Shown here: positions 1-64,000 of the stretch, piece after piece
Layout of the letters: each line of letters opens with the position of its first letter
Numbering within the stretch: position 1 is the stretch's first letter
DNA from: Salpingoeca rosetta
Lineage: Eukaryota; Protista; Choanoflagellata
NCBI GenBank assembly: GCA_033442325.1
Contig: JAWQFM010000006.1
Coordinates: forward strand, 377,628 to 441,627
DNA length: 64,000 bases
Direction of reading: 5' to 3'
Position numbers and translations under genes: made by a program
The notes under the pieces: generated by a model
What the model saw: the letters and a program-made list of their open reading frames with translations, nothing else
The model's database searches: none
What the model was told of the DNA's origin: nothing

Positions 1-525
1 ATTATCCTTCTTCCCCCCGTTTTTTTTTTTCTTTTTGTCGATTCGATGGGTGCGCAGACCGCGGTCGTGCGCAGTTCAAACCTCGTTCTGCGTGTCGCCC
101 GCGGTCACCTGACTCGCACCACCCTGTGGAGCAAGCAAGCAGACAAGCAAGGCAAAGGCTACGCTAACGTGATCCACACGTCGCGTTGCAGGCACTGTAT
201 CTATTTGCCAAGCAAGCAAGCACGAACCTGGGATCAAGCCGTGAGATCGACTTTAAGCGTCCATCGGCCTTTGTACGTGTGATTGATTGCAGCAAGAACC
301 CTCGAACACGAACAGCCACCTCACGTTCCTGAAACCCTTCCTTGAGGTTGTTGTTGTTCTTGTTGTTGGATTGATGTGAAGGCACTCGTCTAGCAGCCTC
401 AGCAGACCTTGTTTCCACGACCTACAGCTCTCAATCTACTCCACGTCGATCTCCTCCTCCTCCTCCTCCAAATCCTGCCCCCTGAACTCTTCCATCCTCA
501 ACAACCAGAACCAGCACCCATCCAC

Positions 526-2863
<2,338 letters not shown>

Positions 2864-3374
2864 GCCCATCCCATCACGTGATTGTCATGACATAGGCTTG
2901 ATTCCTCCTCTTGTTCTTCCTCTTGCTCTTCCTCTTGTTCCTCCTCTCGTTCCTTGCTCTTCGTGAGAGCGTTTAACGTGAATGTGTGTGATGTGTACGT
3001 GTGCCACTGTGCATTAGGATCTCTGTCTTCTTCATTCAGTGTGCGAGGTGGTGTTGTGGATAAAGTAAAGCAAACTCAAGCCAAGTCAACTCAACAAGCA
3101 AGCAAGCCAGCAAGCAAGCAAGCCAGCCAACAAGCCAGCCAACAAGCCAGCCAGCAAAGTCAAAACAACAGCACAGCCAAGCCGCGTGGGTCGATAATTG
3201 GTGTAAAATTTCAACCAATTTTCACAACCACGTGTTGGCACCAAACCACAAACACACACACACATACACAACACCAAAACCTTGACTGCCTCCACTCTCG
3301 TCTCCGACCACCCCCCATCCCGTCCGTGCGCTCTGCGCGTGTAAACAACAACCTCCCTCCCCCCCGACGCCACC

Positions 3375-4576
3375 ATGCAGCACGACCAAGTGATCTGGAG
3401 CGTCATCAACAAGAACTTCTGCACGTTCAAAGCAAAGTACGCGCACGTGAATGTGTGTATGTATGCGTTTGGTGCGGGTTGTCCATGGTGCTGGTGAACA
3501 TATCCACGCTTGAACGATCGCTGTCGCTGTCTTGTTCGTGCTATCGCGTTGCTTACTCGCTCAATGTGACACAATCTTGGCCTCAACAGAACTGTGCAGC
3601 AAGCATTCTGCCGTCACAAATACAACGTCACAGGTTGGCTGAGGCGTGCGTGCGCGGGCGTGTGTTTGGGCGAGTGTTTGGGCATGTGTGGATATGTGCT
3701 ATCCTTTTCCAGCTCTGGTGGGTTTCGCTTGCGTGTCTCACACTTGTTCTTTCTTTTCTGTTCATAGGCCTTTGCAACCGCCGGTCATGCCCTTTGGCAA
3801 ACTCAAACTACGCCACGATTCGCGAGCACAGAGGTGCGTGCGTGTGCGTGTGTGTGTCTCTGTGTGCGTGTGTGTGTGCGTGTGTGTGTGTCGTCAAACG
3901 TGTCGCTCGTCGTCGATTCCGTTTGACATTTCTGGACGTGACATGTTGGCTCCTCCTCTGTTGTGATCCGCCCCCGCCCTCACCCAACAATGGTCGGCTC
4001 AACCTTGTTTGTTCTCCCTGCGTGCATGTGTCGTTGTTTTCATTTTGCGTTCACAGGGAGGATATACCTGTGCATCAAGACGATTGAGAGGGCGCACACG
4101 CCAAAACACATGTGGGAGAAGATCAAGCTGAAGCAGAACTACGCCGAGGCGCTGAAGCAGATTGACGCACACATGCAGTACTGGCCGTCCTGGCTCAAGC
4201 TGCGTTGCAAGCAGCGCCTCACCAAAATCACACAGTATCTCATCCGCATGCGCAAGCTCGCCCTGAAACCACAACGCAAGCTCATCACCCGCAACAAGAA
4301 GGTCGGAACTGCACTTGTCTGCTCGTGCGCCTTCTCTCCCACTGAGCACGATGTGAAGCCCGCCGCATTCTTAGAAGCGGGGCGCGTTGACGTGTACAGC
4401 GAGAGTGTGTGTGTGTGAGAGTGTGTGTGTGTGAGAGAGAGTGTGTGTGTGTGTGAGTGGGAGAGACAGAGAGAGAGAGTGAGTGTGTGTGTGTGACTTG
4501 GTGAGAGAGAGAGAGTGTGTGTGTGTGAGTTGGTGAGAGAGAGAGAGAGACACACCACCCACCCACCCACCCACCA

Positions 4577-4668
<92 letters not shown>

Positions 4669-5802
4669 CTGAGCACTCAACTCAACTCAATTGTGCATGG
4701 TTTGCACCCACCCCCTTTCTCACCCTCCACGTGTTGCATCATTTACCTGTTTATGTGTCCATGTTGTGCAACTTTGCTGTATCAGGTTGAGCGACGAGAG
4801 GCACGGCGCGAGCTCAAGGCGCTCCGGGCCGCGCACATCAACAAGGTGATTGAGAAGGAGCTGCTTGACCGGCTGAAAGACGGCACGTACGAGGGCGTGT
4901 ACAACTTCCCCGAGAACGCGTTCAACTCTGCGCTGGACAAGGAGGGCGAGGCTGATGAGGAGCCCGAGGACATGGACGAGGAGGACGAAGAAGACGAGGA
5001 GGAGAAGCAGGCCGACCCGGTAAGCAAAGCACTGGTGTTGTGCGTGCGTGCGTGTGTGTATGGATGCGTGCGTGTGTGTGCGTGTGCGTGTAGATGTGTA
5101 TGACTGTGCCCATTTGCGAGCTACCTTTATGTCTCCAAATTTTGCTGTCTGACACCCATGCTCACATGCACGAACCACCACCACCACCATCGTTGATGTG
5201 GCAGATGGCGGCTGACGAGTTTGTGGCGGAGTATGAGGAGGATGAGGAGGACGAGACCAAGGACATGGAGGATTACGATATGGAGGAAGGCCTTGACGAG
5301 CTGTTTGCAGACACAGATGAAGATGAGGAGGATGGAGAAGAGGGAGAGGGCGAGGATGATGATGAGGAGGAGGATGATGACGAAGGTGATGGCGATGAAG
5401 AGGCTGAAAGCCGAGCACAGAAGAAGCCAACAAAGGAGGAGCGGCAACAGGCGCTCGCCAGCGCTGCCGCCCTTCTCCTGCGGTGCGTGCGTGTGCGCGT
5501 GTTCACGTGCGCTTGTGGTTGTGCTTCTCTGTGTGCGTGTTGCCGTGCGTATGTGACTGTGATTGTGATTGTGATTGATTTCTCATGCGCGCTGCTTCTG
5601 CTCGTCGTGTGCCCCCCCCCCCAATTCCCCCCTCTTTTCAATCTCTCTTGTTGTTCATACTCACCGATGACCTTGTCCATCTGCTACTCCCTCCTTTTCG
5701 TTGTTTGTTTGCAGCCGCAAGGCGCGATCGCGCGTGTCCATCGAGTACGAGAAGGAGGCCGAGACCGGCGCCCAGCACTCCTCAAAGGACTCCTCGTGGT
5801 AG
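3375..5802 (+). CDS. MAK16: MAK16 ribosome biogenesis protein (multi-exon)
   Basis: Motifs [65 protein letters not shown] and [18 protein letters not shown]. Acidic tail ending in [15 protein letters not shown] at 6071. Confidence 0.95.
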
Positions 5803-5806
5803 ACTT

Positions 5807-5850
<44 letters not shown>

Positions 5851-6409
5851 ATTCACGCATGCACACAAGTTCTTGTTGCGTGTGTTTTTCCGCCTTTTGG
5901 CTTTCTTGTCGCACTCTGCACGTGCGTGTTGTCGACACGCTCGTGATGCCCTTGACGTGCATTCTTGTGTTCTTGTATCATCGTGTTTCAATTGCACAGC
6001 CGGTGCATCTTGTCTGTCTCTGTGTATTCGTTTGTGGGTGACACGTCTTCAACGCGCACCCACGCGGGTCAATAAATCTCCCTTGATCTCTCTCTGTTTT
6101 GTGCGCTCGCACACGCTGAAATCACGGATAAGAACAGAACAGGGCAAGAAGCAAGAGCATGTCAAGCCATGTGGGGCGATGAATGATTGATTTTTTGGCT
6201 GTTGGGGGGGGGGGGGACGGGATCTGGCCAGGCGCATTGCAAGCAAAAGCATCAAGAAGCCATGTCGACTTTATCCCTGTGAAGTTGTGGTGATGGGGAC
6301 AGGTACCAGCAGGGGACTGCTGGTGCATTGTTCACTTGTGACGACGACGTGGGATCTCTGTCAACGTGTGTGTGTGTGTGCCAGAGAGAGTGTGTGTGTC
6401 AGAGAGAGA

Positions 6410-6884
6410 NNNNNNNNNNNNNNNNNNNNNNNNNNNNNNNNNNNNNNNNNNNNNNNNNNNNNNNNNNNNNNNNNNNNNNNNNNNNNNNNNNNNNNNNNNN
6501 NNNNNNNNNNNNNNNNNNNNNNNNNNNNNNNNNNNNNNNNNNNNNNNNNNNNNNNNNNNNNNNNNNNNNNNNNNNNNNNNNNNNNNNNNNNNNNNNNNNN
6601 NNNNNNNNNNNNNNNNNNNNNNNNNNNNNNNNNNNNNNNNNNNNNNNNNNNNNNNNNNNNNNNNNNNNNNNNNNNNNNNNNNNNNNNNNNNNNNNNNNNN
6701 NNNNNNNNNNNNNNNNNNNNNNNNNNNNNNNNNNNNNNNNNNNNNNNNNNNNNNNNNNNNNNNNNNNNNNNNNNNNNNNNNNNNNNNNNNNNNNNNNNNN
6801 NNNNNNNNNNNNNNNNNNNNNNNNNNNNNNNNNNNNNNNNNNNNNNNNNNNNNNNNNNNNNNNNNNNNNNNNNNNNNNNNNNNN
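6410..6884. other. Assembly gap (N run)
   Basis: Run of n, flanked by GT/GA microsatellites. Confidence 1.
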
Positions 6885-6933
6885 NTGTGTGTGTATGCAT
6901 GAGCTGTGGTGAGTTTGGAGCACAGCAGCGAGC

Positions 6934-7002
6934 TCAGGAAGGCGAGTTTGCGAGTGCGCATGTGCATCGCATGGATGAGAGCTGTTGCTCTGCACCTTCA
7001 AA

Positions 7003-7065
<63 letters not shown>

Positions 7066-7708
7066 ACTCTTCATTGGGCTGAGGACAGCCTTCTCTGCAA
7101 ATTGTCCGGCAGATTTGAAATGCTTTGCTGGTGACACCCCGTCATTTGCTTCCTCGGCCAAGTTGTTCAAGCGCAACAGCTCCTCGCCCGTGAGCCGCAC
7201 AGAGTAGCCCTCCTTCGAGATGCTCTTCATAATGGGGCCCTGGGCACAAATGCGCGTGTGGGTGTGTGTGCGTGTGAGTGTGCGTGTGAGTGTGCGTGTG
7301 AGTGTGCGTGTGAGTGTGCGTGCGAGTGTGCGTGTGAGTGTGTGAGTGTGAGTGTGAGCGTGCGTGTGTGTGTGTGTGAGTGTGAGCGTGCGTGTGTGTG
7401 CATGTGTCTGTGCAAGAAGTGTATGTGAGTGCGTGTCCCAGCTGAGCATCAGAGTGCTGGTCCCACCGCACCTTGAACACAGATTGCTTGTTTGGGGAAT
7501 CAGCGTGGTTGAGGACATAGTAATCGTGCCGTTTCAAGCCCTTGAGCTGCAAGATCACGGGCACAACATGTTACCAAGCGAAGGGGACGCACAGACACTC
7601 TCATTCATTGTCACATATGTGCACACGCCCCAACACACGCGCATGCACACAAACACACCACACACAAACACACACACACACATTCAAGCGCGCGCGCACA
7701 CACACACA

Positions 7709-7747
<39 letters not shown>

Positions 7748-10300
7748 TCAAGCACACACACACGCGCGCGCGCATACACAGAAACTCACCTCTGGCCTGG
7801 CGACACTGCCGTGCTTGTTGTGATTCTGCAGGATTGTGCCCTTGGCTGTCTTGTGGTTCTGTGGAACATGGTTGTATACCTTGTTGTACGCGGGCTTGCT
7901 TGGATCATCCGTCGTCATCCTAATTTACAATTCAAGGCGAGCATGCAGCGGTGAGCTGATGGAAGTGAAGGCACCACAAAGACACGAAGAAAAAATAAAA
8001 AGGAGAGAGGGAATTGGGGAGGAGTGAGGAAAACAAGAAGAACGAGAAGTAGAAGAACAGAAAGAAGAAGAGAACAGAGAACAAACTTGCACAAAGGCGC
8101 CCTCGCATGGGGCCAGCACTCTGAGCATTTTCGCAGCATGTTTGCTATGCCCCGCTTTCTTTGTGTGCTTGGCTGGCTTGAACAGCGACTCACGCAATGT
8201 TGTTCGAAGCAACGTTCTCTTGGTCGTCAGCGTATGCGTCCAGGACTTGGCGGCTGCCGCGACTGTAGTCCTGGTCGTCTTCTTCATCATCATCATCATC
8301 ACTGTTGTTGGCGGGCGCGATGCTCTTGCGCTTCTGCTCATATGCGTCGGCAACGCGGTGGTGGCGGCCGTGCACGGGCGACTTCGCCCTCTTCGCTGGC
8401 GACACGTTCTCGTCCACAACATCCGCCAGATTCGGCTGCTTGGGCGGCGATGGGGCGCTGCGCATGGAGAGCGGACGATTGGGTGTGTTTTTCGCGCGCT
8501 TTTCAATGCGATCGCGCGCGCGTTCCATGCGCTCCTTGAGCATCAGCACCTTCTCCTCACGGGACTTGACGGCCTCCGCCATCCTGTCCAGCCGTGCCTT
8601 GTGCTCCGTGCTCTTCTCCTGGTACTCGCGCGTGAGCATGTGTGTGCGCTGGTCCTTCTCCCGCAACTCGCCCTCGTACTTGGACAGCTCACGCCGCATC
8701 GCGTGCAGCTGAGACTCGAGCTCTGCCTTCTCGCGCTGTTGTGTTGTGGGTTTGTGTACGTGCGTGAGTGAGGGTGTGAGTGGGTGTACGTACGTGTGTT
8801 TGTGTGCGCGTGCGTGCATGAGTGAGTGTGGGTGCATGTATGGGAGTCTGTTAGAGCGGAAACAAACGATGGGATGATGGACATACAACCAAAGGACATG
8901 TGTCACATGCAGGAGAATGGTGTTGATGTACCTCGAGGGATTCATTGCGACGACGCGTCGTGGACAAATCGGCCGTCAGTCGCTCAATATCTTCCTTTTG
9001 CTCCGAAATCTGTGAATTGCACAGCACACCGCATGAAACGGTCAGTAAACAACAAACACCAACAGAAACACACACAAACACAAACACAAACACACATACA
9101 ACAACAAAAACACAAACACACAAATACACACACACAAGCACAAACACAAAAACACAAACACGCACACACACAATAACGTGAACGCATGTGTGTGTTTGTG
9201 TTTTTGTTTAGGGAGAAGTCATGCCAATGGACTACGTGCTTACGTGTGATTCGAGCTCTGTGCGCGTTGCTGCTGTTTCACGGATCAACTCCTCCGTCTG
9301 TTCAACAGTGGCAAGCACAGAGCATGCACTTGTTAGAGTTGTGCTGCGCAGCAAGTGACATAACATGTTGTGTTTGACACGACAAGTATTATAAGGGAGC
9401 ACAGAGGTCGCAAAGAGTAAGTGTTATGCGACCTTCTTCTCGAGAGAGTCACAGCGCAACTTCTCCTCCGTCAACTGTTCCGTCAGCTCCGAGATGCGAA
9501 TTGTCTGCTGCATCAACGTGTTCTCCTGCGCAAGTGGGTGTGTGCGTGTGCGTGTGCATGTGCGTTGTGTGTGCACGTTGCGTGAGCAATACAACGTGCG
9601 CGCGCGTGTGCATGTAATGAGCATACATGTCCGTCCTTGCAATGGCATGCAGCAAGAGCAATACGTTTGGTTCGTACTTTTTCGCGAAGGTGAGTGCGGA
9701 ACTGCTGCTGTGCGTCCTCCATCTGTTGGCGCTTCTGGGCAAGGCTCTTGTGCATGTGCTGATGGTTGAAGCAGAGAAACAAAGCAGAGGCACTCAGCTG
9801 TGAGTCACATGTGTCTGGCTGGTCACGGTACACATTGCAGTTTGCCCAACGAACGACGGAAGGAAACGGCAAACGCTTCCGCACATATTGTCCGTGAATC
9901 CAAATGCGTACACTCCTTTACCCATCCACTCAAATCATCCAAGCAAACCTGGTCAATGTCGCCAATGGCACGAGCAAGGTGCGGTGATTCGAGGTGCTTG
10001 GAACGCTTGCCGACCGTGGCACCGGAGCGATATGCGCTGGAAGGCGACTGATCTTTGGCCATCTCCTCCAGCTCCTTCTGAACGGCAGAGTACGCGCCCC
10101 TGAACATAGCCGTCCGTGTTCGTGGTTGTGAGCAAGATGTGCATAATTGTGTGAAACTGTGCAAGAACAAGCGGAAGAAACATAAAACAAAAACTTGGGA
10201 GGAGGGTCGACAGAGGCAAAGGATGCTGAATCAAGGAATGCATGGACGAGGTTGAATGGAAGAAACACGCCTGCGACATTGACAGGTGAACCAAAGACAC

Positions 10301-10383
<83 letters not shown>

Positions 10384-13300
10384 CGGCACTGCAAAACATC
10401 ACACTGAAAGGACACTTCCAAGACTTACGGTTCCTGATTTGCCTCTGCGCCATCGTTTTCTTCAATGTCCGACAATGATGTCTCTCCGCCACCTGCTTTG
10501 CGTCTTGCGCGGCGCTGAAGGCGGCACTGCATGCCGCGACCTTCCTCGTATCCTGTAGGGAGCGAACACGGGATGAGTGGTGATGCACGTGGGACGACAA
10601 GGTACATGGTGTGCAGTGAAAACATGCACAGCGACCTGATAGCAAGAGTGTTGACCCTCAAACAGCTTCAGCCTCACGCGTGCATAAACAAACAAGCACA
10701 CATGCACACACTCATGCAGACACAGACACGACACACACACACTCTCTCTCTTTCCCTCTCTTTTACAAGCACACATGCACACGCACACCCACACACACTC
10801 TCTCTTACACACACACACTTGCACGACTTTGTGCGCACCTTTGTAGATTGGTGCTTCCTCGGAGACATTTGTCTCAATCTCGCCGGTGAGTTTGGCAAAG
10901 TCGAGAACACTTGCTGTCTCCGCTGCATCAGGGGAGGATGGAGATGCGCAGACAATCATGCTCATCTGCGCAGAATTTGCGTGCGCGTGTGCGCGTGCAT
11001 GTGTGAGGAAACAAGCGTGAGACTGGTGAAGACATTGCGTGCAGCAACGCACCATGTAAGGAACACTTGTCGTCACCAAGCACGGTTTTCGCTATTGGTG
11101 CCATTATTTTAACCACGTCATGTCCCACCTTGCCGTGGCCCATCAGGTACTTTTGGAAGAGGTGGGTGAGGCTGAATTCGCGGTACTGGATGCGTTTCTT
11201 CTTTCCTTTCTGCTGCATGTCCCGTAGTGCCTGGTGTGTGCATGTGTGTGTGTGTTGTGTGTGTTCACGTGTGTTAACGTGTGTGTGTTCACGTTTTGAT
11301 GAGGGAACAACAACAGTGATAGTGCACATTGGTTTGGATAAGTGATCTGACCAATACAGACACACCCGCCCCGCCCTCTCCTGGAAGGCACACCTGAAAG
11401 CATTCCCGCAGCTTATTGAGGGACTTGTTGATGTCAATGCCTTCCTTCTGTTGGTTTCCTTTGCTGCCGCTTCGCATGCAGCGCTCGGAGCCAGCCAAGT
11501 CAACAAGGCAGATCTGTTGTGTTGGCGTGGTGGTGTTTGTGGAAAAGTGTGAGCGCGTGAATGGAAATGTGTACAGTATTGTGGAAGTGCACATTTGCAT
11601 GTGTGTTTGTGTGCAAATCACATTCATTGTCGTGCGTGTGTGTGTGCATATGCGTGCGTGTGTGCGCGCGTGTGCACACATATGCGTGTATGCTAGGTAG
11701 GCATCTGCGTTTGACTGCATTTCGCCCCTTGATATGATACTTTTCGCATGTCATGCCATCACGACCATGAGCTTGTGTGCGGTGCTGACCTGGGCGACGT
11801 GGGGTGGAATGTCGTCGTCGCGAACAACATCGGAGCCATTGCGGTTCAGCGGTGCAGAAACAACCTGTGCAATGTGTACAGAGTGGTGTTAGTCGTGATG
11901 ACGAATGGCTTCTCGAGCAACGGGAGCTAATCAACAAACGCAACTGCAACGATGCTGCTGGTGCGTTTTCGTGAACGTTAAGTGTTCCACAACAGCACCC
12001 ACATAGTCTTTGCCATTTGTCGGCAATTGTCTGCGCACCTTGATGGTAAAGATGCTGTGGCTGCGGCTGGACTGGCTGTTGAGGTTGGTGGAGCCGACTT
12101 TCCTCACGGCCTTGCCTTCTTCCAGCAGGCGAAACGCCTCATCCGTGCTGTGCACCTCCTTCCACGTTGCACCCTGCACATAGTACTGTCCGTCGCGCCC
12201 GAGCTTCACTCCAAGGCTCGTCTTGAGCGGCTTTCCTCGGCTCTTTGGGTTGAATGCTGTCAGAGGCATTGCAGGGCAACGAGAATATGAGGGGGAGCAT
12301 ATCCTGTTTGAAAACGAGTAGGTGCAAGACACAGGGTAATTTGCACCACAGGTGCATGCGTGTACGCACACACAATAACACTCGCACAACCCTCGTGTGC
12401 CTGTGCTCCACATGTCCAGACACGCTTCACATGCGCACACGCTCCCACGAACAACCGAGCAAGCAACACAGGTCTCGCAGCACGTACCGTCTGGCGTGTA
12501 CATGGGGCGGTCGTCAAAGAGGTCGTAGACGTAGTTGCGGTAAATCTCCACATACGAGATGAAGATGGAGAAGCGCGTGTCTGGATCGGCCAGCGCAAGC
12601 TGTTGTGTGGAGGAAGTGGAAGGAAGGACGTGAGACGTGAGGGTTAATGTGACAAAACGAGCGTGTGTGGAAGCAAATGCGTGGACGACCACTCGTGATG
12701 CGAACGTGATGTGATATGCAACGCGGCTGGCTTGCTTGTATCGAGCCCTCTATCCATCCAACTTGTGCATGCGTATGTGTGTGTGTGTGCATGAGTATGT
12801 GTCTGTACCGAGCTTGGATCATAGGACCGGCGGCGCGTTTGAATCGGCACAGACGTGTCGACATCCATGGCATCGCGGTCTGCAATGTGTGAGCGTGTGT
12901 GTGTATGTGTGTTGGGGGGGGGTTTACGAGTGTGTGTGCGTGTGTGGGTGTGTGTGGGTACGAGAGAGAGAGAGAGAAGAGAGAGAGTGTGTGTGTATGT
13001 GTGTGTGTGTGTGTGTGGTTCGAGTGTGCGTGTTTGTGCAAATGTGAGTGAGAATGTGCTCAAGTGTGAATGCAGTGATGTGGGCTGGCATTGTGCGATC
13101 GCCGACATGCACGAACGAAGTACAAATTGACGATTAATGACACAGCAATGAGTACGAGTTCATGTCCTCACCCTCGGGATGGTCGTGGCGGTGCTTCCGA
13201 CGAAGGTCCTTGGCTTCGTTGGCATCCTGCCAAACGAGCAACACAAGCGGTGTCAAGAGGGTTCGGGAAAGTTTGTTAGATGCAAGTCATCTTTCAAGGT

Positions 13301-14694
13301 GAGCGAACACACATATGAAAAAAAAAAACTGTACGTAGATGAACAAACAAATGCCAACACATACACACACAGGTACATACATATACACACAGGCACAGGC
13401 ACACACTCGCACACACAGACAAACAGACAATCACATATACGCACACAGACAGACACACAATACGCATACCCGCACGACGATGGTGCCCTTTGACTCGTCT
13501 GGTTTGAAGGTGAACCACTTGGCGCGCTGGTTATTGATGCTGTTGAACAAGACATCAAGTGTGCGGGGCATGATGCCGTCCAGGTCCTCCTCGCTTCCCT
13601 GGAGAGACAAACGGTATTGATGTGTGGAAGGGAAAAGGAATTGTGAACAAGGGTGTGAGACGCTGGAGACAGACTTCCTCCTAGTCCCACTGCAATCACT
13701 GCGCCCACAAGACATATAACAATGTACATACGGATGTGTGTATACGAATATACTCACGGCAACACAACACACTTACACAAACGCACACATGTACCTACGC
13801 ACACACGCACACACAAACAAGGACACACACCTGCATGGTGTAGGTTTTGCCCGAGTTTGTGATGCCATATGTGAAGAGGAGGGCGTCCTGACCGCGAAGC
13901 ACATCAGTCACCAGTGGAAATGCTGTCTTTTGGAAGAGCTGCATTGGAGAATGGGAAGAGCGGGATATTTGGGGTCAAGGTTCGATGAAATGAGGAAAGG
14001 ATGGCAAACATACATGTTGGACATGCACATGTTGGACATGAACATGGCGCACACGCGTGTATATAGCACTTGCAAGTCCAAAGCAGACAAACACATATAC
14101 ACACACCCCCATACACACACACGCGCGCACGAACACACACACACACGCAAAACACGCAAACACACATACACACGCAAACACACATATACACACACACACA
14201 AACACACACGCAAACACACACGCAAACACACCAACTCAGATGTCGTACCTCAATCTGATCTGCCTTTGGACCAAACACATGGTCAAACTCGTACTCGAGC
14301 ACCTTCTTGATGTTCTTTGGGTTGCGGTAATGAATCTGCTTTGTGGATTGGAGGCTGATGCACTCTGGACCAGCCGTCTTTTCCTTTGCCGTCAAGGGAC
14401 GAACGCGCAGGTACACCTGAGAGGTTGTTGCAGCAGAGGCGTTTGCATTTTGTGTTGATGATTCGCGTCAGTAACACTCGGTCACACCATCCAAGAGCAA
14501 TCGCAGCTTGACCATCACGAAACAAAGATCAGAAACACCCACCACCAACAACACCACCACCAACAACACCACCACAACAACACCAACAACACCAACAACA
14601 CCACCGACAACAACGCCAACGTTCCACAGCAGCCACACTGCGTGTTCACTACCTTGACGGTGTCCTTCTCCTTGGCGTTTCCGTGGCCGTTCAT
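6934..14694 (-). CDS. KIF23: Kinesin-6 family motor (KIF23/MKLP1-like), about 20 exons; last exon uncertain
   Basis: VKVYLRVRP, P-loop YGITNSGKTYTMQG, GIMPRTLDVLFNSI, ISYVEIYRNYVYDL, NSQSSRSHSIF, LVDLAGSER and YREFSLTHLFQ. A coiled coil follows, then a C-terminal segment resembling the MKLP1 Arf6-binding domain. Confidence 0.85.
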
Positions 14695-14925
14695 CTTGAT
14701 TGAGTCTTTGAGTGTGCACAACAGGTACAGTGGGAGATACAGGTGCCGGGTGGCTCGAGGTGGTGTTGGCACGACGACAACAAAATCCAAAAGTGGCGGC
14801 GTTGAAAATTTCGAATTGACGAAAATTTGCTGAAGATTTCATACATTCACAGCAAGTGTTGTGGTCCAATGTCATGCATATACTATAACAAAGTAAAATC
14901 TTCCAACTCGTCAACAACTCGCATG

Positions 14926-14996
14926 GCCGCGGTGGTGTAATGGTAACACTACGCGTTGTGGTCGCGTTACTCCCGGTTCGATTCCGGGCCGTGGCA
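14926..14996 (+). tRNA. tRNA-His (GUG), intronless
   Basis: Cloverleaf: acceptor GCCGCGG/CCGTGGC, D-arm GTGT/ACAC, anticodon arm ACGCG-TTGTGGT-CGCGT, T-arm CCCGG-TTCGATT-CCGGG, discriminator A. An oligo-T Pol III terminator follows at about 15002-15008. Confidence 0.95.
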
Positions 14997-15177
14997 GAGT
15001 CTTTTTTTCCTATGACCGTTTCTTTTTGTTTTTCGGCTGCGCACTGAACGACACGTCAAACCAACACCAACACCAACAAGCAAGAAGCAAAGCAGCATTC
15101 TGCTGCAACTCGCCATCAGTGCCAGCAGTGCCACCGCAGTCACCATCAACGCAGCTCAAGGAGCACGGCAGGCAGAC

Positions 15178-24534
<9,357 letters not shown>

Positions 24535-25023
24535 ATTCAGTGTACACATTATCGTATCGAATGTCCATGAAAGATATCAATAAATGACGTGTCTTGGCAA
24601 CACCACCAACCATTTCTCGACCTTGTTGTTTGTCGCAGTGCGCGCTTGTTGCTTCTTAGCCATTCATCAACAACACTCGATTGGTTGTCAACCATACGCA
24701 CACGCATCCCCGCTACTTTGCCCTGCACTTGAAGCATCACACGCACAGCTCGCTCTCTTCACTTGAGACCTTGGTGAGGCTTCTCCTGCCGGTGTGCACG
24801 CTTGATCTCTTCCTGCAATACAAACACAGCTAAGGCAAAGGCAAAGAGAGACGTGAAGTCGCGCTCTCGTATTGTTTCCAACCACACACGCACAGCGTCA
24901 TCATACATTCGCTTGCTCACCAACCACATGTCGGCTTGCTCCATTGCCGGTTGACACCCCCCCCCCTTCCTCCCTCCCTCTCTCCTTCCTATATCTCAAC
25001 ATCTGCATCGCAGATCAGTCACC

Positions 25024-27924
25024 ATGGGTAACGTTTGCGCCACGTCCAACGCCACGGCAACCAAGACGGCTGCCTCTGAGAAGCCAAAGCAGGCCCCCGC
25101 AGAGCCAAAGGAGGTCGCCAAGCCAAGCGCAGCCCCTGCTGCCAAGAAGGAAGAAGCCAAGCCCGCCGCAGCTGAGCAGCCCAACAAGAACGACCCCGTT
25201 CTTGAGCCCGGCAAGGTCTACGACGCTGTCGGTACGTGTGTGTGTGTACCTGTTTGTTTCCTCTGTGTGTGTGTGTTTGTGTTCGCTATCATGCAAGAAT
25301 TCCAGCGAATGGCACAAGCATATGCACGCTGCTACTCTCGCCTCAGGCATGCACCCCCACTCCTCCTCAACTTCCCTCGCGCTCCTTCAACCCTCAACGC
25401 ACACTCACTCGCATGCACATCCGCACGTACGCACTCGTGCATTGCAGATGCCGAGCTTGTTCGCCACTTGCTCTTTGATGGCCATGACCAGTTCCAAGCC
25501 ATGGCAAACGCCTGCAATGATCTGGAGACCATGAACGTACGCGCTTCTGCCGCATGTCGTTTTGCTTGATTGGTTGAGACCCGCCTTGTGTCAACGGCAC
25601 TTTGCTTGCTTTGACGTTGTGGCTGCGCCCTGTTCGCCTGGCTGACCCACATGGCCTTGGGTTCACCGACTTGCCGTTGCTTTGATTGTTTGCAGAGCTG
25701 CTGGCTTCAACTTGACCAGAACAACAACGGCATTGTGTCGCTCTCGGAGATTAAGAAGTTTGTTCAGGGCCAAGGCTGGGACGTCTCCGACCCGGCGCTG
25801 ATGCAGGCGTACAAGTATGCGACGGCCCGTGGCGATGACTTTGTGCAGCGCAAGGAGTTCCCCCGCCTTGTCCGCGGCATGATCTACATGAACCGCCTCT
25901 GGGACCTCTTTGATGAGATTGACTCCTCCGACGACCGCAGGTGTGTTTGCATGTGTTTGCGTGTGTTTGCACGTGTTTGCACGTGTTTGCATGTGTGTGT
26001 GTGTGTGTGTGTGTGTTTGCGTATGTGTGTGTGGTTGCGTGTGAGTTTGTTGTTTGGTTTCAAGTGTGTCTGGGTGAACAGACGCTGACTGGTCTCATTC
26101 TGTTCCCCCTTCCCCCACCTCTCCCACCACACATCCCAGGATTGATCTTGCTGAGTTCAAGGCTGCGTTTGAGAAGCTCAAGTATCCGCTGACAGATGAG
26201 GCGGCTGCCAAGGCCTTTGACGACCTCGACAAGGTGCGACCCAGACGCTGTGTGTGCTGTGTTGTGTGTGTGTGTGCTTTTGTGTGTGTATAGTTTGCGT
26301 GTGCTTGTGTGCGTGTAGTTTGCGTGTACTTGTGTGGGTTGCTGGTGCTTGGTCATGTGATGTCTTCCTCTTGTGATGTCTTCCTCTCCGCTTCCCTCAC
26401 CGTAACTCTCATTCCCCCCCCCCCCGCAAACCAAACGACCATGACATCTCCACACAGAACGACGGCGGGATGGTTCTGTTTGGCGAGTTCTGCCGCTACA
26501 TGGCCAAGTTGGTCAGCCCAAAGACGATTGAGTTTGGCGACGATGACGGCAACAGCGCCCCTGCCCCCGCCCCTGCCCCCGCTGAGGAGGAGAAGAAGGA
26601 GGATAAGAAGGAAGAGAAGAAGGAGGATAAGAAGGAGGATGAGAAGCCAGCACCCTACGAGTCTGTTGGTGAGTGAACAGTTCCTCCTTGAACCGCACTT
26701 GCGACTGCGCTACACGGTTTGGGGCTGGTAGTTTGTGATACACCTCTAGTGTGGCCAATAGGTGGTTCACACCTGACCAGCGTACCTTCCAATACCGCAC
26801 CTCACACCACCCCATCACCATCACCATCACTGTCATGTTCGCTCCAACCTCAGACGCGGCACTCGTGCGCCAGCTGCTTGTGGAGGATGATGACGACCTC
26901 AAGACGATGGTCGACAACCTCGAGAACAAGGAGACACTCAAGGTTGGTACCCCCTTGCTTGCATGTGCGACTGATGTCGAGATGCATGTCTGAACGCTGT
27001 CCAGGCTGTTGTGGTGCATGACGTCCAATCCATGTCATGCCAGCTTGCCTCTAGCTTTGAGCGCTTTTCTTTCTGTCCTTCTTGCATGCTAATCAACACA
27101 ACACGTTTCGATGTCGTGATTGCAGGAGTGGTGGGGACACCTGGACCACAACAACAACGGCATTGTGTCGTTGGCCGAAATTAAGAAGTTTGTGCAGGAC
27201 AAGAACTGGAAGGTGGCTGATCCGGCGCTGATGCAGGCGTACAAGTATGCGACGGCCCGTGGCGATGACTTTGTGCAGCGCAAGGAGTTCCCCCGCCTTG
27301 TCCGCGGCATGATCTACATGAACCGCCTCTGGGACCTCTTTGATGAGATTGACTCCTCAGACGACCGCAGGTGTGTTTGCATGTGTTTGCACGTGTTTGC
27401 ATGTGTGTGTGTGTTTGTGTATGTGTGTGTGGTTGCGTGTGAGTTTGTTGTTTGGTTTCAAGTGTGTCTGGGTGAACAGACGCTGACTGGTCTCATTCTG
27501 TTCCCCCTTCCCCCGCCTATCCCACCATACATCCCAGGATTGATCTTGCCGAGTTCAAGGCTGCGTTTGAGAAGCTCAAGTATCCGCTGACAGACGAGGC
27601 GGCTGCCAAGGCCTTTGACGACCTCGACAAGGTGCGACCCAGACGCTGTGTGCTGTGTGTGTGTGTGTGTGTGTGTGCTTGTGTGCGTGCAGTTTGCGTG
27701 TGCTCGTGTGGGGTGCTGGTGCTTGGTCATGTGATGTCTTCCTCTCCGCTTCCCTCACCCTAACTCTCATCCCCCCCCCCCGCAAACCAAACGACCATGA
27801 CATCTCCACACAGAACGACGGCGGGATGGTTCTGTTTGGCGAGTTCTGCCGCTACATGGCCAAGCTCATCAGCCCAAAGGCCGTCGACTTTGACGACGAC
27901 GAGGAAGAGGAGAAGAAGGAGTGA
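25024..27924 (+). CDS. Flagellar calcium-binding protein (calflagin/FCaBP-like) with two tandem EF-hand modules, 9 exons
   Basis: N-terminal MGNVC (myristoylation/palmitoylation pattern). EF loops DQNNNGIVSLSE, DSSDDRRIDLAE and DKNDGGMVLFGE occur in each of two modules. AATAAA at 28417. Confidence 0.8.
25787..27865 (+). repeat. Internal duplication (about 25787-26510 vs about 27217-27865) including two near-identical introns
   Basis: The same exon and intron text appears twice, e.g. ...gtggttgcgtgtgagtttgttgtttggtttcaagtgtgtctgggtgaacagacgctgactggtctcattctg... Confidence 0.95.
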
Positions 27925-27966
27925 ACCGGATAAAGGCTCCACTTGACCGGATAAAGGCTCCACTTG
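27925..27966 (+). repeat. 21-bp tandem repeat x2 directly after the stop codon
   Basis: accggataaaggctccacttg occurs twice. Confidence 0.9.
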
Positions 27967-28493
27967 TCCCGCCTCTTCGCCGCAGATCTCACCCGTGCCT
28001 CATTTAGCGCGCGTGCCACTACTCTCCCGCCCTCCCCCCCCCCCCCCATGACAACAACAACAACAAACAGCAAACAACAAACAACAAACCACTCACTGGC
28101 TCCATCCTTTTTGGTTGGCTTGCCCATCATCACGCCACCTGTTGTGTGTGCGCCTGCTTCCAATCTTTGCCTGTATGCGCCAGCCGTATTGCGTTTCCCT
28201 ATCATTGACCCCAACAACCCACGTGTCTGCTGCACGCGTGTGTGTGTGTCTGCCGCTGCGCTGTTTCGTGTGTTTTGACTTCTGTTGACCACATCACTTC
28301 ACGCCCGCCCTCCCCCACACCCGTTTCTGTGGTTCTGCCTGTGCTGTTGTGCTCAGTTGTACGTGCGTGTGTGATTTTCTGGCCTCTTTCGACAATCGCC
28401 TGCAATGAGTGACAATAATAAAACGCCAACCTGCCAGTCAGTCAACGCAGCAACAAGCAACAAGCAAGCAGGCAGCGTGGGGCTTCCAATCTA

Positions 28494-30760
<2,267 letters not shown>

Positions 30761-31084
30761 GGCTTCACTTTCGCTTTGCTTTTTGCTTTGGTTGTCCTCC
30801 TCGCACAGTCGTGTGTGTTGAATGGCTTTTTGCCAAACGTTGGCGGTGGCAAATTGTTGGCAAAATGAAAATTGCATGAAGGTATAAACAAATCCTCCCT
30901 TTCAGTCACTCACGATTTTTTTGCGTGGCACGTTGCAGTGTTGCTTCAGCTTGTGTTGTGTGCCGTGTGGCGTCTCCTCCTCCAGCCAGCCCATTCCCCC
31001 TTTTCCCTTTTTTCCCCCTTTCTTGTGTCGTGTGCCAAGAAGGAACGCAACAGGTATGCGCGGTGGTGGTGATGGTGTGTGTAT

Positions 31085-31190
31085 GTGTGTGCATGTGTGT
31101 GCATGTGTGTGCATGTGTGTGCATGTGTGTGCATGCGTGTGCATGTGTGTGCATGCGTGTGCATGTGTGTGCATGCGTGTGCATGTGTGT
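31085..31190 (+). repeat. (TGCATGTGTG)n decamer array, 10 copies
   Basis: TGCATG recurs every 10 nt from 31090 to 31180. Confidence 0.95.
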
Positions 31191-31793
31191 GTGTGTGTGT
31201 GTGGATGCATGTGATGAGGGGAATCCACCGTGAATCAACCGTGTGCACGACCCACTGGCGTCGTTGTCTGCTTCTTGCTTGCAACCCCATGTGCATCACA
31301 CGGCGCCATGCTCTGTTGAACAATGCACGCTGTTTTGTGCGTGTTCCAATCTACACACCACCATCTCACGTTTGTTGTGATCCATCGCATCGATTTCACG
31401 CAGTGGCAGGCAACGTCTCTACAACTCCCCTTGGTTTTTGGTCTTCGCATGTACGTTCCTTGCTGTGGTCGCTGTTGGGTTGGTTCATTCGTTTGTCCCG
31501 TGCGTGCATGCAACGAATGTGAACACTGTGCGTGTGTGGGTGTGTGGGTGTGTTTGGTGTAATAGTGCACCTTCACGGCGCAGCGACTCACATCACACAC
31601 ACACATACTCACGGCACTGCACTAACCCCTTCCAACCTTCACTCACCGCTTTCCACCCTTTCTCTTCACTCACCCAACATCCCCCTTCTCCACACACACA
31701 CACACACACACACATACACACACACACAGCCCGCTTCCCGTTTCGCCTTTGGACTGAGTGTTTTGTGCTGCCCGGACAACTTGTTCTGCCATC

Positions 31794-34700
31794 ATGAGCG
31801 ACCAGGTGAATGATATCCCCGTGCCAAGCGAGCCTGTGCAGGATCCCCTGCCACAGGAAGTTCCCGAGCCCGCCCCCATGACCTACGCCGAGGCCTTCCC
31901 CAGCCTCGGTGGCAGCAGCGCCGCCCCTGCTCGTCGTGCCCAGGGCCAGCGTCCTCGCATTCGCGCCGTCCAGCCTCGCAAGACAACCACCACCGCGGTA
32001 TGCGCAAGTGTGTGCGTTTGGGGGGTGTGTGTGCACGTGTCTGCATGTGTCTGCATGTGTGTGGGGGTGCGCGCGTTAAGTTGCTGAGCTGCCACTCAGC
32101 ATCTATCGCGCGTGCTTTCTATCCCACTGTGAGACGTAGTCGAGTGTCATCTTCTGCCGTGCCACAGGCATCACATCATGTCATCACACACCATGTCACC
32201 ACACACCCTCACCTTTGCCTCTTGCCTCACTGTTTTGCTTCACATCAATTACAACTGCCACACCTCCTCTCCTTCCTCTCTTTTCTCCCTTTCTTCCTCT
32301 CTCCCAATCCCCCCCCCACCCAAAAACCATTATCCTCCTCACTCAGGTTGTTGAGATCCCGAAGGAGGAGCAGCGCTTCTCTGCCACGGAGAAGAGCCGT
32401 GGCGGCAGCCGCAACCGCGTCGAGCGCTTCGTCTCTGAGATTGCCGTCAAGCACCGCGTGCAGATCAAGCAGCACGTCAACCGCGCCGGCTCGCTCGTTG
32501 TTCGCATCGAGGGCAAGCCCGACGCCGTGGTTGAGGCCAAGAAGCAGGTGCTCTCGCGCCTGCAGACCCAGGCCAGCATCGAGATTGACATTCCCAAGGA
32601 GCACCACCGCTACATCATCGGCCCGGAAGGATCCAACCTCAAGGCGCTCTCTGCCAAGTACGCCGTGCGCGTCTTCATGCCCAAGAACAATGAGGCCTCG
32701 CAGACGATCAAGATTGTTGGCACCGCCGTGAACTGCCGCAAGGCTGCCCAGGACATCCAGCACATCTCCTTTGAGCGCGCCAAGACGGACCACCGCAAGC
32801 TGCAAATCTCCAAGGCCTACCACCCGCTGGTCGCCGGCCCCGGCAACGCCACCATCAAGCGCATCATGGAGCAGACGGGCGTCAAGATCCACGTGCCCCC
32901 GCCGGCCGTGGAGAAGGACGAGGTGACGGTGACCGGCGAGCGCGCCGCCGTGGCCCGCGCCTGCGACGAGCTCATGCAGATCTACAACGACAAGCGCGAG
33001 TCGTGCGGCGAGCTCACGGCCGAGATCCCGCGCACGCAGCACCGCTTCCTCATTGGGCCCAAGGGCGCCAACCTGCGCGAGATCAACGAGAAGACGGGCG
33101 TCGTGGTGGAGGTGCCCCACCCGGACAAGGACGACAACACCATCATCCTGCGCGGCGAGCGCGCCAACCTGGTGCAGGCCCTCACCCTCGTGTACGAGTT
33201 TGCCAACAAGATTGTGGTGAAGAAGCTCTCCGTGCCGCAGTGGCTGCACAAGCACGTGCTGGGCAAGAAGGGCGAGAACGCGCGCAAGCTGCGCGAGGAG
33301 CGGCCCAAGGTGCACATCCAGTTTCCAAAGGAGGGCGACGAGATTGAGATTGAGGGTCCCCCCGAGGACGTCGATGTGGTCCGGGACAGCCTGCGCGCGC
33401 TCGCCGATGAGCTGCAGCGTACCCTGACCTTTTCCGACGTCCGCGTGGAGCCCAAGTACCACCCGTACATCATTGGCCAGAGCGGCTCGACCATCAACGA
33501 GATTCGCGCCAAGAGCGGCGCCACCATCGACATTCCCGCCAACAACTCGGGCTCCGACCGCGTGCGCGTGGAGGGCACGCCCGAGGCCGTGGCCAAGGCT
33601 GTCTCCCTCGTCAGCGACATGGCCACCAAGCTGCGCAACCAGAAGACGGACAAGGTCAGCGTGCCCAGCAACCTGCACTCGCAGATTATCGGCGCCGGCG
33701 GCGACGGCCTGCGCAAGCTGCTGCAGGGCTACGACTCTGTGTCGCTCAACTTCCCCGACCGCGGCTCGGACTCTGAGGAGATTCTCATCCGCGGCGACAA
33801 GAAGCAGGTGGACGCCGTGATTGCCGCCATCAAGGAGCGCGTGCGTGACATTGAGGCCAGCAACTACTCGGACACGGTGCACGTCTTCCGCAAGTTCCAC
33901 CCGGACATTATCGGCAAGGGCGGCGAGACGATCAACCGCATCCGCAACGAGACCAACACGCGCATCAACGTGCCGGCTGCCGAGGAGGAGAACGACTACA
34001 TCACCATTGTCGGCTACAAGCAGGACGTGGAGAAGGCCAAGCAGGCCATCCTCGACATCCAGCAGAAGGTGGGCAAGATTGTGACGGAGACGATGGAGGT
34101 TGACTCCAAGTACCACCCCACAATCCGCGGCACCCAGAACCGCATCCAGCAGAGCCTGGAGTCTGAGCTGAGCGTGCAGATTACCGTGCCCATGGCCAAG
34201 GAGAAGAGCAACACCGTCACCATCCGCGGCCCCTCGGAGTCTGTTGCCGAGGCCAAGAAGGCGATTCAGCGCCTGGCCTGCGACGAGGCCCTCAACAGCA
34301 CCACGCTCGAGTTCACCGCCCCGCACAAGTACCACCGCCACCTCATCGGCCAGCGCAGCGCCACCCTGAAGCGCCTGGTGGAGGAGTCTGGTGTCATCCG
34401 CCTCGTGTTCCCGCCAGCCCGCGCCAAGAAGGACAAGGACCTCGTGCTTGCCATCGGCTCCAAGGACGCCTGCGAGAAGGCCAAGCAGCTCGTGCACGAC
34501 CGCGTGCAGGAGCTCGAGAAGGTCGTCACGGAGGTTGTCATCATCGACCCCAAGTTCTACTCCGCCCTTCGTTCCCGCCAGGTTCGAAATCAACTCTTGA
34601 TGTGCTGTGCTGTGGTGTGAGGTCGTATGCGTGTGTCAGGAGGTGTGTGTGTGAATGTGAATGTGAATGTGTGAATGTGTGCGTACGAAGGAGTGTTGCT

Positions 34701-36427
34701 GCGTGCTGCTGCTTCTGCTGCTCCTTGTGACAATTCCGGTTGACGTTGCTCCCTGCGTCTGCGATGCCCCCTTTTGTTTTGTTTTTTGACGTTTCCATCT
34801 GTGCAGTTTTCCCGCCATCTTGGCGAGTCGAACAACGTGTCCATCCGCTTCCCGCGCAACGCCGAGGATGCCGAGGTTGTTGACGACAAGGTTGTCGTGC
34901 GCGGCCCCCGCGAGGGCGTTGCCACCGCCATTGAGAAGCTCAAGGCCCGCGTCGACGAGCTGGTACGTTGATTATGCTGGTTGCCATCTGGGTGTCACTG
35001 TTTGTAGTAGTTCATATCTGCCATTTTGCAAGCAGTATTGTGCTGCTTTCGGTTGGTTTGTATCTGTTCCCGGCTCTCCACCCTTATTCTTTTTTTCTCA
35101 CACGCGTACACGCACGCTGCCTCGCACTGCCTCCCCTTTCCTCCTTCGCACACACTCGCACACACAACTTCTCTATCCCCGTCACTCACCCTGCTTTTCA
35201 TCCATCTCGTCACTGATTTTGACGGCAACACCCACAGGAGCGCAGCGTGACCAAAGAGATGCCTGTGAAGCCGAGCAGCATCCCCAGCATCATGGGCTCT
35301 GGCGGCAGCAACGTGCAGAAGGTGTGCGCCGACTTTAGCGTGGACATTGACGTGCCGAGCCGCGAGGACCGCGACCAGGCTGAGGGCGAGGTGAACCTCA
35401 AGGTGACGGGCCTGCCCGAGAACTGCGACGCCGCGCTCGCTGCGCTGCAGGAGCTGGTGCCCATTGAGGAGGAGATTGAGGTCCCCCGCAACCTGCACCG
35501 CTTCATGATCATCGACAAGGAGAATGGCATCCGCGCCATCCAGGCCGAGCACAAGGCCCGCATCGACATTCCCCGCGCCGAGGAGGAGAGCGACAAGATT
35601 GTCATCCGCGGCCTTGCCCCACAGGTCGCCGCCGCCAAGGCTGCTCTCGAGGCTAACATGCAGATCTTCAAGGTCGGTACTTTGTTGTGCTCACACACGC
35701 GTTCACTGTGTCTTCATTGTATTGTCTTCGTTGTTCTTCGTTTGTGCATGTGCCCGCACACACACACACACACATGAGGGCTTGCATCCATGCTATCTCA
35801 CACACACACACACACGTGTGCATGCATACTTACACACCATCACACACACCCGCACACGCACTGGCTTTTGTTTTGTTTCTCTTGAATGGATGATCAGGAT
35901 GCGCTTCGCAAGACCTTCTCGATGACGATGGAGGTGCACCCCGAGTTCCACACGGATCTGATTGGCAAGCGTGGCGCCAACGTCAACGCCCTGCGCAAGA
36001 AGTTTGATGTGCGCATCGACTTCCCCCGCAAGGGCGGCAACACGGGCCTTGAGCCCAACGAGATTCGCCTCACGGGCTTTGAGGAGGACTGCAAGGCGTG
36101 CGCCGATGACATCACCGCCACCGTTGAGACGCTCAAGTCGCACGTGGTGAAGGAGATTGACATCCACCATGCTGTGCATGGCAAGATTATTGGCCCCCGC
36201 GGCTCCGGTGTGCGCAACCTGCAGGAAACGTATGGCGTGCGCATCAACTTCCCTGCCGATAAGTCGTCTGATGTTCTGACGGTGACTGGTCCCGAGGATA
36301 AGGTGGACGAGTGCATCGACCAGCTCTTCCTCGTCCAGGAGGAGAACGTAAGCAAGCAGCATGCTTGTTGTGTGACGTGGGGTGCGTGTGTTTGTTGTGT
36401 GTGCGTGTGTTTGTTGTGTGTGTTTGT

Positions 36428-36513
<86 letters not shown>

Positions 36514-37115
36514 ACCGTCGTTATGCCCGCACACACGTCAAAGTTCGCATTCTCACCCTCACCCGAATGTACGTTATGTGTCGTGCGCGACGGTTGTTGA
36601 CAACAGGAGGATCTGATTGAGGACTACCAGGATGTTGGCCGCCACGCCGCTCCTTCCCGCCCCAAGAAGCAGAACAAGCCCAAGGATCAGGCCTTCCAGG
36701 TGAGAACACACCACGCTGTCTTGCCGTCTTTCCCTCGTTTGTGTGGCGTGTTGCGGGATATCGGTTTGGTTGTCAAAATTTCCTTGTCTGTTCTGTTCGT
36801 TCGTTTGTTTGTTTGCGTATTCGTTGTGCTTTTTGTCTCCCCCACCCGGCAAACAAAACAACTGCACATATTTCATGTGTCACCCACAGCATGATCATGT
36901 CTGCCTCTCACACCACCTGGTTTCAACTTTTGTTTGTTTCTTCTTCGTCGTGTCTCTCCGCGCCTCCCCTCTCCTGTACCAATCAATCTCAGGTGCGCGA
37001 TGCGCCCTGGCAGGGGTCGTACCCGACACTTGAAGCCCAGCAGGCCCAGCAGCCGCCACAGCAGCACCCAACCGCACAGGGCCCCACCCTCATGGGCGCC
37101 TGGGCTCGCAAGTGA
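31794..37115 (+). CDS. HDLBP: Vigilin (multi-KH RNA-binding protein)
   Basis: N-terminal TYAEAFPSL and many KH repeats (HRYIIGPEG, HRFLIGPKG, HPDIIGKGG, HGKIIGPRG). C-terminal GFQVRDAPW. Strong C/G-ending codon bias. Confidence 0.95.
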
Positions 37116-37553
37116 TTTGCCTTGCACACCTGCTCGGCTCTTGTGTTTGAGCCTTAGCTTGTGTTGGTGATGTCTTCCCTTTGCGTTTCTGCCTGCGTTC
37201 CACTGTGGGAATGGTCTGACACACACACACACACATACACGCCCACTCCTGCGTCCTGTTCTGTCGTTTCGACCAATCAACCATCCCCCTTCCTCTCTCC
37301 CTCCCTTTTGCCATGCATGTGCTTCTTCTCCCTCGCACTCCCCTTTCTCCTTTGCAGTTGACATGTGTGCCAACACTGCCCACCCATGAGCCACTGGCTG
37401 TGCATGTGCGTGTAGTTGTGTGCGGTTTTGTCGCTGTGTTTCCCTCTTCACGTTGTGTGCTTGCTTGCGTGCTGCTGTAGTTCCTCCCCTGAACACACAA
37501 GCAAGTCTCAGAGAAACCAAGCCCAAGAATTGCATCCAAAGGGGAGAAAATTG

Positions 37554-37629
<76 letters not shown>

Positions 37630-37639
37630 GGATGAGAGC

Positions 37640-39618
<1,979 letters not shown>

Positions 39619-39974
39619 GTTGACTGTCCGCAACACCATGAAATGTGTGTTATTTTTAGCGCGCTGCCAGCCGGGAAATTCGAATTTTTCGCCCGCTTGC
39701 GCGTTCTGATGCCTGTTCCATCACAACCACACACCAAAGCCATCGTCGTTTGTTGTCTCTCCTCGGCTCAACATCCATCCATCGTCGAACCAAATATAGA
39801 CGGGTGTCAAGACAAAGTGAACACAAGAAGCAAGCGACGCCACAGCAGCGCACGGAAAGGCACGAGGTATGCTCAGTGGCTGGTGAGAAGGGGGATTTTT
39901 TTGTTAATTCAAAGATCGCAGTGCATGCACACGTTCATTTCTCCCTTTCCCTCCGTCTGATCTTCGGGATCCTG

Positions 39975-40081
<107 letters not shown>

Positions 40082-40222
40082 CCTTCGTTTGCACCGTCAC
40101 ACACTCATCTCAGCTCGCGCACACATACATACACACGCACACACACACAAACTTACTCGCAGACACACAAACACAAACACACTCAGCGCAGACACAGACA
40201 CATCCACACAAACGCAACAAAG

Positions 40223-42438
40223 ATGGGACAGGACTTGTCGCAGCTGCACGAAGTGGGCGCCATGCGCCAGGTTCTCGAGCGGTGCTCGTGGGAACAACGC
40301 TTCAAGCTGCTTTCGCTGAACAGGTCTTACCACGCACTCACGTTTGAGCAGGAAACGTGGCAAATCTTCTGCCACCTTCTGGAGACACAAGACTTTGTTC
40401 ACGTGCAGCGCAGGAAGGACGAGGACTGGCGCGACGCCTTCTTCCGACACCTTCCACTGCGCAAGCGGTGGCACGGCACAGCATCCCGCACTACGACGCC
40501 GGCCGACGAAGAGCGCCAGCGGCAACAAGACGAGGAGGCGGCAGCTCCACGCAACGCAGTTGATACAGACGTGCTTGGCGGCACGGGGATCGACAACGGC
40601 AGGGAGGAGAACACACCGGACCCAGCCGCCAGCCACTTCACCATCAACGTGTGCGCGCGGTTCCGCCCACTGCCCAAGCACGTGGACGCGGCTGTGGCAC
40701 GCGCGGCAACGAATGGGGATGGCGACACTGATGACGACGACGGCACTGACGCCGCGGCCGAAGAGGATGTGCATGGGGAGCGCGCAACACATGCTGTCGT
40801 GCCGCTGCACCAGCGCATCCGCATGATCCAGGCGCACTACGGCTGCTCCACCTCGGAGGCGCGCAAGCTGCTGTGGGCCGGCAAGGGTGACGTTAGCGCA
40901 TGGGACCCGTGGACAGATGCGCAGGCGCGCGCCCCGGCCCGCCGGCTTCCGCTCTCCGACATCAACGGCGACAGCAGCAGGAAGGAGCGAGCGAAATCCA
41001 AGTCGCAAGCACCAACAGCACAACAAGAGCAAGCCCCTGCGGTGGAGCAACGTGAAGGGCACAACGGCAAGGATGATGGCACTGATGGTGCACACAACAC
41101 CAGCGATTCGGCCGCTTGCACGTCGACAACCACCACAACGACTACGACCACGGCTACAACACCGGCGGCGTCATCGTCCTCGTCATCATCAACAAGTGCA
41201 GCGGACACTGCCACCACCACGGATGCAGCTGCCACTGATACGAGTGAGCCCAAGGCCCACGCGCTGCCAACAAGTGTGCGCACGGGGGTGCTCGCCATCC
41301 GACCCGACACGAACGACCTGGTGCTTTGCGCTGCTGGCGGCCTGCGGCACTTTGAGTTTGACAGCGTGCTCCCGGACACGTTCAACCAAGATGACCTGTA
41401 CGACCGGGCCGCGCGCTTGCAAGTCGGCCAGTTTCTCAATGGCGTCAACGCGTGTGTGCTCTGTTACGGCCAGACAGGCTCTGGAAAGACATACTCCATG
41501 TTTGGGCCGGACGACGTGACCAGCACAAAGCTGTCGCGTTTGTCGTCGCAGGCTGGCATTGCTCCACGTGCCATCACCGAGGTGGCCAACACGGTCATGA
41601 AGCGGCGCGAGCACGGCCTTGAGGTCTCCCTCAAGCTCACGTGCGTGGAGATTTTTGGCCAGGACATTACAGATCTGTTGCATGAGCGCTCTGTTGTCGG
41701 CGCGTGGCACGGTGTTGCTGCCCGCGCTGTGCTCAACAACGAGGCCGCAGAAGGTGTGTGGACGTACGTGTGTGTTTGCGTGTGTGTTTGTGCATGTTTG
41801 TGTGAGTTTGCGTGTTTACGTGTGTGTGTGTGTGTTGTGTGTAAAGTGCGTGTGTGTTTGTGCATGTTTGTGTGAGTTTGCGTGTTTACGTGTGTGTGTG
41901 TGAATCGTTTGAATGTGTGTGCATATGTGTGAATGGGTGAGATGTGAATGTGTGTTTGTGCGCACGTGCAATGTCATCGGCACAATAAGTCAATGGCGTT
42001 TCCGTGTTATCATTTGCATTTGTGCATGTGACCGCGGTGCGCAGCATCATCACAAGTGCACACGTTGACATGCGTTGCTCACATTGTGCTCACCATGATG
42101 GCCATTACCACCACCTCCACCTCCACCATCACCATCACCATCACCATCATCACTGCAATCACGCCCGACAGAGATTGTCGACCCGTATGAACTTGACGAG
42201 CTGCTTCTGCGTGCGGAGCGATCAAAGCGGCGAGCGGCAACGGCGATGAACGAGCGAAGCTCGCGTGCACACACTGTGTTCCTCCTCTCGCTTGACCAGC
42301 GCAACCCGCGCACGCACACGCGCCTCCAGAGTACGCTTTGTCTCGCTGATCTTGGTGGCTCCGAACAGCTGAAAAAGTCCAAGGTAGATGCCGGGTGCTG
42401 AGTATGCTGGGAGCGTGTGTGTGTGTGTGCGTGCGTGC

Positions 42439-42531
<93 letters not shown>

Positions 42532-43129
42532 GTTTGTCTGCCTGTACTGAAGCGTTGATNNNNNNNNNNNNNNNNNNNNNNNNNNNNNNNNNNNNNNNNN
42601 NNNNNNNNNNNNNNNNNNNNNNNNNNNNNNNNNNNNNNNNNNNNNNNNNNNNNNNNNNNACAGCTTCCCACGCTGTCTATCGCATAAATTCACTGCACAC
42701 ACACGCACGCATACACACACACGCATACACACGCATACACACACGCACACATACACACACACACACACACGCATACACACACACATTAGGCTGAGGGCGA
42801 GCGCAAGCAAGAGGCTGCAAAGATCAACCTTGGACTGCTTGCGCTGAAGCGATGCATTGGCGCGCTTCAGTCCAACGATCCGAGCCACGTTCCGTTTGGT
42901 GACTCCACCCTGACCATGCTGCTGCGCCCAGCCCTCAGTGGCAACTCGTTCACCACCGTCGTCGTCACGGGCAGCATGGAGTCTCGCCACGTATTCGAAA
43001 CGATGCAGGTTCGATGAGAATGCAACACTGCCAATGACCATTGCCGTGTGCGTTTACGCACATGCGCGCGTGTGTATGTGCCATTGGCCAACGATGTGCA
43101 TCTGCATTTGTGTGCATCATGCACACATG

Positions 43130-43174
<45 letters not shown>

Positions 43175-43488
43175 ACACACACGTACGCCCAGCTTCAGTG
43201 AACGTGCTTACACCCACCACTTGTGCCTCACGCGATCACCAACCCCTCCCTGCCTCCCTCCAGACAATGCGGTTTGGCGAGGCGTGCCAGGCTGTGACGG
43301 GTTCCGAGGTGACGGCGAACGTCAACGCAGCAACACAGGCAATCGATGCAATCAACAAGGAAATCACAGACTTGGAACAGGTGCGCGTGTGTGCGTGTAT
43401 TGTGAAGTCTTGTGTTTTCAATTTGTCCCACCATCTTCTTCATTGCTGTCATCAGATCAAAGCTATCTTCGCCCATCAACTCACTCAC

Positions 43489-43553
<65 letters not shown>

Positions 43554-43717
43554 CACAGCGCATCCGAAGTGAGGAGCGGTGGGTGAACAAGACGACTGTG
43601 CGAAAGGACCAGGAGGGCGAGGAGACAGTGGTGACGTCCGTGCTCGTGGGCGCAGAGGAGCTCCGTGAGCGATATGAACAGCTGTTGGAGACGCGTCGTG
43701 AACTGCTCGGTATCTGA
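40223..43717 (+). CDS. Orphan kinesin with an N-terminal F-box-like domain and a large insertion in the motor domain
   Basis: Motor motifs CARFRP, YGQTGSGKTYSM, NERSSRAH, LADLGGSE and HVPFGDSTLTMLL. N-terminus LSQLHEVGAMRQVLERCSWEQRFKLLSLNRSYHALTFEQETWQIFC. Short C-terminal coil. Five exons; one intron contains an assembly gap. Confidence 0.85.
42560..42659. other. Assembly gap (N run) inside a kinesin intron
   Basis: Run of n. Confidence 1.
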
Positions 43718-43839
43718 TCAGCGCAGCGTTTGCGCTCTTTGGTGTTGATTTACACGTGCACGTGCACGCTTGCATGGACAGAGAAGCACATGAGCAGGCA
43801 CCTCCTCGGCCTTGTGCGTGGGGTGGTCTGCGCTGCTGT

Positions 43840-43885
43840 GTTGTTGTTGTTGTTGTTGTTGTGGTTGTTTAAGTTGTTGTTTAAG

Positions 43886-43940
<55 letters not shown>

Positions 43941-44033
43941 AGTTGTTGTTAAGTTGTTGTTGTTTAAGTTGTTGTTAAGTTGTTGTTGTTTAAGTTGTTG
44001 TTAAGTTGTTGTTGTTTAAGTTGTTGTTGTTGT
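43840..44033 (+). repeat. (TTG)n microsatellite with regular TTAAG interruptions
   Basis: Directly visible between the convergent kinesin and LTO1 genes. Confidence 0.95.
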
Positions 44034-44185
44034 TTTATGTTCGTTACAGTTGATTAAATTCAAGTGCAATCATCACGCGAAGGAAACAGCCCCACCGGCT
44101 GCAACAGAGATGTGGCACACGTTTTATGTTCGTTACAGTTGATTAAATTCAAGTGCAATCATCACGCGAAGGAAACAGCCCCACC
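44032..44185 (+). repeat. About 65-bp direct repeat x2 (period 89 bp) in the LTO1 3' region
   Basis: gttttatgttcgttacagttgattaaattcaagtgcaatcatcacgcgaaggaaacagccccacc occurs at 44032 and 44121. Confidence 0.95.
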
Positions 44186-44188
44186 TGT

Positions 44189-45229
<1,041 letters not shown>

Positions 45230-45452
45230 CGCTGCTGGTCGTCTTGTTCAACCGACAACGTGCAGCCGAAATTCGGTGAATGGTTTCCACGTTTCTTCCG
45301 AACTTTGCTTGTAATTCACAGCGAGAGTGTGCTGCTGTCTGTGAGCGGTTGTGGTTGTTCTGCTTGAGAACGAGCGAGCGAGCGACAGCCCCCAGCAGTC
45401 AGTCTCCTTTGGTTGGTTTGTCAAGACAGCAAGCCAGCACAAACAGACGGCC

Positions 45453-47850
<2,398 letters not shown>

Positions 47851-48431
47851 CAGGGTCGTGCCTGCTGCTGATAGCGTGTAGACATAACTAAACACAAAGT
47901 GACGACAGGACAGACGGCCAAAGCGAAGGGGATGAGGATGAGAGTGCTGGAACACACGCACACACACTCGCACACAGGTTCAAGAGACCCATACACAGAC
48001 TCTACGTTTCTTTCATTCAATGGTGGTCGGGTTGGAGTCAGACGGCTGACGCGCAAGTCGTAACAGTTGGGGCCGCGCGTTTCAACAACGACGTATGTGG
48101 TCGTTCAGCGAGCACCACTCCTCATCCTCCAAAAAGAACCAGAAGGTTCATTCCTTGCAATTTAAGAGAAACACGATTTCATATATCTTCTCTGTCCAGT
48201 TTGCACACTTGTGGGTTTTTCAGCAGGAACAATTTTGTAAGGAATTTTTTTTGTGAGTTGATTGCTGGCTCACACCAGCCCTTTCTCACCCTGAACTGCA
48301 GGTTGTGCCTTGCACAATCACTCACGTCTGGTGTGCGGTGTGCCACGTGTCATGTGCTATGTATTACTTCATTTCAAAGAGGCGTACAAAACGACAATAT
48401 TCCAATCATTCAGTTGCCACCTCATCACCAC

Positions 48432-48484
<53 letters not shown>

Positions 48485-48486
48485 CT

Positions 48487-48729
48487 TCAGTTCGCTAGAC
48501 CCTCTGCCCCATCAAGTATGCCACAGTGGCCATTCGCTGCGGCGTTAAGACTGCTTCTCGCTGCGGGAGGAAAAGTTCTTCTCTCGCACCTCAGCCCAGA
48601 ACTGCCCCCAGTCGCTCCTTGCATTGCCCCATGCCACTGCCAGCGGCGCGCTCGTCTCCGATGGCACACGCGGCAGCCGCAGCGCCCGCCGCAACCCAGG
48701 GTGCCTGCTCATCGCCAGGGCAGGCGTGT

Positions 48730-48809
<80 letters not shown>

Positions 48810-49668
48810 AGTGTGTGTGTGTGTGTCAGTGTGTGCGCACGCGTTTGGTTGTGTGTGACGAAGTTTCATTCGACAACGCCCCGTGTCATTTTCACCTCAA
48901 GCGCCCCCGCCTCGTACCTCAACGTGATGGACTGGACGACGGTGCTTGCGCTGGACACAAACCAGTACAGCACCAGACCCTGATATCAAATTTCAAGAGA
49001 AAGGGCAACGGAAGATTGAGCACTCTGCAACTGCAAGCGCACCCTTGCTATCACGCACACACGCACATGTTTGCGAACACACACTCGAACTCGCTATCAC
49101 ACAACGCACACACAATCACACACGCACACACACACACACACACAATCACACACGCACACACACACTGTGACGAACTCGCTATCACACATCCCCCCACCTC
49201 TGCCACGGCGACTGACCGATGGCAGGGCGGCGTAGATTGGGAGCATGAGAACCGCGATGGACGTGAGCAGCACGGGAAACTGCGGCTCGCCCGCCTTTGC
49301 CGGCAGCGGTCGTGCAGGTTGCTGCTTCGAATCCGTTGGCGCCTTGGCTGATGTTGGTGCTGCTGTTGGTGTTGTTGTTGTTGCTGTTGGGGTTGCTGTT
49401 GTTGTTGCTGTTGGTGATGCTGGTGTTGTTGGGAGTGAGTCTGCATGTTGTTGGCCTTGGTGCTGTTGCCGTTGCTGGGGTGCTGGTGGTGCTTTGAGGT
49501 GCGGTGGCTGCCCCGGCCGTGGGCGCAGCAAGTACGTCAGCTAATGAAGCAGAGAAAGGGAGTACATCAAGAGTGAACGGAGAGATTTCACCAACTGCAC
49601 AGACTCTAGACGCCAAAAATACAACCAGTTGCACACAAGCACACGCACGCACAAAACCCCTCCCACAC

Positions 49669-49734
<66 letters not shown>

Positions 49735-51019
49735 AACGCACGCACATGCACACATGCACGCACAAAACCTCCCTCACAAGCACAAGCACAAGCACACTCA
49801 CACACATGCACACACACAAGCTCACACACACAAGCACACACAAGCTCACGCGGAGCACCCGTTTTCACCTGCACGCTGATGAGGTTGGACAAGCACACGG
49901 CGATGGGCAGTGCAAGCGTGGTGTCCTGTGCCGTCAAGTCGAGGCACCAGGGCAGCCCTTCAGAGGACAACAGTTCTGTCCACGCTGACGGCTCACTCGG
50001 CGCGACGCAAACTTGTCGCACCCCTATGAAGGTTGCCGTGTGGGTTTGTGTTGGTTCACATGCGGCCACGACAAAACGCAGAACGCGTGTGGTGAGCCAA
50101 CCAGCATGCGCAACACGGGGCAATACCCAGCAACACACATAAGTACAACGCACACGCGATGTGACTGAAAGCTGTGTTCCCTCACCAAGAGACATGAGAA
50201 GCCAGGCTGGAATGGGCGCGAATCCAACCCCGAGTATCCTCCATCGCTCCAGTCCTTTCGCATCAAATATCTCCTTTTGCTTCGCTTTCATCTGGTGGTT
50301 GCGTGACATGGTTGGGAAAAAGGGTGTGGGCGGCGTGTTGCTCGTCAATGCACCCGAGAACACGCACCCAAGAACACGCACATACCCGCACACACACACA
50401 CACACACACGTACTCGCACACTCACACACTCACGCTCAAACACTCACACACACACACTCACGCTCAAACACACACACACACACTCACTGAGACGAGCACA
50501 TACAAGTACAGTCATGTCCTGTACCTCTTTCTTGAGGAGATGGTCTGCCTCTTCTTGCTTCTTGCCCTGACGCCTACATTCCGCGTAGACCTTGAAGCGA
50601 AGCGCATCGGCCCACTCCCGCAAGGTTGGGCCCAGCAACTCTATTCTCGACCGGTACTCCTCAGATTTGATTGCCGGTGGTAACAACACACCGAGGCGCA
50701 TGGCTGCCCCGACAGCACACACGCTCGCCCACCACGGCAAGCCCGTCGTAGATCGGACAAACACCAGTCCTTGCTCCACGGCGCTGATGGCCGTGTCCAT
50801 CACACCATAATGTCGTCGCTGCCCACCACCACAAGAGCAGCACCACGTGCCCGTGCCAAGCAGCCCGCCGCGGCGCACACCCACGCTCCCATGCTGATGG
50901 AAGGTGCCAAGCTGTTGCCTGCTGCTGCTGCTGCTGTGGGAACCGTTAGCCACCCGCAACCACAACGAGGACTGCTGTCGTGTGTGCGGCAGTGTTCGTC
51001 GCCACATCAGCGATGTCAT
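48487..51019 (-). CDS. COX18: COX18-like Oxa1/YidC-family mitochondrial insertase
   Basis: Arg/Ser-rich presequence, [54 protein letters not shown] and [17 protein letters not shown]. Contains a low-complexity insert. Confidence 0.8.
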
Positions 51020-51082
51020 CACGCTCCGCTCGCTTGCTGAAATTCATGCAAAAATACCCACTATTTTCCCACAACCACAGAG

Positions 51083-51142
<60 letters not shown>

Positions 51143-51154
51143 CGTGTCTGTGGA

Positions 51155-51185
<31 letters not shown>

Positions 51186-51323
51186 GTCTGTGTATCTACC
51201 ATTTTGTGTGTGTGTCATGCTTCCTGAGACTGGCAACAGCAGCAGCAGAGGCTTTTCAATTCGTGACAGAAGCACCCACTTCCACCCAGTCTTCGTTGCC
51301 TATTAGTTACTGAAACCATCAGA

Positions 51324-53362
51324 TCAATGAGATGGCTGTTCGTGGGTCAGTGGGGAGAGCAGCCGTTGTCTCACACGTGCCAGGTGAAGGGCCTTGTCAA
51401 TGCTTGGCCTGAGCTTTCTCCATATCCGCTGCACCTGCTCCTCCACGCGCGCAATACCGTACTGGTGGGCAGTGGCAGCCCCTGTGTGCGTAGACGCTGC
51501 AACAGGAACAAACACAAACCAATACACACACACACACACACAAACACAAACACGCACACATACAAACACGCACACGCACGATGTGAGAGTGTGACTTGGC
51601 AAAGAAGAAGGTACAGCAATCCCCCATGTGAGGCAACAGCAGCTGCTTGCGTGTACCTGTAGGCAGGAGGGTGCGCTGTATGAGATCGTCGAGGGCAGCC
51701 ACCACCTGCGGCGCCTGCGGTGTAAAGAAGCGGAAAGTGAGAAGCAAGTGAGGTGAGAAGCAAGTGAGGAGGTGAGAAAGAGATGAGGGGGAGGGATGAG
51801 AGGGGTGAGGTGAAGAGATGTGCAATGTTCAGATAACAACGTGATCAAATGCTCGTTCCAACAAAAACAGCAGCAGCGTGCGCAGACCACACCCTAGCCC
51901 AACCTCTTCCTGCAGCGTTGGCAGCGCTTCAAGGACATCCTAATACGCAGCAAATGCCAGCCGGTCAGAAGGTGACGAAGTTACACGTGGAAAGTGGATG
52001 GAAAAGAGACGCACACATGCATTGATGTGGTGCACACACACACACACACAACGCGCGCAATTGACGAACCTTGAGTGGAAGTGCTATCTCCTTCCTCAGT
52101 TGAAGAACAGCAGTGGACACCGTGTCCACCATCGCTGTCATGGCATCACATGTTGCCCTCTCCTGTATTCAACACATGCGTACACACAAACAAGCACATT
52201 CAACCAAGTGGAGACAAGGAGCGTTGGCTGATTGCGCCAGTGCGCAGCACCATCTTCATGACGCTGCAAGTGGTGGCACACTACGTACACTACGCACACA
52301 TGCACGCACGCACATACAGATACACACACACACGCATACACACGCACACACACGCATACAACGCAACCTGAGCGTGCAAGGCGTGGCTGAGGATGGCGTT
52401 TGCAGTTTTGAGGTGAGCAATGGAGACGTGATCGCACAGCTGCTGGTAGTTTGCATGCCACAACACGCTATCAACAACCTGCTCATACTCCTGGTGGCAC
52501 AGGGATGATCGTATGGGTGTGGTGGTCGGTGACAGTGCGCATGGTGGCAGTGAGGTCTGATTGGAGGGCGGAATGGGGGAAGCCAGTAAAGGGGCAAAGA
52601 CACAACAACATGAGATGAACAATCAAAGCCAATAAAGGGCGGTCACACAAACCCGTGTACACAGCATTCACATGCACAACGTGCACGCGCAAGGAATGCA
52701 AACATAGATGTCACCTTTGGAGAAATGGTGGCAATGTGTTTGTGCCACTCCTCCAGTGAGGGGAAGAGAAAATAATACGCGGGAACGTCGACATAAATGT
52801 TCGCAGCACGTGTGTCCTCGGAACCAATACCAAAGTGAAGAAATCGCTCCAACAACAGCCCGCTCGCTTCACTGCCGCCACCGCTATCATTACCACTGCG
52901 TGGGCCACTCGGCCTCTCGCGTGTCGGCACGTCGTCGTGCCTGCAGGCATACAGCGGTGAGTGCGCCATGGTGCTGGAGCGGTGCGCGTGTGCGCGTGTG
53001 GCGGCGGCTTCAATGTCCCGCACACACACGCGGGGGCGACGGATGCGGGCGAGTTTGGGGCGGTGGGCAGCGGGAACAAGCATGGCTGTGGAGGAGAGGG
53101 CGTGCGCTGTCGAGTCGAGTTGGCGCAGGCATCGTGCCACCACGTCACTGTCACCCTCATCACTGATGTCACCATCACCACCACCATCACCACCATCACC
53201 ATCATCATCATCGTCACCACTGCCACTGCCATCACCACCCTCATTGCCGTCACGAGTGCGAACGTATTCATGACAGCCGATTTCCGCTGCCGCCCGCGAT
53301 ATCCACACACGCGCACGAACAACTTCCTCCTCCTGTTGCGTGTGTGTGTGTGCGTGTGTGTG

Positions 53363-53432
<70 letters not shown>

Positions 53433-54833
53433 TGCGTGTGTGCGTGCGTGCGTGCGTGCGTGCGTGTGTGTGCGCATGTGAGAGCTAGCGGGAGAGCGGT
53501 TGCCTAGTGCTAGAGCAGTGTGATCGTGTCCAATTAATCCAGTTGGCACGGACACGAACACATCTGCAGCGAAATGCGGAGCACGCCATGTGGGGTGGAA
53601 TGAGCGGTGGTCAACACGGTGGTGCGCACCAGTCTGGAGATGTGCTGGAGATTGAGGTGGTCCAATTTGCTGTTGGTGCGATGAAGAGCACGGCGTGAGG
53701 ACGGGGCAAGGGGCAGAGCGGTCACAAGCGGACGTACATGTACACGATGCACGAAAAAATAAACACACTCATGCACATTGAATACACACACGCACGCACG
53801 AACATGAACATGTATACAGGTTCACACACACACACATATTCACACATATTCACACATATTCACACACACACATTCACACACACACACACTTGCACGAGTG
53901 CGAGGACAGCACACGCACCCTGAACACATCTGCAGCACAGAAGCTGTAGCACCGTCGTCATTGTGATCGCCATCAGCGCTAGCGTCAGTGGCAGCAGCGG
54001 GCTGTGCTGGCGCGTGGACATGAATATGTTTCTTCTGCAGTTTCACGCGGCCTGGGTATCAACGTACACGGATTGGGATTGTGTGTGTGTGTGTGTGTGT
54101 CGCAGTGTTATTGAAGAGGCTGCAATGAGAGTGAACCATTGAAACGCGCACACGGAACACACACATACTCACAAACATGTCACAAACATATCACACACAC
54201 ACACAAACACATGTAAACACCCGCATACACGCCTGCATGTGCACAACACCTTGCGTGTGTGTTGGAGGCGTCCAATAAACAGTCGGTGGCGATTTCGTGT
54301 CGAGTGCCCGCATCTCCGCCACCACACGCTGCATGCGATGGACCTGCATGGTGGTGTCGATGATGGTGGATGTGGTCGGTAGTGAGGGGGGTGGTGGCAT
54401 GAGCTGGTTGATGGTTGCTCTCAAGGTTTGATGTGAATGGGTGGCTGCAATTGCACGTCGACCCTCTCGCACACACTCACACGCATCTCTCGCGCGCACC
54501 TTCTGCATGATAAAGCGAGTTTGTGCGTCCTTGTGTCCACCACCATCACCGCCGTCATCATGACTGCCGCCGTCGTGCTTGCGGACATGTGGTCCAGTTC
54601 GTTCTCGAGCGATTGCATCTGGTCCTCCCGCGATTGCACGTGTCGCAGCAGTCGCAGCAGCTGCACAACCTACACATTGCAGGCATTGTGTGTGTGTGTG
54701 CGTGTAAGTGAGTGTGTGTGTGTGTGTGCGTGCGCGTGAGTGAGTGTGTGTGTGTGTGTGCGTGTGCGTGTGTAGTTTATCAGCGTGCAGCATAACGACT
54801 ATTCCCTCTTATGCGCCTGAACACACAACCCGT

Positions 54834-54888
<55 letters not shown>

Positions 54889-55801
54889 CACACACACACA
54901 CACACACACACAACACACACACACACACACATTAGCATCCCCTCTGTGCACCTGCTCTTGAAGGGCGAGGTTCTGCTGCTTGTACATTTCCACGCGTTGC
55001 AGTAGCAAATCCTCGTCCAGCGCAGACCGCCGCCGTTGTCGCGGTGTGCGCTGACGATGTCGATGATGGTGGTGGTGATGATGCTGGTGGTCGCTGTGAT
55101 GGTGAGGAAGGGAGGGGGAGTCGGGGTGGTGAAGGGAGGGGGGATCAGGGTGGTGGTGGTGTTGCCGGCGTGATGACCGTGCATCTGCCGTGTCCTCGCT
55201 CGCCACATGGGGCTGTGATCGCGTGTGCAGTTGGGGCGCGCGTGGTGGGCGCTTATGAGACGCTGGTCGAGATGAACAATGCCGATGCTGTCGCTGTTTG
55301 CGTCCCTCATTACTGACATCGCCACCATGACTGCCAACACCTGCACTGCCACTTCGCTCCTGCTCCTCGTGGTGCTTCTGCTGCTCGTGCCTGGCAGGTG
55401 TTGATACTGTTGATGACGCTGGCGTGTGCGCGCTGACCCCACGTTGCTCGACTTCATCCAGTAACCAGTGCATGAACCTGTGCACATGCACACACGGTAT
55501 GTGAGACCATGCTGTACTCGCATCTTCCGCGCTGACGCCACAGGAAAAAGCGCGCGCACAAACGCATACACGCACACCTCATGACGTCTGCAACAGCAGA
55601 TGGTTTCGTGAAAGTGGCTGCGTTCATCGGGTAAGCCTTGCCACGAACTGTTCGCATTGATTCCAACAGCAGTGATGCCCACGCGTGCCGAAACTCAGCC
55701 TCAGCCTGCTCCCTCACTGCCTGTGGCTGTGCCTGCAGCAGTGGCTTTCGATCCTCATACACTCTGTGTGTGCATGTGTGTGTGTGTTTTGTGTGTGTGT
55801 G

Positions 55802-55851
<50 letters not shown>

Positions 55852-56118
55852 GAGCAAGTTTGAGTGCGAGTGTGTTTGCATGTGCATGGTGATGGGTGCG
55901 TGTTTGCGAGTAGGAGTGCATGCCCAAAAGCAAAACAACTCGAACATGGCCACGCACCGCTGGACAGTGTGGAGGTTGGTGGCCGAGGCTGGATCGAGGC
56001 GCTCCATGATGCTAGTGAAGAGCCTGACGCGGTCACCCCAGTCCAGCTTTGCCAAGCGCTCCACAGCTGGCGAGCGGATGTGCACGCTCTTCAGTCGTCG
56101 CTTCAGCCGCCCAGCCAT
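51324..56118 (-). CDS. Multi-exon hypothetical protein (coiled coil plus globular C-terminal part); family not recognised
   Basis: ATG at 56118 (MAGRLKRRLKS...). GT-AG exons can be joined: VYEDRKPLL.., LQRVEMYKQQNLALQE, RLLRHVQSREDQMQSLENE, KLFVRVWISR, IYVDVPAYYFLFP, EYEQVVDSVLWH, DVLEALPTLQEE, ..HEQPSH*. Some exon boundaries are uncertain. Confidence 0.6.
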
Positions 56119-56462
56119 CTCTGCCTGTGTCTTGGCAGTTGTACGAGCAGTCCTATCGGTAGTCCTATTTGTCCTATAAATAACACCAAATTCATTTCCG
56201 CACCCACGCAAGCCCAACACAACACAACACTCCAACAACACGCACCACAAGAAGCAACACCCACGCCATCATCACCAGACGAGACGCACTCACATCAGCA
56301 AACAGAAGCAAGCCGTTGTTTGGGCGTGTGAGGTGCTGACAATCCCGACGGAGTGCGTTTACGACACACCCTCACTGACGAAACGAGCGCGCCACAGGCA
56401 GGATGCACGGCGGGAGCAGCAGAAGATGGGCACAAGGTGAAGAAGGTGAAGAGGACAACAAC

Positions 56463-59214
56463 ATGGAGGACAGCGGCGCACCACACGGTGTGGTGAGCGC
56501 AAACACGCTGCTGCTGGACGTCGACGATGACGACGACGACGAGTTCCACGATGCTGCGGGGGACGAGCGCAGGCCCCTGCTTGGCAGCACGTTGGTTGAC
56601 TTGGGAAGCACTGCCAGCTTGAATCGGACATCGCCGCCACACGATAGCAACGGGACGCGCTCCAACGGGAGCGGTGGCGAGTATCGCATGCAGGACCTGC
56701 ACGACAGCAACGCTGGCGAGGACATCATCGCCTTTGATGAGCAGCCACGTCAGGCCCTGACATCCCTGTCTGCGCGCAGCAGCAGCTTCACCTCCGAGGC
56801 CCGCTCCACGCCGAGCGAACACAAGAACGGACACGCCGCACACCACAACTACCCGACCAAGCAAAAGCAATACTGGCACTTTTCCTCCTCAAACCACAGC
56901 CGAAACAGCGGCAGCATCCACCAGGCCGCACGTGCAGATGACGGCGGCGACCAGTACGTCCACCGCCTGCGCAGCGACACGATTGCGGACGCGGAGCGGG
57001 AGCAGGATGTGGTGATATCGCTGGAGCGCCTTGAGCATGAGCTGGAGCACCTCCGAGCGCTGTGTGCGCCGCAAAAGGGCCCCGACGCCGAATCATCCGT
57101 CGATCTCTCCTCCAAGCGCCGCCGCCGTAGGCGCTGGCTCAGCAAACGCGTCACACACCGCCTGCTCCTCATGACCCTCATCTGGCAGGTGTGTGTGTAT
57201 ATGTGTGTGTGTATGTGTATATGTGTGTGTGTGTGTGTGTGTTGTAGCTTGGGTATTGGTTCGACCAGACCGCCATGTGTCTCGTATGTTGAATCTTTCG
57301 CCACGTACAACTTACCAAACTACACACACATACACACACATACACATGCGCAGCTGTTGAACATTGGCATCTTGACGCTGCTTGACCGACGGATTCCGCA
57401 GGAGAAGATCCAGGACCATTTTCTTGGGGATCCGGCCGTGCTGGCTGGTGTCATCATCATGGTTGTCTTCCAGACAATCCACATGACCATCATTGTCATC
57501 GCATCCATCAAGCTCGGCAAACAAGTGCGTGTTTGTGTGTGAGTGAGAGAGTGAGAGAGAGAGAGTGTGTGTGTGTGTGTGTTTTTTTGTGTGTCTGTGT
57601 TTGCTTGTTTGCTTGCTTGTTTGTCTGTTTGTCTTTTTGTTTGTTTGTTTGTGCGTCTGTTTGTTTGTTTGTCTGTTTGTTTGTTGTTTGTTTGTGCGTC
57701 TGTTTGTTTGTTTGATTGCTTGTATGTGTGCGTCTGTGTGTCTGTGTGTTTGTGTGTTTGTGTGTCTGTGTGCTTGTGTGTCTGTGTGTCCGTGTCTGTG
57801 TCGCAGTGCGCCCATTCCCGTACGCTTGCCTACAGTATGAGCACACCCTGCTGCATCCTCACGTTTTGAGCACGTGCCACTCGTACTTGTGTGCGGACAG
57901 ATTCTCCACCACACAGCGTCCAACTCCTTCCTCGTGCAGTCGTACCTGTCCACCATTGTGCTGTATGCGGGCGTGTACACGCTCCTTTTCCGCATCGACA
58001 AAAACACATTCCAGGGCGTAGAAGAGAGCTTGGTGAGTTCTTACTTGTGTGCACGTGCGTGCATGTGTTTGTGTGTGCTGGTACAAGTTTGTGTGTTGTT
58101 TCTGCTTTGGCCAAACAACACTTCCTCTGTGCATGTGTGCGAGCTGTGTGCATGTGTGCGAGCTGTGTGCAAACGTTTGCGGGTGTCATGATGAAAGCTG
58201 CTCTGCACCCTCACACATGATGATGCAAATTCCCCGTGACATTGACAGGAATCCGTGTCCTCCAAGGGATTCATTTTCCTCTGCTTCATGAAATTCGTCT
58301 ACTTCTCTGTCGCCACCATGACCAGCACAGGCGTACGTAACAGCGCGTGTGGGGGCGTGTGGTGTGGTGTGGTGTGGTGTGTGTCTGTGTGTGTGTGTCT
58401 GTGTGTGTGTGCATATTTAACCTGTTCCTCCTCCCCCCTCTCAATTCCATATCTCACGGATGCCTTGCATGTGTGTGATGTGCTTCACAGTATGGTGACA
58501 TTACGCCAAAGACGTGGTACATGGACGCAATCGTTAGCTCACAGGTGCGATGCTCTAACACACAAACGCAAACACGTCCACGCACGCACGCACCCGTGCT
58601 CAACATCTGTGTTGCACCTATCCTCCATCATCAACAACACCATTCATTAACTCAACGCGTGTGCATGTGTCCATGTCTCTCTCCATTCAGATGCTGATCA
58701 GTATCGTGTACACAACGAGTATCTTTGCAAAGGGCCTCACCGTCATCGCAGGTGCCTGTTTGTTTGTTTGTTTGTTTGTTTGTTTGTTTGTTTGTTTGTT
58801 TGTTTGTTTGTTTGTTTGTTTGTTTGTTTGTTTGTTTGTTTGTTTGTTTGTTTGTGGTTGGTGTTTGCTTTCTTTTCCGTGTCTGCGCTTCATGCTTGTT
58901 GTCCGATTGCAAATCGATGTGCAGCATAATCTCCACACACACACACACACTCCCTCACTCACTCACTTTCACACATTCACACATTCACACATTCACACAT
59001 TCACACATTCACTGACTCATACATACACGCTCGCACAATCCCAATCCTCGTCTCTCCAGGGTCCAAGGCGCACTCGGCGCTGGTTGAGTTGACTGGAGCC
59101 GAGGGCATGAAATCGCGAGCGAACACGCTGCAGCCACGCGCCATCAACAGCGGTCGTGGCGATGGTGATGGTGATGGCGATGGCGATGATAGCGCACGCG
59201 CGTCGCAGGCGTAG
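56463..59214 (+). CDS. K+-channel-like protein (Ion_trans_2 pore, about 4 TM, no voltage sensor), 7 exons
   Basis: Pore helix and filter [13 protein letters not shown]|YGDITPKT, split by the intron at 58333-58490. Flanked by [17 protein letters not shown] and [17 protein letters not shown], with two more TMs upstream. An in-frame alternative ATG lies at 56403. Confidence 0.85.
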
Positions 59215-59946
59215 AGGGATGGGATCGGAGTCATGTGGGGTGCGTGGTGATGGTGATAGGGTGATGGGGTGATGGGTTGTGTTGTACTGGCAATGACTGA
59301 TGCTGTGGTCGGTGGCGGCGGTCGCAGCGATTGTGGTGATGGTGGTGGTGCATGGCAATGTCAACGAGCGCTGCTGATAGCCATCTCGCTTCGGAACTGA
59401 TTGTGAAGAGCACACACAAGTATTGCCGGTGCATGTTTTTGGTTGGTTGATTGGTTGGTTTGATCGATGGATCGATGGGTCGATGGATGGAGTGTGGAAA
59501 AAGGACTTTAATGAACACCCTATTGTAACCATGTGTTAAATTTCATTGCCCTTGTTGATATCCCCATGTGGATGTGAGACTTTGTTGCTTTGCTGTCGCT
59601 TTGTGGCCATGGTCGTGTGTTTAGATTGGCTGCTTTGTGTGGGCACGCATGTGTGTAGTATTCACACGTGTGCGTGTGTGCCCTCCCGTTTCCTTGCTTG
59701 TGCTTCTGCATGATTGTTGGCTATGCAGTCTGACGTGTGTATGGAATAGACCTTTCATCACTTTGTCGACCACCTTGGATGCAAGAAAAACATGTTGCAG
59801 CGATAAACGTGTCGCAGTGGGCGGGAGCACACACACACACATCCACTCACACACACACACACTCTCTCACACACACACACTCTCTCTCTCTTCCTCTCTC
59901 TCTCAGCGCGCGCACACGACTACATGCACACTGGCAACTGATCATG

Positions 59947-60228
59947 TCACTGCGCAAATCCGCTCTCCACAACTTGTATTCCAAATGGCGCTGATGATGA
60001 TGACGATGATGGTGGTGGTGGTTTGTCCGCTGCTGCGTCCTCACCACTCGCAACCACAACAATGCCAAACGGCCCAGCGTCACCACCGCCATCGTCGCTG
60101 CTGTCATGTGTTGCAGCGTGATCGTGGCTGCGGGCAGTTGAGGAGACACCAAGCTGCTGCTGCTGCTGCTGCTGTCGACTCGGAATCGGGCAGCACAGGT
60201 TGTAGTGCGACCCTACACCAAATTGTGT

Positions 60229-60295
<67 letters not shown>

Positions 60296-61617
60296 TGTGT
60301 GTGTGGGTGTGTGTGTGTGGGTGTGTGTGTGGGTGTGTGTGTGTGTGTGGGTGTGTGTGAGCCCACAGCCATCACACAGCATCGCCAACAGTGTCAAGAG
60401 TTCCATGTCCATCCAGCACATGCCGTGCGCGCCTACAGCACCTGCTTCAAATGAGGACAGCGGGCGCCAGCTGAGCCACCGCTTCTTGAAGAGATGAGAG
60501 AGAGCGGCATCGACACATGTACACATGCGCCGCTCGTCCTCCTCGCCGCGGATGAAGTGCGGATCCTGTTACAGTCGCCAGATTGGAACAGCGTCAGAGC
60601 CAAAAGCACGATGCGTGGTGTGTGTGTGTGTGTGTGGTGGTGTGTGTGTGTGTGTGGTGGTGTGTGTGTGTGTCTGTCTGTGTGTGTGTGTGTGTGTTTG
60701 TGTGTGTGTCTGTGTGGCTGGCGTGTGTGTCTGTGGGTGTGGGTGTGTGTGTGGGTGTGTCTGTGGGTGGGTGAATGACTGCGCGCTGGCACGTTCATCA
60801 ACTGCGCGTGCGCACCATGATCAAGAGTCGGGTGTCCTGCATGACGTCATCGCCGCTCTCCACACCGAGGATTGCACGTGACATGTTGTCCCGTGTGCCA
60901 CCTGTTTGATACGGCATTGATGATGGCGGTGGCGGTGGTGATGGTGATGGGGATGGCAAGGGCTAGCACGCACAACATGTACAGCACGCACACACGTGCA
61001 CACAACACACACACACAGTATGCACACACGCGCACACAACACACACACAGTATGCACACACGCGCGCACCACGCTCCTCTCTCCCAAAAACGTGTTTGGT
61101 TGTGTGTGGACTCACCACACATGATGGGGGATCCCACGTGCTGGAAGTGGTGCTCCAGCTTGTCGATAAATGCTTGCGACCACGCTTCCTTCCCAGACGG
61201 CAGCTCGATGATCCGAAAGTCCACCTACAGTAAAACAAGGGGGATGGTGAGCAAGTGAGCGAAGGGGTGGGCAAAGCCGCACGGCACGTGTGCGTGTGTA
61301 CAGGCGCGTTTGTGTGAAGCTGAAAGAACACAGCCTCAAGGCTAAACACAGCAGCAGCAACGACACGGCCCCAGCAGCTTCTCCGCGCCCCAGGCACTCG
61401 CACCGTCTCTGTTGTCCACAACTCACGTCACACCAGGCCTGGAGTACACGGCCTGCCTCGACTGTTCCAATCCACTCTCGCGACCCTCGAAACGCCGGTG
61501 GCTTCTCCCCTTCGCTCACGAGCGTGTCTTGAATTTGAGGGATAGTTGGCGGCGTCCTGTCAACGTGCGGGACGTGTCACATAGCGTGAAGTGAAGGCTG
61601 CGTTGTGAGAACTGCAC

Positions 61618-61689
<72 letters not shown>

Positions 61690-62346
61690 CGTGTGTGTGT
61701 GTGTGTGTGTGTGCGTTGTTTGTGATGAGGGTGAGGCGAGAAAGGGGATGGCGCTTACAGACCGACCTTTGGCAATGCCCTTGAATGTTCAACCAGGACA
61801 CCAAGCTCTGCAGCGTCCGGTATCCACAGCCCCAGCCCTACAATTGCACACACAACATGGCAAAAGTGAGAGATGGGCTTGGTGCACGTGCGGGGCAGGG
61901 AGCGTTCATGCATGCTATCGCACGGATGCATACACACATGCACACAATCAAACGGATGCATACACATGCACACAATCAAACGGATGCATACACATGTACA
62001 TACATGCACACGCACACACACATGCACACACACATGCACACATAAATGCACACACACGCACGCACATGCACACGCACACACACACATGCACATGCACAAA
62101 CACGCACATGTTCCCACATTCGCACATGCTCACCGCGTCACGGGTGTCGTCGATGTGATAGTGCCAGTAGTCCACGGCACCTTGGAAGCCAACAAAGTTG
62201 CCATCCCCGCCACTGCCATTCAAGCGCCCGCTGGCCCGCCGCAACTGCTCTGCCGTCACCCGCAACAACAACCGCGGCGCTGCCTGGGACTGCTGCGCTG
62301 CTGTTGCACCATCATCACCACCAGCATCCCGCGCCTCCATCGTCAT
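59947..62346 (-). CDS. UFSP1: UFM1-specific protease 1 (peptidase C78), 7 exons
   Basis: DYWHY..D.RDA|GWGCGYRTLQSL (catalytic Cys codon 61826-61828), EKPPAFRGSREWIGTVE, SPIMCGGTRDNMSRAILGV, LIM|DPHF and HYNLCCP. It lacks the long UFSP2 N-terminal domain. Confidence 0.9.
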
Positions 62347-62454
62347 CCACCAGCAGCAAGCAAAGAAATAAGTGTGTGTCGTTGTTGCTGTTGTCGTCAG
62401 TGTCGTGTAGTTTGTGTTTGCTGACTGTGCGCAGAAATCGAAGGTCGCAGCAGC

Positions 62455-63714
62455 ATGCTTGTTGACACAATAATGCGAGGGGCCGGCGTTTTGGTGGTGG
62501 TGGTGGTGGTGATGGTGGTGGTGCTTGCACACAGCAGCATGAGTGAGGTGGTGCTGGTGGAAGATCAGCGTGGTGGGTTCCACATCAACACCAGCGATCC
62601 ATTGAATGAACCCGTGTTTGTGAATGGGATGGACGTTGGTCAAGTGGGCAACGAGGTGTTGGCGCTGCGCAGCATGGTGTCAACACAGATGAGCATGCTG
62701 GAAGCGCAGCAGAGCAGGCTTGAGGAGCAAGAACGTCTCACATGCTTCCTCACTGCCACGGACACCACCTCCATGGCCTACGTTGGCACCGGCAACAATG
62801 ACTGGATTGGCGGCGTTTTGGCCAACACTGGACTCATCTATGGCATTCCACATCGCTCAACCTCCGTGCTAATCATCGACCCTGCCACCAACACCGCTGA
62901 CACCACCACGATCACAGGCCTGGAAACAGGAGGTGACAAGTGGGGCGGTGGTGTACTGACTGACAACGGCCTCATCTACGGTTTTCCGCACACTGCGGTG
63001 TCTGTGCTCATCGTTGACCCACACACGAACACCATCGACAACACCACCCTCGATGGACTGCCATCTGACGGGGGCAAATGGATCAGCGGCGTGGCTGCCG
63101 ACAATGGCCTCATCTTCGGCGTGCCCTGGAGTTCTTCTTCTGTCCTCATCATCGACCCAGCAGCCAACACCACAGACACCACCACCATCGCTGGGCTTGA
63201 AGGAGATGAGAAGTGGTACGGTGGCGTGCAAGCCAGCAATAACCTCATCTACTGCATTCCAGTCAACGCTGAGACTGTGCTCATCATCGACCCATCCACC
63301 ACCACGTCAGACACCACAACAATCGCTGGCCTGACAGGCAATGGCGCGTGGTATGGCGGCGTGCTTGCTGGCAACGGCCTCATCTATGGCATCCCATACA
63401 AATCTACGGCCGTGCTCATCATCGATTCAGCAACCAACAGTGCCGACACAACGTCCATTTCCGGTCTTGCAAGCAACTACTACAAGTGGAGCGGCGGTGT
63501 GCTGGCGCCCAACGGCCGCATCATCGGCATCCCACGTGATGCTGCATCCGCACTCATCATCGACCCAACCACCAACACCGTCCACACCACGTCGTTGCCT
63601 GTTCCAACTGGAGCCCGCAAGTGGTTTGATGGCGTTCTCGCCAGCAACGGCCTCATCTATGGTTTGCCATGGAGCGCAGCACACAGTGTCCTCATCATCG
63701 ATCCTGGCTGCTGA
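62455..63714 (+). CDS. Intronless secreted protein: signal peptide, short beta cap, coiled coil and 7 repeats of about 45 aa (probable 7-bladed beta-propeller)
   Basis: 419-aa single-exon ORF. Repeat consensus W-x-GGVLA-x-NGLIYGIP-x4-SVLIIDP-x-TNT-x-DTT-x-I-x-GL occurs 7 times. The ATG at 62473 is an alternative start. Confidence 0.85.
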   Translation: MLVDTIMRGAGVLVVVVVVMVVVLAHSSMSEVVLVEDQRGGFHINTSDPLNEPVFVNGMDVGQVGNEVLALRSMVSTQMSMLEAQQSRLEEQERLTCFLTATDTTSMAYVGTGNNDWIGGVLANTGLIYGIPHRSTSVLIIDPATNTADTTTITGLETGGDKWGGGVLTDNGLIYGFPHTAVSVLIVDPHTNTIDNTTLDGLPSDGGKWISGVAADNGLIFGVPWSSSSVLIIDPAANTTDTTTIAGLEGDEKWYGGVQASNNLIYCIPVNAETVLIIDPSTTTSDTTTIAGLTGNGAWYGGVLAGNGLIYGIPYKSTAVLIIDSATNSADTTSISGLASNYYKWSGGVLAPNGRIIGIPRDAASALIIDPTTNTVHTTSLPVPTGARKWFDGVLASNGLIYGLPWSAAHSVLIIDPGC

Positions 63715-64000
63715 GGGCAGAGGCGACCGTGGCGTTCTGCACCCTGTTAGCCACGCTCCCTGCTTGACCTGCTTGACACGCATGCAAGTGTCACCTCGCT
63801 TTGTTTGTTTCTCGTGGCATTTCATTGGCTATTGCTTGACTTCGTTGTGCTGTGTCCCACCCCTCCACGCACATTTCTTGTCATCTGCACCCGTCATTGC
63901 GCTGTGACGTGGTGCCACTTTCTCCTCATCATACCTCTGCCTTTCTGTTGAGTTGCAGAGCGATCCAATTCTTCTGCTCGTTACATGATCGTGGTGACAT

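What the first reader, a model, noticed from the sequence alone, without database searches (positions are those of the whole stretch)
40223..40475. F-box-like domain fused to a kinesin motor: a possible motorised SCF ubiquitin-ligase adaptor
Seen: within a single exon, LSQLHEVGAMRQVLERCSWEQRFKLLSLNRSYHALTFEQETWQIFC...DWRDAF precedes an intact motor domain. The pattern (L..L....L..IL..L....l..l..V.R.W..l......W...C, later W+..F) is that of an F-box plus its linker. I know no standard kinesin family with this architecture. Inference: it could carry SKP1-CUL1 along microtubules or ubiquitylate microtubule-bound targets.
Basis: partly seen in the sequence, partly recalled or inferred. Interest (0 to 1): 0.75.

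Follow-up and report, generated by a model that had tools for sequence, protein, structure and literature searches.

The report
F-box domain on a kinesin motor
A choanoflagellate kinesin motor, like most of its relatives across many protist groups, starts with a divergent F-box (the module that docks SKP1 in SCF ubiquitin ligases), so it may bring ubiquitin-ligase parts to microtubules; this design has only ever been recorded as one cell of a 2010 supplementary table.

Summary
The window is Salpingoeca rosetta. The gene at 40223-43717 (+) has five exons, encodes PTSG_00960 (745 aa) and is transcribed and spliced. Residues 1-87 score nothing in Pfam on their own. The same module heads 97 of the 120 closest kinesins, which come from choanoflagellates, Euglena, cryptophytes, haptophytes, stramenopiles and chlorarachniophytes.

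Evidence that the module is an F-box:
- A profile of the family module matches only F-box proteins in the PDB (42 of 42, best E 5e-8).
- It aligns to S. rosetta's own canonical F-boxes at 96% hhalign probability.
- It folds like the F-box plus linker of Cdc4 and FBXO31.
- It is modelled on SKP1's F-box-binding helices (ipSAE 0.70, best control 0.01).

Caveat: the S. rosetta copy has lost the LPxE motif, and SKP1 binding is predicted, not shown.

New family traits seen here are an N-terminal myristoylation signal in about a third of members, a conserved LPLHQR module inserted in the motor, and loss of the loop-12 arginine. The orthologue in Monosiga was listed as "F-BOX-KISc", clade X12, in a supplementary table of Wickstead et al. 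2010, and I found no discussion or study of it. The scan's own notes held no earlier finding on this gene.

The parts
40223..43717 (+). Whole coding region of the kinesin gene PTSG_00960 (745 aa). Exons are 40223-41753, 42172-42383, 42790-43008, 43264-43380 and 43559-43717, with the TGA stop at 43715-43717.
   Evidence: Each exon's translation is found in order in P0001 (with boundaries re-read on the sequence). The intron 1 junction is seen in 126, 80 and 140 RNA reads, and the exon 2 to exon 3 junction appears as loose ends.
40223..40243 (+). N-terminal MGQDLSQ, which matches the PROSITE N-myristoylation pattern G-{EDRKHPFYW}-x(2)-[STAGCN]-{P}.
   Evidence: 30 of 86 family members with a complete N-terminus start with MG. 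27 of 83 fit the pattern. Modification itself is inferred, not shown.
40235..40375 (+). F-box core, residues 5-51. H9-E10 stand in place of the canonical L-P, and G12 in place of E.
   Evidence: hhalign of A1 against A3 aligns residues 5-51 to canonical F-boxes, probability 96.4%. SKP1 contacts in the model fall at residues 4-37.
40223..40483 (+). Complete N-terminal module, residues 1-87: F-box plus helical linker ending in W..F.....R..W.
   Evidence: Family alignment A1. AF2 with A1 gives pLDDT 84 and five helices. VIA-align gives Z 6.4 to Cdc4 residues 270-368 and 6.2 to FBXO31.
40484..40633 (+). Variable, acidic, low-complexity linker, residues 88-137, between the F-box module and the motor.
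   Evidence: It is not conserved. The distance from the end of the F-box module to the RxRP motif of strand beta1 is 11-20 residues in several relatives (for example P0015 and P0003) and 63 in this protein.
40634..40672 (+). Motor strand beta1 (HFTINVCARFRPL), residues 138-150.
   Evidence: Read from the sequence. The RxRP motif is at residue 146.
40787..40951 (+). Conserved module inside the motor insertion, residues 189-243: VVPLHQRIRMIQAHYGCSTSEARKLLW...DPW.
   Evidence: Present in 97 of 120 relatives. P and Q are invariant; L, H, R, A and L are at least 90% conserved. No relative in Pfam or the PDB.
40952..41287 (+). Variable Ser/Thr/Ala-rich remainder of the motor insertion, residues 244-355.
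   Evidence: It is low-complexity and does not align to the Monosiga orthologue.
41468..41491 (+). P-loop GQTGSGKT, residues 416-423.
42249..42272 (+). Switch I NERSSRAH, residues 537-544. The family form is N.RSSRAH.
42348..42365 (+). Switch II DLGGSE, residues 570-575. This family form is found in 105 of 120 relatives.
43294..43714 (+). Neck and short C-terminal tail, residues 665-745, in exons 4-5. It is probably a coiled-coil dimerisation segment.
   Evidence: Sub-threshold match to the Pfam KIF9 tail domain PF23735 (E 0.058). The tail is colinear and highly similar in the Monosiga orthologue. The coiled coil is inferred.
42560..42659 (.). Assembly gap of 100 N inside intron 2.

Best explanation
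The gene encodes an F-box kinesin. A divergent but genuine F-box with its helical linker (residues 1-87), probably N-myristoylated, sits directly upstream of an N-type kinesin motor. The motor keeps all its ATPase motifs and is followed only by a short tail that I infer to be a coiled coil.

Proposed mechanism: the F-box docks SKP1 through SKP1's C-terminal helices. The probably dimeric motor then takes the place that a WD40 or LRR domain has in ordinary F-box proteins. This would bring SKP1, and through it probably CUL1-RBX1, onto microtubules. There the ligase would act on microtubule-bound proteins, on tubulin, or on the motor itself.

Shown here: the gene model and its expression; homology of the module to F-boxes at the family level; the fold; conservation of the architecture across distant protists; presence of SKP1 and cullin genes in the genome.

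Predicted only: SKP1 binding. Inferred: cullin recruitment, ubiquitylation, myristoylation, motility and dimerisation.

The stated confidence is for the core claim, a genuine F-box that binds SKP1. Homology alone I put near 0.9, and an active SCF ligase near 0.3.
For: Gene and expression:
- P0001 is identical to the exon-wise translations.
- Sense-strand RNA covers the F-box region and the intron 1 junction.

Homology to F-boxes:
- 97 of 120 relatives carry the module.
- 29 of 84 hit PF12937, 17 hit PF00646 and 4 hit PF18511, with no other family recurring.
- The A1 profile matched 42 distinct PDB sequences and all 42 are F-box proteins: FBXW 5.4e-8, FBXO3 4e-6, GID2 1e-5, FBXW7 1.7e-4, beta-TrCP 6.5e-4, Skp2 4.5e-3.
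- hhalign of A1 against 12 canonical S. rosetta F-boxes gives 96.4%, E 1.1e-9.
- In the organism's own genome, A1 finds only the kinesin (1.2e-20) and three loci that are also Pfam F-box-like hits.

Fold:
- The AF2 model has pLDDT 84.
- The 12 best VIA-align rows are all F-box proteins, Z 6.4-4.2, aligned on F-box plus linker.
- ESM Atlas structural neighbours are mostly F-box clusters.

SKP1:
- The complex model gives ipSAE 0.70, 0.72 and 0.64, against a best control of 0.01. Partner pLDDT is at least 75 and the runs share at least 71% of contacts. On the tool's calibration, 51 of 78 solved complexes and 2 of 108 mismatched pairs reached the mark.
- The interface is SKP1 residues 101-168 with kinesin residues 4-37 and 74-78.
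- SKP1 and cullin genes are present in the genome.

Constraint and motor:
- The module is 62% identical to the closest relative P0002.
- The ATPase motifs are kept.
Against: - The S. rosetta sequence alone reaches no Pfam F-box model even at E 10. A six-frame genome scan with PF12937 misses it.
- It has H-E in place of L-P and G in place of the E of LPxE. The proline is kept in only 46 of 84 family members. From general knowledge, changing LP often abolishes SKP1 binding.
- An exhaustive phmmer search with the single sequence found only family members.
- Foldseek E-values are all above 0.2, and Z 6.4 is within the range the tool calls common for helical models.
- The complex score may reflect memory of solved SKP1-F-box complexes. 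The SKP1 used (P0129) is from a relative, because the S. rosetta gene is cut by an assembly gap. The part in the interface is identical at 76 of 77 residues.
- The motor lacks the loop-12 arginine family-wide, so microtubule binding may be atypical.
- There is no experimental evidence for any activity.
Confidence: 0.6

Rival explanations
1. Relic F-box. The module descends from an F-box, but in S. rosetta and other members without the proline it no longer binds SKP1. It would then serve as a helical N-terminal cap that regulates the motor (it sits where the cover strand is in kinesin-1), mediates dimerisation or binds membrane together with the myristoyl group.
For: LPxE is lost in S. rosetta and the proline is missing in 38 of 84 members. 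There is no single-sequence Pfam hit. In several relatives only 11-20 residues separate the end of the module from the RxRP motif of beta1. The strongest family-wide conservation lies in the linker part (W..C, W..F, R..W) rather than in helix 1.
Against: The hydrophobic core positions of all three F-box helices are kept. The SKP1 complex model is confident with clean controls and a canonical interface. The module is 62% identical to the nearest relative.
Confidence: 0.25
2. SKP1 partner outside an SCF ligase. The F-box binds SKP1 but no cullin. SKP1 would then be an adaptor or regulatory subunit of a membrane-anchored motor, as with yeast Rcy1, Ctf13 or the RAVE complex (examples from general knowledge).
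For: It rests on the same SKP1 evidence as the main reading. A myristoylation signal in about a third of members suggests the N-terminus is the cargo or membrane end, while the tail is very short. No substrate-binding domain of the usual kind is present.
Against: Nothing here separates it from the SCF reading. Most F-box proteins do assemble with CUL1, and cullin genes are present.
Confidence: 0.2
3. Chance resemblance. The N-terminus is a lineage-specific helical extension unrelated to F-boxes.
For: There are no single-sequence Pfam or phmmer hits to F-box proteins. Foldseek E-values are weak.
Against: Three profile-level tests all point only to F-boxes. The reciprocal genome search returns only canonical F-box genes.
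Confidence: 0.03
4. Wrong start. The true protein begins downstream, so the F-box-like stretch is 5' UTR.
For: The transcript's 5' end could not be mapped, because reads were skipped in the repeat at 40100-40217. An in-frame M14 exists.
Against: RNA covers 40218 onward. 40223 is the first start codon of the open frame. Orthologues from independent transcriptomes begin at the same place with MGxxxS and carry the same module.
Confidence: 0.03

Closest known systems
Kinesin clade X12 of Wickstead, Gull and Richards 2010 (PMC2867816, Additional file 3): Monbr_38064 (Pfam architecture F-BOX-KISc) and Auran_53621
   Same: P0013 (MONBRDRAFT_38064) is a colinear orthologue, with the same F-box linker, the LPLHQR insert, the motor and the tail. 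It is the only published record of an F-box on this kinesin that I found.
   Different: The paper gives a table cell only and its main text never mentions an F-box. Only one of the listed X12 members was seen to carry the domain. Its presence in most members, the SKP1 model, the myristoylation signal and the insert were not described.
Canonical F-box proteins with a helical linker (yeast Cdc4, FBXW7, beta-TrCP, FBXO3, FBXO31, mouse FBXW12/19/21)
   Same: The F-box is followed by a W..C / W..F helical linker. These are the best profile and fold matches, and the modelled SKP1 interface is canonical.
   Different: The domain downstream is a kinesin motor rather than WD40, LRR or another substrate receptor. 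LPxE is lost in this copy. No D-domain was seen; dimerisation would have to come from the C-terminal tail, which I infer to be a coiled coil.
Kinesin-1 heavy chain motor domain
   Same: It is the closest solved motor by sequence (1goj, E 1.7e-45). The motor is followed by its neck and coiled coil, and the P-loop and both switch motifs are kept.
   Different: There is a 137-aa N-terminal extension and an insertion of about 200 aa after beta1. The family has its own forms SSRAH and DLGGSE, no loop-12 arginine, no long stalk and no kinesin-1 tail.
Batrachochytrium BDEG_00161, listed as FBOX-WD40-KISc-Nuclease (Kinesin-4/10) in the same 2010 table
   Same: It is another record of an F-box and a kinesin motor in one predicted protein.
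   Different: It belongs to a different kinesin family and includes a WD40 propeller. It is a 2007-aa single-genome model that may be a fused gene prediction, and it was not examined here.

Membership tests
F-box domain (Pfam PF00646 / PF12937) | Significant match of the protein itself to an F-box profile | tested here: not met
   P0001, P0001:1-95 and the window ORF give no F-box hit at E up to 10. The genome-wide PF12937 scan lists 28 loci but not this one.
F-box domain (Pfam PF00646 / PF12937) | Homology to F-boxes shown through the protein's own family (profile level) | tested here: met
   29 of 84 members hit PF12937. All 42 PDB hits of the A1 profile are F-box proteins, best E 5.4e-8. 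hhalign against S. rosetta F-boxes gives 96.4%, E 1.1e-9.
F-box domain (Pfam PF00646 / PF12937) | Three-helix F-box fold | tested here: met
   The AF2 model has pLDDT 84. The top 12 VIA-align rows are all F-box proteins, Z 6.4-4.2, rmsd 3.5-5.7 A over 78-84 residues. Z below 8 is modest for a helical domain.
F-box domain (Pfam PF00646 / PF12937) | LPxE motif at the start of helix 1 | tested here: not met
   The S. rosetta copy has H9-E10-V11-G12 at these positions. The proline is kept in 46 of 84 family members.
F-box domain (Pfam PF00646 / PF12937) | Binding to SKP1 | not testable with these tools
   Prediction only: ipSAE 0.70 against a best control of 0.01 (51 of 78 solved complexes and 2 of 108 mismatched pairs reached the mark), with a canonical interface. 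It may reflect memory of solved complexes.
SCF substrate receptor | Assembly with CUL1-RBX1 and ubiquitylation of a bound substrate | not testable with these tools
   SKP1 and cullin genes exist in the genome. No further test was possible.
Kinesin superfamily | Motor domain with P-loop, switch I and switch II | tested here: met
   PF00225 E 5.7e-73. The motifs are GQTGSGKT, NERSSRAH and DLGGSE.
Kinesin clade X12 (Wickstead et al. 2010) | Orthology to Monbr_38064 | tested here: met
   P0013 is the Monosiga hit in the relatives list (E 1.1e-99). It is colinear with P0001 and shares the insert and tail, and it is listed as X12. No phylogeny was built here.
Kinesin-9 (KIF9/KIF6) | KIF9 tail domain PF23735 above the Pfam cut-off | tested here: not met
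   E 0.058, 14 bits against a cut-off of 31.9.
N-myristoylated proteins | N-terminal M-G-{EDRKHPFYW}-x-x-[STAGCN]-{P} | tested here: met
   MGQDLSQ fits the pattern, as do 27 of 83 family members. The modification itself was not tested.

The most novel reading that the evidence does not exclude
An old, widely spread protist kinesin family is a self-propelled, membrane-anchored SCF ubiquitin ligase. The myristoylated F-box end would hold SKP1-CUL1-RBX1 while the motor walks on or holds to microtubules, so that ubiquitylation is delivered to defined microtubule sites such as flagellar, cortical or spindle arrays. The conserved LPLHQR insert would serve as a substrate-binding or regulatory site.
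Probability: 0.25. Interest if true: 0.8.

Novelty: new variant of a known kind. Interest (0 to 1): 0.62.

Why it matters
Motors and ubiquitin ligases are normally separate machines, and known links run the other way, with SCF ligases degrading kinesins. A kinesin that is itself the F-box subunit would give a direct way to place ubiquitylation along microtubules, or to couple a motor's lifetime to SCF.

The family is found in at least six major protist lineages, but no animal, fungal or plant member was named among the closest 120 relatives. It therefore also bears on what the early eukaryotic cytoskeleton contained and what animals may have lost.

S. rosetta can be transfected and edited (general knowledge), so the hypothesis can be tested in a close relative of animals.

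Tried and rejected
- Pfam on the single sequence, whole or cut, gave no F-box even at E 10.
- An exhaustive phmmer search of residues 1-100 against 1.84 billion representatives found only 7 hits, all family members or fragments, and no canonical F-box.
- The word-index search of the N-terminus found only the protein itself.
- AF2 without an alignment gave a poor model, pLDDT 50, and was not used.
- Foldseek against the PDB placed F-box proteins on top, but every E-value was above 0.2, so it counts only as consistent.
- I suspected the conserved insert (LPLHQR...S..EAR..L) was a UBA- or CUE-like domain. It has no Pfam family recurring among 96 members, no PDB hit at E 10 and mixed Atlas neighbours, so I dropped the idea.
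- A Kinesin-9 assignment from the KIF9 tail hit is below threshold.
- Literature searches for F-box kinesins, for kinesin-17 with F-box, and for the two locus tags found no paper. The exception is the 2010 supplementary table.
- The transcript's 5' end could not be mapped, because the reads tool skipped the repeat at 40100-40217.
The full-length protein used throughout is the database record P0001, which I checked exon by exon against the window.

Full report
**What is there**

The window is part of Salpingoeca rosetta, contig C6. The gene has five exons: 40223-41753, 42172-42383, 42790-43008, 43264-43380 and 43559-43717. It encodes the database protein PTSG_00960 (P0001, 745 aa).

I checked each exon's translation against P0001 separately (with boundaries re-read).

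Three stranded RNA-seq runs cover exon 1 on the sense strand. Depth is 23-230x over the F-box region and up to 480x further on. The intron 1 junction (41753|42172, GT..AG) is seen in 126, 80 and 140 reads, and the exon 2 to exon 3 junction appears as loose ends. The 5' end could not be mapped because of the repeat at 40100-40217.

**Layout of the protein**

- Residues 1-87 form a helical module.
- Residues 88-137 form a variable acidic linker.
- Strand beta1 of a kinesin motor follows (HFTINVCARFRPL).
- An insertion of about 200 aa comes next.
- The rest of the motor follows (Pfam Kinesin, E 5.7e-73).
- A short tail ends the protein.
- The P-loop, switch I and switch II are present.

**Is the N-terminus an F-box?**

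On its own it fails the tests:
- There is no Pfam hit even at E 10.
- A six-frame PF12937 scan of the genome does not find it.
- An exhaustive phmmer search returns only relatives.

The module is, however, a hallmark of a whole kinesin family. Of the 120 closest kinesins, 97 carry it. Where the source names an organism, these are Monosiga, Euglena, Cryptomonas, Amorphochlora, Cylindrotheca, Calcidiscus, Triparma, Ochromonas and Rhizochromulina.

I aligned 84 complete copies (A1) and ran these tests:
1. Scanned one by one, 29 members hit F-box-like, 17 hit F-box and 4 hit F-box_5. No other Pfam family recurs.
2. The A1 profile matched 42 distinct PDB sequences at E up to 10, and all 42 are F-box proteins. 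The best are mouse FBXW proteins at 5.4e-8, FBXO3 at 4e-6, GID2 at 1e-5, FBXW7 at 1.7e-4, beta-TrCP at 6.5e-4 and Skp2 at 4.5e-3.
3. hhalign of A1 against an alignment of 12 canonical F-boxes taken from S. rosetta's own genome (A3) gives probability 96.4% and E 1.1e-9 over residues 5-51.
4. Searched back against the S. rosetta genome, A1 finds the kinesin (1.2e-20) and three other loci. Those three are among the Pfam F-box-like hits.

**Fold**

- With A1 as its alignment, AlphaFold2 gives a confident five-helix model (pLDDT 84, pTM 0.71).
- Foldseek E-values are weak, all above 0.2, but F-box proteins lead the list.
- In VIA-align's second look at Foldseek's 69 candidate chains, the twelve best rows are all F-box proteins aligned on F-box plus linker: Cdc4 Z 6.4, FBXO31 6.2, FBXO3 5.3, beta-TrCP 4.4.
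- The tool warns that Z below 8 is common for helical models, so this is supporting evidence only.
- The ESM Atlas's own model of residues 1-100 also has mostly F-box clusters as structural neighbours.

**SKP1**

S. rosetta has one SKP1 locus, but an assembly gap cuts it, so the annotated protein is a 108-aa C-terminal piece. I therefore used the full-length SKP1 of a close relative (P0129). Its last 77 residues, which hold the whole predicted interface, differ from the S. rosetta protein at one position.

- The complex test scored 0.70, 0.72 and 0.64, against a best control of 0.01.
- Partner pLDDT was at least 75, and the runs shared at least 71% of their contacts.
- On the tool's calibration, 51 of 78 solved complexes and 2 of 108 mismatched pairs reach the mark.
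- The interface is SKP1 residues 101-168 against kinesin residues 4-37 and 74-78, which is the canonical arrangement.
- Many SKP1-F-box complexes are solved, so the pass may partly be memory. It shows likeness, not that this copy binds.
- Cullin genes are present in the genome.

**Caveats for this copy**

- In the hhalign register, the canonical L-P-x-E is H9-E10-V11-G12 in S. rosetta.
- The proline is kept in 46 of 84 family members and is missing in S. rosetta and its two nearest relatives.
- The hydrophobic positions of the three helices are kept.
- The module is 62% identical to the nearest relative, against 76% for motor plus tail. This suggests selective constraint on the module.

**Other family traits found here**

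- **Myristoylation signal.** 30 of 86 members with a complete N-terminus start with MG, and 27 of 83 fit the PROSITE N-myristoylation pattern. S. rosetta's MGQDLSQ is one of them. This also supports 40223 as the true start.
- **Insert module.** The motor insertion contains a conserved module of about 45 aa, VVLPLHQRLxLI...S..EA...L. P and Q are invariant. It has no relatives in Pfam or the PDB, and my UBA-like idea for it found no support.
- **Motor motifs.** Switch I is N.RSSRAH and switch II is DLGGSE throughout the family. The arginine of the loop-12 motif PYRDSKLT is absent in all 106 members in which the motif could be located. From general knowledge that arginine contributes to microtubule binding in kinesin-1, so motility needs testing.
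- **Attachment to the motor.** In several relatives only 11-20 residues separate the end of the module from the RxRP motif of beta1. The module is therefore attached close to where kinesin-1 has its cover strand.

**What it most likely does**

I take it to be an F-box kinesin. The F-box docks SKP1, and the probably dimeric motor stands where other F-box proteins have their substrate-binding domain. That would bring SCF components to microtubules, or put the motor's own stability under SCF control.

My estimates:
- Homology to F-boxes: about 0.9.
- SKP1 binding by this copy: about 0.6.
- An active SCF ligase: about 0.3.

The rivals are a relic F-box that now serves as a regulatory or membrane-binding cap (0.25), a SKP1 partnership without cullin (0.2, which overlaps the main reading), chance resemblance (0.03) and a wrong start codon (0.03).

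**Comparison with what is known**

Wickstead, Gull and Richards 2010 (PMC2867816) list the Monosiga orthologue Monbr_38064 in Additional file 3 under the unnamed clade X12, with Pfam architecture F-BOX-KISc. Aureococcus 53621 is in the same clade without the domain. The main text never mentions an F-box.

P0013 is that Monosiga protein. It is colinear with P0001, although its gene model lacks the P-loop segment. Six literature searches found no paper that describes or studies an F-box kinesin. The closest solved motor is kinesin-1 (E 1.7e-45), but the protein has neither its stalk nor its tail. A KIF9 tail hit is below threshold.

**Verdict**

The architecture was recorded once, in a table, for the sister species. 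New here are:
- its presence in most of the closest 120 relatives, across distant protists;
- the SKP1 model;
- the myristoylation signal;
- the conserved insert;
- the motor peculiarities.

I rate it a new variant of a known kind, of good interest, with clear experiments available in a tractable organism.

Noticed in passing
window 40787-40951 (P0001 residues 189-243): A module of about 45 aa, VVLPLHQRLxLI...S..EA...L, sits inside the motor just after strand beta1. It is more strictly conserved than the F-box (P and Q invariant across 96 sequences) and has no relative in Pfam or the PDB. Its function is unknown.
   Followed up: partly
window 42900-42930 region (HVPFGDSTLT, exon 3) and relatives P0002-P0120: The loop-12 arginine of the kinesin motif PYRDSKLT is absent in all 106 family members in which the motif was located (mostly Q, H, A or G). 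S. rosetta also has T for the lysine. Switch I is SSRAH and switch II is DLGGSE family-wide.
   Followed up: partly
window 40986: All RNA reads of three runs and a DNA-like contig read G where the assembly has A (301 of 301, 299 of 301 and 315 of 315 sense reads). The site is the second base of codon 255, in the variable insert. It is an assembly error or a strain difference rather than editing.
   Followed up: no
L001 (G000:C3:241559-244684), about 911-1012: The only SKP1 gene of the assembly is interrupted by an assembly gap. The annotated protein (P0125, named 'fimbriata-associated protein') is therefore a 108-aa C-terminal fragment that lacks the BTB half.
   Followed up: partly
window 42560-42659: A 100-N assembly gap lies inside intron 2 of the kinesin gene, flanked by long (GT)n and (CA)n runs. 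RNA loose ends bridge exon 2 to exon 3, so no coding sequence seems to be lost.
   Followed up: partly
window 43830-44200: Downstream of the stop codon there is a long (GTT)n array interspersed with AAGTTGTTGTT units. It is followed by two copies of a unit of about 85 bases (ttatgttcgttacagttgattaaattcaagtgcaatcatcacgcgaaggaaacagccccacc...).
   Followed up: no
P0013 (Monosiga brevicollis MONBRDRAFT_38064): The public gene model of the Monosiga orthologue lacks the P-loop segment (no G.TG.GKT). A stretch of about 60 aa fails to align where S. rosetta has residues 400-460. This is probably a missed exon in the annotation.
   Followed up: no
window 40947-41100: Low-level antisense reads (up to 29x against 320-440x sense) lie over the variable part of the insert in all three RNA runs.
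   Followed up: no

What the first reader, a model, noticed from the sequence alone, without database searches (positions are those of the whole stretch)
59947..60075. UFSP1 carries a C-terminal tail with two UBA5/C53-like UFM1- or ATG8-interacting motifs
Seen: after the usual terminal YNLCCP there is an extra disordered tail of about 80 aa with the repeats DAGPFGIVVVASGE and SAPFGIQVVESGF. Known, from memory: UBA5 binds UFM1 and GABARAP through EWGIELVSE, CDK5RAP3/C53 has similar [WF]G-hydrophobic motifs, and animal UFSP1 ends near the YNL motif. Inference: an avidity module for poly-UFM1 chains, or an ATG8-recruited deUFMylase, which would be a novel UFMylation-autophagy link.
Basis: partly seen in the sequence, partly recalled or inferred. 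Interest (0 to 1): 0.75.

Follow-up and report, generated by a model that had tools for sequence, protein, structure and literature searches.

The report
UFM1 protease with UFM1-binding-like tail
The UFM1-specific protease UFSP1 of the choanoflagellate Salpingoeca rosetta carries a real, evolutionarily conserved C-terminal tail. Its short repeats look like the peptide that the UFM1-activating enzyme UBA5 uses to hold UFM1, so the protease may use a second grip on its substrate that animal UFSP1 has lost.

Summary
A 7-exon minus-strand gene (62346..59947) encodes a 332-aa Peptidase_C78 protease. It is identical to public protein PTSG_00954 of Salpingoeca rosetta. After YNLCCP comes a 79-aa disordered tail with two repeats, PFGIVVVASG and PFGIQVVESG.

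The tail is not lineage noise:
- Choanoflagellate orthologues (Barroeca, Acanthoeca, Choanoeca) and two unnamed sequences end in the same motif, psi-x-psi-V-x-x-G-[FYH], in 1-3 copies.
- UFSP1-type genes of an unidentified GC-rich marine eukaryote group end in DW..LIEVVxEG or WKIEVVDQG.
- More than 100 animal UFSP1s stop 4-22 residues after YNLC.
- The two S. rosetta copies share 8 residues, 7 of them with different codons.

The genome's own UBA5 has FGICLV at the position of the human UFM1-binding WGIELV. The coding pattern FGIx[LV]V occurs only 43 times in the 55-Mb genome. Three of those sites lie in UBA5 and this tail.

A co-fold of the tail with UFM1 gave weak support only (0.45; best control 0.00). 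I read the tail as a UFIM/LIR-type beta-strand motif, analogous to the C-terminal LIR tail of ATG4B. Binding is not shown, and ATG8 or SUMO remain possible partners. No RNA reads could be obtained.

The parts
62134..62346 (-). Exon 1 of UFSP1 (PTSG_00954): start codon and the N-terminal extension of about 50 residues, up to ..HYHIDDTRDA
   Evidence: ATG at 62346 and GT donor after 62134. Identical to residues 1-71 of P0001.
61767..61837 (-). Exon 2: Cys box GWGCGYRT with the catalytic Cys75
   Evidence: Pfam Peptidase_C78, E 5.7e-07. C75 is nearly invariant in 110 homologues.
61427..61556 (-). Exon 3: core of the C78 domain (..IQDTLV..SREWIGT..)
   Evidence: Pfam Peptidase_C78, E 1.3e-09.
61116..61224 (-). 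Exon 4
   Evidence: AG acceptor and GT donor, in frame. Part of P0001.
60816..60901 (-). Exon 5
   Evidence: AG acceptor and GT donor, in frame. Part of P0001.
60442..60565 (-). Exon 6: begins with the His box DPH (Asp204, His206)
   Evidence: D204, P205 and H206 are nearly invariant in 110 homologues. Aligns to UfSP1 and UfSP2 structures.
59947..60212 (-). Exon 7: SHYNLCCP, then the 79-residue tail and the stop codon (59947-59949)
   Evidence: AG acceptor at 60213-60214, phase 1. 100% identical to P0001 residues 246-332.
59950..60186 (-). Disordered C-terminal tail, residues 254-332
   Evidence: AlphaFold2 pLDDT is below 50 for residues 275-332 and the tail does not dock on the domain. The tail is absent from animal UFSP1.
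60037..60078 (-). Repeat 1: AGPFGIVVVASGED (residues 290-303)
   Evidence: Matches the UBA5 G-I-x-[LV]-V core. FGIV also fits the canonical LIR core.
59953..59994 (-). Repeat 2: SAPFGIQVVESGFA (residues 318-331), one residue from the C-terminus. This copy is conserved in position across orthologues.
   Evidence: Eight residues are shared with repeat 1, seven of them through different codons.

Best explanation
The tail is a genuine, translated, selectively maintained C-terminal short linear motif of non-animal UFSP1 proteases. Its core is psi-x-psi-V-x-x-G, usually preceded by F or W. In choanoflagellates it is followed by an aromatic residue and D/A-G at the chain end. I propose that it works as a UFM1-interacting motif (UFIM). 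An extended strand would pair with beta-2 of UFM1 and place positions 1 and 3 (Ile295/Val297 in repeat 1, Ile323/Val325 in repeat 2) in the hydrophobic cleft that takes Ile343/Leu345 of UBA5 and Phe196/Val198 of UFBP1. That cleft lies on the face of UFM1 opposite its C-terminus. The catalytic domain could therefore hold the UFM1 C-terminal tail while the flexible tail clamps the same UFM1, or a neighbouring one. This would raise affinity for pro-UFM1 or UFM1 conjugates, as the C-terminal LIR tail of ATG4B does for LC3. Shown here: the gene model, the motif, its conservation in two lineages and loss in animals, its identity in pattern with the organism's own UBA5 site, and the disorder of the tail. 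Inferred: binding, the partner, the bipartite mechanism, and any effect on catalysis.
For: 1. Gene and frame: seven GT-AG exons join in frame and are identical to public protein PTSG_00954. Peptidase_C78 and the catalytic residues are present.
2. Conservation among choanoflagellates: Barroeca monosierra ..FEITETGYDG, Acanthoeca spectabilis ..FAIVVESAGFAGE, Choanoeca flexa ..IFELVAQGHDA, a Logan transcript with three copies (GIVVESEGH, FGGIQIVSSGYDG, FGGIQVVEEGYG), and a JGI metagenome gene ..GIVCVASGFDG. These align without gaps.
3. A second lineage: UFSP1-type ORFs on marine contigs of 59-69% GC end in DWSSLIEVVGEG, EDWKIEVVDQG, WESLFEVVDVG plus DWASQIEIVDAG, or DWGALIETVSEG. All keep the same I-x-V-V-x-x-G spacing.
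4. Loss in animals: more than 100 animal UFSP1s end 4-22 residues after YNLC without the motif.
5. Purifying selection: the two S. rosetta copies share 8 residues, 7 of them encoded by different codons.
6. Own-genome comparison: S. rosetta UBA5 (identified at E 5.8e-15 against human UBA5) reads VVHEETFGICLVDES in its next exon, where human UBA5 has IIHEDNEWGIELVSE. The coding pattern for FGIx[LV]V occurs 43 times in 55 Mb (control 16). Two sites are in this tail and one is in UBA5. I found no comparable disordered-tail context among the other sites: those I could place sit in apparently non-coding sequence, in folded domains, or behind a signal peptide, and one (C28:832 kb) was left unresolved.
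7. Literature: Ile343 and Leu345 of UBA5 are the residues needed for UFM1 binding, and the site lies opposite the UFM1 C-terminus (PMC5428781). The UFBP1 UFIM is FVVEE, with Phe196/Val198 equivalent to Ile343/Leu345 (PMC9772183); compare IVVES in Acanthoeca and in the Logan sequence. The ATG4B C-terminal tail adds at least 1000-fold affinity for LC3B (PMC9631991).
8. Co-fold of tail residues 281-332 with UFM1 residues 1-86: score 0.45, best of 3 controls 0.00, at least 96% of contacts shared between runs, partner pLDDT at least 55. The verdict was 'weak support'. At 0.60 or under, only 5 of 78 solved complexes passed, and so did all 4 mismatches that passed.
9. The tail is disordered and does not dock on its own domain in the monomer model.
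Against: - No binding measurement exists. The only co-fold is in the weak band and was untested on peptides or disordered chains. It may also echo solved UBA5-UFM1 complexes.
- The motif pattern was defined after seeing the sequences.
- The His336 equivalent of UBA5, which is needed for full UFM1 binding, has no fixed counterpart in the tails.
- The upstream aromatic residue is not at a fixed distance and is missing in one orthologue.
- The best-conserved part in choanoflagellates, G-[FYH]-[DA]-G at the very C-terminus, has no counterpart in UBA5 or UFBP1. It hints at a different or additional partner.
- The same core also satisfies SIM and, in about half the copies, canonical LIR patterns.
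- The taxon of the second lineage is unknown, so common descent versus convergence is open.
- There is no transcript evidence from S. rosetta itself.
Confidence: 0.5

Rival explanations
1. The motif is an ATG8-interacting motif (LIR/AIM), alone or as a dual LIR/UFIM like that of UBA5. It would bring the deUFMylase to ATG8-decorated membranes or to ER-phagy sites rather than, or besides, gripping UFM1.
For: The UBA5 motif it copies binds GABARAP about ten times more tightly than UFM1 (PMC7916544, PMC8304084). Several copies fit [WFY]-x-x-[LIV] with acidic or Ser residues upstream: S. rosetta FGIV, Acanthoeca FAIV, Choanoeca FELV, and FGGI twice in the Logan sequence. The marine group has WSSL, WGSL, WESL and WGAL directly before IEVV. 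S. rosetta has an ATG8 gene. ATG4B, from a related protease family, ends in a LIR (PMC9631991, PMC11864561).
Against: The positionally conserved terminal copy of S. rosetta (FGIQ), the Barroeca copy (FEIT) and the JGI copy (no aromatic) fail the canonical core. No ATG8 co-fold or binding test was run. The enzyme's substrate is UFM1, not ATG8.
Confidence: 0.2
2. The motif is a SUMO-interacting motif ([VI]-x-[VI]-[VI] with acidic or Ser flank), or a beta-strand motif for some other partner such as another UFMylation factor. The conserved terminal G-aromatic-D/A-G would be the specificity element.
For: IVVV, IQVV and IEVV followed by E, S or D fit the classical SIM pattern (established knowledge). 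The G-[FYH]-[DA]-G end is conserved in choanoflagellates and has no match in known UFIMs.
Against: SIMs do not need the upstream F or W that most copies keep. Nothing links UFSP1 to SUMO. The exact hexapeptide pattern is shared with the organism's own UBA5 UFM1 site. Controls with unrelated proteins scored 0.00, while UFM1 scored 0.45.
Confidence: 0.15
3. The strand acts within the enzyme. It would pack against the catalytic domain of the same or a second UFSP1 molecule, giving autoinhibition or dimerisation, rather than binding a ubiquitin-like protein.
For: C-terminal strands often act in cis. Position at the chain end is conserved.
Against: The AlphaFold2 monomer model, built with a 110-sequence alignment, leaves residues 275-332 at pLDDT below 50 with no docking. 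Copy number varies from 1 to 3, which is unusual for a structural strand.
Confidence: 0.08
4. The tail is functionless low-complexity extension, and the resemblance to UBA5 is chance.
For: The tail is rich in Q, S, P, G and A runs. phmmer with the last exon against 1.84 billion representatives found only the protein itself and one spurious hit.
Against: The motif is kept at the C-terminus in at least five further choanoflagellate-type sequences and in a second lineage, while the rest of the tail is unalignable. Seven of 8 shared residues in the two copies use different codons. About 1 in 1000 shuffled tails show the pattern.
Confidence: 0.05

Closest known systems
UBA5 LIR/UFIM (UFM1-interacting sequence; human residues 334-348, ..HEDNEWGIELVSE..)
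   Same: The core aromatic-G-I-x-[LV]-V is the same, with hydrophobic residues at i and i+2 in a disordered acidic segment. S. rosetta UBA5 itself reads FGICLV, against FGIVVV and FGIQVV in the tail. Ile343 and Leu345 are the binding residues (PMC5428781).
   Different: The host protein is the protease, not the E1. The motif sits at the extreme C-terminus and occurs in 1-3 copies. It has no fixed His336 equivalent. It carries an extra conserved G-[FYH]-[DA]-G. Binding is untested.
UFBP1/DDRGK1 UFIM (FVVEE, residues 194-202; PDB 7W3N)
   Same: It is a psi-V-V-E-[ES] strand that pairs with beta-2 of UFM1. Acanthoeca and the Logan sequence read IVVES. There is no need for the Trp (PMC9772183).
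   Different: In UFBP1 the motif lies inside a structured region of an E3 component. Here it is a free C-terminal tail of the deconjugating enzyme.
ATG4B C-terminal LIR tail
   Same: It is a papain-like protease specific for a ubiquitin-like protein, with a flexible C-terminal tail ending in a motif that binds the ubiquitin-like core. This gives bipartite substrate recognition (PMC9631991, PMC11864561). Weak Pfam cross-hits link C78 and C54.
   Different: The protease family (C54) and the substrate (ATG8/LC3) differ. This is an analogy of mechanism, not membership.
C53/CDK5RAP3 shuffled AIMs (IDWG/D)
   Same: These are short aromatic-Gly motifs in a disordered region of a UFMylation factor that bind both ATG8 and UFM1 (PMC10183829). 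The marine-group tails contain D-W-G.
   Different: The order of hydrophobic and aromatic residues differs. The choanoflagellate copies do not fit IDWG.
Animal UFSP1 (mouse UfSP1, PDB 2Z84)
   Same: The single-domain Peptidase_C78 architecture and the catalytic residues are the same. E 4.5e-32.
   Different: Animal proteins end 4-22 residues after YNLC and have no such motif.

Membership tests
Peptidase_C78 (UFM1-specific proteases) | Sequence match to the family profile over its curated cut-off | tested here: met
   Exon 2 scores 29.8 bits and exon 3 scores 38.3 bits against a cut-off of 29.1. The whole protein carries PF07910 in the precomputed list. E 1e-32 to 1e-34 to the UfSP1 and UfSP2 structures.
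Peptidase_C78 (UFM1-specific proteases) | Catalytic Cys box (GWGC) and Asp-Pro-His box | tested here: met
   C75, D204, P205 and H206 are present and nearly invariant among 110 homologues.
UFSP1 type (as opposed to UFSP2) | Single catalytic domain without the UfSP2 N-terminal domain, and nearest relatives named UFSP1 | tested here: met
   The protein has 332 aa and only PF07910. The best named hits are animal Ufm1-specific protease 1. A second, longer C78 gene lies on contig 17.
UFIM (UBA5/UFBP1-type UFM1-interacting motif) | Two hydrophobic residues at i and i+2 on an extended strand (Ile343/Leu345 in UBA5; Phe196/Val198 in UFBP1) | tested here: met
   I295/V297 and I323/V325 in S. rosetta. 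The same positions are hydrophobic in all nine choanoflagellate-type copies, except a Cys in the JGI copy, and in the marine group.
UFIM (UBA5/UFBP1-type UFM1-interacting motif) | Location in a disordered, accessible segment | tested here: met
   pLDDT is below 50 for residues 275-332.
UFIM (UBA5/UFBP1-type UFM1-interacting motif) | UBA5-type accessory residues: Trp341 two residues before Ile343, and His336 | tested here: inconclusive
   F293 and F321 sit at the Trp position in S. rosetta. In orthologues the aromatic shifts or is absent. No His is found at a fixed distance.
UFIM (UBA5/UFBP1-type UFM1-interacting motif) | Physical binding to the beta-2 groove of UFM1 | tested here: inconclusive
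   Co-fold score 0.45 against a best control of 0.00, verdict 'weak support', and no interface was reported.
Canonical LIR/AIM | [WFY]-x-x-[LIV] core with acidic, Ser or Thr residues upstream | tested here: inconclusive
   Repeat 1 (FGIV) fits. The terminal repeat 2 (FGIQ) does not. About half of the orthologue copies fit.
Canonical LIR/AIM | Binding to ATG8 | not tested
SUMO-interacting motif | [VI]-x-[VI]-[VI] or psi-psi-x-psi with an acidic or Ser flank | tested here: met
   IVVV-ASGED and IQVV-ESG fit by inspection. The pattern is short and common, so the match has little weight.
SUMO-interacting motif | Binding to SUMO | not tested
   No test was run.

The most novel reading that the evidence does not exclude
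The tail is an ancient dual UFM1/ATG8-binding module of UFSP1 that was present before choanoflagellates and a distant marine eukaryote lineage diverged, and was lost on the animal stem. It would couple deUFMylation to substrate-bound UFM1 and to ATG8 membranes, as a direct protease-level link between UFMylation and autophagy. Copy number (1-3) would tune avidity for multi-UFM1 targets.
Probability: 0.15. Interest if true: 0.8.

Novelty: new variant of a known kind. Interest (0 to 1): 0.62.

Why it matters
UFM1-interacting motifs have been described in the E1 (UBA5), in an E3 component (UFBP1) and in a few other proteins. None of the UFMylation papers I searched describes one in a UFM1 protease.

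A conserved C-terminal UFIM/LIR-like tail on UFSP1 would have three consequences:
- It would suggest that substrate capture by the deconjugating enzyme is bipartite, as in ATG4B.
- It would offer a reason why UFSP1 and UFSP2 differ in targeting.
- It would point to a feature lost in animals, so work on mammalian UFSP1 would have missed it.

The idea is cheaply testable with peptides, truncations and point mutants. S. rosetta can also be handled genetically.

Tried and rejected
- phmmer of the last exon against 1.84 billion representatives found only the protein itself and a repeat-rich bacterial protein of no relevance. The tail is too short and too variable for whole-tail homology. The motif was found only by reading the C-termini of domain homologues.
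- An 11-column profile of the motif, searched in the own genome, returned only repeat 2 itself (E 0.24). The first-look filter passed one candidate, so this is uninformative.
- phmmer of the tail and of the UBA5 UFIM exon against PDB sequences gave no hits. The queries are too short.
A 4-sequence alignment worked.
- Other FGIx[LV]V sites. A Ser-rich FGIGLVSEG on contig 20 follows a signal peptide, so it is a secreted protein and was rejected as a cytosolic motif. DEFGIEVV on contig 28 lies in a 32-codon open stretch with no clear coding context and was left unresolved.
- The taxon of the GC-rich marine group could not be named. The protein atlas and cluster look-ups gave no organism.
- The C-terminus of S. 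rosetta UFSP2 was not located in the fetched loci.
- Co-fold. The verdict was 'weak support', and it is reported as such rather than as evidence of binding.
- Joined sequences. I joined the exons only inside local scripts, to check frame and phase. No typed joined sequence was sent to any search or folding tool. Searches used single exons by reference or the public protein id P0001. The UFM1 gene of this genome is split into at least four exons and was not joined. A database protein (P0130) identical to those exons over residues 1-86 was used instead.

Full report
**What is there.**

The finding lies in the last exon of a minus-strand gene. Reading the minus strand from 62400 to 59900, I placed seven exons with canonical GT-AG borders:
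- 62346-62134
- 61837-61767
- 61556-61427
- 61224-61116
- 60901-60816
- 60565-60442
- 60212-59947

They join in frame to 332 codons and a stop (the join was done only in a local script to check phase). Exons 2 and 3 match Pfam Peptidase_C78 over its cut-off.

A phmmer search with the last exon alone, by reference, returned a 332-aa protein that is 100% identical over residues 246-332. It is PTSG_00954 of Salpingoeca rosetta, 'hypothetical protein' in NCBI and 'UFSP1/2/DUB catalytic domain-containing' in UniRef. Its sequence equals my model.

The window's genome has 55.4 Mb in 68 contigs. It holds a second, longer C78 gene on contig 17, a UFM1 gene on contig 12 and an ATG8 gene on contig 8.

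The protein aligns to mouse UfSP1 (2Z84, E 4.5e-32) and to the UfSP2 catalytic domain (3OQC, E 9.9e-34). It keeps Cys75 and Asp204-Pro-His206. It has only the catalytic domain, and its best named relatives are animal UFSP1s. I therefore file it as UFSP1-type.

**The observation.**

After YNLCCP (residues 248-253) come 79 more residues ending in a stop at 59947-59949. AGPFGIVVVASGED is encoded at 60078-60037 and SAPFGIQVVESGFA at 59994-59953. An AlphaFold2 model built on 110 homologues gives a confident catalytic domain. Residues 275-332 stay below pLDDT 50 and are not docked.

**Is the tail real and selected?**

The argument is therefore comparative.

I listed what follows the YNLC motif in about 120 homologues from a profile search. 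More than 100 animal UFSP1s end 4-22 residues later with no common motif. The choanoflagellate-type sequences all have longer tails that end alike:

| Source | C-terminal motif |
|---|---|
| Barroeca monosierra | ..HFEITETGYDG |
| Acanthoeca spectabilis | ..SFAIVVESAGFAGE |
| Choanoeca flexa (long isoform) | ..SIFELVAQGHDA |
| Transcript-like Logan contig (SRR31189393), three copies | GIVVESEGH, FGGIQIVSSGYDG, FGGIQVVEEGYG |
| JGI metagenome gene | ..GQGIVCVASGFDG |

The nine copies align without gaps as psi-x-psi-[VTE]-x-x-G-[FYH]. The rest of the tails cannot be aligned. Shuffling each tail gives the pattern in the last 16 residues about once in 1000 trials; the pattern was defined post hoc.

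Within S. rosetta the two copies share eight residues, seven of which use different codons. The duplication is therefore old and the peptide, not the DNA, has been kept.

One other reading frame of the last exon is also open. Only the frame fixed by the splice phase continues from the conserved YNLCCPIP into the conserved terminal motif.

**A second lineage.**

A scan of metagenome contigs with a four-sequence alignment gave many animal-like genes with short ends. It also gave a group of intron-less, single-domain UFSP1-type ORFs on marine contigs of 59-69% GC. Their tails end as follows:
- ..CDATDWSSLIEVVGEGET
- ..NGEDWKIEVVDQGVEYR
- ..GGWESLFEVVDVG.. plus ..PPDWASQIEIVDAGLKG (two copies)
- ..PSDWGALIETVSEGNGRLK

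One of these proteins stands for a 90%-identity cluster of 98 members and was itself seen on 53 contigs, always with the motif. The spacing I-x-V-V-x-x-G is the same as in choanoflagellates. WKIEVV has exactly the W-x-I-E-[LV]-V register of human UBA5. I could not name the organism, so whether this is shared ancestry or convergence is open.

**Why UFM1 is the likeliest partner.**

*Literature.* In human UBA5 the UFM1-interacting sequence binds the face of UFM1 opposite its C-terminus. Ile343 sits in a cleft formed by Leu21, Val23, Val32 and Phe35, and Leu345 sits on Leu21 and Phe35. Alanine at either residue diminishes binding (PMC5428781). The UFBP1 UFIM is FVVEE, a strand that pairs with beta-2 of UFM1, with Phe196/Val198 equivalent to Ile343/Leu345 and no Trp needed (PMC9772183).

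*Own genome.* I located S. rosetta UBA5 on contig 1 through ThiF hits and the SGHIQ motif. One exon matches human UBA5 residues 216-274 at E 5.8e-15. The next exon reads ..VVHEETFGICLVDES.., at the place of human IIHEDNEWGIELVSE. The last exon ends in a UFC1-binding-like ..DLDLDELQKQLGSLN. The organism's own UFM1-binding site is thus F-G-I-x-L-V, and the UFSP1 tail carries F-G-I-x-V-V twice.

*Rarity of the pattern.* A degenerate DNA pattern for FGIx[LV]V matches only 43 sites in the whole genome, in any frame, against 16 for the reversed control. Two sites are in this tail and one is in UBA5. Translating the other 40 sites showed apparently non-coding context, positions inside folded domains (a RAD51-like and a kinase-like segment), or a secreted protein. 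One short open stretch on contig 28 was left unresolved.

*Binding surface.* The UFM1 residues that form the cleft are kept in the S. rosetta UFM1 exons, with Phe35 replaced by Tyr. This rests on comparing with the human numbering given in PMC5428781.

I used database protein P0130, which is identical to those exons over residues 1-86. Folded with tail residues 281-332 it scored 0.45 (three runs: 0.44-0.46). The best of three controls scored 0.00, at least 96% of contacts were shared between runs, and the partner pLDDT was at least 55. The tool's verdict is 'weak support'. At 0.60 or under, only 5 of 78 solved complexes reached the mark, and so did all 4 mismatches that passed. Peptides and disordered chains were not in the calibration. 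I count this as a small positive, not as evidence of binding.

**Mechanism proposed.**

The UFIM site is on the side of UFM1 away from its C-terminus. A flexible tail could therefore bind the same UFM1 whose C-terminal tail sits in the active site, or a second UFM1 nearby.

The closest working analogy is ATG4B. Its C-terminal tail with a terminal LIR is needed for binding and cleavage of LC3B but not of a short peptide substrate, and it adds at least 1000-fold affinity (PMC9631991; see also PMC11864561).

Two or three copies occur in S. rosetta, in the Logan sequence and in one marine sequence. Most orthologues have one copy. Multivalency for poly-UFM1 is therefore a lineage option, not the conserved function.

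**What does not fit.**

- The most constant part in choanoflagellates is the end G-[FYH]-[DA]-G. It has no counterpart in UBA5 or UFBP1.
- The upstream aromatic moves or is missing in some copies.
- There is no His336 equivalent.
- The same core meets the classical SIM pattern.
- About half of the copies, and most of the marine ones (W-x-x-L directly before IEVV), meet the canonical LIR core. The UBA5 motif itself binds GABARAP more tightly than UFM1 (PMC7916544, PMC8304084).

ATG8, SUMO or a further partner therefore remain possible. An in-cis role is disfavoured by the undocked tail in the monomer model.

**Novelty.**

Full-text searches for UFSP1 together with UFIM, 'UFM1-interacting motif' or 'C-terminal tail' gave reviews and E1/E3 papers only. 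None describes such a motif in a UFM1 protease. The evolutionary study of the pathway that I searched does not mention UFSP1 or choanoflagellates. Earlier notes of this scan hold nothing on it.

I rate it a new variant of a known kind: a known class of ubiquitin-like-binding strand motif in a new host, the deconjugating enzyme. It is conserved outside animals and lost in them.

**Limits.**

- No transcript evidence from S. rosetta.
- No binding data.
- Only one co-fold, and only with UFM1.
- The motif was defined after the fact.
- The homologue search is limited by word sharing and length windows, so the census of lineages is incomplete.

Noticed in passing
G000:C1:567000-572400 (L028); motif at C1:570146-570162 (-): S. 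rosetta UBA5 has Phe instead of Trp in its UFM1/ATG8-binding site (VVHEETFGICLVDES). It ends in a UFC1-binding-like DLDLDELQKQLGSLN. A run of N (withheld sequence or a gap) lies about 2 kb downstream in the same locus.
   Followed up: partly
L006 (G000:C12:146908-150006), minus strand: UFM1 is split into at least four short exons separated by (CA)n-rich introns, and the genomic reading ends ..RVGGVCC. EukProt protein P0130 is identical over residues 1-86 but ends ..RVGGELEHTHKE. This may be another species or an alternative 3' end, and the pro-peptide removed by the protease would differ.
   Followed up: no
window 60213-60441, 60566-60815 and 61557-61766 (introns 6, 5 and 2 of the gene): These three introns of this gene consist largely of long (CA)n / (CACACCC)n microsatellites. 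The same holds for introns of UFM1, UBA5 and UFSP2 in the fetched loci.
   Followed up: no
window 62455-63714 (+): An intron-less ORF of 419 aa lies head-to-head with UFSP1. It has a hydrophobic N-terminus and about seven repeats of the type ..GGVLA.NGLIYGIP....VLIIDP.TNT.. (propeller-like). The scan has already noted it as a separate finding (s1-445030).
   Followed up: no
G000:C17:605702-609866 (L001, L004, L005): This is the second Peptidase_C78 gene, which is UFSP2-like. I did not find its last exon, so I do not know whether it carries a comparable tail.
   Followed up: partly
G000:C20:86224-86240 (-) (L056, L071): A Ser-rich ..SSSSSNNKFGIGLVSEGNS.. lies just after a signal-peptide-like start (MLCCLWLVVLVFVSSNGAHA) of a gene with glycoside-hydrolase-like exons downstream. 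It looks like the UBA5 motif but sits in a secreted protein.
   Followed up: partly
L088-L091, L093, L097, L120 (marine metagenome contigs): These contigs of 59-69% GC carry intron-less UFSP1-type genes with W-x-x-L-I-E-V-V tails and come from an abundant, unnamed marine picoeukaryote group. One protein was seen on 53 contigs.
   Followed up: partly
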